This document shows positions 1-40,430 of a DNA stretch of 40,430 bases, one piece after another (position 1 is the first letter of the stretch; each line of letters opens with the position of its first letter). The position numbers and the translations under genes are program-made. Under the pieces are notes generated by a model that was given only the letters and a program-made list of their open reading frames with translations, searched no databases and had not been told where the DNA came from. This DNA comes from Candidatus Gottesmanbacteria bacterium RIFOXYB1_FULL_47_11 (GTDB lineage Bacteria; Patescibacteriota; Microgenomatia; UBA10105; UBA927): contig MFKE01000020.1 of the NCBI GenBank assembly GCA_001779455.1, positions 1 to 40,430 on the forward strand, written 5' to 3'.

Positions 1-631
1 AGACGATTTCATATCCCTTTGGATGGCAAATATCGCTAAGGTAGCAAAACCAGATTTCAGTATCATCTCGTACGAAAATTGGAAGAACACCCGCGCCATG
101 TGGGACGAGATCGAGAAGTATTGGAAGGTGCGTAACATGTTGATATGGAGGTTACCCAACAGGCACCAGGGGTTCTCAGCTAAATATAAATTTTTCTCAA
201 AATACGATATAGCTATGGTTGGAACGAGTGAGGGAAAACAAATAAATGCAGAGGTTGAAGAAGAACTTTTGCAAAACGAATATGAGACTGCGTTATATGC
301 GACATCGGGGAAATCCCACTGGGAAGGATATGAACACGGAAAGAAGAATCAACCAACCGATTTTATAGAGTTTAATGCTTCGGACGAGAAACATTCTGGC
401 CAAGGGGTTGTATTTGGCTGTAAGCCCACAGAAATTCTTATCCCCTATATTAAGATGCTTACAAAACGTGGCGATCTCATAATCGAGCCCTTTGGAGGCA
501 GTGGAAGCACATTGATCGCCGCCACCAAAATGAAAAGACGATGCTACATCATGGAAAAGTCACCCGTGTACACAGAAGTCATTATTAAGCGCTGGGAAAA
601 ATTAGTTGGGCAGAAAGCTAAGAAATTATGA
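1..631 (+). CDS. DNA N4/N6-methyltransferase, C-terminal part (5' end probably runs off the window)
   Basis: The frame is open from base 2. The protein carries the SAM-binding motif EPFGGSGSTLIAA typical of beta-class N4/N6 DNA methylases. No DPPY-type catalytic motif is visible, which fits N-terminal truncation by the window edge. The stop overlaps the next start (ATGA at 628-631). Confidence 0.7.
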   Translation, partial: DDFISLWMANIAKVAKPDFSIISYENWKNTRAMWDEIEKYWKVRNMLIWRLPNRHQGFSAKYKFFSKYDIAMVGTSEGKQINAEVEEELLQNEYETALYATSGKSHWEGYEHGKKNQPTDFIEFNASDEKHSGQGVVFGCKPTEILIPYIKMLTKRGDLIIEPFGGSGSTLIAATKMKRRCYIMEKSPVYTEVIIKRWEKLVGQKAKKL

Positions 632-1062
632 AAAACCAAAACAACCAAATTACAGTCAAAGATCGAATTAAAAATGATCAGGTTTTATTGCTAGAACAAC
701 TTAGAAAAACTCCTATCGTTCAAATCGCTTGCGAAAAAGTCGGAGTTGGCAGAGCCACCTACTACCGCTGGAGAAAAGAAAGTGTGGAATTTGCCAAACA
801 AAGTGACCAAGCGTTACTTGATGGGAGCCTTCTCGTAAATGATATGGCCGAGAGTCAACTGATGAGTGCTATCAAAGACAAAAACATGACCGGAATAATT
901 TTCTGGCTCAAGCACCACCATCCAGCCTATGCAACTCGTGTGGAGGTAACAACAAATAACAAAAACCAAGATATTGAGCTAACCGATGAACAGAAAGAAT
1001 TATTAAACAAAGCATTAGAAATGGTGGCACTAGCCCCACCAGAAAAGGAGACTCATGAATGA
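628..1062 (+). CDS. HTH protein, putative terminase small subunit
   Basis: 144 aa with an HTH-like segment (VGVGRATYYRWRKES). It is translationally coupled to the methylase upstream and overlaps the large terminase start by 8 nt. The function is assigned by position only. Confidence 0.45.
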   Translation: MKNQNNQITVKDRIKNDQVLLLEQLRKTPIVQIACEKVGVGRATYYRWRKESVEFAKQSDQALLDGSLLVNDMAESQLMSAIKDKNMTGIIFWLKHHHPAYATRVEVTTNNKNQDIELTDEQKELLNKALEMVALAPPEKETHE

Positions 1063-2593
1063 CCATCAAGAAATAATCAACTTAATCCAAAGTGACCCTA
1101 ATTTTAGGAGAGCCTTAACCCGAGAAAGTTTTTCGTGGTTCTTTGTCACATATTTTACCCACTACATAACCTGTCCCACAGCTCCTTTCCAAAAGGAAAT
1201 ATTCAATCTCCTTCAGAATGAAGGAATCTTAAAGGTCGTGATAACTGCCTTTCGAGGTTCAGCAAAATCCACCATTGCGACTCTTGCCTACCCAATCTGG
1301 GCGATGCTTGGCAGGCCAGCCAAAAAATATACACTGGTTGTGAGTCAAACCCAGGATCTTTCAAAGCAAATCTTGACTAACATTAAGCAGGAGCTTTCTT
1401 CCAATGAGTTACTTATTAGGGATTTCGGACCATTTACTGAGGTTGCCGATGAGTGGCGATCTAACTCGTTTGTTATTCCTCAATACAACGCCAGAATTTC
1501 AGCTATTTCCCAAAGCGAAAGCATTCGGGGACTTCGCCACTATCAATACCGGCCTGATCTCATCGTCATTGATGATGTAGAGGACTTAGAATCGGTCAAA
1601 ACCCGAGAGGGTCGAGATAAGCTTTGGAACTGGTATACCGGAGAAGCCATGCCTATTGGCGAAATGAATACAAAAATAGTTATCGTGGGAAACCTCTTGC
1701 ACGAAGACTCCCTGATGATGCGACTTAAAGAGAGTATTAATTTTGGGAAAATGGATGGAGTTTATCGAGAATATCCTCTTTTGGACAAAAACGACAATAT
1801 CGCCTGGCCAGGCAAGTATCCTTCCATGATGCACATAGAGACCAAGAGACGACAGGTAGCTGACGAATCGGCCTGGTACCGAGAGTACTTATTGAAATTT
1901 ATTTCCGATGACAAACGAATTGTCCAAAGAAGCTGGCCCAAGTATTATGATGAGTTGCCAGATCTGAAACGATTCCCTCCACGATTTATTGGTATTGGAG
2001 TCGACCTTGCGATTTCGGAAAAAACTACCGCAGATTTTACCTCCCTCATTCCGTTTATTGCCATTGGGGGTGGAGATAATTTAAAAATATATATTCTGCC
2101 ATACATAGTAAATAAACGACTCAATTTTACCGACACGATTAGTGAGATCAAAAGACTATGCGATTTGCTAAAAAAAGACTTTCAGAGAGTTCCTATCGTT
2201 TATGTAGAAAATGTTGGGTATCAGATAGCTGTCGTTCAGCATCTCAATGTTCAGCAAGTCGTAGCAGAACCAGTTTCGATTTCTGGAATGAATAAACAAA
2301 CAAGATTAGAAGCGGCAACTCCATATATCCGGTTAGGGAAAGTACTTTTTCCTCAGAAAGGAGCGGAAGAATTAATAAGCCAGATAGTAAACTTTGGTAT
2401 CGAAAAACATGATGATTTAGTTGATGCATTCACAATTATCTGTTTGAAGATCCTAGAATCTGATTATCCTACATACAAATCGAGTGGACCTACTAAGCCA
2501 CCCGTAGATCATTGGGGATTCGACTCCTTTACAGGAGAATATCGCAACCTATCAGCTCCCATCACCGCTGGAATGCTCGACATGAAGTTCTAG
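1055..2593 (+). CDS. terL: phage terminase large subunit
   Basis: 512 aa. It has a Walker A-like FRGSAKST, a Walker B-like DLIVIDDVEDLES, and a C-terminal nuclease-like region with acidic residues (KHDDLVDAF). The size and layout are typical of TerL. Confidence 0.8.
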   Translation: MNDHQEIINLIQSDPNFRRALTRESFSWFFVTYFTHYITCPTAPFQKEIFNLLQNEGILKVVITAFRGSAKSTIATLAYPIWAMLGRPAKKYTLVVSQTQDLSKQILTNIKQELSSNELLIRDFGPFTEVADEWRSNSFVIPQYNARISAISQSESIRGLRHYQYRPDLIVIDDVEDLESVKTREGRDKLWNWYTGEAMPIGEMNTKIVIVGNLLHEDSLMMRLKESINFGKMDGVYREYPLLDKNDNIAWPGKYPSMMHIETKRRQVADESAWYREYLLKFISDDKRIVQRSWPKYYDELPDLKRFPPRFIGIGVDLAISEKTTADFTSLIPFIAIGGGDNLKIYILPYIVNKRLNFTDTISEIKRLCDLLKKDFQRVPIVYVENVGYQIAVVQHLNVQQVVAEPVSISGMNKQTRLEAATPYIRLGKVLFPQKGAEELISQIVNFGIEKHDDLVDAFTIICLKILESDYPTYKSSGPTKPPVDHWGFDSFTGEYRNLSAPITAGMLDMKF

Positions 2594-2595
2594 GC

Positions 2596-2627
2596 ACAAC
2601 AGAAAGACCTCTCGATCTTTCTGTTGT
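2596..2627. terminator. hairpin between convergent genes (bidirectional terminator candidate)
   Basis: ACAACAGAAAGA-cctctcga-TCTTTCTGTTGT gives a perfect 12-bp stem. It lies between the terL stop (2593) and the stop of the minus-strand ORF (2631), with A/T-rich flanks. Confidence 0.5.
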
Positions 2628-2630
2628 AAT

Positions 2631-3500
2631 TTACTTCTCGCTCTTAAGCTCTCTGTAATAAGAGTCTTTAAGTGGATATTCTGCGTAAGGCCCAAAACTG
2701 TATCCGACGGTTGCAACTAGGTGATCAGCTAGGAACACTGTGTTCTTTTTTTTCCAAGCCTCTCTTTCGGCTACGGTTACGTTGTAGCTCATCATCTTGT
2801 TAGTATATTCAGCATCTAACTCGAATGCCTTTTTATCATCAAAAAGGCTTATGTTGCATTGCTTTTTACAACTTTTCTGAACCTCACTAGCGATTCCTTG
2901 TGGGTCAGCCTCTCCAACTTTGATGAGAATACTAATATTCTCATCCGTTTTGCCTTCAACCCGTGAGAGTATTTCATATTCATATTTTAGAGTCGGGCTT
3001 ATTTTCACTCCTGTAAAGGATGAAGGATCTTTAAGAGTTTTAACAAATTCAATTTTGTATCTTGAATCATTCTCTTTTAGATTTCCAAGTTCTAATAAGT
3101 GGTTTTTGTCCTTAGTCTTCCCAGAGGGATCATCAGAACTAATAAAAAAGTCTTTAACCCTTTTAGTCGCGATGTCGTACGTCACCAATAGGCTCTTTCC
3201 GTCCTTCTCAAACTCAACCTCCCACTCTTTAACTCCCAGCTTTATTTGATCTGAAGTCGGTTCCAAGAACTTCTTTTTATAAGAATCAAGATCTTTCTTG
3301 ATTTCATCTATATTCTTGCCTATAAGGCTTGGTATATCGAAAACAAAGGCTATTTTTTCTTCTTCTTGTTTTTCGACCTTCACTTGGCTAGTTGGCTGTT
3401 TAGTTGGAGTGTTCTTACCAACTACGCCTAGAAAGATTATTAAGAGGAATCCTCCTCCGATAATTAATAGTAATTTCTTCATGTTTTCACCTCCTTTCAA
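2631..3500 (-). CDS. hypothetical membrane-anchored/secreted protein
   Basis: 289-aa ORF with an N-terminal hydrophobic helix (KKLLLIIGGGFLLIIFLGVVG) and a GGAGG-like SD (aaggaggtgaaaac) upstream of the ATG. I recognise no family. Confidence 0.55.
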   Translation of the reverse strand: MKGGENMKKLLLIIGGGFLLIIFLGVVGKNTPTKQPTSQVKVEKQEEEKIAFVFDIPSLIGKNIDEIKKDLDSYKKKFLEPTSDQIKLGVKEWEVEFEKDGKSLLVTYDIATKRVKDFFISSDDPSGKTKDKNHLLELGNLKENDSRYKIEFVKTLKDPSSFTGVKISPTLKYEYEILSRVEGKTDENISILIKVGEADPQGIASEVQKSCKKQCNISLFDDKKAFELDAEYTNKMMSYNVTVAEREAWKKKNTVFLADHLVATVGYSFGPYAEYPLKDSYYRELKSEK

Positions 3501-3556
3501 TGATGTTGTAATACTAACTTACATTTAAGCATATTTCAAGGCTGAATGCTCGCTTT

Positions 3557-3577
3557 AAGCTAGTGGTGTACTAGCTT
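3557..3577. promoter_or_regulatory. inverted repeat in divergent intergenic region (candidate operator for the XRE regulator)
   Basis: AAGCTAGT-ggtgt-ACTAGCTT, an 8-bp perfect inverted repeat about 20 nt upstream of the XRE gene start. Confidence 0.3.
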
Positions 3578-3598
3578 CTGGCTATCAATAATTAGACC

Positions 3599-3811
3599 AT
3601 GGGGAAAATTACTAAGAATCAGGTCAAATTTGGACACAGAATTCAAAAAAGACGTCAGGAGCTTGGTATAACCCAGGAGGAATTAGCCGACAGATTGAAT
3701 TTGAGTAGGACACACATGGGTCACATAGAACAAGGGAGAAGATCTCCTTCGCTTGAAGTTTTAAATAAGATTGCAAAAGCACTGAAGACTTCACCTAAAT
3801 TCTTTTTTTAG
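3599..3811 (+). CDS. XRE-family helix-turn-helix transcriptional regulator
   Basis: 70 aa containing RRQELGITQEELADRLNLSRTHMGHIEQGRRSPSLEVLNKIAKAL, a canonical Cro/C1-type HTH. Confidence 0.85.
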   Translation: MGKITKNQVKFGHRIQKRRQELGITQEELADRLNLSRTHMGHIEQGRRSPSLEVLNKIAKALKTSPKFFF

Positions 3812-3857
3812 TACCTCCAGAATCTTTTCGGTGATTCCTTTTTAAGTTTTCTGTGGA

Positions 3858-3886
3858 TTGACTTATTGCAACTGATTTGCAATAAT
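3858..3886 (+). promoter_or_regulatory. sigma70-like promoter with palindromic Fur/Zur-type operator in the spacer (copy A)
   Basis: TTGACT (3858-3863), a 17-nt spacer, then AATAAT (3881-3886). The 7-5-7 palindrome ATTGCAA-ctgat-TTGCAAT (3865-3883) fills the spacer. Confidence 0.5.
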
Positions 3887-4024
3887 ATCTCAAGAATTAT
3901 GGAAGAAATTGCTAAAAAACTTCAACAAAAAGTATATAGATTTACAAAACAAAGGCAAGAAATTTTTGATGCCCTAACCACCTCTCCACAAAGCGTTGAG
4001 GAAATTATTATCTCGCTCAAGAAT
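3858..4024 (+). repeat. copy A of a duplicated Fur/Zur promoter-operator-5'CDS segment (partner at 7978..8144)
   Basis: By manual alignment, about 149 of 167 positions are identical to 7978..8144. The first ~60 nt (promoter, palindrome, start codon) differ at only 2 positions. Confidence 0.9.
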
Positions 4025-4039
4025 ATTGAAAAGCTATAA
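3899..4039 (+). pseudogene. truncated Fur-family regulator fragment (46 codons, N-terminal part only)
   Basis: MEEIAKKLQQKVYRFTKQRQEIFDALTTSPQSVEEIIISLKNIEKL* aligns with the first ~42 residues of the intact Fur-family protein at 8019..8423 and then diverges to a stop. Confidence 0.6.
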
Positions 4040-4048
4040 TAAAAAAGT

Positions 4049-4189
4049 ATGAAAAAGCAGTGGGTTATAATCGCCATTCTTTTAGCAGTCATTTTTATTT
4101 GGTTTCTGCTTACCGCTGACTGCGTAGTTAACAGAATCAACTCTGGTATTTCTGTCGACTGGGCAAACATCAAGGATTGCAGTTACTAA
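4049..4189 (+). CDS. possible small membrane peptide (46 aa)
   Basis: MKKQWVIIAILLAVIFIWFLLTADCVVNRINSGISVDWANIKDCSY* has one clear hydrophobic helix. It is below the ORF-track size cutoff and has no family assignment. Confidence 0.25.
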   Translation: MKKQWVIIAILLAVIFIWFLLTADCVVNRINSGISVDWANIKDCSY

Positions 4190-4191
4190 GA

Positions 4192-4353
4192 TTACTCCGT
4201 CTTATCTCCTGCTTTAAGACCCTTTATAAATGCTCGCCTGGAGGCTTTGGCTCTTGCCTTGCTGTTTTTCTTCCACTCGGATATTTTCTTCTTACGATCT
4301 TCGTTTAGAAGTTGTTTTATTTTCTCCTGGTATTTATTTGGTTTCTTTTCCAT
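4192..4353 (-). CDS. possible small lysine-rich protein (53 aa)
   Basis: The reverse strand reads gctGAGGTGacaattATG, followed by MEKKPNKYQEKIKQLLNEDRKKKISEWKKNSKARAKASRRAFIKGLKAGDKTE*. The SD spacing is good. I recognise no family. Confidence 0.35.
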   Translation of the reverse strand: MEKKPNKYQEKIKQLLNEDRKKKISEWKKNSKARAKASRRAFIKGLKAGDKTE

Positions 4354-4721
4354 AATTGTCACCTCAGCACTGAAACATAAAGAAAAATGGAGTAAATATC
4401 AAGTTAAGTTGAATTTTTACCAAGACAGAGTTAAATTGTTCACTGGTTCTGACGCTAGAAATACACCTTTGAATGGGAAACTCTCCAGGCTAGCCCACAT
4501 AAGTATGGAGGTTAAGGAGTCCTCCCAGAACTACTGCAGATTCCTGCAACAAATCCCCAACGAGGCTTCTAAGACTAAACAGAGGTGAACTTATGCCACC
4601 CCAGGCATGAAAGCTTCGCACGGGTCAACACACGGGGTTACACTGCTCTTTACTTTGATTTGGTTTGATATTGTTAAATGCCTTGTAATAAAAAGTGGTT
4701 TATTGTTTAATGGTTATATAA

Positions 4722-4877
4722 AGAGTTTACATAGTGAAGTCCAGTGAAATTCTGGCACTGTCGCGCAACGGTATAGTCCGATCCTGTGTAACAAATCCGA
4801 AAGGATTAACTTTAGGCTCGCGCCAAGCCGTTATGTGAATGCATATATCCACTTGGCTTTTCGAGCCAAGTTTTTTG
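4722..4877 (+). promoter_or_regulatory. cobalamin (B12) riboswitch with terminator expression platform, upstream of nrdD
   Basis: ACAUAGUGAAGUCCAGUGAAAUUCUGGCACUGUCGCGCAACGGUAUAG (about 4729-4776) closely parallels the conserved core of cobalamin riboswitches (btuB-type AAUAGGGAAUCCAGUGCGAAUCUGGAGCUGACGCGCAGCGGUAAGG, recalled from memory). It is followed by a B12-box-like AGUCCGAUCCUGUG. Downstream, gccaag (4822-4827) can pair with cttggc (4852-4857) as an antiterminator that competes with the terminator stem. Confidence 0.7.
4852..4877 (+). terminator. intrinsic terminator (riboswitch expression platform)
   Basis: CTTGGCT-tttcg-AGCCAAG followed by TTTTTTG. It lies inside the ORF-track extension of nrdD (4835 start), which argues for the downstream ATG at 4904. 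Confidence 0.7.
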
Positions 4878-4903
4878 TTAATAAGGGATATGCGCAAACA
4901 CAT

Positions 4904-6988
4904 ATGAATAAAATTAAAAAACGAGACGGTAGAATTGTCTCATTCAAACAAGAAAAGATAACCTCAGCCATTAGCAAGGCGGGTAAAGAAACTGGTGAAT
5001 TTGATCTTTCTCAAGCAGAAAAACTCTCCAACAAAGTTGTAGAAAAACTGAACCAAGTCGTTACTGGTATCCCAACTGTCGAACAGGTTCAAGATATTGT
5101 TGAGGATGTGCTTTTGGACTCCCGATTTAAGAAAACAGCCAAGGCATATATTCTCTATCGGAATCAACATAAGCAATTGCGCAAGATCACCAATGCCGTT
5201 AATAACGGGTTAGTTGATAATTACCTTAACAAGACAGACTGGCAGGTAAAAGAGAACAGCAATATGTCTTATTCCCTGCAAGGACTGAATAATTACATAT
5301 CAAGTGAGGTAAGTAAAAATTATTGGCTACATAAGATATATCCAGAGCAAATTCGCTTGGCGCACATCTCAGGTGACTTTCATCTTCATGATCTTAATAT
5401 CCTCTCTGTCTATTGTGTGGGTTGGGATCTGTTTGATTTATTGATGGAAGGATTTACAGGAGTGTCAGGCAAGATTTCCAGTAGACCTCCGAAACATTTT
5501 CGATCAGCTTTGGGACAGGTGGTTAATTTTTTCTACACTCTACAAGGAGAGGCTGCGGGAGCACAGGCATTTAGTAATTTTGACACCCTACTTGCTCCGT
5601 TTATCCATTACGACAAACTCAACTATAAAGAGGTAAAACAAGCTCTTCAGGAATTTCTCTTTAATATTAATGTGCCAACTCGGGTTGGTTTTCAAACTCC
5701 GTTTACCAATGTCACGCTTGATTTGACCGTCCCCAAGCACTATGATTCTCAATCCGTCATTATCGGTGGACAACCACAGAAAGAAACATATCAGGAATTT
5801 CAAAAAGAAATGGATATGCTTAATAAAGCCTTTTTAGAAGTTATGGCAGAGGGCGATGCGAGTGGTCGGGTTTTTACATTCCCTATCCCTACTTACAACA
5901 TTACCAAGGACTTTGATTGGGACAATGAGATTTGTAAATCACTTTGGGAGGTGACGGGTAAGTATGGGTTGCCGTATTTTTCCAACTTCATCAATTCTGA
6001 TATGAACCCAGAGGACGCCCGCTCTATGTGTTGTCGATTAAGAATTGATAATAGACAGCTGGAAAAGCGAGGTGGCGGACTTTTTGGAGCAAATCCATTA
6101 ACTGGCTCGATTGGAGTAGTTACCGTTAATCTTCCTCGTATCGGCTATGAAACCAAAACTAAAAAACAGTTTTTGGCGAAACTTAAGGAGTTGATGGTGT
6201 TAGCAAAAGATAGCTTGGAAATCAAGCGAAAAGTGCTGGAAAAATTCACCGAGGCGAATCTCTATCCCTACACAAAGTTTTATTTAAGAGGTATTAAAGC
6301 CCGTCATAAGTGTTACTGGAGAAATCACTTTTCTACCATTGGAATTATAGGAATGAACGAAGCTATCCTTAACCTTTTTGGGGAAAACATTGCTTCGGAT
6401 AAGGGTAAACAGTTTGCTGAAGAGGTTTTGGAATTTATGCGGGACATTTTACTTACTTTTCAAAAAGAGACGGGAAATAACTACAACTTAGAGGCTACAC
6501 CAGCCGAAGGAACATCGTATAGGCTGGCTCTGTCTGATCAGAAAAAACTTAAAAATAGTAATTTTGCAAACGGTAAAGGTAAAAACGCGATTAGTCCTTT
6601 CTATACCAATTCCACACATTTACCTGTCAATTACACCAACGACATATTTGACGCATTGGATTTACAAGACAACTTGCAAACCAAATACACGGGTGGGACG
6701 GTAGTGCATCTTTTCCTGGGAGAGCGAATAGATGATAGTGAGAGCGTAAAAAACCTAATCAAAAAAGTTTGTGAGAATTATCGATTACCCTATTTTACTT
6801 TGTCACCCACTTTTAGTGTTTGCCCTACACACGGTTATTTGATCGGCGAAGTTCCTGTTTGTGATAAATGTGGCACTCAATGCGAGGTGTATTCCAGGAT
6901 CGTGGGTTATCTAAGACCAATTGATCAATGGAACGATGGTAAACGAGCAGAGTTCAGTATGAGGAAGACATATGGAGTTCAAACATAG
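4904..6988 (+). CDS. nrdD: anaerobic ribonucleoside-triphosphate reductase (class III RNR)
   Basis: The N-terminus has an ATP-cone start (MNKIKKRDGRIVSF), and the active-site region reads SMCCRLRID. The C-terminus has a zinc site (CPTHGY...CDKCGTQC) and a glycyl-radical motif (SRIVGYLRP). The start was moved to 4904 because the riboswitch terminator lies upstream. Confidence 0.95.
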   Translation: MNKIKKRDGRIVSFKQEKITSAISKAGKETGEFDLSQAEKLSNKVVEKLNQVVTGIPTVEQVQDIVEDVLLDSRFKKTAKAYILYRNQHKQLRKITNAVNNGLVDNYLNKTDWQVKENSNMSYSLQGLNNYISSEVSKNYWLHKIYPEQIRLAHISGDFHLHDLNILSVYCVGWDLFDLLMEGFTGVSGKISSRPPKHFRSALGQVVNFFYTLQGEAAGAQAFSNFDTLLAPFIHYDKLNYKEVKQALQEFLFNINVPTRVGFQTPFTNVTLDLTVPKHYDSQSVIIGGQPQKETYQEFQKEMDMLNKAFLEVMAEGDASGRVFTFPIPTYNITKDFDWDNEICKSLWEVTGKYGLPYFSNFINSDMNPEDARSMCCRLRIDNRQLEKRGGGLFGANPLTGSIGVVTVNLPRIGYETKTKKQFLAKLKELMVLAKDSLEIKRKVLEKFTEANLYPYTKFYLRGIKARHKCYWRNHFSTIGIIGMNEAILNLFGENIASDKGKQFAEEVLEFMRDILLTFQKETGNNYNLEATPAEGTSYRLALSDQKKLKNSNFANGKGKNAISPFYTNSTHLPVNYTNDIFDALDLQDNLQTKYTGGTVVHLFLGERIDDSESVKNLIKKVCENYRLPYFTLSPTFSVCPTHGYLIGEVPVCDKCGTQCEVYSRIVGYLRPIDQWNDGKRAEFSMRKTYGVQT

Positions 6989-6990
6989 TT

Positions 6991-7680
6991 ATGGTAATAG
7001 GAGGATTACAAAAGTTTTCATTAGTTGATTATCCTGGTAAAACCTGTGCAATCATTTTTACCAGAGGTTGTAATTTTCGTTGCCGTTACTGTCATAATCC
7101 AGAGTTAGTAATTCCCGAACAATATACTCTAGAGATTCCATTAAAAGTGGTTTTTGACTTCCTGGAGACCCGCAGAGGAAAACTTGACGCAGTTGAGATT
7201 ACTGGAGGTGAGCCAACTCAACATGCCGATCTCATTGGGGTAATTAGCCAGATCAAAGACATGGGTTTCTTGGTGAAGCTGGATAGCAATGGGAGTAGAC
7301 CAGAAGTTCTCAAAACTGCCATTGATCAAAAATTGGTTGACTACCTGGCAATGGATGTTAAAGCTCCACTGAAAGATTATGTCAAGATAATGGGTTGGCA
7401 AGTGCCCGCTGAGAAATTACAACAGAGCATTTCCCTTATTATGAACTCCGGCATCGATTACGAGTTTCGGACCACTATCGTCAAATCCTTAACAAGCAAA
7501 GATGATCTCAGGGAAATAGCCAAAACTATCAAGGGTGCTAAGAGATATTTTTTGCAAAAGTTTATCCCCGCAAAGTTGGTCGATAGTAGTTGTAATAACG
7601 AAGTCTCTTACAGTGATAGAGAACTTCAAGAATTAGCTCAGGAGCTAATGAGATATGTTGTGTTTTGTGGGGTGAGATAA
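6991..7680 (+). CDS. nrdG: anaerobic ribonucleotide reductase activating protein (radical SAM)
   Basis: It has a CxxxCxxC cluster (GCNFRCRYCHNP) near the N-terminus and a GGEP motif. It starts 3 nt after nrdD. Confidence 0.9.
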   Translation: MVIGGLQKFSLVDYPGKTCAIIFTRGCNFRCRYCHNPELVIPEQYTLEIPLKVVFDFLETRRGKLDAVEITGGEPTQHADLIGVISQIKDMGFLVKLDSNGSRPEVLKTAIDQKLVDYLAMDVKAPLKDYVKIMGWQVPAEKLQQSISLIMNSGIDYEFRTTIVKSLTSKDDLREIAKTIKGAKRYFLQKFIPAKLVDSSCNNEVSYSDRELQELAQELMRYVVFCGVR

Positions 7681-7690
7681 CTGGATAAAA

Positions 7691-7981
7691 ATGTCTGTTG
7701 AAAATATAGGAATATTGATGGAGAAGATGAGAAAGGCTGGAGGTGGCTGTGCTAGTTGCATTGGTGGTGCATGTAGCGGTTGCCCATTTATAAAAGTTAA
7801 TGAACAAAAAGCTGAAGTAATATCAAGTTCTCCAGTTTTGTCAATTCTGCCTGTATTTAATAGATTTACGGAGATGAAACATTTCACTGAAATTACCTGT
7901 AAAGTTTGTGGCAGATGTTACGAGGCTTTTAATGGATTCTCTTGTTGCCCACATTGTGGAGAAAATACTAAATCTAGTTGA
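7691..7981 (+). CDS. small cysteine-rich protein with C-terminal zinc-ribbon-like motif
   Basis: 96 aa. The N-terminus carries GGGCASCIGGACSGCPF (CxxCxxxxCxxC) and the C-terminus carries CKVCGRC...CCPHCG. It has the same strand and spacing as nrdDG. I recognise no family. Confidence 0.5.
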   Translation: MSVENIGILMEKMRKAGGGCASCIGGACSGCPFIKVNEQKAEVISSSPVLSILPVFNRFTEMKHFTEITCKVCGRCYEAFNGFSCCPHCGENTKSS

Positions 7982-8006
7982 CTTATTGCAACTGGTTTGC
8001 AATAAT
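7978..8006 (+). promoter_or_regulatory. sigma70-like promoter with palindromic Fur/Zur-type operator in the spacer (copy B)
   Basis: TTGACT (7978-7983), a 17-nt spacer, then AATAAT (8001-8006). The palindrome ATTGCAA-ctggt-TTGCAAT (7985-8003) fills the spacer. The ATG at 8019 is only ~12 nt from the -10 element, so the mRNA has almost no leader and no obvious SD. Confidence 0.55.
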
Positions 8007-8144
8007 ATCTCAAGAACTATGGAAGAAATTGCTAAAACACTTCAACAAAAAGGTTATCGTTTCACAAAGCAAAGGCAACAAATTTTTGATGCCCTAACCT
8101 CCTCTCCACAAAGCGTTGAGGAGATTATTGCCTCACTTAGAAAT
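7978..8144 (+). repeat. copy B of the duplicated Fur/Zur promoter-operator-5'CDS segment (partner at 3858..4024)
   Basis: See copy A. This copy continues into an intact Fur-family CDS. Confidence 0.9.
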
Positions 8145-8423
8145 AAAGATATAAGCATTGATAGAGTGACGGTTTATCGAACACTCGATTGTTTTGTTAA
8201 TCTCAATCTTGTCGGTAAGACCCAGTTCAAGGACAAAACTGCCAAGTATGAACTCCTAACAATGGCTAATCACCATCACCACTTAGTTTGCGATAAATGT
8301 GGATCGGTGGAAGATATACCCCTAGACGATTCCATTCTTCTCAAGAGAGTTCATAAACAAACAGATTTCCAAGTTAATAGTCATTCATTAGAATTTTTTG
8401 GTATTTGTGCCAATTGCCAATAA
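8019..8423 (+). CDS. zur: Fur-family metalloregulator, probably Zur
   Basis: 134 aa with a winged-helix N-terminus (RFTKQRQQIFDAL...VYRTLD), a HHHH patch, and paired CxxC motifs (CDKCG...CANC). It sits directly upstream of znuABC-like genes and zupT. I prefer the 8019 start over the track start (7908) because of the promoter/operator and the duplicate copy. Confidence 0.75.
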   Translation: MEEIAKTLQQKGYRFTKQRQQIFDALTSSPQSVEEIIASLRNKDISIDRVTVYRTLDCFVNLNLVGKTQFKDKTAKYELLTMANHHHHLVCDKCGSVEDIPLDDSILLKRVHKQTDFQVNSHSLEFFGICANCQ

Positions 8424-8443
8424 TATGAAAGGAAGAACAGCCT

Positions 8444-9385
8444 ATGTCTAAAAAATTACTCTATTTTGCAGCTGTAATCTTGGTGCTTATTGGAGCGGTC
8501 TTTTTTGTTAGTAAAAGACCGTCTCAATATAATCAAACATTAAACAACAATAAACTTCAGGTTATCACCACTCTTTATCCTCTTTATGATTTTGTTAAAA
8601 ATATCGGGCAGGACAAAGTTGAGGTAACCCTTCTTCTTCCTCCTGGGGTTGAGCCACATGCTTTTGAACCCAAACCAAATGATGTCATGGTAATTAATCA
8701 AGCCGATCTTTTTGTCTATACGGGAAAGTTCATGGAAGTTTGGGCTGAAGATATTCTTAAAGGTGTAACCAATAAAAATCTTAAAGCAGTTGATACCAGC
8801 GAAAGTATTAAGTTAATTCTTTCAGAATTTCATGATGAAGACGAACCAGCAGGTTCAAGCGATCCTCATATCTGGCTTGATTTTAACAATGCGCAAGTTA
8901 TGGTTGATAACATCACCCAAGGCTTAGTTGAAAAAGATCCCAGTAATAAAGATTTTTATTTAACCAATGCTGTTTCGTATAAGAAAAGTCTCAAGGATTT
9001 AGACGATAAATATAAGACAACCTTAAACACCTGCAAGATAAAAGAGGTCGTTTACGGTGGACACTATGCTTTCGGCTATCTTGCTAAACGGTATGGTTTA
9101 AACTATGTTGCTGCTCAAGGCATTGCCCCTGATTCAGAACCTACCGCCAATAACATGGTAAGTTTGGTTGAACAAATCAAAGAAAATGGGATTAAGTATG
9201 TTTTTTATGAAGAGCTAACCTCTCCAAAAATATCTCAAACTCTCGCCAAGGAGACAGGAACACAGATGTTACTACTTAATGCCGCTCACAATGTCACTAA
9301 ACAAGACCAAGATAATGGAGTTTCATACCTCTCGATTATGGAGGAAAATCTTGCTAATCTTAAGATAGGTCTTGAGTGCCAGTGA
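8444..9385 (+). CDS. znuA: metal (Zn/Mn) ABC transporter substrate-binding protein, ZnuA/TroA family
   Basis: It has an N-terminal signal/anchor and conserved metal-ligand contexts (EPHAFEP, an acidic/His loop HDEDEPAGSSDPHIWLD). The length is ~313 aa. It lies in an operon with the ATPase and permease. Confidence 0.85.
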   Translation: MSKKLLYFAAVILVLIGAVFFVSKRPSQYNQTLNNNKLQVITTLYPLYDFVKNIGQDKVEVTLLLPPGVEPHAFEPKPNDVMVINQADLFVYTGKFMEVWAEDILKGVTNKNLKAVDTSESIKLILSEFHDEDEPAGSSDPHIWLDFNNAQVMVDNITQGLVEKDPSNKDFYLTNAVSYKKSLKDLDDKYKTTLNTCKIKEVVYGGHYAFGYLAKRYGLNYVAAQGIAPDSEPTANNMVSLVEQIKENGIKYVFYEELTSPKISQTLAKETGTQMLLLNAAHNVTKQDQDNGVSYLSIMEENLANLKIGLECQ

Positions 9386-9391
9386 TATGTT

Positions 9392-10141
9392 ATGGAAAAA
9401 ATTATATCTGTTGAAGATCTATCTTTTCGCTATGGTGGCAATGAAGCAGTTAGCGATGTCTCTTTCTCTGTCGAACAGGGCGATTATATTGCCCTTGTTG
9501 GACACAACGGATCTGGAAAGTCTACGCTCATAAAATTACTTCTGGGTATTTTGAAGCCTTCTACTGGAAGTGTTTTTTTGTTTGGAAAGGATTTACATGA
9601 CTTTACTCATTGGGAAAAAGTTGGCTATCTTCCACAAAATATCGGACTTTTTAATCCTTTATTCCCCGCAACTGTTGCTGAGGTGGTATCACTAGGGTTA
9701 ATCTCACAAAAGAAGTTTCCTAAGAGGTTTACAGTGGAGGATGCAAAGTGTGTCAATCAGGCTCTTTCCCAGATGGATATTACTGCCCTTAGTAATAAGC
9801 TCATTGGTGAGCTTTCTGGTGGGCAGATTCAACGCACACTTTTAGCAAGAGCTATCGTCAATCAGCCAGAACTTCTTATCCTTGATGAACCAGTTAGTGC
9901 TGTCGATGCTGAGACAAGAAAAGATTTTTACTCTTATACTGCCAGCTTAAACAAGGAAAAGAAAACCACAATTATCCTTATCACTCACGATATTGGTCAC
10001 AGTGGCGGATATGCAAATAAACTCCTCTTTTTAGATAAACAAATTATATTTTATGGAAAGTTTGGGGAGTTTTGCATCTCCAAAGAAATGGAGGAACAGT
10101 TTGGCACAGAAATACAGCATATTATGTGCCATCAACATTAA
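9392..10141 (+). CDS. znuC: metal ABC transporter ATP-binding protein
   Basis: Walker A GHNGSGKST, signature LSGGQ, Walker B LLILDEP. Confidence 0.9.
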   Translation: MEKIISVEDLSFRYGGNEAVSDVSFSVEQGDYIALVGHNGSGKSTLIKLLLGILKPSTGSVFLFGKDLHDFTHWEKVGYLPQNIGLFNPLFPATVAEVVSLGLISQKKFPKRFTVEDAKCVNQALSQMDITALSNKLIGELSGGQIQRTLLARAIVNQPELLILDEPVSAVDAETRKDFYSYTASLNKEKKTTIILITHDIGHSGGYANKLLFLDKQIIFYGKFGEFCISKEMEEQFGTEIQHIMCHQH

Positions 10142-10146
10142 AACTT

Positions 10147-10962
10147 ATGGATATTTGGCAAATCTTACAATACGGATTTATTCAAAGAGCTTTTGTCACT
10201 GGAGCATTTGTGGCAATTCTTTGTTCATCCTTGGGTCTTTTCTTAGTCCTTCGGCGTTTATCTCTCATTGGTGACGGACTTTCGCATGTTAGTTTTGGGG
10301 CGATAGCGGTGGGATTGTTTTTGGGATTCTACCCATTATATGCAGCAATTCCACTGGTAGTATTAAGCTCGCTTCTAATCTTGAAGCTGACGCAAAAGGC
10401 AAGAGTCTATGGGGATGCCGCCATCGGAATTGTATCTTCAGTAGCTTTGGCTGGAGGAGTAATTTTAGCTAGCCTCTCAGGAGGTTTTAATGTTGATTTG
10501 TTCAGTTACCTTTTTGGCAACATCTTAGCAATAAGTGAGGCTGAGATGGTTGTTTCTATTGTTTTATCCTTAGTAGTTCTTCTGATTGTTTATCTTTTTT
10601 ACTACGAACTTTTCTCCATTTCTTTTAATGAGGAACTGGCTCAGGTAACTGGGATAAAAACAGAAAAGATTAACACGATGTTAGTAATCCTTACGGCAAT
10701 CACAGTAGTTTTATCAATAAGGGTTGTAGGGATAATGCTGGTGTCGTCTTTTCTCATTCTACCTGCCGTAACCGCCCTGCAAGTCGCTAGGAGTTTCAAA
10801 AAGGCTCTTTTACTATCTTCAGTGAGTTCTGTTGTCTCTTTGATTGCAGGAGTTGTCATTTCCTTTATTTTCAATTTGCCTACTGGTGCAACGGTAGTGA
10901 TGGCTAACTTTGTCTTGTTTGCCCTGGCATTAGGATATGCAAAATATGCTATGGCGAAATAA
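10147..10962 (+). CDS. znuB: metal ABC transporter permease
   Basis: It is polytopic and hydrophobic, with a start (MDIWQILQYGFIQRAF) typical of ZnuB/TroCD-type permeases. I chose the 10147 start (internal Met of the track ORF) to avoid overlap with znuC. Confidence 0.85.
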   Translation: MDIWQILQYGFIQRAFVTGAFVAILCSSLGLFLVLRRLSLIGDGLSHVSFGAIAVGLFLGFYPLYAAIPLVVLSSLLILKLTQKARVYGDAAIGIVSSVALAGGVILASLSGGFNVDLFSYLFGNILAISEAEMVVSIVLSLVVLLIVYLFYYELFSISFNEELAQVTGIKTEKINTMLVILTAITVVLSIRVVGIMLVSSFLILPAVTALQVARSFKKALLLSSVSSVVSLIAGVVISFIFNLPTGATVVMANFVLFALALGYAKYAMAK

Positions 10963-11003
10963 GTCGGATGATTTTAGTAAAATGGAAAGACTAATAAAAT
11001 ATT

Positions 11004-11756
11004 ATGAACAATATCGGATTACCATTACTTCTTTCTTTTTTAGCAGGTATCTGCACAATTCTTGGTTGTTTTATCCTTTTTTTCATTAAGGATTTCAAAA
11101 AAAGCTATTTAAGTTTCTTCCTTGGAATATCTGCTGGTGCGATGATTTATCTTTCGTTTATGGAACTCATGCCAACCTCTGTCAACGCTTTGGGTTTCTG
11201 GATGTCAAATGTGATGTTTTTCCTAGGTATTTTATTCATTGGAATTATTGATTTTATTGCTCCTCATCATTTTATTAATTACTGTTCAAAGAATGGAATC
11301 AAATACGACAAACTTATGCTTTCTGGATTTATGGTAGCGGTGGGTATTGCTATTCACAACTTTCCAGAGGGAATTGCGGTATTCATGAGTTCTTTGGGGA
11401 ATACCAGATTTGGTATTCTGATTGCTTTCGCTACAGCTTTGCACAACATCCCTGAAGGAGTTGCTGTTGCTACACCGATCTATTTTGCCACTAGGAGTAA
11501 ACTCAAGGCTTTTAGTTTTTCGCTTCTTGCTGGTATTGCTGAGCCATTAGGAGCAATTGTTGCGTATGTTATTCTTCGCCCTTATCTTTCCCCCAACTTT
11601 CTATCCTATGTCTTTGCTTTTGTTGCGGGGATTATGGTTTATATCAGTCTTGATGAGCTATTGCCATCATGTTTTGAAAACTCCAGGGGACATACGGCAA
11701 TTGCTGGCATAGTGATTGGAATGCTGATTATGGCATTTAGCTTGAATTTCATGTAG
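11004..11756 (+). CDS. zupT: ZIP-family zinc transporter
   Basis: Duplicated signature HNFPEGIAV / HNIPEGVAV, about 250 aa, 8 predicted TM segments. Confidence 0.9.
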   Translation: MNNIGLPLLLSFLAGICTILGCFILFFIKDFKKSYLSFFLGISAGAMIYLSFMELMPTSVNALGFWMSNVMFFLGILFIGIIDFIAPHHFINYCSKNGIKYDKLMLSGFMVAVGIAIHNFPEGIAVFMSSLGNTRFGILIAFATALHNIPEGVAVATPIYFATRSKLKAFSFSLLAGIAEPLGAIVAYVILRPYLSPNFLSYVFAFVAGIMVYISLDELLPSCFENSRGHTAIAGIVIGMLIMAFSLNFM

Positions 11757-11789
11757 TTTATTATCTGTTTTTATTTCACTCCATTCGGC

Positions 11790-11819
11790 TTGACAACTCT
11801 GAAACCTCGGTGATATACT
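11790..11819 (+). promoter_or_regulatory. candidate sigma70-type promoter for the DUF5320 operon
   Basis: TTGACA (11790-11795), an 18-nt spacer, then TATACT (11814-11819), about 55 nt upstream of the ATG at 11873, which has an aaaggggg SD. Confidence 0.4.
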
Positions 11820-11872
11820 GAATAGGTATTCATTATAATTTAGATCTATAAGATGAAAGGGGGTGAATAATA

Positions 11873-12136
11873 ATGCCAGGATTTGATAAAACAGGACCAC
11901 AAGGACAAGGACCAATGACTGGAAAAGGTATGGGACCGTGCGGAAAAGGTCACGGAATGAGAATGGGATTCGGTAGATGCCGTGGATACGGTAGAGGGTT
12001 GGGCAGATATTTTGGTTGGAATGCTCCTCAAACAAAGGAAGAGAAAATTGAGGACATCCAAGCGTATAAAAAATCTCTGCAAGAAGAGATGGAAGATGTG
12101 GAAAAGGAACTTGTTGACTTGCAAAAGTCCGAGTAA
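11873..12136 (+). CDS. DUF5320 family protein
   Basis: It has the Gly-rich N-terminus MPGFDKTGPQGQGPMTGKGMGPCG characteristic of DUF5320 and a C-terminal coiled-coil-like EE/K-rich tail. Confidence 0.7.
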   Translation: MPGFDKTGPQGQGPMTGKGMGPCGKGHGMRMGFGRCRGYGRGLGRYFGWNAPQTKEEKIEDIQAYKKSLQEEMEDVEKELVDLQKSE

Positions 12137-12139
12137 AGA

Positions 12140-12187
12140 AAATCCCTACCTTGTCGAGATTTGCATTCAATGACGAGGTAGGGATTT
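12140..12187 (+). other. long hairpin between DUF5320 and DUF134 genes
   Basis: AAATCCCTACCTTGTC ... GACGAGGTAGGGATTT forms a 16-bp stem (one G-U) with a ~16-nt loop. There is no downstream T-tract, so it is not a classical terminator. Confidence 0.4.
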
Positions 12188-12207
12188 AGTAGCATTATAC
12201 TAAAACT

Positions 12208-12486
12208 ATGCCAAGACATAAAATACCCCGCTGTGTGCGGTTTAATCCAGATGTTATTTATTTTAAGCCTCAAGGCATCCCCTTACGGATGCTTGAAGAG
12301 GTTTTGTTAAAGGCTGATGAGCTTGAAGCGCTAAAATTGTATGATGTGGATGGTTTGGAACAAACCAAGGCGGCTGAAAAAATGAAGATTTCTCAGCCCA
12401 CTTTTGCTAGAATTTTAGATAGCGCCAACAAAAAAATTGCCGAGGCTCTAGTCAAGGGTAAAGCAATTCGTATTGAACAAAAATAA
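12208..12486 (+). CDS. DUF134 (UPF0251) predicted DNA-binding protein
   Basis: MPRHKIPRCVRFNPDVIYFKPQGIPL...ELEALKLYDVDGLEQTKAAEKMKISQPTFARILDSANKKIAEALVKGKAIRIE matches the conserved DUF134 layout with a sigma-70 region-4-like HTH. Confidence 0.8.
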   Translation: MPRHKIPRCVRFNPDVIYFKPQGIPLRMLEEVLLKADELEALKLYDVDGLEQTKAAEKMKISQPTFARILDSANKKIAEALVKGKAIRIEQK

Positions 12487-12488
12487 AT

Positions 12489-13664
12489 ATGACAATGAAA
12501 AAATATCTTATCGCTATTTTATTCTTCTGTTTTTCAGTTCTTTTTACTTCTGTTTCTAGTCCCGTAATTTATGCCCAGGGTGAAATGATGCAGGATGAGG
12601 TTGGATTTGACCAACAGCTACCGCCAGCAGAACAGGAACATAAGGAAGAAACCCTTGAAGGGCAAGTTAGTCAAATCTTAGAGGAGAAACAGATTACTCC
12701 TATGGGAGTAAAAGAGCCTCAGTTGTATCAAAAACTGGAGATCCTGGTTACAAAAGGATCATTGAAAGACAAAAAGATTACTATCGAGAATGGCAATTTG
12801 CCCATGAGCAATTTACAAAAATATAAAGTCGATGACGAGTTGGTAATAAGCTTCAGTAAGGATTTTGAAGGTAATGATATGTTTTATATTACCGACTATG
12901 TTAGGCGAGGTGCGCTGGCTTGGTTGTTTGTAATTTTTGTGGTGATGGCTGTAGCGATTGGTCGTTGGCAAGGGATGGCTTCTTTAATTGGTATGGGAAT
13001 TTCTTTTCTGGTCATTTTTAAGTTTATCCTTCCTAAAATCTATGCTGGAGGTGATCCAGTCCAGATTGCCATACTAGGATCATTGGTGATCATCCCCGCA
13101 ACTTTTCTTTTATCTCATGGTGTAAACAAGAAAACTGGAATAGCTGTTGTGGGAACACTTATTTCTCTTGTTGTTACTGGTATTTTAGCCCATATTTTTG
13201 TCGATGCTTCTAAACTAACAGGTTTTGCTTCAGAAGAGGCGGGCTTTCTACAGGCATTCAAACCTGGGCTTATTAACATTAAGGGCTTGCTCTTAGCAGG
13301 CATTATCATTGGAGTTTTGGGTGTTTTGGATGATATAACCATTTCTCAATCGGCAATAGTCCAACAGCTAAAAGCTGCCAACCCAAAGCTAAAAGCAGGA
13401 GAACTTTATAAAAAAGCAATGGCTGTAGGAAAAGATCACATTGCTTCAATGGTAAATACTTTGGTCTTGGTCTATACGGGTGCTGCTTTACCCTTACTCC
13501 TCATTTTTATTGATAATCCTCATCCCTTTTCAGAGATTGTTAACTATGAAATCATCGCCGATGAAATAGTGAGAACATTAGTCGGTAGTATTGGGCTGAT
13601 ACTAGCCGTGCCGATTACAACTTTTATTGCTTCGTTTATGGCAGAAGGAGGTGAAAACAAATGA
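12489..13664 (+). CDS. YibE/F-like integral membrane protein
   Basis: It has a signal peptide, a soluble N-terminal domain and then ~6 TM helices. The segment VLDDITISQSAIV...GKDHIASMVNTLVLVYTGAALP resembles YibE/F family motifs as I recall them. Confidence 0.5.
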   Translation: MTMKKYLIAILFFCFSVLFTSVSSPVIYAQGEMMQDEVGFDQQLPPAEQEHKEETLEGQVSQILEEKQITPMGVKEPQLYQKLEILVTKGSLKDKKITIENGNLPMSNLQKYKVDDELVISFSKDFEGNDMFYITDYVRRGALAWLFVIFVVMAVAIGRWQGMASLIGMGISFLVIFKFILPKIYAGGDPVQIAILGSLVIIPATFLLSHGVNKKTGIAVVGTLISLVVTGILAHIFVDASKLTGFASEEAGFLQAFKPGLINIKGLLLAGIIIGVLGVLDDITISQSAIVQQLKAANPKLKAGELYKKAMAVGKDHIASMVNTLVLVYTGAALPLLLIFIDNPHPFSEIVNYEIIADEIVRTLVGSIGLILAVPITTFIASFMAEGGENK

Positions 13665-13918
13665 CTTATAATTTAGGTAGTGATGCCGAAAAACAGGATG
13701 AAAAAGCCAAAAATCTGGCTCGTGCCAGACAGTCGCTTATTGAAGAGTTGGATGCAATTAATGTTTATGAAGAACGGGTTCAAGCTAGCAATGACGAGGA
13801 GTTGAAGAAAGTGTTAGCTCACAATCGTGACGAAGAAAAAGAACACGCAGCCATGCTTGTTGACTGGCTTAGAAAAAATGACCCCACTTTTGACAAAATG
13901 TTTTCTGAACATGATTAA
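13661..13918 (+). CDS. EncFtn-type (encapsulated-ferritin-like) half-ferritin protein, no visible targeting peptide
   Basis: IEELDAINVYEERVQASNDEELKKVLAHNRDEEKEHAAMLVDWLRKNDP closely parallels the metal-binding helices of characterised EncFtn proteins (AHNRDEEKEHAAM motif, from memory). The protein ends 9 residues later. Its start overlaps the upstream stop (ATGA). Confidence 0.7.
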   Translation: MTYNLGSDAEKQDEKAKNLARARQSLIEELDAINVYEERVQASNDEELKKVLAHNRDEEKEHAAMLVDWLRKNDPTFDKMFSEHD

Positions 13919-13938
13919 AAATTGGGAGATATAAATCT

Positions 13939-14211
13939 ATGAAAGTGCTTAAATTTGGCGCAGTTTGGTGCAATGGTTGCCTTGTGATGCGCCCTCGTTG
14001 GCAGGAGATAGAAAAAGAAACTCCTTGGTTAAAGACTGAGTATTTTGATTTTGATAAAGACAAAGAAATTATTGCTAAATATGGAATAGATAGTGGAGTT
14101 CTGCCTGTTTTCGTATTTCTTGATAAATCAGAAAAGGAGATTCTTCGCTTAAGCGGTGAGGTGGAAAAAGATGAGCTTCTTAAAGTTATTGCCGAGAATA
14201 AGGATAAATAG
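13939..14211 (+). CDS. thioredoxin-like protein
   Basis: 90 aa with an N-terminal WCNGC active-site motif in a beta-alpha context (KVLKFGAVWCNGCLVMRP). Confidence 0.7.
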   Translation: MKVLKFGAVWCNGCLVMRPRWQEIEKETPWLKTEYFDFDKDKEIIAKYGIDSGVLPVFVFLDKSEKEILRLSGEVEKDELLKVIAENKDK

Positions 14212-14216
14212 AAATT

Positions 14217-15407
14217 ATGATAAACAAAGTTATTAAGTCCCTGCTGGTTATAGGGATGTTTTTGCTTCTCGTTAAACCCGCTTTTGCCGTCAGTGATCCT
14301 ACACTCCATTTCTTTTGGGCTTCGGGGTGTCCTCACTGCGCCAAGGAAAAAGTGTTTCTCAACACATTGAGGGAAAAATATCCTCAATTAACCATTAAGG
14401 ACTATGAAATAACTTATGACCGTAAGAACTTGGAACTGCTACAAAAGGTGGGAGCAGAACTGCGAGTTGATGTGTCTGGTGTTCCCTTCGCAGTAATTGG
14501 TAAAAAACAATTTATCGGCTATCTCAATGATGAAACGACTGGTAAGGAAATTGAGGAAGCTGTTAAGTGTGCTGTGGAGAATGGCTGTGAAGATCTAATC
14601 GCTGGTTTATCTTCAGAAGAGAACACCCAGCAACCAAAAGAGCAAGCTCAGGGCGTTCCTGATACCCTGAAAGTGCCCTTCTTTGGTGAACTACAGGTAA
14701 AGAACCTTTCGTTACCAATCCTAACTTTTGTGGTAGCTCTTTTGGATGGATTTAATCCTTGCGCCATGTGGACGCTTCTTTTCCTGATCAGTCTGCTTCT
14801 AGGCATGAAGGATAGGAAGCGAATGTGGCTTTTAGGTATCGCTTTTATTGCTTCAAGTGCCTTAGTCTATTTTCTCTTTCTCTCTGCTTGGCTCAATCTA
14901 TTTCTTTTCTTGGGTCTTGTGGTGTGGATAAGGATTCTCATCGGTTTGGTTGCTCTTGGTGCTGGCGGGTATAACTTACGAGACTATTGGGTTAATAAAA
15001 GGGGTGGCTGTAATGTTATGGGGGATGAGAAACGCCAGAGGATATTTGAAAAGATACGGAGCATTACGCAAAAGCGCCAGTTTATTTTAGCTCTTGGTGG
15101 TATTGTTCTTCTGGCGGTTGCCGTTAATATGGTTGAGTTGGTTTGTTCGGCAGGGCTGCCCGCCATTTATACTAAAATCCTCAGCTTATCCAACCTGCCA
15201 ACCTGGCAATATTATCTTTATCTTTTATTTTACATCTTCATTTTTATGCTTGATGACCTATTTATCTTCTTTACTGCCATGATTACTCTACAAGCGGTAG
15301 GGATTCAAAGTAAATACTCTCGTTTTTCTCACTTGGTTGGGGGTATTTTAATGTTTATAATTGGTTTATTGCTTCTATTTAAGCCTGAGTGGCTGATGTT
15401 TGGTTAG
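14217..15407 (+). CDS. fusion of extracytoplasmic thioredoxin-fold domain (CPHC) with a CcdA/DsbD-like membrane domain
   Basis: It has a signal peptide and a Trx-fold with the DsbA-type active site ASGCPHCAKEK. A polytopic domain follows, with two membrane-embedded Cys motifs (DGFNPCAMW and ELVCSAGLP) reminiscent of CcdA/DsbD electron conduits. Confidence 0.55.
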   Translation: MINKVIKSLLVIGMFLLLVKPAFAVSDPTLHFFWASGCPHCAKEKVFLNTLREKYPQLTIKDYEITYDRKNLELLQKVGAELRVDVSGVPFAVIGKKQFIGYLNDETTGKEIEEAVKCAVENGCEDLIAGLSSEENTQQPKEQAQGVPDTLKVPFFGELQVKNLSLPILTFVVALLDGFNPCAMWTLLFLISLLLGMKDRKRMWLLGIAFIASSALVYFLFLSAWLNLFLFLGLVVWIRILIGLVALGAGGYNLRDYWVNKRGGCNVMGDEKRQRIFEKIRSITQKRQFILALGGIVLLAVAVNMVELVCSAGLPAIYTKILSLSNLPTWQYYLYLLFYIFIFMLDDLFIFFTAMITLQAVGIQSKYSRFSHLVGGILMFIIGLLLLFKPEWLMFG

Positions 15408-15552
15408 TAAATAGTGTTAAGAAACTCTGCGCTTCTTTATAAAAAGATTATTATTTGGAGCAAGGACGAGTATTTGAAGATTATATCTTGCAATAAATCC
15501 TTATAGTATTCCTCTACTAGACTTCCACCACCCTTGCGGTACCTTGTGCTTG

Positions 15553-16866
15553 ATGAAAGACAATACCAGGCTAAAGTACTGCCTCTATGCACGTAAATCG
15601 AGCGAGTCCGATGAACGACAAGCGATGTCGATTGATGGTCAGCTCAAGGAAATGCAATTTCTTGCGAAGAGAGAAAAACTCAATATCACCGAAACTATTA
15701 CAGAAAGTCATTCAGCAAAAGAATCAGGACAACGACCAGAATTTAATAATCTTCTACTTGGCGTAACTGAAGAGAGATATAACAGCATTCTTACATGGGC
15801 ACCCGATCGACTGTCAAGAAACGCTGGGGATTTAGGACGAATCGTTGATTTAATGGATCAAGGAAAACTGACTCATATTAAGACCTACTCACAATCGTTT
15901 ACGAATAATCCAAACGAGAAATTTCTACTCATGATTCTTTGCTCACAAGCAAAACTGGAAAATGATAATCGAGGTGTGAATGTAAAGAGAGGATTAAGAA
16001 GTAAATGTGAGATGGGTATCCGACCAGGTGTTGCACCGATTGGTTATCGAAACGTATTAAAAGTGAATCGCATCTCAACGGTAGAACTTGACCCCGAACG
16101 AGCACCAGTCATCAAACAGATATTTCATAAAGTTGCCGATCTAGGTTTCTCCGGACGAATGGTTAAAAAATGGCTGGATGATATTGGATTTATTACAAAG
16201 AGCGGATGCAAAATGCCTTTAAGTAAAATCTATGTTGCACTCCAAAACTCCTTTTACTATGGTGAATTCAAATATGGCGATAAATGGTATATAGGCACCT
16301 ACGAACCACTTATCACTAAAGCATTGTTTGAAAGAGTCCAAATACAGCTTCAGGTTGCTCCAAGACAATGGAACAAACAGCTTTTCCCTTTCAAAAAGAT
16401 TTGTATTTGCGGATCATGTGGTGGGAGCGTCACCGCTGAACTCAAATATCGAAGAACTAAAGCAAACATCATAAACTCGCATATTTACTATCATTGTAAT
16501 CGAATCAAGAAATACGATTGTCCTGAACCGTATATCACCGAGCAGGAACTAATTAAACAATTAATCGGATATCTGCCAAAAATAAAGCTTAACACTTCAT
16601 ACCTGATGCAGGAATTTGAAATTGAGGTTAAACGATTACAGCATCTTAAAGCAACAGTGGTTAGCGAATACATACCTAGAGTTGAAATCACTCCTCATAA
16701 CACAGGTGACCAGAACCCTAGAGAATACAATGAAACACATACAGACATGCTGAAAGAATATTTGCTACACGTTTTACAATTTGGAACTCCCGAAGAGCGA
16801 ATTAAGATTCTCAAAGGAGTGACTTCAAAATTTAGCCTAAGAGATAGACAACTTATGCTTATCTGA
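15553..16866 (+). CDS. large serine recombinase (integrase)
   Basis: It has a resolvase catalytic domain (CLYARKSSESDERQ, DRLSRN), a recombinase domain and a Cys-rich zinc-ribbon region (CICGSCGG...YYHCN). ATG 15553 is preferred over the TTG at 15544. Confidence 0.9.
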   Translation: MKDNTRLKYCLYARKSSESDERQAMSIDGQLKEMQFLAKREKLNITETITESHSAKESGQRPEFNNLLLGVTEERYNSILTWAPDRLSRNAGDLGRIVDLMDQGKLTHIKTYSQSFTNNPNEKFLLMILCSQAKLENDNRGVNVKRGLRSKCEMGIRPGVAPIGYRNVLKVNRISTVELDPERAPVIKQIFHKVADLGFSGRMVKKWLDDIGFITKSGCKMPLSKIYVALQNSFYYGEFKYGDKWYIGTYEPLITKALFERVQIQLQVAPRQWNKQLFPFKKICICGSCGGSVTAELKYRRTKANIINSHIYYHCNRIKKYDCPEPYITEQELIKQLIGYLPKIKLNTSYLMQEFEIEVKRLQHLKATVVSEYIPRVEITPHNTGDQNPREYNETHTDMLKEYLLHVLQFGTPEERIKILKGVTSKFSLRDRQLMLI

Positions 16867-16896
16867 TAAAAATTGATACAATACATCCATATAATA

Positions 16897-17520
16897 ATGT
16901 CAAAAAATATTAAGATTATTGCAGTCTTCGTTGCTCTCCTTATAGTTGGTGTTATTCTCTGGAAATACCAAGGAGTTACAAAGAAACAAAACATCAATTC
17001 TTTTGAAGAGTGTTCCCAAGCAGGATTCCCAATCATGGAGAGTTTTCCAGAACAATGTCGAACTCCAGATGGGAAAACTTTTACTAGACAGGTGCCTGCA
17101 CAATTTAATTTACAGCAAGAAGCAATCAGTGAAATAGGATTATCCCTTCAACATCCAAAAGATCTTATTTTCCGTAAAGAGATAGCTGATAACGAAGGAA
17201 GTATCAGAACTGCTGGCTTTTTTCTTACCAAAGGATTAGAAAATAATCCGGAGTATCAGATGTATGGTTTGTACTCACAATACAAAGATGCGACGGAACA
17301 AGATTTAGAATTGTCGAAAAAAGAAATGGACCCCAGTACTATCAAAGTAGCGACGATTGATGGCTACAAAGGAATTGAAGGTCTTATTCTTGGTCCGAAA
17401 ACTAGATATATAACAATCGTTTTGAAGGGTAACAAGCTGTTTTCTGTTTCAACTCTTCCTCCAACTCCTGCAAATAAAGCAATTACCGATCAAATACTTC
17501 CCACTTTCAACTTCAAGTAA
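16897..17520 (+). CDS. hypothetical membrane-anchored protein
   Basis: N-terminal TM helix (IKIIAVFVALLIVGVILW) followed by a soluble domain. I recognise no family. ATG 16897 is preferred over the TTG at 16873. Confidence 0.5.
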   Translation: MSKNIKIIAVFVALLIVGVILWKYQGVTKKQNINSFEECSQAGFPIMESFPEQCRTPDGKTFTRQVPAQFNLQQEAISEIGLSLQHPKDLIFRKEIADNEGSIRTAGFFLTKGLENNPEYQMYGLYSQYKDATEQDLELSKKEMDPSTIKVATIDGYKGIEGLILGPKTRYITIVLKGNKLFSVSTLPPTPANKAITDQILPTFNFK

Positions 17521-17541
17521 GGATAAAAGAGATTCGAACGA
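17521..17541 (-). other. degenerate copy of the tRNA-Ser(CGA) 3' end (possible att remnant)
   Basis: GAGATTCGAAC (17529-17539) is identical to the T-arm segment of tRNA-Ser at 17756-17766. The preceding GGATAAAA resembles the acceptor segment GGAAAGGGC. Confidence 0.4.
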
Positions 17542-17745
17542 AGATATTTCACTGGGATAGGGCTAAAAATGGCTCTCTTCTCGAAAAGCTTAGAACCGAG
17601 TGCAAATACCTTGAGGGTCATTTAGGCGATTTTCTACATTACAGGCTATGTTCGAGATACTTGCGTTTTCTCTCACTTTTTTAGCAAGCCACATCGGGCT
17701 AATTTGACATAGTAGATGGGTCTTGGAGCAACCGAAAACCTTCTG

Positions 17746-17834
17746 CGGAAAGGGCGAGATTCGAACTCGCGTAGGCCTTTACAGACCTCCAAGGTTTTCG
17801 AGACCTGGCCGTTTAACCGCTCCGGCACCTTTCC
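17746..17834 (-). tRNA. tRNA-Ser (anticodon CGA)
   Basis: The reverse complement is GGAAAGGTGCCGGAGCGGTTAAACGGCCAGGTCTCGAAAACCTTGGAGGTCTGTAAAGGCCTACGCGAGTTCGAATCTCGCCCTTTCCG. The acceptor GGAAAGG pairs with CCTTTCC, and the anticodon loop is CT-CGA-AA. It has a long variable arm (AGGTCT/AGGCCT) and a T-arm GCGAG-TTCGAAT-CTCGC. No CCA is encoded. Confidence 0.9.
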
Positions 17835-17837
17835 AAC

Positions 17838-17912
17838 TGGCGCTCCCGCGCAGAATCGAACTGCGATCAGAGGTTCCGCAAACCCCTATTCTATCCGTTA
17901 AACTACAGGAGC
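17838..17912 (-). tRNA. tRNA-Arg (anticodon GCG)
   Basis: The reverse complement is GCTCCTGTAGTTTAACGGATAGAATAGGGGTTTGCGGAACCTCTGATCGCAGTTCGATTCTGCGCGGGAGCGCCA. It folds as a cloverleaf with anticodon stem GGGGT/ACCTC, loop TT-GCG-GA, and T-arm CGCAG-TTCGATT-CTGCG. CCA is encoded. Only 3 nt separate it from tRNA-Ser. Confidence 0.9.
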
Positions 17913-17941
17913 CTAACACAGCTGATTATACCGCAAAACGG

Positions 17942-18460
17942 CTACGAGGGCTTCTCCAGAGGAATTTTCTCGGTGATCCAGCGGGCAGCATTGTCCACCC
18001 ATGTTTTTTCCGGCTGTTCCCGGAAGGGGATATATTGGGCAACAAGTTTGTGAACCTGTTCCTTATCCACACTCCCCAAAAGAACAATGATGCGCGTGCC
18101 GATAATCGGCCGCAGCACCAACATTGTAGATCCCCATTGTTCCTCAAACCAAAAATCCACGAGCTCTTCCCACCGGTAAAAATGACCGGCGGATTCAAGT
18201 CCCAAATTGGTTATCCGGTGGCTTACTTCCTCCGGAGGCACTGTGGAAAGCACATAGACCAGAAATACGATGGAAACCACAGCGGCAATCAACAAAAATT
18301 CCCGGGCAAAAACCAGGATGACAATGAGAAGAAATACGATCGCGCCGATGTTGGTGAAATATTCCTTGTCTCTCCGTTTGAACAGCCGCGAGGGCGAACT
18401 CCAGGCAAGTAAGACCTCTTGCTGAACCTGTTTTTGCTCTTCGGCAGGGTTATTGTCCAT
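17942..18460 (-). CDS. hypothetical two-TM membrane protein
   Basis: I chose the start at internal Met (MDNNPAEEQ...) because the longer track ORF would overlap tRNA-Ser(TGA). It has two hydrophobic helices followed by a soluble C-terminal domain. Confidence 0.55.
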   Translation of the reverse strand: MDNNPAEEQKQVQQEVLLAWSSPSRLFKRRDKEYFTNIGAIVFLLIVILVFAREFLLIAAVVSIVFLVYVLSTVPPEEVSHRITNLGLESAGHFYRWEELVDFWFEEQWGSTMLVLRPIIGTRIIVLLGSVDKEQVHKLVAQYIPFREQPEKTWVDNAARWITEKIPLEKPS

Positions 18461-18497
18461 GAAATCAGTATATATCAAAACGTGGGGAAACAAAATG

Positions 18498-18579
18498 CGG
18501 AGGGTACAGGGGTCGAACCTGTTAGGGATTGCTCCCACTAGTTTTCAAGACTAGCGCGTTACCGTCCCGCCCACCCTCC
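18498..18579 (-). tRNA. tRNA-Ser (anticodon TGA)
   Basis: The reverse complement is GGAGGGTGGGCGGGACGGTAACGCGCTAGTCTTGAAAACTAGTGGGAGCAATCCCTAACAGGTTCGACCCCTGTACCCTCCG. The anticodon arm is CTAGT-CTTGAAA-ACTAG, there is a long variable arm, and the T-arm is ACAGG-TTCGACC-CCTGT. No CCA is encoded. Confidence 0.85.
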
Positions 18580-18584
18580 ACGGG

Positions 18585-18670
18585 CGGAGAGTGTGGGAGT
18601 CGAACCCACTCGGGGCTTTAAGACCCCGCAGGTTTAGCAAACCTGTGCCTTACCATCCGGCCCACTCTCC
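18585..18670 (-). tRNA. tRNA-Ser (anticodon GCT)
   Basis: The reverse complement is GGAGAGTGGGCCGGATGGTAAGGCACAGGTTTGCTAAACCTGCGGGGTCTTAAAGCCCCGAGTGGGTTCGACTCCCACACTCTCCG. The anticodon arm is CAGGT-TTGCTAA-ACCTG, there is a long variable arm, and the T-arm is GTGGG-TTCGACT-CCCAC. No CCA is encoded. Confidence 0.9.
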
Positions 18671-18693
18671 GTAGGCCGTATTATATCAAGAAA

Positions 18694-19302
18694 TCAGTCT
18701 CTGCTCTCAATTACCCACGCTTTTCCCGTAAAGAGGCGAATCACCGCTTGCCGGCCGGCAAACTCATTGCTGATGCCGCGCGTCGAGCCGCGGAGAATTT
18801 TTGTTTTTGTGAGATTGTATTTGAATTTTGACAACGAAATAACAATTGAAGACGTTATGGGAAGAATCGAAACATACCGGTATCCCCCGGGTTTTAATAT
18901 TGTACGACCTTTAGATATTTTCCTGGTTCGGTTTGTTTCATCAATACATATCTGGGTTGTGATAGTAAAAAGCGTTGCCATTGTGTGATCCAGCCGCGTA
19001 CCCGATCCTCCGAAAATATAGACTTCTCCTTTTGCCTGCCGGATGGCAAGTTCCATGTCCGTAAAGTTTTTATTTTTCGGATAGATTTTTATGGTTTTTA
19101 CACGCTCTTTAATCCGTTTCAGTTCATATGGCGATGTTGAATCAAAATCACCGATCGCAAGATCAGGAATGATATTGTTCTTCAGCAGCCAATACGCCGC
19201 GCGGTCCACACCGATAATATAATCGTCCGGACGAAGTATTTTTAAAAAATCTTTTTTTAGTGTCCCGTTGCCAAATATTACCGTGCGATGGTCATTGCCC
19301 AT
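18694..19302 (-). CDS. thiN: thiamine pyrophosphokinase
   Basis: Motifs AIGDFDS, KNFTDMELA and GGSGTRLDH. I chose the start at internal Met (MGNDHRTVIFGNG), giving a 25-nt overlap with the comF end. Confidence 0.8.
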   Translation of the reverse strand: MGNDHRTVIFGNGTLKKDFLKILRPDDYIIGVDRAAYWLLKNNIIPDLAIGDFDSTSPYELKRIKERVKTIKIYPKNKNFTDMELAIRQAKGEVYIFGGSGTRLDHTMATLFTITTQICIDETNRTRKISKGRTILKPGGYRYVSILPITSSIVISLSKFKYNLTKTKILRGSTRGISNEFAGRQAVIRLFTGKAWVIESRD

Positions 19303-19973
19303 ATGTGGTGTGCTCCCGCCCGTTTGAGCGCGCTTGCGGCGTTCCGCAGTGTTGCCCCCGTCGTACAAACATCGTCGAATAATACGATACGTGAATTATG
19401 AATCAGGAATAAGGAATTATGGATTGAAAAAGAATTCTTCATATTTTTTATCCGATCTTCCCGCTTTTTAATTTCTGCCTGAGGGGGCGTTGCGCGTGCC
19501 CGCCGAAGAATATCAGTACGGACCGGGATATGCAATCGCTGTGCAACGGCACGGCCCAATACTTCTGCCTGGTTAAATCCGCGCTGGCGGTATCGTATCC
19601 CGTGGAGCGGGATTGGGACCAGAATACTATCATTCCCGACCTGTTCGGGAATCCGTATTAAACCTACAAATTCTTTTGCCAAATCAGAAACATAACGATA
19701 CTTGAGCGCCTTAACGGCTTTACGCACCGGCCCGTCATAATGAAAAAAACTTGTAAGCCCGTCAATCCCGTACCGCGTACGACAATTCGGATGGGTAACC
19801 CCGCCAAAGGCAGACCTTCCGCACATCGGACAAATCCGCTCGTTATCCAAAATCGGCCGGATTTTTACCCTGCACGCATCACAAAAATAGGTGCCGATAC
19901 GGCCGCATGCAACACAGCGTTTGGGGAAAAAAACATCAAGAATATTCACATTGTGGACATTATAACGAAACAT
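19278..19973 (-). CDS. comF: ComF-family phosphoribosyltransferase-like protein
   Basis: N-terminal double zinc-finger (CVACG...CDAC...CPMCG...HPNC) and a PRTase motif (VLFDDVCTTGATL). The start is uncertain: the track extends to a GTG at 20024, and I prefer ATG 19973 (MFRYNV...FPKRCVACG). Confidence 0.8.
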   Translation of the reverse strand: MFRYNVHNVNILDVFFPKRCVACGRIGTYFCDACRVKIRPILDNERICPMCGRSAFGGVTHPNCRTRYGIDGLTSFFHYDGPVRKAVKALKYRYVSDLAKEFVGLIRIPEQVGNDSILVPIPLHGIRYRQRGFNQAEVLGRAVAQRLHIPVRTDILRRARATPPQAEIKKREDRIKNMKNSFSIHNSLFLIHNSRIVLFDDVCTTGATLRNAASALKRAGAHHIWAMTIAR

Positions 19974-20109
19974 TGGAACCAAATCACTGACTACATTTGG
20001 CGCTGGTATCCAATGCTCATCCACTCCGTTTTTGTCCCACCAAGTCGCTACAAATACGCGAAGCTATCAATGAGTTTATCACATATAGAAGTATGAGTTA
20101 CGGCGAAAT

Positions 20110-20538
20110 ATGCAAACAAAACTCATTAACTATAGAGAAACAGCAAAGTTTAACCTTTGGGCTAAGTATTTTACCGATGCGAGTAATAAGGACACATGGG
20201 GGAACGCAACTCAATCAGCAATAATCGCCTACAAGTATAGTTCGCCCGGACAGTACCATCTTGCGTCCATTACCGGATCGAAAAATATGAGGAAATATGA
20301 GTTACTAGCCCCAAGCATGTTAGACAAGATAGGCTTTAGCTTCGGAGAGCTTCTCAAAATAGGGGTCAAGAAAATGCTTGATGGCAACTACAAAGACTGG
20401 GATGCGCTCATGGAACGACTGGGGTACTTTGAGGGGAAAGATGCCATACAACAAAATAATCAATACAATCAATTTAATTTTGAAGAAATCGGGCAAGCTA
20501 TTGCACAATCAAGAAAAGAAAGAGGCCTTGCTTATTGA
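20110..20538 (+). CDS. terminase small subunit-like protein
   Basis: GNATQSAIIAYKYSSPGQYHLASITGSKNMRKYE resembles the conserved GNATQAAIRAGYS...A...GSRLLRN core of Terminase_2-type small subunits, recalled from memory. Confidence 0.5.
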   Translation: MQTKLINYRETAKFNLWAKYFTDASNKDTWGNATQSAIIAYKYSSPGQYHLASITGSKNMRKYELLAPSMLDKIGFSFGELLKIGVKKMLDGNYKDWDALMERLGYFEGKDAIQQNNQYNQFNFEEIGQAIAQSRKERGLAY

Positions 20539-20590
20539 CAAACCTTAGCAAAAAAACTATCACTCTGATAAGATTAGTGTAAAGAATTTT

Positions 20591-21592
20591 ATGAACAAAA
20601 ACTCCACTCGCCAGGTTGTTATAGACAGAATCTACCGATTAAACGGTAAAGAGTTTCAACAGCTATGTTGGGATATTCTTATTAAAGTTTTTACTGACCT
20701 ACAAACACCACGACCAGTCCACGACCTTGGAAGTGATGGCTATACAGTCAAATCCTCAATCTTTTTTGCCTGCTATGCCCCAGAGTCACATGAATATGAT
20801 GCGAGCGAAACGACCGACAAGATAAACGGCGACTACAAAAAGTTTGTTGACAACTGGAAGACGAATGGGAACTTCAAAAAATGGGTCTTTTTGACAAAAG
20901 GTAATTTGATTGGCGCTCCTCATCAAAAAATTGTAGAACTTAACAACAATGGTGACGGCGTAACCAAAGAAAACTGGGGTGTCGATCAAATCGTAAATAT
21001 GGTCATGGGCTTAGATATACAGCTAATTAAGGAGCTATTTAACCTTGAAGACGCAAATGGGGTTCAACAAACATTTGTTAATCAGGGCATAGTCAATAGC
21101 GGAAATGTCCATATAGATAAACAGGTGGGCACGCTCAATGAGTACAATCAATACTCCGGGGCTGAACAGGATGAAAATAATGCTATCGAGGAAGTATTTA
21201 ATTACGTTATTTCACAACTTCCAAAAACATCACCATTGTCACCGACCGATGAGAAGCGAATTGAAATTAGAGAAAAAATAAAACTCAATTTTACTGACCA
21301 AAAAGACCAAGGCGAGGTAGAAAGGTATTTTAATGATGCGTTTACTCGTACAAAGCTGGTAGAAAGTAAATTACAGGCATTAGATTCTCAAACTCAAAAA
21401 GATATAGAGCTATACATATCAAGAAAATACTCCGAGTTCAAAAGAAATAGTCAGTCGAGCATGGAAATTCTTGATAAGCTCTTCGATTTTTTTACCCCGG
21501 ATAAAAGGAAAACGAATCCTGCTTATGCAGTAACCGTAATGGCGTTTGTACTCCTCTTTTTTGAGGATTGTACAATTTTTGAGAAAAAATAA
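20591..21592 (+). CDS. candidate ABC-3C effector component (unassigned N-terminal domain)
   Basis: 333 aa, first gene of a 3-gene unit. The N-terminal pattern GKEFQQLCWDIL...HDLGSDGYT...FFACYAPE...WVFLTKG is reminiscent of Mrr-like nuclease folds, but I cannot find a clear (D/E)xK lysine. The C-terminal half is helical. Confidence 0.45.
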   Translation: MNKNSTRQVVIDRIYRLNGKEFQQLCWDILIKVFTDLQTPRPVHDLGSDGYTVKSSIFFACYAPESHEYDASETTDKINGDYKKFVDNWKTNGNFKKWVFLTKGNLIGAPHQKIVELNNNGDGVTKENWGVDQIVNMVMGLDIQLIKELFNLEDANGVQQTFVNQGIVNSGNVHIDKQVGTLNEYNQYSGAEQDENNAIEEVFNYVISQLPKTSPLSPTDEKRIEIREKIKLNFTDQKDQGEVERYFNDAFTRTKLVESKLQALDSQTQKDIELYISRKYSEFKRNSQSSMEILDKLFDFFTPDKRKTNPAYAVTVMAFVLLFFEDCTIFEKK

Positions 21593-21593
21593 T

Positions 21594-21818
21594 ATGATAA
21601 TGCCAACTAAACACGAAGACATCCGAAAAAATTCGATGGTTCTTGGAGCTAATGTAATTTCATATCTCAAAAGCTATGGTGGTGAAAATATCGAAACACT
21701 CTTTCAATCGCTAAAACAAAAGGCTGGAATTAGTTTGGATCAATATGGTGATATTGTTACAATTTTGTGGTTGGGAAACATCATTACGATTAAAGAGCAT
21801 AGAATACATCTTAGATAA
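21594..21818 (+). CDS. candidate ABC-3C middle component (74 aa)
   Basis: It starts 1 nt after the upstream stop and ends 3 nt before the ATPase start. I chose the internal Met (MIMPTKHEDIRKNSMVLGANVISYLK...) over the longer track ORF. Its size and position match the small middle component of ABC-3C loci. Confidence 0.45.
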   Translation: MIMPTKHEDIRKNSMVLGANVISYLKSYGGENIETLFQSLKQKAGISLDQYGDIVTILWLGNIITIKEHRIHLR

Positions 21819-21821
21819 GAT

Positions 21822-23582
21822 ATGTTATTAAAAAAACTTTATTCTGAACCAGAAGGACTATTCGAACCCGTTGAATTTCATGACGGAATCAACTTTGTGT
21901 TTGGTGAAAAAAGTGAGTCATCTGACCCAAAAGAATCTCTAAACGGGATTGGAAAATCTACATTATTAGACTTGATAGACTTTTGTCTTCTCTCTTCTTA
22001 TTCAGGCTATCATAATCCGAGATTGTATTCTGCCAAGAATATCATGGTAAATTACTTGATTGTTTTGGAGTTCGAAATTGAAGATGAGACTTACATAATC
22101 AAACGAGGTGTCAAAGAACCAAACAAAATCCAATTTGGCAAACGCGATTCTCTCAGAGAGTATTCGAGAGACGAGCTTGGACAATTGTTTGCCGACCTAA
22201 TTTTCAAGAAGAAAAATTATGAAGGAAATTTTTCAAACAAATGGTGGCGCCGACTAATAGCTTTCTATCTAAAAATACAGAATCAAAAGAAGTCGAGATT
22301 TACAGAACCAGTCAAATACATTGATGAATTAAGCGTTGCTGAACTGAATCAGTATCTATTCTTCCTTATGGGACTCGACAATGCCTTGGCCACAAGAAAT
22401 TTCGACATTCAATTTAACTTAAAAAGGCGTGAGAAAGCAATAGTAGAAGTTAAACAATTGGTTGAAGAAACATATGGACTAAAAGATATTGGCGAAGCAT
22501 CGAACCAAATTGACAGGCTAAATCAGGAAGTAAAAAGTGTCGAGGATACAATCTCTCAATTCAAATTGTCAACACAGTATCAAGACGCTGAACAGCAAGC
22601 AAATAAAATCACGGCAGAAATTAAAGCACTTTGGTTCCAAAACTTCTCTGACAGGAAAAAAATAGATGCTTATGAAGATAGCCTTAAGCTTGATATAGAT
22701 GTTGATGTCGATAGGATAAAAAGAGTATATGAAGAATTCAATAAACTGATGGCCGACAAAGTAGCCACCACACTTGATTCTGCAATTAAATTTAGAAAAG
22801 ACCTAATAACTTCAAGGAAAACTTTCATTTCCACAGAGAAAAAATCTCTATCAAGCAAAATATCTGAAAGAGAACAAAAGATAAACAAGCTAGAATCTGA
22901 AAGAGCTAAACTATTTTCATTTTTGTCAAACAAAAAAGCTATAAACGACTTGTCAGAAGCCTATTTACTTCTTAGCCATAAAAAAGACCAACTTGGAGAG
23001 TTGGGTGGTAAGGTTAAACTATACACAGACCTACAACGAGAGAAGGCCGACTTAAAAATCGAGGCAACGAAAATCGAAAAAGAAATGTACGATTTTGTCG
23101 AAAAACATACAGAAACGGTTTCTTCTTTCAGAACAATTTTCCACCAAATCTACAACGCTGTTTATCCGGCAAGCAAAAACCAATCAATGCTGGCACTTAA
23201 TATAAAACCTGAAACCGATGCTGTTGTTAATATAGAAATTACTTTTCCAGCTATGTACTCTAAAGGTAAAAACCAAGGAAGAACGTTAGTTTTTGATTTA
23301 GCTGTTTTAATTAACTCTATCAAAAATAACTATCCCGGACCAAAATTTCTTGTTCATGATGGTATTTTTGATGGAGTGGACAAAGCTCATTTTGTATCAC
23401 TCTACAAGTATCTCGAAGACCTAAAAACCAAAATGCGGTTTCAGTACATCGTTACCCTGAATGAAGAAGGAACTTTGAGCGAAAAATTTGGAGATGTGGA
23501 CGAATTATCTCCAAAAGGTATAAAGAGCAAGGCCATCAGTATATTAACCGCAAAGAAAAAACTTTTTGGTAAAGATTTTTAA
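21822..23582 (+). CDS. ABC/SMC-like ATPase, DUF2326 (YydD-like) type
   Basis: The N-terminus reads FHDGINFVFGEKS...SLNGIGKSTLLDLIDFCL (Walker A). A ~350-aa K/E/Q-rich coiled-coil-like insert follows. The C-terminus reads GRTLVFDLAV...PKFLVHDGIFDGVD (Walker B/D-loop). Confidence 0.75.
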   Translation: MLLKKLYSEPEGLFEPVEFHDGINFVFGEKSESSDPKESLNGIGKSTLLDLIDFCLLSSYSGYHNPRLYSAKNIMVNYLIVLEFEIEDETYIIKRGVKEPNKIQFGKRDSLREYSRDELGQLFADLIFKKKNYEGNFSNKWWRRLIAFYLKIQNQKKSRFTEPVKYIDELSVAELNQYLFFLMGLDNALATRNFDIQFNLKRREKAIVEVKQLVEETYGLKDIGEASNQIDRLNQEVKSVEDTISQFKLSTQYQDAEQQANKITAEIKALWFQNFSDRKKIDAYEDSLKLDIDVDVDRIKRVYEEFNKLMADKVATTLDSAIKFRKDLITSRKTFISTEKKSLSSKISEREQKINKLESERAKLFSFLSNKKAINDLSEAYLLLSHKKDQLGELGGKVKLYTDLQREKADLKIEATKIEKEMYDFVEKHTETVSSFRTIFHQIYNAVYPASKNQSMLALNIKPETDAVVNIEITFPAMYSKGKNQGRTLVFDLAVLINSIKNNYPGPKFLVHDGIFDGVDKAHFVSLYKYLEDLKTKMRFQYIVTLNEEGTLSEKFGDVDELSPKGIKSKAISILTAKKKLFGKDF

Positions 23583-24260
23583 AACCACTCTAGTTTCCAT
23601 AAGCCAAACGTAAGCCTTGTGTGCCGCTTTGTGCAGGGTTTCAACCTGATCTGGGATACTTTGCCCTCTCAACATACTGGTAGGCACAAGAATTGTAAAC
23701 CCGTCAACTTTATCCTGCAGGTAGATACTTTCATATTTCGACTGCAGCTTCTCCTTAAGTTGCTCGAGGTACGCTGCCTTTTTGAGCCTGTAACCCCTTT
23801 GCACAACGTGAAACATCATCATCGGAGCGCTCGTATCCCCGGATTGAATGAGAAATGGCAGATGGATTTCTTTTGCGTATACCTCCAGCTCGTTGATAAA
23901 GGCTTTTACGTCTTGGTTGCCAGCGTGGAATAACCGATCGGAATAAAGTAAGGAAAACGGATAGTACCGGGTCACAAATCCCCAGAACCAATCATGGATT
24001 GTTTGTATGACTTCAAAAAGCACAATACGCCACCCTCTATCCCAACTCTCCCGTTTCTTTTCGTCTGTTCCGGGAGCGTACGCGAAGTGACACAAAAAGA
24101 GTATGAGAGATTTAGGAAGGATGAGAATATACGCTAAGACAACAATGAGTATGCTCAACACCACAAGCCCAAGTGAAATATGCAGCCAGTCAAGAACATT
24201 TACCAATAGAAAGAAAGCAAGTATCCCGGCGAGTATTTTCCATTGTGTTTTGGTGCTCAT
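23544..24260 (-). CDS. hypothetical membrane protein
   Basis: 238 aa with two N-terminal TM helices and a soluble C-terminal domain. It is the last gene of a 3-gene minus-strand unit and overlaps the ATPase 3' end convergently by 39 nt. Confidence 0.5.
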   Translation of the reverse strand: MSTKTQWKILAGILAFFLLVNVLDWLHISLGLVVLSILIVVLAYILILPKSLILFLCHFAYAPGTDEKKRESWDRGWRIVLFEVIQTIHDWFWGFVTRYYPFSLLYSDRLFHAGNQDVKAFINELEVYAKEIHLPFLIQSGDTSAPMMMFHVVQRGYRLKKAAYLEQLKEKLQSKYESIYLQDKVDGFTILVPTSMLRGQSIPDQVETLHKAAHKAYVWLMETRVVLKIFTKKFFLCG

Positions 24261-24262
24261 AT

Positions 24263-24520
24263 TTACTGGTCAAATCCCCCGGAATCTTCAGCTGTACTAC
24301 CAAACTCCTCGTACCCCCGATCCATACAAGTATCGTACAGATCCGTGTTATTGGGCTGCTGGTCTGTAATAACGCTACATACTCTTTTTAAATGATCGTC
24401 GAGTTCCTTTTCCTTTCTCTGGTTATATAATATGAACTCTCTATTTGCCAACAAAAGCCCGCCAACAACCACAAGTATCCAAAATATAACTCTTGCGCTG
24501 TCTGTTAATTTGTTTCTCAT
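24263..24520 (-). CDS. hypothetical small membrane protein
   Basis: 85 aa with one TM helix (VIFWILVVVGGLLLA). It is separated by 2 nt from the downstream gene. Confidence 0.45.
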   Translation of the reverse strand: MRNKLTDSARVIFWILVVVGGLLLANREFILYNQRKEKELDDHLKRVCSVITDQQPNNTDLYDTCMDRGYEEFGSTAEDSGGFDQ

Positions 24521-24559
24521 TTTTCCTCCTCTGCTAGTTTTACAAACTATGCAAAAACC

Positions 24560-25471
24560 TCATCTTTTTCCAAAAATGAACACAGCAAATAAGCCAGCAA
24601 CTCCACCGCAACCGTTTTGCCATTTTCTATCTTCAAGTGACTCTTTGTGTCCCGTTTGAGATCTTGCCCATCCCCATTCAACAATATGGACGCCCAATTG
24701 GTTTTGTACCCCGCCGTATAGTATTTCTCCCATGGCGTCAAAGTCTGTTTGATTTCGCGCATACTTTTCAAACCCAGCATGACTATCAAGCGACCCATAC
24801 GACAACTGCTCATTGGCTCTATTTTGTGCGATGCTACACAATAGGTCATTCTTCTCAAGCGTTCCTATCCCATGAGCTTTTCTGTATTCATTGACTGCAA
24901 CAAAAAGTTCTTCTGATGTAGACATTCGCGAGTCTGCGGGGTGTGCACAGGCTGTAGTTTTATCATCCAAAACCTCACAGCTCCAGTCCACCGCCTTTTG
25001 AGTATTCTGTATAATTTTTTTTGCTTGAATTGTTGTAACAACGGGGACAATAGGCGAAGCGCCTATATTTTCTGTCAGAGATGCTCCTGCACTAGCATCA
25101 CTAGATACTGGTGTAGAAATTATTGGCGTAGAAGATCGGTTTGCCAGTTTTTGGTAATCGTACACGAGCACAGATATGCATCCAAGTACCAATATCACTA
25201 TGAATGAAATAATAAACTTCTTGGAAAATAAAAACTGTATTATTCTTCTACCAAATAATTTAATGACGGTTGCTGCGAGAAATAAAAATGAGAATACTCC
25301 AATAATGACCGATGCCAACATAACCAGCGATTGACTATCTGTATAAAACCCATTGCTGGGAGCTCGAAACAAAAATGAGGCACCGAAAAACGAGATGATT
25401 GAGCATGCCCATATTAACCCAGACAGCAGAAATAATTTGTGCAAATATACTCTGTTCTTATTGGTTTTCAT
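24560..25471 (-). CDS. membrane protein with C-terminal CAP/SCP (PR-1-like) domain
   Basis: It has three N-terminal TM helices. The C-terminal region LFVAVNEYRKAHGIGTL...CSIAQNRANEQ...HAGF...GEIL...W...S.GHKESL resembles YkwD/CAP domains. Confidence 0.5.
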   Translation of the reverse strand: MKTNKNRVYLHKLFLLSGLIWACSIISFFGASFLFRAPSNGFYTDSQSLVMLASVIIGVFSFLFLAATVIKLFGRRIIQFLFSKKFIISFIVILVLGCISVLVYDYQKLANRSSTPIISTPVSSDASAGASLTENIGASPIVPVVTTIQAKKIIQNTQKAVDWSCEVLDDKTTACAHPADSRMSTSEELFVAVNEYRKAHGIGTLEKNDLLCSIAQNRANEQLSYGSLDSHAGFEKYARNQTDFDAMGEILYGGVQNQLGVHIVEWGWARSQTGHKESLEDRKWQNGCGGVAGLFAVFIFGKR

Positions 25472-25573
25472 GATTCTAAATGATGCTAATCGACTCTAAT
25501 TGAGCTAGTTAAACCACACAAAAAAGCCCTTCGCCAGCGATGACTTGCGCCACCTACCATCCTTTCGGACGAT

Positions 25574-25617
25574 AACCTACTAGGTGCTCTGACGAAGAGC
25601 TTACTTCCTAGTAGGTT
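25574..25617. other. nested perfect hairpin in divergent intergenic region
   Basis: AACCTACTAGG ... CCTAGTAGGTT forms an 11-bp perfect outer stem enclosing GCTCT-gacga-AGAGC. It is followed by TTTG on the plus strand. Confidence 0.4.
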
Positions 25618-25709
25618 TTGTATGCCATGCCAACTATTACTAATCGGTTTAGGCAACTAACTGACTTGATTTTAGCATAATAACGTCAAAAATAATCCAA
25701 AGGAGTAAA

Positions 25710-26420
25710 ATGTATTCAGATCATATGAAAAATATAAAATCTTTCCCCGACAGCGATCCTGCATTCAACCAATTCATTAAACTCTATAGAGATACTGAAT
25801 TCCAATCATTCTGTGATCAAGCAAAAGCTGAGCTGTTTGAAGGCAGTGTCATGGTACGAAACCGAAGAATTCTGCTCAATTCATCAATCGCGTTGTGCAA
25901 AAGAAAAATTAGAGAGTTTATTTACAACAAACAGCTTCCAAATACATGGATAGAACCGATATACAGCATAATTAGCGGTAGGCGGGCCAATCTCCCTCCG
26001 GATAACGGAATTTCTATCAAAGTTGGAGGAACCGACATTGCCTCAGAAGGAGACAATATTATATTGATCCGCAAACCAAATGGAATGCTAATGGACACAG
26101 ACACCTCATTGTCGATTGTCGTATCAACAAAAATGAGCACAGATTATTTGGTAAAGTTTATCCAAGAAAACAGTGAACAAATTCAATATTATTTGAAAAT
26201 ACTTGAGTTACCGAAGCACCAGCATATGCCATGGAAAAAAACCATACTAGCGCTTGAAATTATTTACATGAAGGATGAAGAAAATCTTACCTTTGACCAG
26301 ATTGCAGACAAACTCACAAAGAAAGAGGACATTACCATGGAAGAAGCGGATTATTTAGCGACGACTGAAAATATAAAAACGCTGTATTACCGCTACAAAA
26401 AGCTGCTTCAGTCACCATAG
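25710..26420 (+). CDS. hypothetical protein with possible C-terminal HTH
   Basis: 236 aa preceded by aaaggag. The C-terminal EENLTFDQIADKLTKKEDITMEEADY is sigma-70 region-4/LuxR-like. This is a weak assignment. Confidence 0.45.
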   Translation: MYSDHMKNIKSFPDSDPAFNQFIKLYRDTEFQSFCDQAKAELFEGSVMVRNRRILLNSSIALCKRKIREFIYNKQLPNTWIEPIYSIISGRRANLPPDNGISIKVGGTDIASEGDNIILIRKPNGMLMDTDTSLSIVVSTKMSTDYLVKFIQENSEQIQYYLKILELPKHQHMPWKKTILALEIIYMKDEENLTFDQIADKLTKKEDITMEEADYLATTENIKTLYYRYKKLLQSP

Positions 26421-26485
26421 TTTCAGAAATACCCCCCTAAAAAGAAACTGATCTTCCCATTCCTGTCGCCTACCATGCGAGTTAT

Positions 26486-26728
26486 ATGGACAACGACATA
26501 GAATATGAAACCAAAGATTTCTTCTTGAGCGCGTGCATTCTGGCTACCGGGGCAAAAATTACCAAGGTTATCCGGCAAGAAGATAAAACCTGCGTTTTCG
26601 TTTTTAATATCACGCCGGATAGCGCAAAAGAAATAATCAGAAAACACTGGAACAACGAACTCCTACTCCCCACCCGTTCACTCATTGACGCAATCCATGA
26701 ACTCAAAAGCCGCATTTACGAGTCATAA
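26486..26728 (+). CDS. DUF5659 domain protein
   Basis: DFFLSACILATGAKI...DKTCVFVFNITPDSAKEIIRKHWNNELLLPTRSLIDAIHELKSRIY matches the DUF5659 pattern as I recall it. That family often sits beside recombinases in CPR mobile DNA. Confidence 0.7.
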   Translation: MDNDIEYETKDFFLSACILATGAKITKVIRQEDKTCVFVFNITPDSAKEIIRKHWNNELLLPTRSLIDAIHELKSRIYES

Positions 26729-26730
26729 CT

Positions 26731-26883
26731 ATGTCAATCGAACGGAAAATCACCATAAAACGTGCAAGAGAAATCCTCGGAGACAAGAGTGATAATCTTT
26801 CGGATAAGCAAATAGCTATTGTCTTGAATTCGTTATATGCTTTGTCAGAAAGGATCACGCAAGCCGTGACCAAAACAATATGA
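26731..26883 (+). CDS. small ORF translationally coupled to the serine recombinase (50 aa)
   Basis: MSIERKITIKRAREILGDKSDNLSDKQIAIVLNSLYALSERITQAVTKTI*. Its TGA overlaps the recombinase ATG (ATGA at 26880-26883). It is below the ORF-track cutoff. Confidence 0.4.
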   Translation: MSIERKITIKRAREILGDKSDNLSDKQIAIVLNSLYALSERITQAVTKTI

Positions 26884-28487
26884 AGGCTCTTATATACTGT
26901 CGCGTCAGCTCGGAACGTCAGGTAACTGAAGGAAGCGGTTTGACCAGCCAAGAGCAACGCTGCCGTCAATACGCGGAAAATAAACAATACAACGTCTCAA
27001 AAGTCTTTGCGGATGAAGGAGTTTCTGGGGGCCTATTCGACAGGCCGGCAATGCTCCAGCTCATTGATTATTTGGATACCCATGCATATGAACAATTCGT
27101 CATCATATTTGATGACCTAGCTCGTTTTGCTCGCGATCTTCAGGTGCATCTGAAACTCAAAACTGAACTCGTGTCTAGAGGAGCGACACTAGAGAGTCCT
27201 AATTTTAAATTTGAGGATTCTCCGGAAGGTGAGTTTATAGAAAACGTGCTCGCCTCAAAAGCACAGCTGGACAGACACCAAAACAAACGACAGGTCATCC
27301 AAAAAATGAAAGCGCGTGCGGAATCCGGTTTCTGGCCCTTCTGTCTCCCGCCGGGTCTCAAAAACCATAGGGATCCCTTACGCGGAAAAGTCTCCTCACC
27401 CGATGAACCGATCGCTTCAATTTTTAAGTCAGCTATTGAAGGATACCGCGATCGGATTCTACTTACGCAGCTCGACGTGGTAGATTATATTCAAGAACAA
27501 TATAAGTTAAAAGGAATAAGCCGCGCCATATCGCTTCATGGAGTACAAAGACTACTCACGGAAATTTTGTATACCGGTTACATCGAATATCCGCACTGGG
27601 GCATAACAAGAAGAAAAGGAGCTCACCAAGGATTCATTACGATTGAGACACACGATGAAGTTTTGAAAATTCTAAATGACCGTACAAAACCAAAAGTGAG
27701 ACGAGACACAAATCCGGAATTCCCGCTAAGAGGCCTCATTTTATGCCAAGACTGCAAAAAACCAATGACAGCGAGCTTTAATACGAGCCGCAACGGACAA
27801 CGATATCCGAATTATTTTTGCAAAACCAACGGTTGCCCTTTACAAAACAAGATTATCCATCGAAAAGATCTTGAAGACAAATTTGTAGCAATTTTACACA
27901 CAGCGAAACTGGATAAGTCCACAAAAAATCTGGCTATTGAAGTGCTTACCGACGTCTGGAGCCAACAACAGGCACAGATGATAGATGCTCAAACCGCTCA
28001 TGAGCGCGTAAAGCGGGAATTATTGGGTGAAATCGATTCTGTAACCACACGTATTAAAAAGACTAAAAATGAATCGCTAGTCCCAGTCTATGAAGAAGAA
28101 CTCATTAAACTTCAAAAACAAAAAGAAGACTTGAACACTCAACACATCCCATCAAACTTCACTCAAGAACAGTTTGGAACCGCTACGAGGAAAGTAATCG
28201 ACACACTGGAAAATCCAGTCGGGATGTGGCAAACCGAAGATCTGAACGACAGACTGACCGTATTCTTCATGCATTTTGACCAAAAATTGGTCTATGACAG
28301 AGAATTGGGATTTGGAACCGCAACTTTAGGGCAGTCTGTCAGCATAATTCGCTCTTTGGGGAGCGAAAAAATATCTAGTGTGGAGACGGAGAGTAATGAG
28401 CTCTCGTCCAGAACGATATCCCTTAACATATCTACAGGCGTAGTCAATCAATATTGTCATCTTTTTTGTGGCCGGTTGACAGGCTAA
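26880..28487 (+). CDS. large serine recombinase (integrase)
   Basis: Resolvase domain (LIYCRVSSERQ, DDLARFARD), recombinase domain and zinc-ribbon-like CQDCKKPMT...FCKTNGC, followed by a coiled-coil region. The last ~35 codons are antisense to ssrA. Confidence 0.9.
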   Translation: MKALIYCRVSSERQVTEGSGLTSQEQRCRQYAENKQYNVSKVFADEGVSGGLFDRPAMLQLIDYLDTHAYEQFVIIFDDLARFARDLQVHLKLKTELVSRGATLESPNFKFEDSPEGEFIENVLASKAQLDRHQNKRQVIQKMKARAESGFWPFCLPPGLKNHRDPLRGKVSSPDEPIASIFKSAIEGYRDRILLTQLDVVDYIQEQYKLKGISRAISLHGVQRLLTEILYTGYIEYPHWGITRRKGAHQGFITIETHDEVLKILNDRTKPKVRRDTNPEFPLRGLILCQDCKKPMTASFNTSRNGQRYPNYFCKTNGCPLQNKIIHRKDLEDKFVAILHTAKLDKSTKNLAIEVLTDVWSQQQAQMIDAQTAHERVKRELLGEIDSVTTRIKKTKNESLVPVYEEELIKLQKQKEDLNTQHIPSNFTQEQFGTATRKVIDTLENPVGMWQTEDLNDRLTVFFMHFDQKLVYDRELGFGTATLGQSVSIIRSLGSEKISSVETESNELSSRTISLNISTGVVNQYCHLFCGRLTG

Positions 28488-28757
28488 AAAAGATCAAGAT
28501 GTATTGGGCTTCATCAGAGTGGAACATCAAACCACGCTAACTGCACCTTGGCTTTGTTTACACCGTAAGAACGTCACCAAAGAAACATTCAAACGATGGC
28601 CTTAGGCGTAAAGAACAGCGAACTGTCTCTTCGCGAAATAGGCTGCTTGGGCTTGTTCAGCGTCAGCATTTAGTTTTTGAACCGTGTTTTGCGACTCCTG
28701 TTCAAAGTCGGCCTGCAATGTCAAAGAACTTCGGACTGTCGAATCTTGTACGTCCCC
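28381..28757 (-). ncRNA. ssrA: tmRNA (ssrA)
   Basis: On the reverse strand, the 5' end GGGGACGTACAAGATTCGACAG and the 3' end GGAC-GAGAG-CTCATTA-CTCTC-CGTCTCC-A form a 7-bp acceptor stem with G3-U70. The internal tag frame at 28667..28602 is GCT GAC GCT ... TAC GCC TAA, giving ADAEQAQAAYFAKRQFAVLYA*. It lies 1 nt downstream of smpB. No CCA is encoded. Confidence 0.8.
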
Positions 28758-28758
28758 A

Positions 28759-29202
28759 TTATTTCACTTTCCCCCGAAATTCCCGCTCAAGTTCAATTTT
28801 CTGATCTTCCTTCCGCTTTGCTTCACGCTTCTCATACTGTTTTTTGCCGCGCGCAAGGCCGATTTCCAGCTTCACCAGAGGGCCTCTAGTATACCAGGAA
28901 AGCGGTACCAGGGTCAAATTAGCGCCATCAATTTTACTTTTGAGGCGGATAAGCTCGGATTTATGAAGCAGCAGCTTCCGTGTACGCTTGGGGTCATACC
29001 CATCCGGCCGTGCGTAGATATACGGGAATATCTGCGCGTTCACCAGATACGCCTCTGAGCCTATAATCCGCACAAACGCACCGGTCAGCTGCGCGTGACC
29101 GCCTTTCACGGATTTGACCTCGGCGCCCGTAAGGCTCACTCCCGCCTCAATGCGCTCGATAATCTCATATTCAAAGGTGGCTTTTTTGTTGAAAATCTTC
29201 AT
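28759..29202 (-). CDS. smpB: SsrA-binding protein
   Basis: KATFEYEIIERIEAGVSLTGAEVKSVK...HKSELIRL...GLARGKKQYEKR is the canonical SmpB sequence pattern. 147 aa. Confidence 0.95.
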   Translation of the reverse strand: MKIFNKKATFEYEIIERIEAGVSLTGAEVKSVKGGHAQLTGAFVRIIGSEAYLVNAQIFPYIYARPDGYDPKRTRKLLLHKSELIRLKSKIDGANLTLVPLSWYTRGPLVKLEIGLARGKKQYEKREAKRKEDQKIELEREFRGKVK

Positions 29203-31064
29203 TTAAGCGTTATAGCGTAGAGTTTGCCATCTGACAAGAGGAATATTTTTTTGAGCTCTTCGGAAACTACTAATTCAATAGGAACAATATCCGTCCAGGT
29301 GTACTGCGCCAGATACGTACCGTCTTTTTCAAGTACCACAATGCGCTTATTGTCGCTGTCCAGGATATATAAATTTTTCACCTCGTCACTGGTGTATACC
29401 AAGAGTGTACTACCAAAGGCCGGCTCGACTCCCTTGGGAACAAACGTGTCCTCTCTCCCCTGAGTAAACTTAAGTATCTTGCCTGTTTTGGTACCCACCC
29501 AGACTGACCCGTCGATTGCCATATTGGTGGCAGTGGAAAAATCGGGAAGCGTATCGGGATTGAGATACTCGCGCATGGTGGTAAACCCCCATTGTGCACC
29601 GGCAGATTGAGTGGCTGTCTGACTGTCCGTTACGACATATTTCCAAATTCTCCCTTTCTGGGTATCCAAGAGATATTGATTGCCTCCGTAGGCAACCAGT
29701 GACGCGATGTCTCCCCACTCCGGATTTTTCGGAATCACCGCCTGAACGGTTTTGTTATCAGTGCGCCGCGCCTGATGAATACCGGCGCCAACCAACACAT
29801 ATATGTTGTCCCCATGAATACTTGTAGAAGAAAGTCCCGCATAGGAGGGGCCGCCGCCGACAATCGTCGATTTTTTACTGGTCACATCAAGGGCTATCAC
29901 GGTTGTCGTTGTGGGATCGACAATCGCAATCGTTTTGTCCTCAAATCCAATGTGAGAAATAGTCCCGCCTTTTTTTACCAGGCCCGCATCAAAAAACAAT
30001 TCCGGCTTTATGGAATAAATCTGCATCGCGCCGGTTAAATTGTCGGTAATCAGACGGTATACCTCGGCAATTTCACGTCCTTGAACGGACTTCGGCGGTA
30101 TTGACGCTACATATGGATCCAATAGTGTTTTTGCCTGCACAAGCCGTTCCCTCCCCTTCACCGGGTTAAGGCTCATGAGCGCCATCCCTTCATCCAGTGC
30201 GTGGCGCGCATCAGACAGCGCGGCTGATGCGGACTGATTTTTCACCTGAAATCCCTGTTTGGCTATCCCCAGAATGACCGAAATTCCGAAGAGTGTGATA
30301 AGGACGATTGCCAGGAGGGCTGTTGTTTTTTTCGGGTGAGCCCGGAGGCGCTGAACATCGCGTTTCAATACCGAAACCGAGAGATGATGCCTGATGTTGG
30401 CAATACGGCGCGGATGAAAATACCGCAAGAGCGACTTCCCCTCATGCATTGCTTTCACAAACATTGGTTTACCCAGCTTCTCACCAATTGGTTCACCGTC
30501 AAGATCACCGGCATCATCCTGAAATTGCATCACGATGGCCGCGCTTCCCTCCCCTGAGGGTCTTTCGTGCAAAAGGAGCGTTAACCGTTCGGCAACTTCA
30601 GCGGGCGTGAGATGGTCAAATATAGTCGCGGCATCTTCCTGCGTCAGCGTATGGGAAAATTCAGCAGAAGCCAAAATAATGGAATCTCCCGGCTTAATCT
30701 CTCCGGAAATTGATCCCGAATTATGGAGAAGCCGGGAAAATTCGTGTCCGCGCCTGATGTATACATCGCCGCCGCCATGCAAAACAATATAGACCACGGG
30801 TCCGACCGGCACACACAAAATCACGGTTTGTACGCCTTGGTTGGCAACATCCTTAACAATTTGCTTTAGAGCTTCAAGACTTGTGGGCGCATCTGCGAGT
30901 TTCTGCCCGAGTGTGCTCAACAGATGGATGCCCGCAGCACGGGCACCGCCGTCATCATATGCAATTTCTACCACGCCGTATGCATTTGGCTGAATTAACA
31001 CCTGACCCCAATGTGTCTCATTCGTCGGTCCCACGACAGAACCAACGATCGGTTTGCCTGCCAT
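29199..31064 (-). CDS. hypothetical single-pass membrane protein, C-terminal repeat (beta-propeller-like) domain
   Basis: 621 aa with a cytoplasmic N-terminal domain, one TM helix (TTALLAIVLITLFGISVILGIA) and a large C-terminal domain with repeated G/Y/V-rich strands. No confident family. Confidence 0.55.
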   Translation of the reverse strand: MAGKPIVGSVVGPTNETHWGQVLIQPNAYGVVEIAYDDGGARAAGIHLLSTLGQKLADAPTSLEALKQIVKDVANQGVQTVILCVPVGPVVYIVLHGGGDVYIRRGHEFSRLLHNSGSISGEIKPGDSIILASAEFSHTLTQEDAATIFDHLTPAEVAERLTLLLHERPSGEGSAAIVMQFQDDAGDLDGEPIGEKLGKPMFVKAMHEGKSLLRYFHPRRIANIRHHLSVSVLKRDVQRLRAHPKKTTALLAIVLITLFGISVILGIAKQGFQVKNQSASAALSDARHALDEGMALMSLNPVKGRERLVQAKTLLDPYVASIPPKSVQGREIAEVYRLITDNLTGAMQIYSIKPELFFDAGLVKKGGTISHIGFEDKTIAIVDPTTTTVIALDVTSKKSTIVGGGPSYAGLSSTSIHGDNIYVLVGAGIHQARRTDNKTVQAVIPKNPEWGDIASLVAYGGNQYLLDTQKGRIWKYVVTDSQTATQSAGAQWGFTTMREYLNPDTLPDFSTATNMAIDGSVWVGTKTGKILKFTQGREDTFVPKGVEPAFGSTLLVYTSDEVKNLYILDSDNKRIVVLEKDGTYLAQYTWTDIVPIELVVSEELKKIFLLSDGKLYAITLK

Positions 31065-31097
31065 ACTATTATCTTAGCATGCGGGGTAAACAGAGGG

Positions 31098-31316
31098 TTA
31101 GAGAAGAATGAGGGCAAACAGAAAGAGAACACACGCAAGAATGAGGTGAACGATCACAAGCATCCGGAGCATCGGCTCAAACGATTCCTCCAACACTCCT
31201 GCCATAAGCTGTTCCTGCCGGACCAGCACCCCGGCAAATGCACCATATAAAGCAATGCCTATAAGAAAAAAAACTTTCAGAATGACCAATACATACCCTG
31301 ATATTTCCGGCATCAT
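31098..31316 (-). CDS. small membrane protein
   Basis: 72 aa with two hydrophobic helices. Its start overlaps the upstream stop by 4 nt. Confidence 0.45.
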   Translation of the reverse strand: MMPEISGYVLVILKVFFLIGIALYGAFAGVLVRQEQLMAGVLEESFEPMLRMLVIVHLILACVLFLFALILL

Positions 31317-31975
31317 AGTGCGCCCCCTCCCTCATTTTCCGTCAGTTCCCGTATCGTCTGCACGACTTTTTCCGGGTACGGTACGGCCTCAAACTCCAAA
31401 TTCGGGGACTCTCCGGCCGTCTGGATATTGACGTGGCCGTAATTAAAAAGCGTTGCCAAAATTCCGCCGCTTGTATAACTCAAGTCCTGAATCTTTGAAA
31501 GCTCCGCAACGGAAAACTTCTTGTACAGGAGATAATAAAAATCAATGTCGACAATCCGTTCGTTCGTCACAATATAAATGTTGAAAAACCACCCGATAAA
31601 ACTCGAGAGGGCAAACCCGAATGTGGCAAGATACCAAAATATTGTGCCGATGAGGAAAAAGGCGGGCGGCAGCGGCACATTCAGGCTGATTGCTTCAAAC
31701 AACCGTGGGAAAATAATAGTCGGCGCGATTAAAAGGACGATGGTTGCGATAATCCAGGGGATATTCACGATGATATGCTGGCGCAAAAATAATATAACCT
31801 TTTCTTCTTCTTCCTGTGTCTCAAAGCGGAGTCCCGACGGGTTTACGGCGAATGCTGTAAGCGGACCCATATGGGTCGGCGGCTGGCCATTGGTGGAAAA
31901 CGGTTTTTTGAACGCATGCTTCACCGCAGGTTTATGGTGCTTGGGCGCAGTCGGGGATACATATAAAGTCGGCAT
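31313..31975 (-). CDS. membrane protein with bacterial PH (bPH_2/YdbT-like) domain
   Basis: Two TM helices followed by IVTNERIVDIDFYYLLYKKFSVAELSKIQDLSYTSGGILATLFNYGHVNIQTAG. I chose the internal Met start (MPTLYV...) to avoid overlap with spoIID. Confidence 0.6.
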   Translation of the reverse strand: MPTLYVSPTAPKHHKPAVKHAFKKPFSTNGQPPTHMGPLTAFAVNPSGLRFETQEEEEKVILFLRQHIIVNIPWIIATIVLLIAPTIIFPRLFEAISLNVPLPPAFFLIGTIFWYLATFGFALSSFIGWFFNIYIVTNERIVDIDFYYLLYKKFSVAELSKIQDLSYTSGGILATLFNYGHVNIQTAGESPNLEFEAVPYPEKVVQTIRELTENEGGGAL

Positions 31976-32018
31976 CTTCCTAAAAATACTACAAATCCGG
32001 AAAATACACAATCCGAAC

Positions 32019-33725
32019 TTATTTGCGCTCGATATTGAAAAGAGAACTGCGGATTGAAATATATCCGGGTGCACGCAGATTAAACGCCTGCTTAAACTGA
32101 TCTCCGGGGATTGACTGACCGTTCACGATTACCGCGCTCGTATATCCCTCTGTGCTGTAGCTCACGGACACGGAAGATACGCTCGTGAATGCACCGCCAT
32201 GAGCATTTGCTTCCGCCCGCATTTCTGAAATTGAAAATGGGTTTCCGGAAGCACCGGAGATAGGACAGCTGGAAAGCGTCGTGGGCAACACCCGTGAAGC
32301 ATCGCCGCCGCCGGTTAATACTCTCCACGCGTTCAATATGTCAATAAATTCGTCCTGCGTTAGCCATGGGCTGGTTTTGCCGCACTTTGCGGAGTTATTG
32401 TAATAATCTGCGGTATACCACCCTTTGTAGAACCAGGGGGATCCGGCAATGCTTTCATACGCACCGCTTGTCCAACACCCCTGATTGCCGCATGTGGTGT
32501 CCCACCCCATCGTAAGCAAATATCCGCCTGTGGTAGAAGAATAATACGTCACGACGTCTTCGATAACCTGGCCTCTCGTCGATTGCACTGCCTCCCGCCA
32601 TTCACCCGGAGGGTTATCTGCTTTGGAACTTGAAAATACCTGACACGATTGCGTTGTACATATGGACTGTCCCTGCGTCTTGTAGCGATAGGCATAGCTT
32701 CTGGCGGCGATTGCCTGTGCTTTCAATGCTTCTGCCGGAAAACTTGCGGGCATTTCCGCAATACCCATCATGTACCGGTCTTCAAAATTCATAGATCCAA
32801 TTCCGGACACACTGATATCTCCACCCGTATCTTTTGATACCGGTGTTTTCCCGTAATACGCCTGTAAAATCTGGTTTGCATTTTGCCCCTGCTGCGCTCT
32901 TCCTTTTGCTCCGTATTGGCTCATGCCTTTTTTGTGTGTATATGCCCCGAACGAGAATCCGGCAAATGCCGGTGAAAATCCGGGGTTATAGTTGGGAGCA
33001 GCATTGGGATCATCCGCAAGCGGGACATCTCCCAGACTTGTGGTAAAAGTGCCGCTCCGGGCGGTAAGTATGGCTTGTTGTGCTGCCGTTACCGCGGTTA
33101 GTACGCCTCTGAGCTTCGTTTGGTACGCAGTAGCTTCCGCGACCAATTTGCGTACAGATATTGCCCGTTTGTCTGTGTCTGCCTTTAAGGCCGCAAGGGT
33201 CGCCTGTTCGCGTTCAAGTGCTGCCTTTTTATCCTCAAGACTCTTCACCGTCACTGCAGTCTGGGTAATCACTTTTTTATCCTCATTAACTGCCGCGTCC
33301 TGATACCCCATGGTCCGGAGCACTGATCCGATGCTTGTAGAAGAAAAAAATAAATACATCGGATTTGCCTTGTAGCTGCGGATATAAAATTTCCGGATTC
33401 GTTCACTTGCCAGTATTAGTGACCCTTCGAGCTCTTTTTCTCCGCGAGCAATTTCTATAGACTTCTGCGCAACACCCGCTTCCACCTGTTTAATGCGCGC
33501 CTGAAATGCTGCAATTGCCTTGTCCATCTTCTGCAACTCGTCAACGTGCGGACGGACCGCCGCTTCCATCTGGCTAAGCGCCGCATTGCAGGTGGCGCTT
33601 ATTCTCGTAAGCGCTTCCAAATTCATCTGGGAAATATTGGATGCGTCACACTCCTGTGCAAACACCGGCATGACCGGGAATGCCAATAATGCCATAAGGG
33701 ATAGTGAAAAAAATATCCGTTTCAT
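32019..33725 (-). CDS. SpoIID/LytB domain protein with N-terminal coiled coil
   Basis: Signal peptide and a coiled-coil region. SpoIID motifs: YMMGIAEMPASFPAEALKAQAIAARSYA, CTTQSCQVF and VVTYYSSTTGGY. Confidence 0.85.
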   Translation of the reverse strand: MKRIFFSLSLMALLAFPVMPVFAQECDASNISQMNLEALTRISATCNAALSQMEAAVRPHVDELQKMDKAIAAFQARIKQVEAGVAQKSIEIARGEKELEGSLILASERIRKFYIRSYKANPMYLFFSSTSIGSVLRTMGYQDAAVNEDKKVITQTAVTVKSLEDKKAALEREQATLAALKADTDKRAISVRKLVAEATAYQTKLRGVLTAVTAAQQAILTARSGTFTTSLGDVPLADDPNAAPNYNPGFSPAFAGFSFGAYTHKKGMSQYGAKGRAQQGQNANQILQAYYGKTPVSKDTGGDISVSGIGSMNFEDRYMMGIAEMPASFPAEALKAQAIAARSYAYRYKTQGQSICTTQSCQVFSSSKADNPPGEWREAVQSTRGQVIEDVVTYYSSTTGGYLLTMGWDTTCGNQGCWTSGAYESIAGSPWFYKGWYTADYYNNSAKCGKTSPWLTQDEFIDILNAWRVLTGGGDASRVLPTTLSSCPISGASGNPFSISEMRAEANAHGGAFTSVSSVSVSYSTEGYTSAVIVNGQSIPGDQFKQAFNLRAPGYISIRSSLFNIERK

Positions 33726-33803
33726 CGAAGCGTTTCAATTGTACCATGATTACCGGCGGCTTTCTTTTTCAAAGAGGCTTTGATAGACTTATACGTGTCA
33801 CGT

Positions 33804-34235
33804 ATGCGTAAACTATCCCTATTCATTGCGCTTGCAATTTTATTTTTTCTGGTTGTACCGTGGGCAAAACCCGTTTTTGCCGCAGATGACACGACAAGCG
33901 TGTGTCAGTTTGCGGGAAGCAAACAGAGTGAATGTGAGTCGTGTATGGGCGCAGGTACTGCTTCCTGGACTGCGTTCGGCTGCATCCAAACAGATCCCCA
34001 GCAATTTATCGGGGAGATACTCAGAATCGGTATCGGCGTCGGAGGCGGGATTGCATTTCTTCTTATTCTCTTCGGCGGATTTCAGATCATGACCAGCGCC
34101 GGCAACCCGGAACAGCTAACCGCCGGCCGGGAGGTAATCGGTTCTGCCATCACAGGACTTCTATTAATCATATTCTCGATATTTCTCCTGCGGCTTATCG
34201 GATATAATATACTGGAGATTCCGGGATTCGGATAA
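33804..34235 (+). CDS. TrbC/VirB2-like type IV secretion pilin family protein
   Basis: Signal peptide (ALAILFFLVVPWAKPVFA), a Cys-containing N-terminal region and two C-terminal TM helices flanking MTSAGNPEQLTAGREVI, the pattern of CPR T4SS-pilin-type proteins. ATG 33804 is preferred over the TTG at 33780. Confidence 0.6.
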   Translation: MRKLSLFIALAILFFLVVPWAKPVFAADDTTSVCQFAGSKQSECESCMGAGTASWTAFGCIQTDPQQFIGEILRIGIGVGGGIAFLLILFGGFQIMTSAGNPEQLTAGREVIGSAITGLLLIIFSIFLLRLIGYNILEIPGFG

Positions 34236-34237
34236 CT

Positions 34238-34600
34238 ATGATACACCACGTGCTTGCCCAAGCCATTCAGTTGCCGGGTCCAAACGACAGCTCTGTGCCC
34301 ATTGCATATCCCAATGAATTTAAAGGGTTTCTCTTCGAGGGACCCAAAGGAACCATCGGCAACATCATCAATACTGCTCTGCCGATTATCTTGGGCATCG
34401 CCGGACTTGCGCTTCTCCTTATGATTATTTTTTCGGGATTTTCCATGATGACCAGCGCGGGGGACGCTAAAAAAATGGAGGCGGGCAAACAGCGCCTTAC
34501 CAACGCGATTATCGGATTTATCATTATTTTCGGGGCGTATTGGGCTATTCAGATTGTCGGCATCATGTTCGGGACAAGTGTTACCACGGGATTTAATTAA
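34238..34600 (+). CDS. TrbC/VirB2-like type IV secretion pilin family protein (paralog)
   Basis: Same C-terminal architecture: LLLMIIFSGFSMMTSAGDAKKMEAGKQRLTNAIIGFIIIFGAYW. It starts 2 nt after the previous gene. Confidence 0.6.
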   Translation: MIHHVLAQAIQLPGPNDSSVPIAYPNEFKGFLFEGPKGTIGNIINTALPIILGIAGLALLLMIIFSGFSMMTSAGDAKKMEAGKQRLTNAIIGFIIIFGAYWAIQIVGIMFGTSVTTGFN

Positions 34601-34606
34601 TTCTTT

Positions 34607-35263
34607 TTACACTCCAAACCGCCGCTTCCGCTTTTCAAATTCTTCGATTGCCGCATCCAGCCGCGCGGGCGTAAAGTCGGGCATAAGAAACTCCGGAAAA
34701 TATAATTCGCTGTACTGGCCCTGCCAGAGTAAAAATCCGCTTAAGCGCTGCTCCCCGCCCGTGCGGATAATAAAATCCGGATCGGGAATACCGTGGGTGT
34801 CCAGATATTTTTCGAAATCGTTTTTATTTTTTGCCCGGCGGACGGCTCTCCTGATTTCATCACGTCCGCCGTAATTGAGCGCTATCGTTACCGTGATTTT
34901 TGTATTGTTTTTTGTTTTTTCGACGACGTCCCCGATGCTTGTGCGAAGCTCAGGGTCTATTCGTGATAAATCACCGATAACCTTCAGGCGCACGCCTTTT
35001 GCCATCATTTTCCTGCCAAATGGTCCCAGTCCCTGCTTTAAGATATACATAATACCTTTGACTTCGGACTGCGCCCTGCCCCAGTTCTCGGTCGAAAATG
35101 CCCAAAACGTCATATAGTTAATACCACGATCTGCTGCGTGCGCAACAAGTTGCTCCAGTACACGGTTTGCCACACGCCGATGCCCTTCCAAAATCGGCAG
35201 CCGGTGTTCTTTGGCCCACCGCCTGTTCCCGTCCATGACGACTGCGATATGTGTCGGTATCAT
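34607..35263 (-). CDS. uppS: undecaprenyl diphosphate synthase (cis-prenyltransferase)
   Basis: HIAVVMDGNRRWAKE, FSTENW and IRTGGEQRLSGFLLWQ. Confidence 0.95.
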   Translation of the reverse strand: MIPTHIAVVMDGNRRWAKEHRLPILEGHRRVANRVLEQLVAHAADRGINYMTFWAFSTENWGRAQSEVKGIMYILKQGLGPFGRKMMAKGVRLKVIGDLSRIDPELRTSIGDVVEKTKNNTKITVTIALNYGGRDEIRRAVRRAKNKNDFEKYLDTHGIPDPDFIIRTGGEQRLSGFLLWQGQYSELYFPEFLMPDFTPARLDAAIEEFEKRKRRFGV

Positions 35264-36168
35264 ATGATATGTGCGCCGGCCGCCGGCTTATTTATAATCA
35301 ACGTTCTCCCTTTCAATAATTCTACTACCCTAGCTTCATCTTTTCCCTCGCAAATCACATGCGCGTTGGGCCCGGCATCAATCGTAAAATATGCGGGTAC
35401 CGTGCGTTTCTTAACAAGCTCCATAATGTTCACTGTCTCGCCGGTCCAATAATAGAGCGGCGGGCTTTGGGTCTGCATCACATGATGCATATCCAAACAC
35501 TCTTCCTCAATTACCTCACCCAGCTCCTGAATATTCTTCTCATTCAGCGCTCGTTCCAGCCGCGCAATACGCCGGGGTAGTGCGTCCAACCGTTTGTGGA
35601 AAAACGGGCTTGTTGCCGCCTTATCATGGCCTTCTGATGAAGACACCTTTTTCGTTGTCGATTCTACCATCACGATAATATCCCGCACATCCCACCAATC
35701 CGGGGGATACAGCGAACGCGCATACTCCCCTTCCCATTTAACAAACCCGTCGGGAATACTCCGGCAGGCTGACCCCGAGCCAAGCCGGGCAAATGCAGCC
35801 AGCTCCCGCTCTGAAAGGCGGAGTCCCAATGCCGCTGCAGCCGCCACGGTAAGGGCGGCAAATCCGGAGGCGGACGAAGCAATCCCGGCAGACGCGGGAA
35901 AGCTATTGTGTGTCTCCACGCGGCAAAAAAGCGCGCTGCCTGCGCGCTCACGCAACCGGTTGAGATGAGCAGTAATCCGGGCTGCGTCAAATCCTTCTGA
36001 AATAACATCGTGTTTCAGCCCCGGGGAAAACTCGACCGTCGTTGTTGTGGTGCACGCGCTGAGATTCATTGAAATAGACGGGTTTGACGGGATGCGCAAC
36101 GCCGCATCGACACGGCCCCAGTATTTAATAAATGCAATATTCGCCGGTGCTATTGCGGTTGCTTTCAT
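35260..36168 (-). CDS. mvaD: diphosphomevalonate decarboxylase family protein
   Basis: APANIAFIKYWGR at the N-terminus and a GHMP motif (AGIASSASGFAALT). 302 aa. The sequence alone does not resolve the substrate (diphospho- versus phospho-mevalonate). Confidence 0.85.
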   Translation of the reverse strand: MKATAIAPANIAFIKYWGRVDAALRIPSNPSISMNLSACTTTTTVEFSPGLKHDVISEGFDAARITAHLNRLRERAGSALFCRVETHNSFPASAGIASSASGFAALTVAAAAALGLRLSERELAAFARLGSGSACRSIPDGFVKWEGEYARSLYPPDWWDVRDIIVMVESTTKKVSSSEGHDKAATSPFFHKRLDALPRRIARLERALNEKNIQELGEVIEEECLDMHHVMQTQSPPLYYWTGETVNIMELVKKRTVPAYFTIDAGPNAHVICEGKDEARVVELLKGRTLIINKPAAGAHII

Positions 36169-37514
36169 AGTATTCCCGCCTCCTGAAGGGATTTTGTTGC
36201 CGCATCCGTTAAGACAAGTTTTTTGCTTGCAACAAACAATGTAATCTCCCTTGGATCAAAAAAACGGATGTCTGCCACCTCCTGCGGGTCCGGGGTAAAC
36301 GGACCATCGCTTTTCCCTTTGTATAAAGCGACGCGTTCGGATTCCCCGCTATTTTCTATAATAAATTTCTTGAAAAAAACGAGCGGGGTATCAATGCCTA
36401 ATTCTTCCTGAAGCTCCCGGTGCACTGCTTCTTCGTCGGTTTGTCCGCGTGCAACATGACCGGCTGCGGATATTCCCCACATCCCCGCCTCCATGTCTTT
36501 GGTCATACTGCGCTTCTGCAAAAGCAGTTGCCCTTGCCTGTTAAAAATAAGCGCGCCGACCGTCCGATGAATAAGCGAATTGTCGCGGTGACATTCAAAG
36601 CGCGTTTTGTAGCCAAGAATGTTGTCGTTGCCGTCTACAACAATAAACATTTCATCCTGATTATCAGTGGTTTCCATGCGAACACCGGGGGCGTTTGGAG
36701 TCAGATGAACCACTTCTCCGCCCGCTTTTATAATCGCTTCTTCTACTGCTTGTCTCTTTTCACTTGGCGCCAGTGCAATCATACAGTCTCCCCCGCCTGC
36801 GCCGGAAAGCTTGGCGCCCCAGGCGCCCGCGTGCTTTGCAGCTGCAATGAGCGTTTCAAGCTTTTCCGAACTGACGCCGAGGTCGCGCAAATACTCCTGA
36901 TTAAAATCCATGAGCCGCCCCACCCGCTCCCAGTCACCCTCCAGCATTTTCGTTTTTGCATCTTCAACAATTTTTGCTATCGCCTGAAAAATCCGTTCTA
37001 CTTTTTCCGGCTCTTTTGTCCTTTTTGCCGCAACTCCCTCAACGAGTGTTTTTGTGTCTGCTTTTACCCCGGTGTATCCGACGATAAGCGGTATATCGTT
37101 CATCGCCAACGGTTCGGCAATTTTATTTTTTATGTAATACAACGTTCCGCCATAGGTTGCGGCGGCAACATCGAATCCGGATCCGGCGCCCTGGATGTCC
37201 AGCACGATTTTGTAAGCTGCGTCAAAAACTTGCGGGTCGGGCGCATCGGGTCGTAGATATTTTAATGCCGCAACGGTAACGGCGGAGGATGACCCAAGCC
37301 CATATTTGCCGGAAAAAGCACATGTTGCCGAAAGCGTTGTTTTGGAATCTCCCCATGCGGCAATTGCCTTATCAAGAAATCTGGTGTCGCCGGACGAGGT
37401 GCCATCCGTAACAAAAAGCCGCTCGCTCACTGCCGTTACAATGCACGGATATCCGTACACAACGGCGTGTTCACCCAGAAGCATTAATTTTCCCGGCGCG
37501 CTAGCGGTTTTCAA
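36165..37514 (-). CDS. fusion protein: mevalonate-kinase-like GHMP kinase + type 1 (Nudix) isopentenyl-diphosphate isomerase
   Basis: The N-terminal half has APGKLMLLGEHAVVYG, GLGSSSAVTVA and KLSGAGGGDC. The C-terminal ~170 aa has HRTVGALIFN and the Nudix box GHVARGQTDEEAVHRELQEELGI. I propose the start at TTG 37514, which is preceded by AAGGAG with a 6-nt spacer. The track start (37574) would overlap the upstream gene by 74 nt. Confidence 0.8.
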   Translation of the reverse strand: MKTASAPGKLMLLGEHAVVYGYPCIVTAVSERLFVTDGTSSGDTRFLDKAIAAWGDSKTTLSATCAFSGKYGLGSSSAVTVAALKYLRPDAPDPQVFDAAYKIVLDIQGAGSGFDVAAATYGGTLYYIKNKIAEPLAMNDIPLIVGYTGVKADTKTLVEGVAAKRTKEPEKVERIFQAIAKIVEDAKTKMLEGDWERVGRLMDFNQEYLRDLGVSSEKLETLIAAAKHAGAWGAKLSGAGGGDCMIALAPSEKRQAVEEAIIKAGGEVVHLTPNAPGVRMETTDNQDEMFIVVDGNDNILGYKTRFECHRDNSLIHRTVGALIFNRQGQLLLQKRSMTKDMEAGMWGISAAGHVARGQTDEEAVHRELQEELGIDTPLVFFKKFIIENSGESERVALYKGKSDGPFTPDPQEVADIRFFDPREITLFVASKKLVLTDAATKSLQEAGIL

Positions 37515-38376
37515 GCCGTACTCCTTCCTCGCCAAGAGTAATGGGAATAAAATCTTTTTGTTTCTGTTTTGCATAACACAAAAGATACCCGACGCCTTCT
37601 TTTCTCCCGCCTCCTCCTAATATTTTTGCCGCCCCGCCGGATTTTTCAATCCCGCGTATAATTGGAATTACTTTGGGGCTTACAACCCCTATGCCCTCCA
37701 GTGTTCTTTCCCCTTTTCGCATGGCATCAATGAGCACATTTTCATCATTCTCTTTGAGCGCAACTGCAATCCGTTTTGTTTGTACTTCGTTCTCGTCAAA
37801 ATAGTTCTGCATCTGAGACTTTTGACTTTTGACTTTTGACTTAACCATAGCAACCATTTCACCGGTCGTTTCTTCCGGCTTTCCCGTATCAATGACATAA
37901 AAATGGTGTAATTTCGGCGTAAACGGTAACTGCCATATGCTTTTGAGAAACTCCAATTCTTTCCGGTACCAGATGAGTCCGCCCATCGTCACCGCCGTAT
38001 TGTCTCCGCCCGACGGATTCCCGTGCTTGAGCTTTTCCGCCTCATACGCAAGCTGGTTAAAGAGCACCGGATTCCAGACGTTCTTGAGAAAATAGGAGGC
38101 GGCGGCAACCACTGCAACCGCAACCGCGGCCGACGAACCCAGATGATACCCCTCGGGAATTTCGGAATCTATGGTTATATGAAATTCTTTTTGAGCTTTA
38201 AAATGCTTTTGAACAATTGCAACACAATCCGCAACATATCCTACTGCATTATTGTTCCCGGCGCGCACTGTTACCGTCAGTCTTTTATTAATCGCCGCCA
38301 GAATTGCCGGCTTCCCGTACACGACAGCGTGTTCACCCATCAAATGAATTTTTCCCGGAACGGAAACGGTAATCAT
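37501..38376 (-). CDS. mvk: mevalonate kinase (GHMP kinase)
   Basis: VPGKIHLMGEHAVVYG, HLGSSAAVAVAVV and KILGGGGRKEG. 291 aa. Confidence 0.8.
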   Translation of the reverse strand: MITVSVPGKIHLMGEHAVVYGKPAILAAINKRLTVTVRAGNNNAVGYVADCVAIVQKHFKAQKEFHITIDSEIPEGYHLGSSAAVAVAVVAAASYFLKNVWNPVLFNQLAYEAEKLKHGNPSGGDNTAVTMGGLIWYRKELEFLKSIWQLPFTPKLHHFYVIDTGKPEETTGEMVAMVKSKVKSQKSQMQNYFDENEVQTKRIAVALKENDENVLIDAMRKGERTLEGIGVVSPKVIPIIRGIEKSGGAAKILGGGGRKEGVGYLLCYAKQKQKDFIPITLGEEGVRLENR

Positions 38377-38672
38377 AGCGGCTTTGCTTTAATCCCGTAC
38401 GGGATAACCCCTTCTGTCGGCGGATCACTAATGCGGCGCACGACGACTTTCACCTTGCGGCCGAACGCAAGATCTTTTTCTGACCAGTCAACCAGTTGGG
38501 CGGTAATCCGTTTTCCGCCTGCAAGTTCAACAATGGCCACGGGATACGGCGCAAGACCCGAAAAGCCAGAGGGCGGCACACGCACAATCGTCCAGGATAC
38601 AATACGCCCCTCCCGGGCAAGAAGACCCGCAATTCGTTGTTGATTCCGCCAAATTTTAACCGGTGAGTTCAT
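38373..38672 (-). CDS. DUF35 OB-fold protein (thiolase/HMGCS-associated), lacking the N-terminal zinc ribbon
   Basis: 99 aa. GRIVSWTIVRVPPSGFSGLAPYPVAIVELAGGKRITAQLVD is the DUF35 OB-fold pattern. It has 4-nt overlaps with both neighbours and contains no Cys residues. Confidence 0.7.
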   Translation of the reverse strand: MNSPVKIWRNQQRIAGLLAREGRIVSWTIVRVPPSGFSGLAPYPVAIVELAGGKRITAQLVDWSEKDLAFGRKVKVVVRRISDPPTEGVIPYGIKAKPL

Positions 38673-39820
38673 TTTTTTAATATGTGCACAACGGCAGTTG
38701 CGCCACTTCCTCCGACATTATGCGTTAAGCCGATGTTCGCATTTTTTACCTGCCTATCTGCGGCCCGGCCACGGAGCTGCTCCACAATTTCCGCTACCTG
38801 TTTAATTCCCGTTGCTCCCACCGGATGCCCGCACCCTTTCAGCCCGCCGGAGGGATTGACCACCAGATTTTTTGATGTGCCAAGGCGAGTTTCTCCTTTT
38901 GCAATGGCACCCGCGGCTTTCCCTTTTTTATAAAATCCCAGATCTTCCATAGCGAGTATCTCGGCAATGGTAAAACAGTCATGTACTTCTGCAACATCAA
39001 TGTCGGCGGGTGTGATCCCGGTAATCCTGAATGCTTTTTTCCCTGCCGTTTGCGTTGCTGCCAACCCGGTTAAACTCCGGCGCTCTGCCAGCCCGAGGGT
39101 ATCGGTTGCTACTGTCGACGCAATAATTTGAACAGAATTCTTTCTTGTCGCTTGCTTCTTATCGCTTGTAATTATGACCGCTGCCGCTCCGTCGGAAATC
39201 GGTGAACAATCAAGTAATTTTAAGGGATCGGCAATACAGGAGCTGTGCATTACCTGCTCGATGGTAATAGACGAGTGGAATTGCGCATTGGGGTTAAGGG
39301 ATGCATGGAAGTGATTTTTGACGGCAACTGCGGCAAGATCTTCTTCCGTAGTCCCGAATTCTTTCATATGTGCGCGCGCCAAAATTGCGTACAGCCCGGG
39401 AAATGTGGCGCCCGCCTGCCGCTCTTCGTCGCTGCCGGCGCCCATCAGCGCAACAGCTACATCTTCCGGTTTATGATCGGTCATCTTTTCTACGCCGAGG
39501 GCGACAACCGTCTCATACTGCCCGGAAAGCACGCTGTTGACTGCATTGTGGAGCGCAAGGCCGCCGGATGCGCATGCGCCTTCAATTTTAAATGCTGCAG
39601 CGGAAAGCCCTAATTCTTCCGCAAAAAACGCACCAAGATGTTCCTGCCCCCCGAGCATACCCGAGAGCATGTTGCCGACAAACAATGCCTGAATATGTTT
39701 TTTATCCAACGAGGCATCTGCCAGTGCCTTTTGGACCGCTTCCCCTGCCAGATGGCGGGGCGACACCGCCCACAATTCCCCGAATTTCGTTGTTGCTGCT
39801 CCTGTCACATATATTTTCAT
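38669..39820 (-). CDS. thiolase (acetyl-CoA acetyltransferase, archaeal/SCP-x type)
   Basis: Active-site Cys context IEGACASGG, C-terminal GGLKGCGHPVGATG and NVGGSGAT. 383 aa. Confidence 0.9.
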   Translation of the reverse strand: MKIYVTGAATTKFGELWAVSPRHLAGEAVQKALADASLDKKHIQALFVGNMLSGMLGGQEHLGAFFAEELGLSAAAFKIEGACASGGLALHNAVNSVLSGQYETVVALGVEKMTDHKPEDVAVALMGAGSDEERQAGATFPGLYAILARAHMKEFGTTEEDLAAVAVKNHFHASLNPNAQFHSSITIEQVMHSSCIADPLKLLDCSPISDGAAAVIITSDKKQATRKNSVQIIASTVATDTLGLAERRSLTGLAATQTAGKKAFRITGITPADIDVAEVHDCFTIAEILAMEDLGFYKKGKAAGAIAKGETRLGTSKNLVVNPSGGLKGCGHPVGATGIKQVAEIVEQLRGRAADRQVKNANIGLTHNVGGSGATAVVHILKK

Positions 39821-40430
39821 ATTTTATGGGTATTTTTCAGATACCCGAGATAATCCACATATTCTTTGTTTTCAATTTGTTGTTGTACAGATCTTTGATT
39901 CCTGACGTTTGACGCTTGATACTTCAACAACTCCCCCGTTACCTGCCATACAAATCCGTCTGCTCCCGCACCGGAACCGTAGGAAACCATAAATATTTTT
40001 TGCCCCGGGCGGGCAATGTCCAGTACCGCGGAAAGCCCGAGCATCGTCGATGCAGAATAGGGATTACCGATGTGATCAACCGTCAGCGAAGGAACGATTT
40101 GTTTTTGCGTAAACCCGAGCCTGCCCGCCACCTGGCGGGGAAACTTTCCGTTGGGCATATGAAATACGCAGTAGTCAAAATCCGCCGGTTTCATATGCGT
40201 CATTTCAAGAAGCCGTTTTGATGCGCCCATTACGTGCGCAAAATATGCAGGCTCACCGGTAAACCGTCCGGCATGCGACGGATAGCGGATACCGTCCCTC
40301 CGCCAAAAATCCGGGGTGTCGGAGGAGTAGGATGTATCCGCAAGAAGATTTGCAATACAATGCTCGCGTGACATGATAAATGCCACGCCGCCGGCGCCTG
40401 ACGTGTATTCCATCACATCATGCGGCTTGC
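39817..40430 (-). CDS. hydroxymethylglutaryl-CoA synthase, archaeal type (N-terminus outside window)
   Basis: TSGAGGVAFIM...DTPDFWRRDGIRYPSHAGRFTGEPAYFAHV...DYCVFHMPNGKFP...GNPYSAS...VSYGSGAG closely follows archaeal-type HMGCS. The frame is open to the window edge. Confidence 0.9.
   Translation of the reverse strand, partial: KPHDVMEYTSGAGGVAFIMSREHCIANLLADTSYSSDTPDFWRRDGIRYPSHAGRFTGEPAYFAHVMGASKRLLEMTHMKPADFDYCVFHMPNGKFPRQVAGRLGFTQKQIVPSLTVDHIGNPYSASTMLGLSAVLDIARPGQKIFMVSYGSGAGADGFVWQVTGELLKYQASNVRNQRSVQQQIENKEYVDYLGYLKNTHKI

What the first reader, a model, noticed from the sequence alone, without database searches (positions are those of the whole stretch)
20591..23582. Candidate ABC-three-component (ABC-3C) conflict system with an unassigned effector, inside a mobile island
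Three co-directional genes of 333, 74 and 586 aa are packed with 1-nt and 3-nt gaps. The last gene is an ABC/SMC-like ATPase. It has Walker A NGIGKST near the N-terminus, a long coiled-coil-like insert and Walker B-like FLVHDGIFDGVD at the C-terminus, which is the DUF2326/YydD pattern. The gene order (variable effector, tiny middle component, ATPase) matches the ABC-3C systems predicted by comparative genomics (Krishnan, Burroughs, Iyer and Aravind, 2020). As far as I know these systems lack experimental characterisation. The 333-aa protein has an Mrr-like looking N-terminus (HDLGSDGYT...FFACYAPE...WVFLTKG) but no obvious catalytic lysine. It could therefore be an inactive or novel effector fold. 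The locus lies in an AT-rich island next to phage-type genes, as expected for a defence cargo.
Basis: partly seen in the sequence, partly recalled or inferred. Interest (0 to 1): 0.72.

Follow-up and report, generated by a model that had tools for sequence, protein, structure and literature searches.

The report
Short Lamassu (ABC-3C) anti-phage operon
This is a three-gene Lamassu (ABC-3C) anti-phage defence operon whose killing domain is an unusual restriction-endonuclease-like module; the family is known and already studied experimentally, so this is a new member, not a new kind of system.

Summary
Three tightly packed + strand genes of 333, 74 and 586 aa sit at 20591-23582. The 586-aa protein is a DUF2326/YydD ABC ATPase and also matches PADLOC PDC-M68B and LmuB. 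The 74-aa protein belongs to the ABC-3C middle-component family MC6. The C-terminal half of the 333-aa protein is a CTD10-like ABC-3C docking domain. In 63 of 65 homologous loci from representative genomes the ATPase follows the same small gene and an effector gene. No other gene in the window travels with the three.

ABC-3C is type II Lamassu. It has been shown to defend against phage, and cryo-EM structures were published in 2025.

The effector N-domain (residues 1-155) has no Pfam, NCBIfam or PHROGs family. Its predicted structure is a restriction-endonuclease (Mrr-like) fold. The same domain heads STAND, TPR-PIN and TIR proteins. Relatives match a PADLOC LmuA model. The canonical (D/E)xK lysine is absent from the whole family, but D45, D49, K77 and D81 are nearly invariant.

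Most likely mechanism: a nuclease held inactive by the LmuB-LmuC complex and released when aberrant DNA is sensed. Verdict: new member of a known kind, modest interest.

One side observation in related loci may be new. "Effector-less" Lamassu operons carry a small membrane-protein gene whose C-terminal motif matches the LmuA N-terminus.

The parts
20591..21592 (+). lmuA-like effector gene (333 aa): N-terminal effector domain, linker and C-terminal docking domain
   Evidence: ORF. There are 22 homologues, from WWE3 and Shapirobacteria among others. Full-length AF2 model has pLDDT 79.9 with two domains and a disordered linker.
20591..21055 (+). Effector N-domain, residues 1-155: restriction-endonuclease (Mrr-like) fold with a non-canonical conserved set (Q23, D45, D49, A60, Y62, K77, D81)
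   Evidence: No Pfam, NCBIfam or PHROGs match. AF2 domain model has pLDDT 88.1 and pTM 0.83. Foldseek against PDB puts EcoT38I first with probability 0.96 and E 0.056. Against BFVD, six of the top seven matches are phage 'Restriction endonuclease' proteins with E 1.2e-4 to 2.6e-2 and TM 0.55-0.62. Conservation over 135 cluster representatives is.
21056..21166 (+). N/Q/G-rich linker, residues 156-192, predicted disordered
   Evidence: pLDDT is below 50 for residues 155-192. The linker is present only in the closest relatives.
21167..21589 (+). All-helical C-terminal domain, residues 193-333, CTD10-like: the part expected to dock onto LmuB and LmuC
   Evidence: Pfam CTD10 E 4.9e-5, 24.3 bits, below the 28.1-bit cut-off. 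PADLOC PDC-M68A E 1.8e-6, matching model positions 124-252. An HMM of this domain matches the gene before the middle component in 56 related loci, E 1e-15 to 1e-54.
21594..21818 (+). lmuC-like middle component (74 aa), MC6 family
   Evidence: Pfam MC6 E 0.0019 for this copy. 54 of 55 family members match MC6, best E 2.3e-13. Homologues lie directly before the ATPase in 54 loci.
21822..23582 (+). lmuB-like SMC/Rad50-type ABC ATPase (586 aa), DUF2326/YydD clade, short type without a zinc hook
   Evidence: DUF2326 E 2.6e-20. PADLOC PDC-M68B E 8.5e-75 and LmuB PDLC03859 E 7.6e-16. PHROG SbcC-like E 2.9e-5. It has a single Cys and no CxxC motif.
21942..21962 (+). Walker A, NGIGKST (residues 41-47)
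   Evidence: N41, G44 and K45 are invariant in 30 homologues.
23256..23303 (+). Conserved YSKGKNQGRTLVFDLA (residues 479-494), probably the ABC signature region
   Evidence: G482, L489 and D492 are invariant, and N484, G486, R487 and T488 are at least 90% conserved. Assigning it to the signature motif is my inference.
23346..23381 (+). Walker B and D-loop region, FLVHDGIFDGVD (residues 509-520). The Walker B Asp513 is followed by an invariant Gly, not the usual Glu.
26880..28487 (+). Context, not part of the system: large serine recombinase at the right end of the AT-rich segment
   Evidence: Pfam Resolvase E 5.8e-24 plus Zn_ribbon_recom. PHROG integrase E 2.2e-59.

Best explanation
This is a short, type II Lamassu (ABC-3C) abortive-infection operon, lmuA-lmuC-lmuB, carried on an AT-rich segment that ends in a serine recombinase. 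The host is probably a Patescibacteria (CPR) bacterium. Shown here: the family assignment of all three proteins, the conserved gene order, and the restriction-endonuclease-like fold of the effector N-domain. Inferred from the characterised Vibrio and Bacillus systems: two copies of the 586-aa LmuB, one 74-aa LmuC and the helical C-domain of one LmuA form a complex that keeps LmuA monomeric and inactive. The LmuB heads and LmuC then bind free DNA ends or abnormal DNA structures made during phage or plasmid replication. LmuA is released and oligomerises. Its N-domain then cuts DNA indiscriminately, killing or arresting the infected cell. The active site is non-canonical. The usual (D/E)xK lysine is replaced by Tyr62. 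I propose that D45, D49, D81 and Lys77 from the following helix do the chemistry.
For: ATPase: DUF2326 above threshold, PDC-M68B E 8.5e-75, LmuB E 7.6e-16. Middle component: 54 of 55 family members match MC6. Effector C-domain: CTD10-like and conserved in 56 loci. The triad order holds in 63 of 65 loci across bacteria and archaea, and only these three genes co-occur. ABC-3C equals type II Lamassu, with a 1:2:1 complex, DNA-end sensing and effector release followed by tetramerisation (bioRxiv 10.1101/2025.06.23.660979). Short LmuB of about 600 aa is paired with Cap4, Mrr, HNH, SMEK and other effectors (PMC12663957). Defence needs the ATPase, the effector and lmuC, and is abortive (Millman et al.). 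The N-domain has a REase fold. Eight of 13 relatives tested match PADLOC LmuA PDLC03852. D45, D49, K77 and D81 are conserved in 129-135 of 135 representatives. The same domain occupies the N-terminal slot of STAND and TPR-PIN conflict proteins.
Against: No member of this DUF2326/MC6/CTD10 clade, and no copy of this N-domain, has been tested experimentally as far as I could find. The window's own matches to CTD10 and MC6 are below Pfam's thresholds. Foldseek E-values against solved structures are not significant (best 0.056). The canonical catalytic lysine is missing from the whole family, so nuclease activity is unproven. The Walker B Asp is followed by Gly instead of the catalytic Glu, so ATP hydrolysis may be slow or absent. 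LmuB shows no sequence-level match to any solved LmuB chain. The mechanism is therefore carried over across a large evolutionary distance.
Confidence: 0.72

Rival explanations
1. The operon is a Lamassu system, but the N-domain is catalytically dead. It would act as a DNA-binding, sensing or recruiting module, and the toxic activity would come from elsewhere or from DNA binding or oligomerisation alone.
For: The (D/E)xK lysine is absent: position 62 is Tyr or His in 129 of 135 representatives. In other proteins the same domain sits in front of bona fide effector domains, namely TIR in P0166 and PIN in P0162 and P0168. More divergent Lamassu branches (L017, L030, L052-L057) lose even D45 or D49.
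Against: D45, D49, K77 and D81 are kept in 129-135 of 135 cluster representatives across very different architectures. That pattern is typical of a catalytic or metal-binding site. In the Lamassu architecture this slot holds the only effector, and no extra conserved gene accompanies the triad. PD-(D/E)xK enzymes whose lysine has moved to another structural element are well known (my own knowledge).
Confidence: 0.17
2. The N-domain is an active enzyme with a different substrate or chemistry, built on a REase scaffold, for example an RNase or tRNase, or a reaction that uses the conserved Tyr62.
For: The conserved set (D, D, K, D plus Tyr or His) does not match the Mrr consensus. No curated nuclease family matches. 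Structural E-values are weak against solved nucleases.
Against: The best structural neighbours are all DNA endonucleases of the REase fold. Other effectors in the same Lamassu clade are DNases or DNase-like: HNH, and SMEK, which matches a PADLOC 'REase' model.
Confidence: 0.08
3. The triad is not a defence system. It would be a DNA-repair or maintenance module, or an addiction module that stabilises the mobile element.
For: LmuB-type ATPases descend from SbcC/Rad50 repair proteins. The operon lies on a recombinase-bearing island. No phage challenge has been done for this clade.
Against: The patchy distribution, with 45-50% identity between CPR bacteria, Bacteroidota and methanogens, indicates horizontal spread typical of defence genes. 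Effector swapping among REase-like, SMEK and HNH domains is a hallmark of conflict systems. Relatives in the wider family defend against phage experimentally.
Confidence: 0.03

Closest known systems
Type II 'short' Lamassu, e.g. Vibrio cholerae DdmABC / Lamassu Vc-Cap4 (LmuA-LmuC-LmuB)
   Same: Same three-gene order. LmuB is about 600 aa and lacks a zinc hook. A small LmuC is present. LmuA is an N-terminal effector, a linker and a helical C-domain. The family is recognised as ABC-3C.
   Different: The effector here is a REase-like domain, not Cap4. The C-domain and middle component are CTD10-like and MC6, not CTD7 and MC3. The ATPases are too far apart for HMMER to connect them through solved structures.
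Lamassu-Mrr (E. coli O150:H5 SE15), tested by Millman et al. 2022
   Same: A Lamassu system with a restriction-endonuclease-fold LmuA effector that defends by abortive infection.
   Different: I could not retrieve that sequence for comparison. The window's domain lacks the Mrr (D/E/Q)xK lysine. It does not itself match any PADLOC LmuA model; only its relatives match PDLC03852. A more canonical Mrr-like LmuA (loci L048, L060) matches a different model, PDLC03851.
PADLOC candidate system PDC-M68
   Same: The ATPase matches PDC-M68B over its full length (E 8.5e-75). The effector C-domain matches the C-terminal half of PDC-M68A.
   Different: The N-terminal half of the PDC-M68A model is an HNH domain (L013 matches positions 6-109), not the window's domain. 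PDC systems are untested candidates.
Bacillus subtilis YydB-YydC-YydD
   Same: YydD is the name-giving DUF2326 ATPase. An integrative model of the YydD-YydB contact exists (PDB 9a6c) and appeared as a weak Foldseek match.
   Different: My recollection, not checked here, is that YydB is a phosphoesterase-type effector. The Foldseek match is not significant (E 0.34).
STAND/Avs-like and TPR-GreAB-C-PIN (Agp-like) conflict proteins
   Same: They carry the same N-terminal domain as the window's LmuA: phmmer E 1e-12 to 1e-4, always at residues 1 to about 150.
   Different: The sensor scaffolds are entirely different (NB-ARC/TPR, TPR-PIN, TIR plus PD-Lambda-4_A). Only the N-terminal module is shared.

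Membership tests
ABC-3C / type II Lamassu | SMC/Rad50-like ABC ATPase (LmuB) with Walker A at the N-terminus, a coiled-coil insert, and Walker B at the C-terminus | tested here: met
   PADLOC LmuB PDLC03859 E 7.6e-16 over residues 6-548. DUF2326 E 2.6e-20. AAA_23 E 0.0031. Motif positions and coiled-coil-only matches in between.
ABC-3C / type II Lamassu | Small middle component (LmuC / MC) encoded directly before the ATPase | tested here: met
   The 74-aa ORF lies 3 nt before the ATPase. 54 of 55 family members match Pfam MC6, best E 2.3e-13. This copy alone scores E 0.0019, below threshold.
ABC-3C / type II Lamassu | LmuA with a variable N-terminal effector and a conserved helical C-terminal domain (CTD) | tested here: met
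   CTD10 E 4.9e-5 (below threshold). PDC-M68A C-terminal half E 1.8e-6. The C-domain HMM matches 56 loci, while the N-domains fall into at least four unrelated classes plus a class with none.
ABC-3C / type II Lamassu | Conserved gene order effector - middle component - ATPase across distant genomes | tested here: met
   63 of 65 loci from GTDB representative genomes. No other window gene co-occurs.
ABC-3C / type II Lamassu | Protection against phage or plasmids by abortive infection that depends on all three genes | not testable with these tools
   Shown for other Lamassu systems only.
ABC-3C / type II Lamassu | LmuA:LmuB:LmuC complex of 1:2:1 that sequesters the effector | not tested
   No multimer prediction tool was available. 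The stoichiometry is known for the Vibrio system.
Pfam DUF2326 (YydD) | Score above the curated gathering threshold | tested here: met
   73 bits against a 28.7-bit cut-off.
Mrr / PD-(D/E)xK restriction endonuclease | REase alpha-beta-beta-beta-alpha-beta core fold | tested here: met
   The AF2 model (pLDDT 88) has this element order. Foldseek against BFVD gives phage restriction endonucleases at probability 1.00 and TM 0.55-0.62. The PDB top hit is EcoT38I at probability 0.96, though E is 0.056.
Mrr / PD-(D/E)xK restriction endonuclease | Catalytic D ... (D/E/Q)xK motif on strands 2 and 3 | tested here: not met
   D49 is present, but the third-strand motif is A60-C-Y62 here and Q/A-x-Y/H throughout the family, with no Lys at this position in any of the counts listed. 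Pfam Mrr_cat gives no match. It is therefore not filed as Mrr proper, only as REase-fold.
Mrr / PD-(D/E)xK restriction endonuclease | Metal-dependent nuclease activity | not testable with these tools
   Requires biochemistry.
PADLOC PDC-M68 | Both PDC-M68A and PDC-M68B matched | tested here: inconclusive
   The B component matches strongly (8.5e-75). The A component matches only over its C-terminal half (1.8e-6), because the model's N-terminal half is an HNH domain. PADLOC itself was not run.

The most novel reading that the evidence does not exclude
The effector N-domain represents an uncurated, widespread branch of the restriction-endonuclease fold. In this branch the strand-3 lysine has been lost in every member, and a D-D-K-D set with the lysine on the next helix plus a conserved Tyr or His has taken over. 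The domain is used as a plug-in killing module by Lamassu, STAND/Avs-like, TPR-PIN and TIR-containing defence proteins. Its chemistry or substrate could differ from classical Mrr nucleases.
Probability: 0.4. Interest if true: 0.45.

Novelty: new member of a known kind. Interest (0 to 1): 0.3.

Why it matters
It places a Lamassu (SMC-type, abortive-infection) defence operon on a mobile segment of a likely CPR/Patescibacteria genome. It also defines an effector domain that curated libraries do not yet cover but that recurs across several defence scaffolds. That is useful for annotation and for choosing effectors to test, but it does not change how Lamassu is understood. The side observation could matter more. 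Lamassu operons described as 'effector-less' appear to carry a fourth gene, a small membrane protein whose tail matches the head of LmuA. If this holds up, it would link SMC-based sensing to a motif-pairing relay of the kind described for amyloid signalling.

Tried and rejected
- Sequence searches of all three proteins and their profiles against PDB chains gave nothing useful. The best results were Rad50 at E 0.13 for the ATPase and Fur at E 0.016 for the middle component.
- Foldseek with the full-length two-domain model was too noisy, so I repeated it with the N-domain alone.
- hhalign of the N-domain family against the SMEK, HNH and canonical Mrr-like LmuA N-domains from related loci found no relationship, with probabilities below 3%.
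- The effector has no tblastn match in plasmids. The ATPase has one weak, unannotated match in phage records.
- The founding ABC-3C paper (Krishnan et al. 2020, PMC7544218) is not held, so I could not read its description of CTD10 and MC6 partners.
- Source names for N-domain relatives were uninformative.
- I tested whether the 142-aa ORF upstream (20110-20538) belongs to the system. It has no family match and occurs in none of the 71 related loci, so I rejected it.
- I tested whether the window has the small-membrane-protein paired motif seen in effector-less relatives. It does not.
- NCBIfam has no model for any of the three proteins.
Full report
**1. The observation**

The window has three + strand ORFs at 20591-21592 (333 aa), 21594-21818 (74 aa) and 21822-23582 (586 aa). 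The junctions are TAA-t-ATG and TAA-gat-ATG, giving gaps of 1 and 3 nt. There is no + strand terminator-like site inside the operon. NGIGKST is at residues 41-47 and FLVHDGIFDGVD at residues 509-520 of the large protein. HDLGSDGYT, FFACYAPE and WVFLTKG are in the first 105 residues of the 333-aa protein. Identical proteins are encoded on 10 independent metagenome contigs with the same neighbours. The operon GC is 0.355. The tRNA/TPK/ComF block to its left is 0.48 and the right flank from smpB onward is 0.50.

**2. Family assignment of the three proteins**

- The 586-aa protein matches Pfam DUF2326 above threshold (E 2.6e-20, 73 bits against a 28.7-bit cut-off). It also matches PADLOC PDC-M68B over its full length (E 8.5e-75), PADLOC LmuB PDLC03859 (E 7.6e-16) and, weakly, SbcC/Rad50-type models.
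- Its middle third matches only coiled-coil proteins.
- It has one cysteine and no CxxC zinc hook.
- The 74-aa protein scores E 0.0019 against Pfam MC6 by itself. However, 54 of 55 members of its family, taken from related loci, match MC6, with a best E of 2.3e-13.
- The 333-aa protein matches Pfam CTD10 (E 4.9e-5, just below threshold) and the C-terminal half of PADLOC PDC-M68A (E 1.8e-6), both over residues about 200-332.
- NCBIfam has nothing for any of the three.

**3.

A scan of one genome per GTDB species returned 71 loci encoding relatives of the ATPase. They come from Patescibacteria, Bacteroidota, Ignavibacteriota, Planctomycetota, Campylobacterota, methanogens and DPANN archaea.

- Of the 65 loci that I took from the match table as covering most or all of the ATPase, 63 have a 73-121-aa ORF ending at the ATPase start, preceded by a 162-365-aa ORF.
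- phmmer with the window's 74-aa protein finds the small ORF in 54 loci (E 6e-8 to 4e-32).
- An HMM of the window effector's residues 193-333 finds the upstream ORF in 56 loci.
- No other gene in the window occurs in any of these loci, apart from serine recombinases, which recur near several of them.

**4. What the family is**

ABC-3C is the comparative-genomics name for what the defence field calls type II Lamassu: LmuA effector, LmuC middle component and LmuB SMC-like ATPase (bioRxiv 10.1101/2025.06.23.660979; PMC10586767).

- Lamassu systems with several different effectors protect E. coli and B. subtilis by abortive infection. They need the ATPase site, the effector site and lmuC (Millman et al., bioRxiv 10.1101/2022.05.11.491447).
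- Cryo-EM work shows an LmuA:LmuB:LmuC complex of 1:2:1 in which LmuA is held as an inactive monomer. It also shows binding of DNA ends by the LmuB head and LmuC, followed by release and tetramerisation of the Cap4 nuclease effector.
- Haudiquet et al. (PNAS 2025, PMC12663957) separate 'short' Lamassu (LmuB about 600 aa) from 'long'. For the short type they list the effectors Cap4, Mrr, protease, Sir2, HNH, SMEK and lipase, and a clade (O) that seems to have lost the effector domain.

The window's operon is a short type II Lamassu. I did not, however, find any experiment on a member of this particular DUF2326/MC6/CTD10 clade.

**5. The effector N-domain**

Residues 1-155 match no Pfam, NCBIfam, PHROGs or PADLOC model.

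*Effector classes in this clade.* In the related loci, the effectors linked to this ATPase clade fall into five classes:
- the window's domain type, 15 loci;
- SMEK_N, 14 loci;
- HNH-like, 9 loci;
- a more canonical Mrr-like type, 2 loci;
- no domain at all, 24 loci.

*Fold.* An AlphaFold2 model of the domain alone is confident (pLDDT 88.1, pTM 0.83). Its order of elements is that of a restriction-endonuclease core: helices, a three-strand meander, helix, strand, helix, strand. Foldseek against solved structures puts the restriction enzyme EcoT38I first (probability 0.96, TM 0.49), but the E-value is only 0.056. Other REase-fold proteins (Nt.BspD6I, FAAP24, Mus81, Bse634I, EcoO109I) are scattered among noise. 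Against predicted viral structures, six of the top seven matches are phage proteins named 'Restriction endonuclease', with E 1.2e-4 to 2.6e-2, probability 1.00, TM 0.55-0.62 and rmsd 3.4-4.6 Å.

*Distribution.* An exhaustive phmmer search with the domain found 182 cluster representatives at E up to 0.001. Many are LmuA-sized proteins of about 300 aa. The domain also sits at the N-terminus of:
- NB-ARC/TPR and other STAND NTPases;
- TPR...PIN proteins of about 1260 aa, of the Agp type;
- a TIR/SEFIR protein that matches PD-Lambda-4_A;
- DUF2806 proteins.

Eight of the 13 relatives I scanned match PADLOC's LmuA model PDLC03852 over model positions 12-140, with E 2.9e-9 to 5.9e-4. The domain is therefore already represented, through its relatives, in Lamassu annotation. 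It behaves as a swappable N-terminal module of conflict systems.

*Active site.* Conservation across 135 representatives is:

| Position | Residue counts |
|---|---|
| 22 | F 132/135 |
| 23 | Q 117, E 18 |
| 45 | D 134/135 |
| 49 | D 135/135 |
| 50 | G 133/135 |
| 60 | Q 75, A 55 |
| 62 | Y 101, H 28 |
| 77 | K 133/135 |
| 81 | D 129 of 134 non-gap |

By position in the model, D49 opens strand 2 (the 'PD' position). Positions 60 and 62 lie on strand 3, where Mrr enzymes have (D/E/Q)xK. K77 and D81 lie on the following helix. The canonical lysine is therefore missing from the whole family, not just from this copy, while a different charged set is almost invariant. This argues for a working, non-canonical active site with the lysine supplied from the helix. 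That is an inference. I could not inspect the model's coordinates to confirm that these residues are close in space. The most divergent Lamassu branches (L017, L030, L052-L057) lose D45 or D49, which keeps open the possibility that the domain can also work without catalysis.

**6. Points of caution on the ATPase**

The Walker B aspartate (D513) is followed by an invariant glycine rather than the catalytic glutamate usual in ABC ATPases. This clade may therefore bind ATP but hydrolyse it slowly, or use another base. HMMER does not connect this ATPase to any solved LmuB chain. Carrying over the structural mechanism therefore rests on family membership, not on close similarity.

**7. Genomic context**

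The operon lies in an AT-rich stretch of about 8 kb (roughly 20.1-28.5 kb, GC 0.39). It sits between a tRNA/TPK/ComF block and smpB, and ends with a large serine recombinase at 26880-28487. A second serine recombinase at 15544-16866 closes another AT-rich block on the left. That block carries NrdD/NrdG, Fur and zinc-uptake genes, and a DNA methylase fragment at the window's start. The genes between the operon and the recombinase have no informative matches. 'Mobile island' is therefore plausible but unproven, since no empty site or att sites were identified. 'Phage-type genes' reduces to the recombinase.

The closest homologues of the effector come from WWE3 and Shapirobacteria genomes. From my own recollection, the neighbouring DUF5657 and DUF5659 genes are typical of CPR genomes. 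I therefore infer a Patescibacteria host.

**8. Mechanism and rivals**

- Best explanation (0.72): a short type II Lamassu in which the LmuB dimer, LmuC and the LmuA C-domain hold a REase-like nuclease inactive until aberrant DNA is sensed. The nuclease is then released, assembles and degrades DNA, aborting the infection.
- Rival 1 (0.17): the N-domain is non-catalytic.
- Rival 2 (0.08): the N-domain has a different substrate or chemistry.
- Rival 3 (0.03): the triad is not a defence system.

Identity as Lamassu/ABC-3C alone I put at about 0.9.

**9. Novelty**

This is a new member of a known kind. The system type, its architecture and its general mechanism are published. The effector domain is uncurated in Pfam and NCBIfam but recognisable. 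Interest is modest (0.3).

**10. Side observation in related loci (not in the window)**

The 24 'effector-less' LmuA proteins, which resemble the published clade O, begin with a 4-47-residue N/Q/G-rich peptide.

- In 22 of these loci, a small ORF of roughly 50-80 codes ends at or overlaps the LmuA start.
- That ORF encodes one strongly hydrophobic helix (Kyte-Doolittle 19-mer mean above 2 in 16 of the 21 scored, and at least 1.75 in 18), a basic linker, and a C-terminal copy of the same motif as the LmuA N-terminus.
- Cognate pairs score 59.5 on average, against 29.0 for non-cognate pairs and 22.3 ± 5 for shuffled tails. The cognate LmuA is the best match in 15 of the 21 loci scored.
- This is the gene-pair logic described for bacterial amyloid signalling, as in Bab/Agp (bioRxiv 10.1101/2024.11.07.622273).
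- No paper in the held library mentions both amyloid signalling and Lamassu.

The observation suggests that these operons have not lost their effector. Instead they may have outsourced it to a small membrane protein recruited through a shared motif. The window itself has no such pair.

Noticed in passing
Related loci, e.g. L012:5010-5231 with LmuA at 5234; L018:5026-5229; L024:4940-5179; L050:5101-5295 (21 scored loci listed): Lamassu operons of this clade with an 'effector-less' (C-domain-only) LmuA have a small ORF directly upstream. It encodes one transmembrane-like helix and a C-terminal N/Q/G-rich motif that matches the N-terminus of the cognate LmuA. Cognate pairs score 59.5, against 29.0 for non-cognate pairs and 22.3 for shuffled tails, and the cognate is the best match in 15 of 21 loci. 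This resembles amyloid-signalling gene pairs and may be an overlooked fourth gene acting as a membrane effector. No paper in the held library links the two topics.
   Followed up: partly
window 23346-23381 (LmuB residues 509-520): The Walker B aspartate is followed by an invariant glycine (HDG) instead of the catalytic glutamate typical of ABC ATPases, in all 30 aligned clade members. ATP hydrolysis in this clade may be weak or use another residue.
   Followed up: no
window 21056-21166 (LmuA residues 156-192): The linker between the effector and docking domains is N/Q/G-rich (VNQGIVNSGNVHIDKQVGTLNEYNQY) and predicted disordered. Only the closest relatives have it. Its composition resembles the N-terminal motifs of the effector-less LmuA proteins, but no matching partner peptide exists in the window.
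   Followed up: partly
window 15544-16866 and 26880-28487: Two large serine recombinases each close an AT-rich block on either side of a tRNA cluster (17745-18671) and the TPK/ComF genes. This suggests two separate integrated elements. Similar recombinases lie near the Lamassu triad in several other genomes.
   Followed up: partly
window 20110-20538: The 142-aa ORF just upstream of the operon has no family match in Pfam, PADLOC, NCBIfam or PHROGs, and occurs in none of the related loci. By eye, the stretch GNATQSAIIAYKYS resembles the helix-turn-helix of small terminase subunits, but no tool supports this.
   Followed up: partly
window 23-2593: The window starts with a partial N6/N4 DNA methylase, a small HTH protein (HTH_Tnp_1_2, below threshold) and a 512-aa protein with no family match. 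This could be a remnant of a prophage or another mobile element.
   Followed up: no
window 21594-21818 (LmuC) and family alignment A4: The middle-component family gives weak matches to the winged-helix DNA-binding region of Fur: PDB 6dk4 at E 0.016, and three members match Pfam FUR at E down to 3.7e-4. This hints at a winged-helix fold for MC6.
   Followed up: no
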